29,879 bases of DNA, from positions 1 to 29,879 of the IMG/VR virus record IMGVR_UViG_2537562092_000001; one strand, 5' to 3'. This document shows positions 1-29,879 of this stretch, in pieces. The position numbers and the translations under genes were made by a program. A model generated the notes under the pieces. That model was given only the letters and a program-made list of their open reading frames with translations. It did no database searches and was not told where the DNA came from. Numbering within the stretch: position 1 is the stretch's first letter; the number at the start of each line of letters is the position of its first letter. The DNA is from a virus (Duplodnaviria; Heunggongvirae; Uroviricota; Caudoviricetes).

Positions 1-13676: not shown

Positions 13677-14348
13677 TTAATAACCAATTATTTCTCGCAC
13701 ATACTTCAAATGTAGCAGTGCCCGTTGCAAGGCATTGTCTGCATTTCCTGCACGAATCGCCTCAATAATTGCTTTATGCTGTTGATTAAGTTTGATAAGT
13801 ACATTCTTATCGCCGGAACGTTTATCCAGCCCAGCATAAGGTATATTGACACGCTGCTCCCAAAGCATCCGTGACATATCTAACAACACCCTATTATGGC
13901 TGGCTTCAGAAATGGTCAGATGAAACTGCTTATCAAGCATATAAAATTCAGCCACATTATTTTCATGAATGGAATTTTCCATTCGGAAATGGAGTAACTC
14001 AATTTTATTAATTATTGTTTCATTATTAGCCAGTGCTGCAAGTCGGGCACAATGACTATCAACTAAATCACGGACATAAAGAATTTCTTCGATAGTGTAA
14101 TCGACTGGAGAGTGTTTATTATCACTGACAATAATCCCATTACCAGACTGAATAATAATCCAGCCAGATATCTCAAGAACAATAAGAGCTTCTCTCAGCG
14201 ATGAACGACTAACTCCCAGTTGTTTCGCCAGCTCACGCTCTGGAGGTAAAAAACTACCTGGCGGAAAGACATTATCATTGATGAGCTTAATAATAAGATT
14301 CGCTATCTTTTGATAGAGCCTTTCCTGTTTAATTTCTGGAATTAACAT
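13677..14348 (-). CDS. GntR-family transcriptional regulator (N-terminal wHTH, FadR/FCD-type C-terminal domain)
   Basis: 223-aa ORF with the GntR HTH signature LPPERELAKQLGVSRSSLREALIVLEISGWI and an alpha-helical C-terminal domain. Strongly AT-rich coding sequence. Confidence 0.8.
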   Translation of the reverse strand: MLIPEIKQERLYQKIANLIIKLINDNVFPPGSFLPPERELAKQLGVSRSSLREALIVLEISGWIIIQSGNGIIVSDNKHSPVDYTIEEILYVRDLVDSHCARLAALANNETIINKIELLHFRMENSIHENNVAEFYMLDKQFHLTISEASHNRVLLDMSRMLWEQRVNIPYAGLDKRSGDKNVLIKLNQQHKAIIEAIRAGNADNALQRALLHLKYVREIIGY

Positions 14349-14395
14349 GTGCCTCCCGCTCGCTTTTATCGTTAGTTATCTGACGAATTATCATA

Positions 14396-14845
14396 TCATA
14401 CTTGGTTCGGATCTACTGGTTTCGCGTGACAATGACGAAAAATCAGCAGTTTGTCATCAGTAGCAGAAAGACGTCTATCCGGTTTCGATCCTGACTTTTG
14501 GCGTAATAAAACGCCCTCCCTTTCTATCAATAGGTTATAGTCAGGATAAAAATCATATTCGTCGACGCCAATATTGTCCGTGACCGAAAACCTTTCACTG
14601 ACTAAGGCTTGGATACGCAAACCAGCCATTTTGTTACGTAGATTTTCGAGAATGATTTTAGCGTGTGATAATTCTGTTTCGACAAACAAAATAATAAATC
14701 CTTCGGCACCATAGAGGAAAACATAAGCACTGATGAGAATATGCTCACAAATCATCGAAGAGAAATTTTTCTGTGTATTACCCTCGGAATTATGTCTATA
14801 ACGATTATTAATTTTCTTGAGGATAATCAATATCCAGCATGGCAA
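14396..14845 (-). CDS. Degenerate GGDEF-domain protein (GAEGF in place of GGEEF), possibly N-terminally truncated
   Basis: YGAEGFIILFVETELSHAKIILENLRNKMAG resembles the GGDEF core (RYGGEEFvvLLPeT.LeeA...aE.lR) with the catalytic motif degenerate. Upstream INNRYRH resembles INDtYGH, and FSVTDNIGV resembles the vSiGva strand. The open frame begins with TTG and lacks the first ~30 residues of a full GGDEF domain. Confidence 0.4.
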   Translation of the reverse strand: MPCWILIILKKINNRYRHNSEGNTQKNFSSMICEHILISAYVFLYGAEGFIILFVETELSHAKIILENLRNKMAGLRIQALVSERFSVTDNIGVDEYDFYPDYNLLIEREGVLLRQKSGSKPDRRLSATDDKLLIFRHCHAKPVDPNQV

Positions 14846-15321
14846 GGGAGAATTGTTTACGTGAGTGCAACGCGATAGAGATTTTCCGCCGCATAATCGT
14901 CAGAATAAAGCGTCGATTTAATAGTTATGTAAGAGAATCTTTACCGTTTCCATGAATGTACCTAAGGTCATTAGTTCTTTTCTGACAGCTTCCGGAAAAT
15001 TTTTATGTAGAGCAGAAGGCGTAACAAGTCTATCCTCCCTCCGCTTCTTTCATTTTCTGGTATTGTGCCGGGGATACGCGTGGCAATTTCCGTGGCCATG
15101 GGGGGGCATCTTACTATACCTACGCTGAAGCGTGTGAAGGTCAGGGTATGATGACATGGTTAAATACTCACGGCCACTGCCTGACCTACTTGAGCAACGT
15201 ACCGAAGCTGCTCAGCCCCGATAAACTAAGAAGCGCAGCGCTATGTTCCTGTCATCCACGACAGTAACCAGGCCCTGCAGAGTACTATGGTACGGTTATC
15301 ATACCGGTTCACCCACGCAAA

Positions 15322-15353
15322 CCAAAAGCACAAAAAACGGTGTTTTCACCGTT
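15322..15353 (-). terminator. Possible rho-independent terminator (minus strand)
   Basis: Hairpin aacggtg-tttt-caccgtt (15336-15353), followed on the minus strand by TTTTGTGCTTTTGG. Confidence 0.35.
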
Positions 15354-15406
15354 GAAAGATAGCTGCTTGCCCGTATCCATAATGAAACCTTCCATGCACT
15401 CAGGAC

Positions 15407-15414
15407 GTTGAATG
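15407..15414. repeat. Target-site duplication GTTGAATG (left copy) of the IS66-family element
   Basis: Identical 8-mer immediately outside both terminal inverted repeats; 8 bp is the duplication size typical of the IS66 family. Confidence 0.8.
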
Positions 15415-15513
15415 GTAAGCATCCGGTGAACTCGCATTGCCGGCCGTTGTGAACCACGCCATTCTGCAGGTTCTTCCTTTATATGCAAAAGAGAGAAAAC
15501 TGATGGCAAAAAA

Positions 15514-15801
15514 ATGACCCCGGCGCAGCGACGCCAGCACTACGACGCCTGGCGCGTCAGCGGCATGTCCCGGACCGCGTATGCCCGGCAACACGGCATC
15601 AACAACAAAACTTTCTGGCATCTCTGCCGCGCCTTCTCCGCTGACGACGCCCGTGGCCCCGCTCCGGCTGATAACAGACCAGCCATCCTGCCGGTCACCC
15701 TCTCCGTCAGTGACACTGCCACCCTGAAACTTCAGTGCGCCTGCGTCACCGCCTCTCCGGCCGGCATCGCCGCCATCATCCGGGAGCTTAACCTGTGCTG
15801 A
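15514..15801 (+). CDS. IS66-family accessory protein TnpA-like (Orf1)
   Basis: 95-aa first ORF of the element, overlapping the start of the next ORF. Assignment is by position. Confidence 0.5.
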   Translation: MTPAQRRQHYDAWRVSGMSRTAYARQHGINNKTFWHLCRAFSADDARGPAPADNRPAILPVTLSVSDTATLKLQCACVTASPAGIAAIIRELNLC

Positions 15802-16133
15802 GCCCTCATTCCCTCTGGCTCGTCCGCGAGCCTGCTGACATACGCGCCGGCATCGACTCCCTGACGCGACTCGCCACTCAGGCCGCCGGGCATCCGCCCC
15901 GGGAAGGCGAAGCCTTCCTCTTCACCGGGAAAAAACGCACCCGCATGAAACTCCTGATGTGGGACCGCCACGGCGTCTGGCTCTGCACCCGCCGCCTGCA
16001 CCAGGGCGCCTTCCGCTGGCCCCGCGACGGCGACACCACCTGGTCGCTCACGGCGGAACAGTTCGCCTGGCTTACCGCCGGCGTTGACTGGCTGCGTCTC
16101 TCTGCCAGCCCCCTGCAGAGGTGGACTGAATAA
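15795..16133 (+). CDS. IS66-family TnpB (Orf2)
   Basis: 112-aa ORF LWLVREPADIRAGIDSLTRLATQAAGHPPREGEAFLFTGKKRTRMKLLMWDRHGVWLCTRRLHQGAFRWP, matching the conserved IS66 Orf2 pattern. GTG start overlaps the tnpA stop. Confidence 0.75.
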   Translation: MLSPHSLWLVREPADIRAGIDSLTRLATQAAGHPPREGEAFLFTGKKRTRMKLLMWDRHGVWLCTRRLHQGAFRWPRDGDTTWSLTAEQFAWLTAGVDWLRLSASPLQRWTE

Positions 16134-16207
16134 CCTCCTGTGCCAGAATCATAATACGGGCAGCTTCTTATCAGGATGTTCCCGCCCGCCTCTGTCATCA
16201 TGGCTGC

Positions 16208-17883
16208 ATGACAGATGACATCCTGAACACCACACAAAACCCCGATGAACTGCGCCGTCTGGCAACAGCGCTGCTGACGGCACAGGCATGCGAATATGAG
16301 CAGCGCCTTCATAACCTGAATACCGTCAACACCACGCTGGAACAGCGCCTCCATAACCTGAATACCGTCACCACCACGCTGGAACAGCGTATCCATGACC
16401 TTAATGCCGCCATGCAGGCAGAAAAAACCGCATATGAACAGCGTATCCGGGAGCTGGAGGAGGCCCTGAAGCTGGCCCACCAGTGGCGCTTCGGGCGTAA
16501 AAGCGAGCGCCTCCCGGCCAGCCAGAAACCACTGGCAGATGAGGACGCGGCCAGCGATGAGGCTGATATCACCCGGCAACTGAGCGACCTGCTGCCGGTG
16601 AAGGAGAAAACCGGGAAGAAGCCGGCCCGTCACCCCCTGCCGGCACACCTGCCGCGACAGGAAACCGTACTCATGCCTGAGACCGGTAGCACCTGTCCGG
16701 ACTGCGGAAGTGAAATGCGACATATCCGCGACGAGGTGAATGAGGTGCTGGAGTATGTACCGGCACACTTCGTGGTGAAACGGACCGTGAGACCGCAGTA
16801 CAGTTGCCCGTGCTGCGACACGGTGCACAGTGCCGTGCTGCCGCCGGCAGTCATCGACAAAGGGCAGCCGGGTCCGGGTCTGCTGGCGCAGGTGGTGACC
16901 GCGAAGGTGCTGGATCACCTGTCACTGCAGCGGCAGCAGAAGATATACGCCCGTGAAGGGGTACAGTTGCCGGAAAGCACGCTGACGGACTGGTTCGGGC
17001 CGACGGCGGCGGTGCTGTCGCCGCTGGCGGCAGCCCTGAAACGTGACCTGCTCAGGCAACCGGTGCTGCAGGCGGACGAGACGCCGCTGCAGATACTGGA
17101 TACGCGGAAAGGGAAAGTCCGGAAAGGGTACCTGTGAGCATACGTGAGTGCGGCGGGCAGTGCCCGGGACATCGTGGTGTACGACTGCCGTCCGGGGCGT
17201 GCGGGGCAGTATGCGTGTGAGATGCTGAGCGGGTGGTCGGGGACTCTGGTGGCTGACGGTTATGCCGGTTACCGGGCGCTGTTCCGTGACGGGCAGGAAG
17301 GGGCCCCTCCGGCGGCACCGGGTATCTGTGAGGCGGGGTGCATGGCGCACGTGCGCAGAAAGTTCATGGAGCTGTACAGAATGAACGGCAGTCCGGGGGC
17401 GAAGGAGGCGCTGAAACAGATACGGGCGCTGTATATCCTGGAGCAGACCATCCGGCAGCGTCCGGCAGAGCAGAAATGGCGATGGCGACGGCGGTACGCG
17501 AAGCCGCAGATGGAGGCGTTCCACAGCTGGCTGAGGGCGACGGAAAAGACGAGCGCGCCGGGTGGCAGGCTGCACGGTGCGGTGACGTATGCCCTGAAGC
17601 GTTGGCCGGCGCTGGAAACATACCTGAATGACGGACGGGTACCGCTGGACAACAACCGGAGTGAGTAGATGATGCGTCCGGTGGCGCAGGGGCGGAAGTC
17701 ATGGCTGTTCGCGGGTTCGCTGCGGGAGGAGAGCGGCTGGCGGAGCTGCTGACGCTGCTGCACACGGCGAGGCTGAACGGTCTGGAGCCAGTAGTCTGGC
17801 TGCGTGATGTGCTGGAGAAGCTGCCGTCATGGCCGGCGTCCCGGCTGGATGAACTGCTGCCTTACCGCCATCCGGCGGACTGA
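16208..17883 (+). pseudogene. IS66-family transposase TnpC, disrupted by two in-frame nonsense codons and a frameshift
   Basis: In-frame TGA at 17135-17137 (...KGYL*AYVS..., where TGG Trp is expected in the conserved GYLW motif), in-frame TAG at 17666-17668 (DNNRSE*MMRP), then a frameshift near 17700-17730 before the conserved C-terminus ...GERLAELLTLLHTARLNGLEPVVWLRDVLEKLP. Zinc-ribbon-like CPDCG...CPCC and the DDE region are recognisable. Confidence 0.8.
16298..16410 (+). repeat. 42-bp tandem repeat (about 2.5 copies) inside tnpC
   Basis: gagcagcgccttcataacctgaataccgtcaacaccacgctg, then gaacagcgcctccataacctgaataccgtcaccaccacgctg, then a partial third copy; encodes EQRLHNLNTV(N/T)TTL repeated. 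Confidence 0.7.
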
Positions 17884-17938
17884 ATACGCCCTGCCATAAC
17901 GCCGGTGATCGCGCCATGCGAGTTCACCGGATGCTTAC

Positions 17939-17946
17939 GTTGAATG
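17939..17946. repeat. Target-site duplication GTTGAATG (right copy) of the IS66-family element
   Basis: See left copy. Confidence 0.8.
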
Positions 17947-18182
17947 TACGTTTTTGGGATTTACTGACGGATATGAATAACCGGCCCATGAAGGAGTACG
18001 GCAAAACCAGCGCAGAACACTTCCGTATGCGCTCATTTGGGGCGGGATTTGCACAGTATTCAGCTTCCAGAATCTGTACACTTTTCCACTCACACAGCTT
18101 CCTCAAAATACAGCCTATTGCTCTACGCTTCTCTCTGTAGAACACCTGTCTTCGGTATTTTGGCGCAAAAACTATGTGATAT

Positions 18183-18925
18183 TTACAGTTCCAAGCGGCT
18201 CGTTGCCATTCGCCAGTCCTTCAACGGAATCGTCCATTTCTGGGACGCAGACTGGATTGCCAGCCACACCACTTTTTTCACCGAGTCGTCTGTCGGGAAC
18301 ACTTTACGCTTTTTGATCGCATGGCGGATCACGCTGTTTAGCGACTCGATGGCATTCGTCGTATAGATCACTTTGCGGATGTCCGTTGGATAAGCGAAGA
18401 ACGTGGCAAGATTCGGCCAGTTAGCCTGCCAGCTTCGGCTGTCAGCGCCGGTGAAACATCTGCGTCATACAGTTCTTTGAACGCAGCAGCTATCTCACGA
18501 GTGGTCATCCCTTTGGCATACAACGAGAGGATCTGGTTATCCATCCCGGTAATACGGGTCTGATTTTTCTTTACCAGTTGTGGTTCGAAGGTACCGTCAC
18601 GATCGCGCGGAGTACGCAGTTCCAGTGGACCGTCGCCTGTGATAACGGTCTTTGTGGAATAACCGTTGCGGGAGTTAGCTCCTAGTCTGGGCTGATTTTT
18701 CTCATACCCAAGATGGTGTGTCATCTCAGCATTGAGAGCGGCTTCAACGCTGAGCTTTTTCAGCAGCCGATCAAACTGACTGAGGTCTTCAGAGGTTTTG
18801 AGGTTTTTGGCCAGTTCGTTAGCCAGAGCCTGTAACTGTTTTTCATCCATAAATTAACCTTCATATGATGCTGGATTGAACATATCAAAATCAGGCGATT
18901 ACACAAATCTATGTACAGGTTCAGC
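18183..18925 (-). pseudogene. IS256-family transposase, internally deleted and frameshifted
   Basis: N-terminal part (18368-18850) ...HHLGYEKNQPRLGANSRNGYSTKTVITGDGPLELRTPRDRDGTFEPQLVKKNQTRITGMDNQILSLYAKGMTTREIAAAFKELYDADVSPAL joins directly, in a different frame, to the C-terminal part (WQANWPNLATFFAYPTDIRKVIYTTNAIESLNSVIRHAIKKRKVFPTDDS...KWTIPLKDWRMATSR). The central DDE core is missing. Confidence 0.65.
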
Positions 18926-18990
18926 CGCTTTATTATCGAGTTCGGTGACCGCCAGGACGGTCACTTCTGAGAAAAGGCATTTACACAGAA
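18926..18990 (+). mobile_element. IS256-family 3' end fragment (last codons plus terminal repeat), opposite orientation to the adjacent copy
   Basis: gccgctttattatcgagttcggtgaccgccaggacggtcacttctgagaaaaggcatttacacagaatcttaaacag encodes the SRFIIEFGDRQDGHF* terminus and is homologous to 7166-7240. It begins at the same codon where the minus-strand copy ends. Confidence 0.45.
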
Positions 18991-19645
18991 TCTTAAACAG
19001 GTTCACGCAGCACTGGCGTCAGGGCATTGATTGTCGCTTTCACTGATTTGCTCCGGTTTCCCGTGGTCAGACTGCGCACTTTCTCCTTCAGCCTGTTCAC
19101 ACTCGTCAGGGCTATTTTCAGCTTCAACTGTTTGTGCCATGTCATACTGTACCCGAGGAACTTCTGCTCCCACGGGCGCGCCACCGCGCTCTTCTTCTCA
19201 TTCACTTTCTGCTTCAGTTTGTTCTCTACGACGTCCTGATACCATGCAGCAATGGCCGCCCTGCGGCATGCCTTCCTGCCATTTCTCTCTTTGCCCGTCC
19301 CGGACTATTTCCTCTTTCAAGTAGCGGCGTATCAGCCTCAGCACCCGCCTGTCCTTTATCGTACTGGCCAGACGCGTCATCAGGAGTCTGTGATCCACAC
19401 GGTCGAAGAACTTCTCCAGATTTATATCCACCACCCACCGTTTGCTGCCCCGTATATAATGCTGTGCCTATTGCACTGCCTGCCATACGTTGCGTCCCAG
19501 CCGGAAACCGTGCCTAGAGTCTGAGAAGCTTTTGTCCACGATGGCGCTTAAATGTTGCGCTATAGCTATAGCCTGCTGGATAGGCCTATCCACCACTGTC
19601 GGGATGCCTAAGGTTCTCACGCCGCCATCATGCAGCTCTGACGGA
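18991..19645 (-). pseudogene. Group II intron-encoded reverse transcriptase/maturase fragment
   Basis: Pieces in two reading frames: ...HDGGVRTLGIPTVVDRPIQQAIAIAQHLSAIVDKSFSDSRHGFRLGRN (RT domains 1-2), ...DINLEKFFDRVDHRLLMTRLASTIKDRRVLRLIRRYLKEEIV...EGMPQGG (RT domains 3-4), ...RPWEQKFLGYSMTWHKQLKLKIALTSVNRLKEKVRSLT (thumb/X region). Both ends are cut by IS sequences. Confidence 0.7.
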
Positions 19646-19868
19646 TGAGGTAGCCTGAGTTTAACGGACACTCCTTCCTGAAATAGAATGGCATCAGAAG
19701 GAGCTAATAATGAGCAGAAAAACCCAACGTTACTCTAAAGAGTTCAAAGCGGAAGCTGTCAGAACGGTTCTTGAAAATCAACTTTCGATCAGTGAAGGCG
19801 CTTCCCGATTATCTCTTCCTGAAGGCACTTTAGGACAATGGGTTACCGCCGCCAGAAAAGGGCTCGGT
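19646..19868 (+). mobile_element. IS3-family (IS600-like) left end plus 5' orfA fragment
   Basis: Terminus TGAGGTAGCCTGAGTTTAACGGACAC at 19646, then orfA start at 19710 (MSRKTQRYSKEFKAEAVRTVLENQLSISEGASRLSLPEGTLGQWVTAARKGLG). IS-type sequence ends at about 19868, where the frame continues into unrelated coding sequence. Confidence 0.6.
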
Positions 19869-20072
19869 AAGAGTCAGCAATTACGCCAGCGTGTAGCCGC
19901 TGAGACAGATCCAATTCGCGCAGCATTCCTCTTGGGGCAGATTAGCAAACAGGTAAGCCTTGCTCCAAAACCAAAGAAAGCCATCAAGCCAGAGCCGGAA
20001 GTACGTGGTGGCGGTGCTGATGCGAAACAAGACGAATTCAACAAATTATGCCCCGGCGCAAAAATCGAATAA
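19869..20072 (+). pseudogene. 3' fragment of the phage gene upstream of coat (possibly scaffolding protein), fused to the IS fragment
   Basis: Only one open frame exists here (...ISKQVSLAPKPKKAIKPEPEVRGGGADAKQDEFNKL...), ending 11 bp before the coat start. Scaffold identity is inferred only from P22-like gene order. Confidence 0.3.
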
Positions 20073-20083
20073 GGAAAAGATAA

Positions 20084-21355
20084 ATGCCTAACAATCTCGA
20101 CAGTAACGTCAGTCAAATCGTTCTGAAAAAATTCCTTCCGGGTTTTATGTCAGATTTAGTTCTGGCGAAAACCGTAGACCGTCAGTTGCTGGCAGGTGAA
20201 ATCAACTCCAGCACTGGCGATAGCGTTAGCTTTAAACGTCCGCATCAATTCTCATCCCTCCGTACTCCCACTGGTGATATTTCAGGGCAAAATAAAAACA
20301 ACCTGATCTCAGGTAAAGCTACGGGGCGTGTAGGTAACTACATCACTGTTGCTGTTGAATATCAGCAACTGGAGGAAGCGATCAAGCTTAACCAGCTGGA
20401 AGAAATTCTCGCGCCGGTTCGCCAGCGAATCGTTACCGACCTTGAAACAGAGCTTGCTCACTTCATGATGAATAACGGTGCGTTGTCACTTGGTAGCCCC
20501 AATACTCCAATCACCAAATGGTCTGATGTTGCGCAGACGGCATCTTTCCTGAAAGACCTCGGCGTTAATGAAGGTGAAAACTATGCTGTAATGGATCCAT
20601 GGTCTGCACAGCGACTTGCTGATGCGCAGACTGGTTTGCACGCTTCAGATCAATTGGTTCGTACTGCATGGGAGAATGCACAGATCCCAACCAATTTTGG
20701 CGGCATTCGCGCACTGATGTCTAATGGGCTTGCCTCTCGTACGCAGGGGGCATTTGGCGGAACACTGACAGTCAAAACACAGCCAAATGTTACCTATAAC
20801 GCAGTTAAAGACTCATACCAGTTCACTGTAACATTGACCGGAGCGACAGCCAGCGTTACAGGTTTTCTGAAAGCTGGTGATCAGGTTAAATTCACCAATA
20901 CCTACTGGCTGCAACAGCAGACCAAACAGGCGTTGTATAACGGAGCCACACCAATTAGCTTCACTGCAACGGTTACTGCTGATGCTGATTCAGACGGCAG
21001 TGGCGATGTGACGGTTACGCTTTCTGGTGTTCCGATTTATGACACTACAAACCCGCAGTACAACTCTGTAAGTCGTCAGGTAGCGGCAGGCGATGCCGTA
21101 TCTGTAGTAGGCACTGCTAGCCAGACAATGAAGCCAAACCTGTTCTATAACAAGTTCTTCTGTGGACTTGGCTCTATCCCACTGCCGAAACTGCACAGTA
21201 TTGATTCTGCTGTTGCAACATATGAAGGTTTCTCCATCCGCGTACATAAATACGCAGATGGCGATGCCAACGTGCAAAAAATGCGCTTCGACTTACTGCC
21301 TGCATATGTGTGCTTTAACCCTCACATGGGCGGTCAGTTCTTCGGTAATCCGTAA
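20084..21355 (+). CDS. Major capsid (coat) protein, P22/Sf6-like
   Basis: 423-aa ORF directly upstream of gp4- and gp10-like genes. The size matches the Sf6-type coat. It does not match the P22 gp5 sequence as I recall it, so the call rests on synteny and size. Confidence 0.65.
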   Translation: MPNNLDSNVSQIVLKKFLPGFMSDLVLAKTVDRQLLAGEINSSTGDSVSFKRPHQFSSLRTPTGDISGQNKNNLISGKATGRVGNYITVAVEYQQLEEAIKLNQLEEILAPVRQRIVTDLETELAHFMMNNGALSLGSPNTPITKWSDVAQTASFLKDLGVNEGENYAVMDPWSAQRLADAQTGLHASDQLVRTAWENAQIPTNFGGIRALMSNGLASRTQGAFGGTLTVKTQPNVTYNAVKDSYQFTVTLTGATASVTGFLKAGDQVKFTNTYWLQQQTKQALYNGATPISFTATVTADADSDGSGDVTVTLSGVPIYDTTNPQYNSVSRQVAAGDAVSVVGTASQTMKPNLFYNKFFCGLGSIPLPKLHSIDSAVATYEGFSIRVHKYADGDANVQKMRFDLLPAYVCFNPHMGGQFFGNP

Positions 21356-21397
21356 TAACAAGGGGCTTACGCCCCTTTTATGTTTTAAGGAAACAAT

Positions 21398-21583
21398 ATG
21401 GATCGCATGAGTGTATTCCTTGCCGCAGATAACGAATCCGGGCATGTACAGGCCGTTATCGCAGAAAAAGACTTCCAGTTTTTCGAAAAGTTGGGCTTTG
21501 TTGCCTCAGTTGATGAATTGAAACCGACCAGTAAGCGAGCTCGTAAGGCGGCAGACAATGGCAACAGTACTGACAAAGGGTGA
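21398..21583 (+). CDS. Small hypothetical phage protein between coat and gp4-like genes
   Basis: 61-aa ORF with a plausible RBS (aaggaaacaatATG); overlaps the gp4-like start by 26 nt. Coding status uncertain. Confidence 0.35.
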   Translation: MDRMSVFLAADNESGHVQAVIAEKDFQFFEKLGFVASVDELKPTSKRARKAADNGNSTDKG

Positions 21584-22040
21584 GATCGTCCTTTTTGCGC
21601 TTCGTAAGTTTGCTATTGCTTCTAATGCATCGCTGACTGATGTTGAGCCGCAATCAATTGAAGATGGTGTAAATGATCTGGAAGATATGATGTCCGAGTG
21701 GATGATTAACCCCGGCGACATTGGTTACGCTTTCGCAACTGGAGATGAGCAGCCATTACCAGATGATGAGTCAGGTCTTCCAAGAAAATACAAACACGCA
21801 GTAGGCTATCAGTTATTGCTGAGAATGCTATCTGATTACAGCCTTGAACCAACTCCGCAAGTTCTCAGTAACGCCCAACGCTCATATGATGCCTTGATGA
21901 CCGACACTCTGGTTGTTCCTTCAATGCGACGACGTGGAGATTTTCCTGTAGGGCAGGGTAATAAATATGACGTGTTCACATCTGACCGATATTATCCAGG
22001 CGATCTCCCTCTGATTGATGGCGATATCCCAAACGCATAG
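21558..22040 (+). CDS. Head-completion/tail-adaptor protein, P22 gp4-like
   Basis: 160-aa ORF ...[42 protein letters not shown], matching the recalled P22 gp4 N-terminus (..[20 protein letters not shown]..). Confidence 0.8.
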   Translation: [160 protein letters not shown]

Positions 22041-22048
22041 GTGAATAA

Positions 22049-29879: not shown

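Follow-up and report, generated by a model that had tools for sequence, protein, structure and literature searches.

An IS66-family insertion sequence with intact ends and a decayed transposase gene, probably inherited vertically at one locus of the Escherichia coli chromosome

Insertion sequences of the IS66 family are about 2.5 kb long, carry terminal inverted repeats (IRs) that start with GTAA, and encode a DDE transposase, TnpC, equipped with a zinc finger and a leucine zipper. An 8-bp duplication of the target and a layout of three open reading frames have been described for the family (PMC6778807, citing Machida 1984 and Han 2001). Here we describe an element found in a 29,879-nucleotide stretch of DNA (IMG/VR record IMGVR_UViG_2537562092_000001; hereafter the window), which has the order tnpA-tnpB-tnpC in common with IS66 of Agrobacterium and with IS679 and ISEc8 of E. 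coli, a likeness that is drawn from the family description. These are separate elements, and the copy in the window differs from them in that its transposase gene is dead. An intact relative with 97.2% nucleotide identity is carried by the Salmonella enterica IncC plasmid pSB109 (NZ_CP101857.1 103501-105985); it shares the three-gene layout and the IR start GTAAGCATCCGGTGAA with the window copy, has its own 8-bp duplication (GAAATTAC) at a plasmid site, and its tnpC is open (TnpC WP_111995052.1, 544 aa). Using this relative as a reference, together with copies from E. coli genomes and metagenomes, we examined how the element in the window came to combine intact ends with a broken transposase gene. 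The copy is very probably a dead member of the IS66 family that has been inherited vertically in a part of the E. coli chromosome rich in ISs.

An IS66-family element within an older IS21-family gene

The element spans positions 15415-17938 of the window, a length of 2524 bp, or 2540 bp when both direct repeats (DRs) are counted. Its ends, its accessory genes and the flanking target gene are as follows.

15077..15414, plus strand: left part of the target, an IS21-family istA relic (PGAP "IS21 family transposase, frameshifted, incomplete"; aligns to istA of pS65EC)
15407..15414, no strand: left copy of the target-site duplication, 8 bp, GTTGAATG, identical to the right copy
15415..15440, plus strand: left inverted repeat (IRL), outer 23 nt (15415-15437) a perfect match to the right one; starts GTAAGC
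15514..15801, plus strand: tnpA, 95 aa, open (NCBIfam NF047593, IS66 TnpA, 42.1 bits, cut-off 28; PGAP WP_000186597.1)
15795..16133, plus strand: tnpB, 112 aa, open (PF05717, E = 1.4e-31; NF033819, 104.9 bits, cut-off 50; RefSeq WP_000950719.1)
17913..17938, minus strand: right inverted repeat (IRR), outer 23 nt (17916-17938) a perfect match to IRL
17939..17946, no strand: right copy of the target-site duplication, 8 bp, GTTGAATG, identical to the left copy
17947..18030, plus strand: right part of the same istA relic (gapless across the junction, 78% identity)

Positions 15415-15440 pair with 17913-17938 over 26 nt at 96%, and all 23 of the outer 23 nt are paired, which bears out the perfect 23-bp terminal repeats and the identical flanking 8-mers reported by the initial annotation. 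The IRs fall within the size range of the family (approximately 15-30 bp) and begin with 5'-GTAA (GTAAGCATCCGGTGAACTCGCAT); GTTGAATG on both sides has the family's length of 8 bp; tnpB, as recognized by PF05717 and NF033819, lies directly upstream of tnpC; and tnpA, as recognized by NF047593, lies upstream of tnpB and overlaps its start by 7 nt. A search of TnpA against Pfam gave no match. The element is thus an IS66-family insertion sequence with genuine ends and a genuine target duplication. Upstream of tnpA the window has a run of seven A residues against eight in the pSB109 relative, and this difference was considered as a further lesion but is not counted, since the 95-aa TnpA meets position 7 of the NCBIfam profile at residue 7; judged by this alignment, TnpA looks N-terminally complete. 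Within the element, antisense open reading frames of 346, 217 and 164 aa matched no family in a Pfam search and were treated as spurious products of a segment of 62-65% GC, and an Rfam search of positions 15000-18400 likewise returned no family.

The flanks identify the target as istA from an older IS21-family element, and excising the IS together with one DR copy makes the two parts of this gene continuous (relic coordinates are given as window = L001 coordinate + 3406, L001 being another copy of the locus). When the flanks are joined with one 8-mer they align without gaps to an intact IS21-family istA, and when joined with two they leave an 8-nt gap; the intact homologue has a single GCTGAATG at the insertion point. 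The repeated 8-mer is therefore a true target duplication, beyond chance. An unoccupied site in E. coli was sought with a 600-nt joined-flank query in 5426 genomes, and no record covering at least 80% of the query was found; the flanks are present at 99% identity or above in 161 records, and the site is filled wherever they exist. In place of an empty E. coli site, IS21-family istA genes on plasmids served as a paralogous one.

Three lesions in tnpC and their frequencies

The tnpC gene and the features within it are listed below, with the lesions defined against the intact pSB109 relative, which reads TGG, CAG and GGGG at the three places.

16208..17883, plus strand: tnpC pseudogene (DDE transposase), repaired product 558 aa (PF03050, E = 2.4e-91; NF033517, 448 bits, cut-off 180)
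16298..16381, plus strand: 42-bp tandem duplication, in frame (2 x 14 codons), copies 93% alike, within the coiled-coil N-terminal region of tnpC
17135..17137, plus strand: lesion 1, TGA at codon 310 (intact relative TGG, the Trp of GYLW)
17666..17668, plus strand: lesion 2, TAG at codon 487 (intact relative CAG, Gln)
17724..17726, plus strand: lesion 3, 1-bp deletion G4 to G3, frameshift at about codon 506 (intact relative GGGG)

On the repaired translation TnpC is of the IS66 type, with further matches to the zinc-finger, leucine-zipper and C-terminal modules (zf-IS66, LZ_Tnp_IS66 and DDE_Tnp_IS66_C; PF13005, PF13007 and PF13817), but the gene itself is a pseudogene. The TGA codon is located downstream of the ADET motif and upstream of the DGY and CMAH motifs, and the frameshift takes away the IS66 C-terminal domain; with one G added to the run at 17724-17726, the reading frame continues to the natural C-terminus. 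Both in-frame stops named by the initial annotation were recovered at their positions, the frameshift that it had placed near 17700-17730 is now pinned to a single deleted G, and tnpA and tnpB are uninterrupted in the window as it had stated. That tnpC is a pseudogene is already known from public RefSeq/PGAP annotation, in which genes of the window type are labelled "frameshifted; internal stop" and copies with G4 "internal stop" only. The 42-bp duplication had gone unmentioned; the Salmonella isoform has no counterpart and shows a 42-nt gap.

The frequencies of the three lesions differ among the approximately 148 carriers, which correspond to about 150 E. coli chromosomes and were counted by sorting the matches to short BLAST queries into bands of identity. 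TGA is present in all of them (~148/148), and its 61-nt context is identical in 147 of the 148, the variant (L006) differing at position 17116 with the stop kept. The 61-nt context of lesion 2 is found as in the window, with TAG, in 56 of 148 carriers (about a third); where sampled E. coli copies depart from the window at position 17666 (four copies), they all read CAG. Of the 156 records that match the 63-nt context of lesion 3, about 10 agree with the window, which puts the frameshift in about 10 of 150 carriers (~7%). TGA is consequently the sole disabling lesion in roughly 92 genomes, and the label "triply inactivated", previously given to the element, holds for the window but not for the population, in which most carriers have TGA alone. 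The three lesions look nested, from TGA through TAG to G3, with the nesting of G3 within TAG shown directly for nine fully identical genomes (of ~10 with G3 and 56 with TAG).

These distributions also bear on whether the stops and the frameshift are artefacts of sequencing or assembly in an element that is really intact, a caveat raised from the letters alone. The frameshift does sit in a G homopolymer, which is a typical site of error, and many assemblies have G4 there. However, the window is matched at 100% over all 2540 bp by nine independent complete E. coli genomes, which derive from different hosts and laboratories, two metagenome contigs agree at 100% over the 2075-2294 bp that they contain, and PGAP independently marks tnpC as a pseudogene. 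Matches without any difference over 2540 bp, in the same flanks, include NZ_CP031105.1 (with tnpC, labelled "frameshifted; internal stop", at 881032-882707) and NZ_CP116106.1 (strain DETEC-P829). Furthermore, among the alleles read base by base (seven E. coli chromosomal copies and four metagenome contigs), every G3 allele is accompanied by a private, synonymous SNP, 16444T (the window, L001 and contigs L015 and L016), and all five G4 copies have 16444C, a linkage that identifies G3 as a clade marker and not a random error. Together with the constancy of the TGA context, the identical genomes, the two contigs and the linkage to 16444 dispose of the caveat, and the chance that the element is really intact is negligible.

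A single locus and the question of activity

All carriers (~148) have one copy of the element, at the same chromosomal site and in the same flanks. In metagenomes, an intact TGG allele was sought with a 20-mer probe bearing R at the stop position, and all four matching contigs carry TGA and TAG and, where they extend beyond the element, have the same flanks. This uniformity argues against the suggestion of the initial annotation that the copy might be a non-autonomous element with working ends, which an intact cognate TnpC encoded elsewhere moves in trans. Its perfect IRs and open tnpA and tnpB would suit such a role, and a helper could in principle arrive with the intact 97% relative on its conjugative Salmonella IncC plasmid. 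However, the same defect is not seen at several sites with duplications of their own (148 of 148 in one place), and carrier genomes have a median of one place per genome and no intact cognate transposase. The comparison with other copies in the same genome that the initial annotation had called for uncovered no second copy, and no intact tnpC, above about 85% identity; relatives at 80-90% occur in just 12 of 170 records. The four relatives examined at 80-86%, on plasmids and on one other E. coli chromosome, all have a tnpC that is frameshifted or truncated, at different codons, and the only intact relative differs from the window at two positions in each IR (positions 17-18 at both ends, GG against CT). 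A search for the host range of intact relatives among GTDB species representatives, which says little because it depends on exact 8-residue words, gave one match, to a Serratia MAG at 56% identity. With one copy per genome, one site and no intact cognate copy alongside, no mobilisation in trans is seen, and we consider it very improbable.

A second route to activity would be leaky decoding, in which UGA is read by a near-cognate tRNA-Trp and a little full-length, wild-type TnpC is made in the ~92 genomes with TGA alone. UGA is the leakiest stop codon of E. coli, and a single transition separates each nonsense codon from its sense original (TGG to TGA, CAG to TAG). Against readthrough, no carrier has a raised copy number or a new site, and the sampled copies show nonsense, frameshift and missense changes 3' of TGA and no synonymous ones, which suggests that this region is not under selection. 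The plain TGG of the intact relative likewise argues against a conserved recoding site, and we regard residual activity of this kind as highly unlikely. A programmed recoding site in tnpC, whether for readthrough or frameshifting, was rejected on similar grounds: the intact relative has TGG, CAG and G4, other relatives break at different codons, and the E. coli copies vary in whether they have TAG and G3. Under the preferred reading of a dead, vertically inherited copy, the element would no longer move.

Neutral decay and the question of constraint

The history most consistent with these observations begins with an active tnpA-tnpB-tnpC element, which would have inserted once into istA of the older IS21-family element and generated the 8-bp duplication. 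A TGG to TGA change at codon 310 would then have disabled tnpC upstream of two of the three conserved motifs of the catalytic region, and later lineages would have acquired CAG to TAG, followed by G4 to G3, as well as several missense changes and an in-frame deletion, this later damage accumulating because no selection was left on tnpC. The window belongs to the most decayed subclade, which is a small one. From the present-day alleles we infer that insertion came before TGA, in what order the lesions arose and that activity was lost; the insertion of an already defective copy is also compatible with these alleles, as every known TGA copy is at one locus.

The initial annotation had set pristine ends against a decayed transposase, and both are indeed observed, but the contrast is no paradox. 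Relative to the ancestral E. coli locus, the copy in the window has only about four derived mutations in 2.5 kb. The expected number in the 62 bp of IRs and DRs is ~0.1, with a probability of ~0.9 of none, and the expected number of disabling lesions in tnpA and tnpB at the rate of tnpC is ~1.1, with a probability of ~0.33 of none. The ends, tnpA and tnpB would therefore be intact because they are small targets and mutations have been very few, and since neutral expectation covers the intact ends, these point neither to selection nor to mobilisation in trans. For genome scanning, this suggests that intact IS ends beside a broken transposase are to be expected under neutrality when mutations are few. 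Beyond correct annotation the importance of the locus is slight, although it is a tidy, datable example of a pseudogene decaying step by step within a fixed IS copy, and its three lesions could mark lineages within the E. coli clade that bears it.

Neutral decay was also weighed against exaptation, in which the host would retain tnpA, tnpB and a 309-aa N-terminal TnpC fragment that has both the leucine zipper and the zinc finger. These products might, for instance, bind DNA and so inhibit IS66 elements that newly arrive, with the ends preserved as their binding sites. All three frames are open in seven of seven sampled E. coli copies, and dN/dS against the Salmonella isoform is 0.19 before TGA and 0.39 after it, both of which would be in keeping with such a role. 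However, the few copies sampled already include missense changes in tnpA (L37H), tnpB (W75R) and N-terminal tnpC (E169A, R242W and K303N, as well as a 12-bp deletion); chance suffices for the open accessory genes and the intact ends at the probabilities given above; and dS, too, is unequal in the two halves of tnpC, which means that mosaic ancestry may account for the dN/dS contrast. Retention by the host thus has very little probability. Even when co-opted open frames (such as a truncated-transposase inhibitor acting on IS66-type ends) and trace activity of TGA-only copies through UGA-to-Trp readthrough are taken as joint alternatives, the chance that either applies would be slim. Neutral decay is in agreement with the variation among the E. 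coli copies, in which 12 SNPs comprise nine missense, one nonsense and two synonymous changes, a spectrum that shows no constraint.

Structure and family membership of the element

Comparison with related copies indicates that the element studied here is very probably an ordinary dead IS66-family copy in neutral decay. Its components are as follows.

15415-17938, IS66-family element (2524 bp)
15514-15801, plus strand, tnpA (95 aa)
15795-16133, plus strand, tnpB (112 aa; 7-nt overlap with tnpA)
16208-17883, plus strand, tnpC (interrupted gene)

The terminal inverted repeats (IRs) extend over 26 nt at 96% identity, with the outermost 23 nt (GTAAGCATCCGGTGAACTCGCAT) free of mismatches, and GTTGAATG lies on both sides of the element (15407-15414 and 17939-17946), bearing out the perfect 23-bp repeats and identical direct repeats (DRs) described in the initial annotation; tnpA and tnpB are likewise open, as it had stated. 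GC content is 62-65% within the element versus 38-50% in its surroundings.

IS66 elements are characterized by an 8-bp duplication and a three-ORF layout (PMC6778807), and all defining features of the family open to testing were found. TnpB matched PF05717 (E = 1.4e-31) and NF033819, while the repaired TnpC matched PF03050 (E = 2.4e-91), zf-IS66, LZ_Tnp_IS66, DDE_Tnp_IS66_C and, at 448 bits, NF033517. TnpA passes NF047593 (42.1 bits; cut-off 28) and has no match in Pfam. Further family traits present are GTAA-type IRs, the 8-bp duplication and a length of ~2.5 kb. A domain search returned no family match for antisense ORFs inside the element, nor was there an Rfam match within it.

The nearest intact relative, which served as the reference for the lesions, is an element (97.2% identical) on the Salmonella enterica IncC plasmid pSB109; its TnpC of 544 aa is open, and a duplication of its own, GAAATTAC, flanks it. 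Every E. coli copy examined carries a 42-bp in-frame tandem duplication in tnpC (16298-16381; two 14-codon units, 93% identical) that is absent from this Salmonella isoform. It falls in the N-terminal coiled-coil region and, since 14 residues make two heptads, the coiled-coil register would survive it. Upstream of tnpA, the A run at 15501-15507 is A7 in the window and A8 in the intact relative (region 15495-15516). In the window an ATG ahead of tnpA starts a mini-ORF of 4 codons (MAKK*), its TGA overlapping the tnpA start (ATGA); in the intact relative the same ATG is in frame with tnpA and extends TnpA by MAKK.

Reality and spread of the tnpC lesions

Lesions in tnpC relative to the pSB109 element, and their contexts among E. 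coli carriers (short queries centred on each site; counts reflect context identity, not allele calls)
Lesion; position; change; effect; context identical to window; context different
1; 17137 (TGA 17135-17137); G->A; TGG->TGA, Trp310 of GYLW; 147/148; 1
2; 17666 (TAG 17666-17668); C->T; CAG->TAG, Gln487; 56/148; 92
3; 17724-17726; G4->G3; frameshift at about codon 506; about 10/156; 141 in the 95-99% band, 5 in the 90-95% band

The two stops and the frameshift reported earlier are thus confirmed, with the frameshift now placed at the G run, where the addition of one G reopens the frame up to the natural C-terminus. The TGA lies downstream of the ADET motif (289) and upstream of DGY (350) and CMAH (378), motifs assigned to the catalytic region in this family, and one third into the PF03050 domain (218-509), a position that would leave a 309-aa product without most of the catalytic domain. 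Against the Salmonella isoform, dN/dS is 0.32 for tnpC overall, and its values of 0.19 before and 0.39 after the TGA are not readable as a contrast in selection because dS is unequal between the two halves.

Sequencing error, previously held open as a caveat, can be set aside. Among complete E. coli genomes, 158 records contain the element at 99% identity or more (median one place per genome), and nine genomes, differing in host and laboratory of origin, match it at 100% over the full 2540 bp. Two metagenome contigs are also 100% identical over as much of the element as each contains, G3 included, and strains DETEC-P829 and F8 are 100% identical to the right half of the window. Across the aligned copies and metagenome contigs, G3 travels with a private synonymous SNP, 16444T, which identifies it as the marker of a clade, not an error in a homopolymer run. 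The pseudogene status of tnpC is already in public annotation: RefSeq/PGAP records it as 'frameshifted; internal stop', and for copies one base longer as 'internal stop' only.

Alleles were checked base by base in an alignment of seven chromosomal copies. The sole TGA-context variant reflects a SNP at 17116 and retains the stop, the TAG-context variants carry CAG in 4/4 sampled, and the G-run variants carry G4 in 5/5. These frequencies are compatible with nested lesions, TGA being universal among carriers, TAG present in about a third of them and the frameshift in about 7%. Direct demonstration of the nesting is confined to the nine fully identical genomes, and the window is a member of the most decayed subclade. 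SNPs among sampled E. coli copies comprise 9 missense (including tnpA L37H and tnpB W75R), 1 nonsense and 2 synonymous changes. In a sister lineage (E. coli copies L004 and L007), still CAG and G4, a 12-bp in-frame tnpC deletion (window 16636-16647) is a further independent lesion. Together, the SNPs and the deletion show the pattern of sequence without constraint.

Intact ends and alternative explanations

With the Salmonella copy as outgroup, about 4 derived changes (16444, 17477, 17666 and the G deletion) were assigned to the window lineage since the E. coli locus ancestor. For about 4 changes over 2.5 kb, about 0.1 are expected in the 62 bp of IRs and DRs, with P(0) about 0.9; at the tnpC rate, about 1.1 disabling lesions are expected in tnpA and tnpB, with P(0) about 0.33. 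No selection is therefore needed for intact ends or open tnpA and tnpB, and the proposal that the ends were kept intact while the transposase decayed becomes unnecessary.

The initial annotation also raised a non-autonomous copy mobilised in trans, for which perfect ends and open tnpA and tnpB would be suited; this is unsupported. All 148 carriers (148/148) have exactly one copy, chromosomal, and no second site, copy-number rise or intact cognate copy was found in their genomes. All four metagenome matches to a first-stop probe carry both TGA and TAG, and their flanks, where present, are the same. The only intact relative departs at IR positions 17-18 of both ends, mirrored: CT in the window isoform (15431-15432 and 17921-17922) versus GG in the Salmonella isoform (L003 3017-3018 and its mirrored right end). 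Being mirrored, the difference leaves the IRs perfect in each isoform, and the two ends have changed in concert between the isoforms.

The 80-86% relatives examined are frameshifted or truncated in 4/4 cases at different codons, which argues against a conserved recoding site in tnpC. These relatives (L008, L010, L011, L012) lie on three plasmids, of E. coli, E. marmotae and Enterobacter, and on another E. coli chromosome adjoining tssB/tssC; in the collections searched, the sub-lineage seems to have few intact copies. Leaky UGA readthrough past the first stop, like exaptation of the open frames, is very unlikely and without support.

Insertion site and neighbourhood

The flanks occur at at least 99% identity in 161 records, essentially the carrier set, and no flanks joined without the element were found among the E. 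coli genomes searched. With one 8-mer retained, they align gaplessly across the junction to intact plasmid IS21-family istA genes (78% identity), indicating that the element inserted into an older IS21-family element; an uninterrupted istA homologue has GCTGAATG at the junction point, and keeping both 8-mers leaves an 8-nt gap. This alignment shows the 8-bp duplication to be real. IS fragments are nested in this region, making it an IS graveyard:

15077-15414 and 17947-18030, IS21-family istA relic hosting the IS66 element
18046-18193, IS200C-like fragment
18183-18850, frameshifted Mutator/IS256-family transposase gene

A ~168-bp segment recurs inverted at 7004-7170 and 18193-18360 (about 90% identical, about 11 kb apart), bracketing an autotransporter gene, a GntR regulator and the IS66 element. 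Beside the FadR/GntR regulator gene, a 149-aa ORF (14399-14845, minus strand) scores 21.7 bits for GGDEF, below the cut-off of 23.8; one RefSeq genome has a shorter, 360-nt gene there, named 'nucleotidyl cyclase domain-containing protein'.

Further downstream, an IS3-type orfA (HTH_Tnp_1, 19710-20069) is immediately followed by the gene for a P22-type coat protein (20084-21352). Colinearity with strain AMSCJX02 ends at 19869 and the junction is common to only 2/5426 complete E. coli genomes, which suggests that an IS3-associated rearrangement brought the island together with part of a P22-like prophage.

Follow-up and report, generated by a model that had tools for sequence, protein, structure and literature searches.

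The window, by which the whole stretch of 29,879 nucleotides analysed here is meant, contains a decayed and rearranged variant of IS1414, an insertion sequence of E. coli; the greater part of the element is turned relative to its own 3' tail. Judged from the arrangement of its parts, the scar may well go back to a single intramolecular transposition within an IS1414 copy, which was catalysed by the transposase and led to an inversion-deletion with a staggered target of 8 bp, a reading to which about an even chance is given. The second end that would have taken part in this event is proposed more tentatively. It lies at X, the right edge of an IS200C fragment (window position 18192), which is the far joint of the rearrangement and an internal point of tnpA. 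Here, the IS256-family transposase possibly used a 13-nt terminus-like IS200C sequence as a surrogate right end, about 0.5 kb from its own IRL, and the pair was integrated into the body of the element itself; for this part, the chance is put somewhat below even.

As a reference, the intact IS1414 of 1315 bp from E. coli WP5-S17-ESBL-10 was used (L002, positions 1503-2817), which is annotated as IS1414 in RefSeq and is inserted in a fimbrial gene with a direct repeat of 8 bp, TTTTGCCT. A BLAST comparison of this intact element with the window gave four matches, which are listed in Table 1 together with the other features of the locus. IS1414 is the closest named relative of the element, and Transposase_mut (PF00872, Mutator-type DDE) was identified by Pfam in both ORF fragments, with E=1.8e-28 for the nt 1-481 piece (profile positions 13-136) and E=1.2e-8 for the nt 994-1241 piece (profile positions 332-377). 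In RefSeq, the pieces of the locus are labelled only as 'transposase' pseudogenes and 'hypothetical protein'. The two terminal inverted repeats, IRL (GAACCTGTACATAGATTTGTGTAATCGCC) and IRR (GAACCTGTTTAAGATTCTGTGTAAATGCC), are identical at 21/30 positions, and because of the rearrangement they are now present at the locus as direct rather than inverted copies.

The locus element agrees with IS1414 in nucleotide identity (97.7% and 95.6%), in the possession of both terminal inverted repeats and of Transposase_mut fragments, and in the 8-bp target size. However, nt 1-1241 are inverted relative to nt 1234-1315, the whole element is without a flanking direct repeat, and the tail, being 92.7% identical, represents a diverged 3' variant; both termini read GAACC and not GAGCC. 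The tail (nt 1234-1315) has kept its original orientation with its original flank still attached, and reads in frame through SRFIIEFGDRQDGHF to the stop codon. The minus-strand frame reads DWRMATSR and then LEL with a stop codon, running into foreign sequence.

An earlier note, made from the sequence alone, had described an IS256-family transposase gene that is split into two opposite-strand pieces at the same codons, with a minus-strand copy that diverges after MATSR and a plus-strand piece that carries the terminal codons. This description was borne out by the Pfam match, by BLAST with the shared nt 1234-1241, and by the two reading frames. The extents given for the pieces had to be replaced: for the minus-strand piece (18183-18925), the IS1414 homology covers 18193-18922, position 18183 being only the stop of a run-on ORF, and the plus-strand piece (18926-18990) actually covers 18923-19004, with the IRR ending at 19004.

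Table 1. Features of the rearranged IS1414 locus and its flanks, with window positions, and target duplications of the intact IS1414 copies used for comparison.
Feature	Position in window	Strand	Identity or remark
Separate IS1414-like 3' remnant, nt 1074-1315	7004-7244	+	88.4% over 242 bp (BLAST)
IS200C tnpA fragment, about codons 16-64	18046-18192	-	96.6% over 147 bp; Pfam Y1_Tnp, E=1.1e-9
Terminus-like 13-mer at X, candidate cryptic end	18180-18192	-	GGAACTGTAAATA compared to IRL GAACCTGTACATA, 10/13
AGCCGCTT, first copy, at the IS200C joint	18193-18200	- (reverse complement)	
IS1414 nt 994-1241, transposase codons 308-390, inverted relative to the tail	18440-18193	-	95.6% over 248 bp (BLAST)
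Single odd base at the internal deletion joint	18441	-	
IS1414 nt 1-481	18922-18442	-	97.7% over 481 bp (BLAST)
Start codon, codons 1-136, in the nt 1-481 piece	start codon at 18850	-	translation
IRL, in the nt 1-481 piece	about 18894-18922	-	terminal base 18922
AGCCGCTT, second copy	18923-18930	+	next to the terminal base of IRL, the place expected for a target duplication
IS1414 nt 1234-1315, tail	18923-19004	+	92.7% over 82 bp (BLAST)
Last 15 codons and stop, in the tail piece	18923-18970	+	stop at 18968-18970
IRR, in the tail piece	about 18976-19004	+	
Group II intron reverse transcriptase/maturase (ltrA) fragment	19005-19629	-	89% to intact ltrA genes; weak Pfam GIIM, RVT_1
Intact IS1414 in a fimbrial gene (L002)			8-bp duplication TTTTGCCT
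Intact IS1414 in sitD			8-bp duplication CAGCCATC
Third intact IS1414 insertion			8-bp duplication TTTATGTC

Within the inverted part of the element, IS1414 nt 482-993 (codons 137-307, 512 bp) are absent. Since these nucleotides are missing and one odd base (18441) is present, the two halves are out of frame. An internal out-of-frame deletion had been recognised before; the sizes of the retained transposase parts, then given as about 130 and 90 amino acids, are corrected to about 136 amino acids for the N-terminal and 82 amino acids for the C-terminal part. The 512-bp deletion takes out the catalytic core of the transposase, and because the catalytic codons 137-307 are deleted, the transposase gene is non-functional. 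The gene for the EAST1 enterotoxin, astA, is embedded in IS1414 (PMC12585946); in the intact element it occupies nt 788-904 and is read in a frame of the transposase gene other than that of the transposase. As the deletion (window 18442-18440 joint) removes the whole astA ORF, the copy in this island is astA-negative. The decay of IS1414 through deletions has already been reported as common (PMC12585946), and the 512-bp internal deletion is an event separate from the inversion. Since the catalytic core was lost in this deletion, the transposase acted either before the deletion or came from another copy, in trans. There is no sign of present function at the locus, which is a non-functional scar.

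The evidence for a transposase-made rearrangement comes from the two new joints. The minus-strand and the plus-strand piece both contain exactly IS1414 nt 1234-1241, which is the 8-bp sequence AGCCGCTT. The terminal base of the IRL is 18922 and the target starts at 18923, placing one new joint exactly at the IS end; since the tail starts beside the terminal base of the IRL, 18922/18923 is a true joint of IS end and target. The second new joint bears IS200C sequence and not the other end of IS1414; here, X is located next to the reverse-complemented 8-mer, in the order TTTACAGTTCC/AAGCGGCT. The two new joints thus share an inverted duplication of IS1414-typical length, 8 bp, in which base 18193 is ambiguous. 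This base (T, minus strand) can be attributed to IS1414 or to IS200C, an ambiguity of 1 nt, and the duplication is therefore 8 bp, possibly 7 bp. The terminal C of the IRR (19004) is likewise common to ltrA. The chance that two independent breakpoints in an element of 1315 bp overlap by exactly 8 bp is about 1/1315. The microhomology is at most 1 nt at each joint, which argues against slippage or template switching, and an origin by slippage or microhomology was rejected for this reason. An exact IS terminus together with an inverted duplication of the size of the family fits a staggered transposase cut in inversion polarity.

The earlier note had interpreted the locus as an inversion, one breakpoint of which lies in the transposase gene. 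The turning of most of the element relative to its own 3' tail is retained from this interpretation, while the plain inversion is not. A plain inversion made without a transposase would explain pieces that are oppositely oriented and broken at the same codons, but it is very improbable and does not fit the joints, because the 8-mer is duplicated and not partitioned, whereas a reciprocal inversion duplicates nothing, because one breakpoint is the exact terminal nucleotide of the IRL (18922), which is the mark of a transposase-made joint, and because the far-side flank of about 549 bp that a reciprocal inversion would keep is missing. In addition, no inverted repeats are present at these points to drive a homologous inversion.

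Members of the IS256 family generate 8-bp duplications (PMC7780238), and a target duplication of 8 bp was identified at three independent intact IS1414 insertions (Table 1). For this comparison, L010 and L011 were measured in place of the intact copy L003, which is flanked by other IS fragments and for this reason showed no target duplication. At the locus copy, ACGCAGCA is found outside the IRR without a matching copy outside the IRL, and the IRL abuts the internal AGCCGCTT; a missing flanking 8-bp direct duplication is expected after the rearrangement. Transposition in the IS256 family follows a copy-out/paste-in route with 3'-OH nicks at an IR-spacer-IR junction, and the junction spacers that are best for transposases of this family have a length of 6-8 bp (PMC7780238).

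The flanks of the element point to its original site. The joint of IS1414 and ltrA maps to positions 2500/2501 of L007, the plasmid pLR-06-2. IS1414 was originally inserted in ltrA, and the target duplication expected there is ACGCAGCA. The fragment on the other side was compared with an intact IS200C sequence. On plasmid pLR-06-2 (L007 1507-4010), IS200 directly adjoins the 3' end of the intron in the same order and orientation as at the locus, with the left-end hairpin of IS200 beside the intron terminus. The adjacency of IS200 and the intron was identified in 116 complete E. coli genomes, using a 720-bp probe covered to at least 80%; other copies of the intron occur without IS200. In the arrangement on pLR-06-2, the distance from X to the IS1414 insertion site is 549 bp (L007 1951-2499), and this segment consists of the 5' end of IS200, the 3' end of the intron and the C-terminus of ltrA. 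The 549-bp segment is absent from the window and, in strain FDAARGOS_536, from 41 kb surrounding the locus, and no reciprocal product of the rearrangement was found within the same range.

The simplest ancestor would consist of IS200 (minus strand), about 549 bp, IS1414 (plus strand) inserted in ltrA, and then the remaining ltrA, with a spacing that was presumably of the L007 type. The present state would correspond to this ancestor with nt 1-1241 inverted, 549 bp lost and AGCCGCTT duplicated. The ancestral joint, ltrA-ACGCAGCA followed by the IRL, was composed from the ltrA of L007 and the IRL of the window and was searched for. No complete E. coli genome covered more than 52% of this ltrA-IRL probe, and no exact match was obtained in species-representative genomes or metagenome contigs. 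Since no genome with the ancestral joint was found, the ancestor is reconstructed and not observed.

Both flanking fragments have a history of their own. The ltrA fragment is a mosaic in comparison to the intact intron, with 98.6% identity over the first 70 bp and about 89% overall; it carries an internal deletion of about 125 bp and is annotated in RefSeq as two 'hypothetical proteins'. The IS200C fragment is also cut on its other side, where it is joined to a stretch (17938-18045) with about 81% similarity to istA of the IS21 family. This istA-like stretch is preceded by an element of the IS66 family whose tnpC is a pseudogene (about 15514-17883). Within 4 kb, no fewer than five IS families are nested.

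In the proposed one-step mechanism, the IS1414 transposase would nick the DNA to give a 3'-OH at the IRL (bottom strand) and a 3'-OH at X inside IS200C (top strand). A cut with an 8-bp stagger at AGCCGCTT (nt 1234-1241) of the same element would offer two 5' ends, to which both 3'-OH ends would then be joined in inversion polarity. The ancestor can be written as p-X-g-[L e1 T e2 R]-c, with L for the IRL, R for the IRR, T for the 8-bp target, g for the 549 bp, e1 for nt 1-1233 and e2 for nt 1242-1315. One continuous strand would result, p-X-rc(T)-rc(e1)-rc(L)-T-e2-R-c, whose replication would fix the product with loss of g, the segment that separated X from the IRL. The product would be composed of X, the reverse complement of AGCCGCTT with the reverse complement of nt 1-1233 including the IRL, a second AGCCGCTT with nt 1242-1315 including the IRR, and ltrA. 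The order of the pieces in the window is the order predicted for this product, and the far joint falls on the opposite strand at a distance of 8 bp, the position expected from a staggered cut of the target. We infer both the order of events and the role of X as the second attacking end.

X is oriented like a right end facing the IRL, and therefore X and the IRL resemble an IRR-spacer-IRL junction. The 10/13 match of X to the IRL terminus is in register with the joint; about 0.03% of the window positions are as good for either end (empirical p = 2e-4), and 0.12% of the positions after correction for the choice of length and inverted repeat (p = 1.2e-3). The terminus-likeness of X is suggestive of the use of a pseudo-end, though not conclusive. 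Two features of X speak against an end: the terminus similarity stops after 13 nt, with 10/20 matches at 20 nt, and the subterminal TGTGTAA/TGTAAA motif is out of register. The one-step model as a whole is weakened by the spacer of 549 bp deduced from the plasmid arrangement, which is far from the optimal 6-8 bp, and by the ambiguous base 18193, because of which the duplication may comprise only 7 bp.

The exact IRL joint and the 8-bp inverted duplication would be explained equally well by two or more steps with genuine ends, an alternative that is considered rather unlikely. In this case, a real IRR-spacer-IRL junction, provided by a tandem IS1414 dimer or by a minicircle beside the IRL, would have attacked AGCCGCTT. 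A hit on the right-hand copy in inversion polarity would have resulted in an intact IS1414 abutting the inverted fragment (IRR joined to AAGCGGCT), and a later deletion would have removed the intact copy and about 0.55 kb of the left flank, ending exactly at the IRR terminus. Excision or deletion from a transposase-cut IS end could make such a deletion. However, genuine ends come at the price of an extra deletion that removes a whole IS with an endpoint exactly at the IS terminus, and the 10/13 terminus-likeness of X is left as a coincidence (p about 1e-3). The joint of IRR and AAGCGGCT that this route would have formed is absent from 5426 complete E. coli genomes and from a metagenome scan.

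It is improbable that the scar goes back to a nested insertion followed by an unrelated deletion. Here, a second IS1414 would have entered the resident copy in inverted orientation at AGCCGCTT with an ordinary 8-bp duplication, and a later deletion would have taken the left flank together with 1241 bp from the start of the resident copy and 74 bp from the end of the incoming one. In E. coli, long inverted repeats that are separated by a short spacer are not stably maintained, and the deletion could have been driven by the resolution of the resulting palindrome of 1.24 kb, the spacer of which is 74 bp. The joint of IRL and AGCCGCTT is accounted for in this way, and IS1414 copies commonly decay by deletion (PMC12585946). 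However, the deletion must end exactly between nt 1241 and nt 1242 of the incoming copy, for which the odds are about 1/1315, and the endpoint microhomology of only 1 nt is a poor fit to slippage. The nested intermediate itself was not found in the 5426 complete E. coli genomes and the metagenome scan.

The joint expected for a nested or a dimer intermediate, IRR followed by AAGCGGCT, was searched for directly. No true match was present in the 5426 complete E. coli genomes, and the metagenome scan was empty. Two records with a '100%' match, ETEC H10407 and its duplicate, were rejected, and contain two convergent IS1414 copies about 300 bp apart. No intermediate of any of the models was observed, the ancestral joint included.

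The arrangement in the window is shared by a large number of genomes. In 142 complete E. coli genomes, from humans, chickens, pigs, a giant panda and water, the 951-bp block (18100-19050) occurs with 100% identity. The joint of IRL and AGCCGCTT was identified in 146 of 5426 finished E. coli genomes and in none of the species-representative genomes, and the left flank of the locus was found in 147 genomes. The crowding of repeats in this region had raised the concern of an assembly artefact across repeated IS sequence. Since the block is identical in 142 independently finished genomes, with the diagnostic joint in 146, this concern is removed and the probability of an artefact is negligible.

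Intramolecular transposition that results in an inversion-deletion is a known kind of rearrangement. Intramolecular inversions and deletions driven by IR-IR junctions have been described also for IS911 and IS21. For IS30, another copy-out/paste-in element, IR-IR junctions were shown to give intramolecular deletions and inversions, with some of the targets inside IS copies (PMC9333248). As in the proposed one-step event, the attack on a target of the same molecule comes from outward-facing ends that abut each other, the deletions or inversions start exactly at the IR, and the junction is destroyed. In contrast to IS30, one partner at the locus would be IS200C sequence with a 10/13 terminus similarity and not a real IR, the spacer would be about 549 bp and not a few bp, and the family is IS256. 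In the inside-out transposition of composite transposons, known from Tn10/IS10, 'deletion/inversion' products are formed. Here also, two ends face each other across a segment that is lost, the target is in the same replicon, and the inversion of a segment is accompanied by a target duplication in inverted orientation. However, Tn10 transposes by cut-and-paste with two genuine IS10 ends, while at the locus one end would have been a surrogate, and nicking and strand transfer were presumably followed by resolution through replication.

In the literature examined, no description of such an inversion-deletion was found for IS1414 or for the IS256 family, and the one aspect that is mildly new is that a surrogate end was possibly used. 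The practical importance of a scar in an IS-rich E. coli island is small. The locus can serve as a worked example for distinguishing a transposase-made from a generic inversion, by the exact IS terminus, the inverted duplication of family length and the loss of the DNA between the ends. It may in addition document that a transposase of the IS256 family has used a pseudo-end in nature; if true, it would be a natural record of copy-out/paste-in transposases running 'junction' reactions with a long spacer and a pseudo-end, which invert and kill their own IS. The joints 18192/18193 and 18922/18923 provide a stable, sequence-unique marker for tracing the island.

The separate IS1414-like 3' remnant at 7004-7244 was rejected as a partner of the rearrangement, being only about 88% identical and having nt 1234-1241 uninterrupted. 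Because nt 1234-1241 are present there in continuity, this remnant is not the reciprocal product. Several 3'-end substitutions are common to 7004-7244 and 18193-18260, which suggests a distinct IS1414 subtype. The remnant, which includes an IRR, adjoins a fragment annotated as alkaline phosphatase, just downstream of a gene for an autotransporter of 1165 amino acids (7385-10882, minus strand).

On the other side of the locus, a sharp change of context was observed at about 19869, inside an IS3-family element. In most genomes, the rest of the IS3 element follows past this point, and then genes for an alcohol dehydrogenase and an MFS transporter. In the window and in only about three genomes, a block of P22-like phage late genes is found instead (19860-29600), coding for capsid, gp4, gp10, tail needle, ejection proteins, Arc and a truncated tailspike. 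This P22-like block starts with an N-terminally truncated capsid-related gene.
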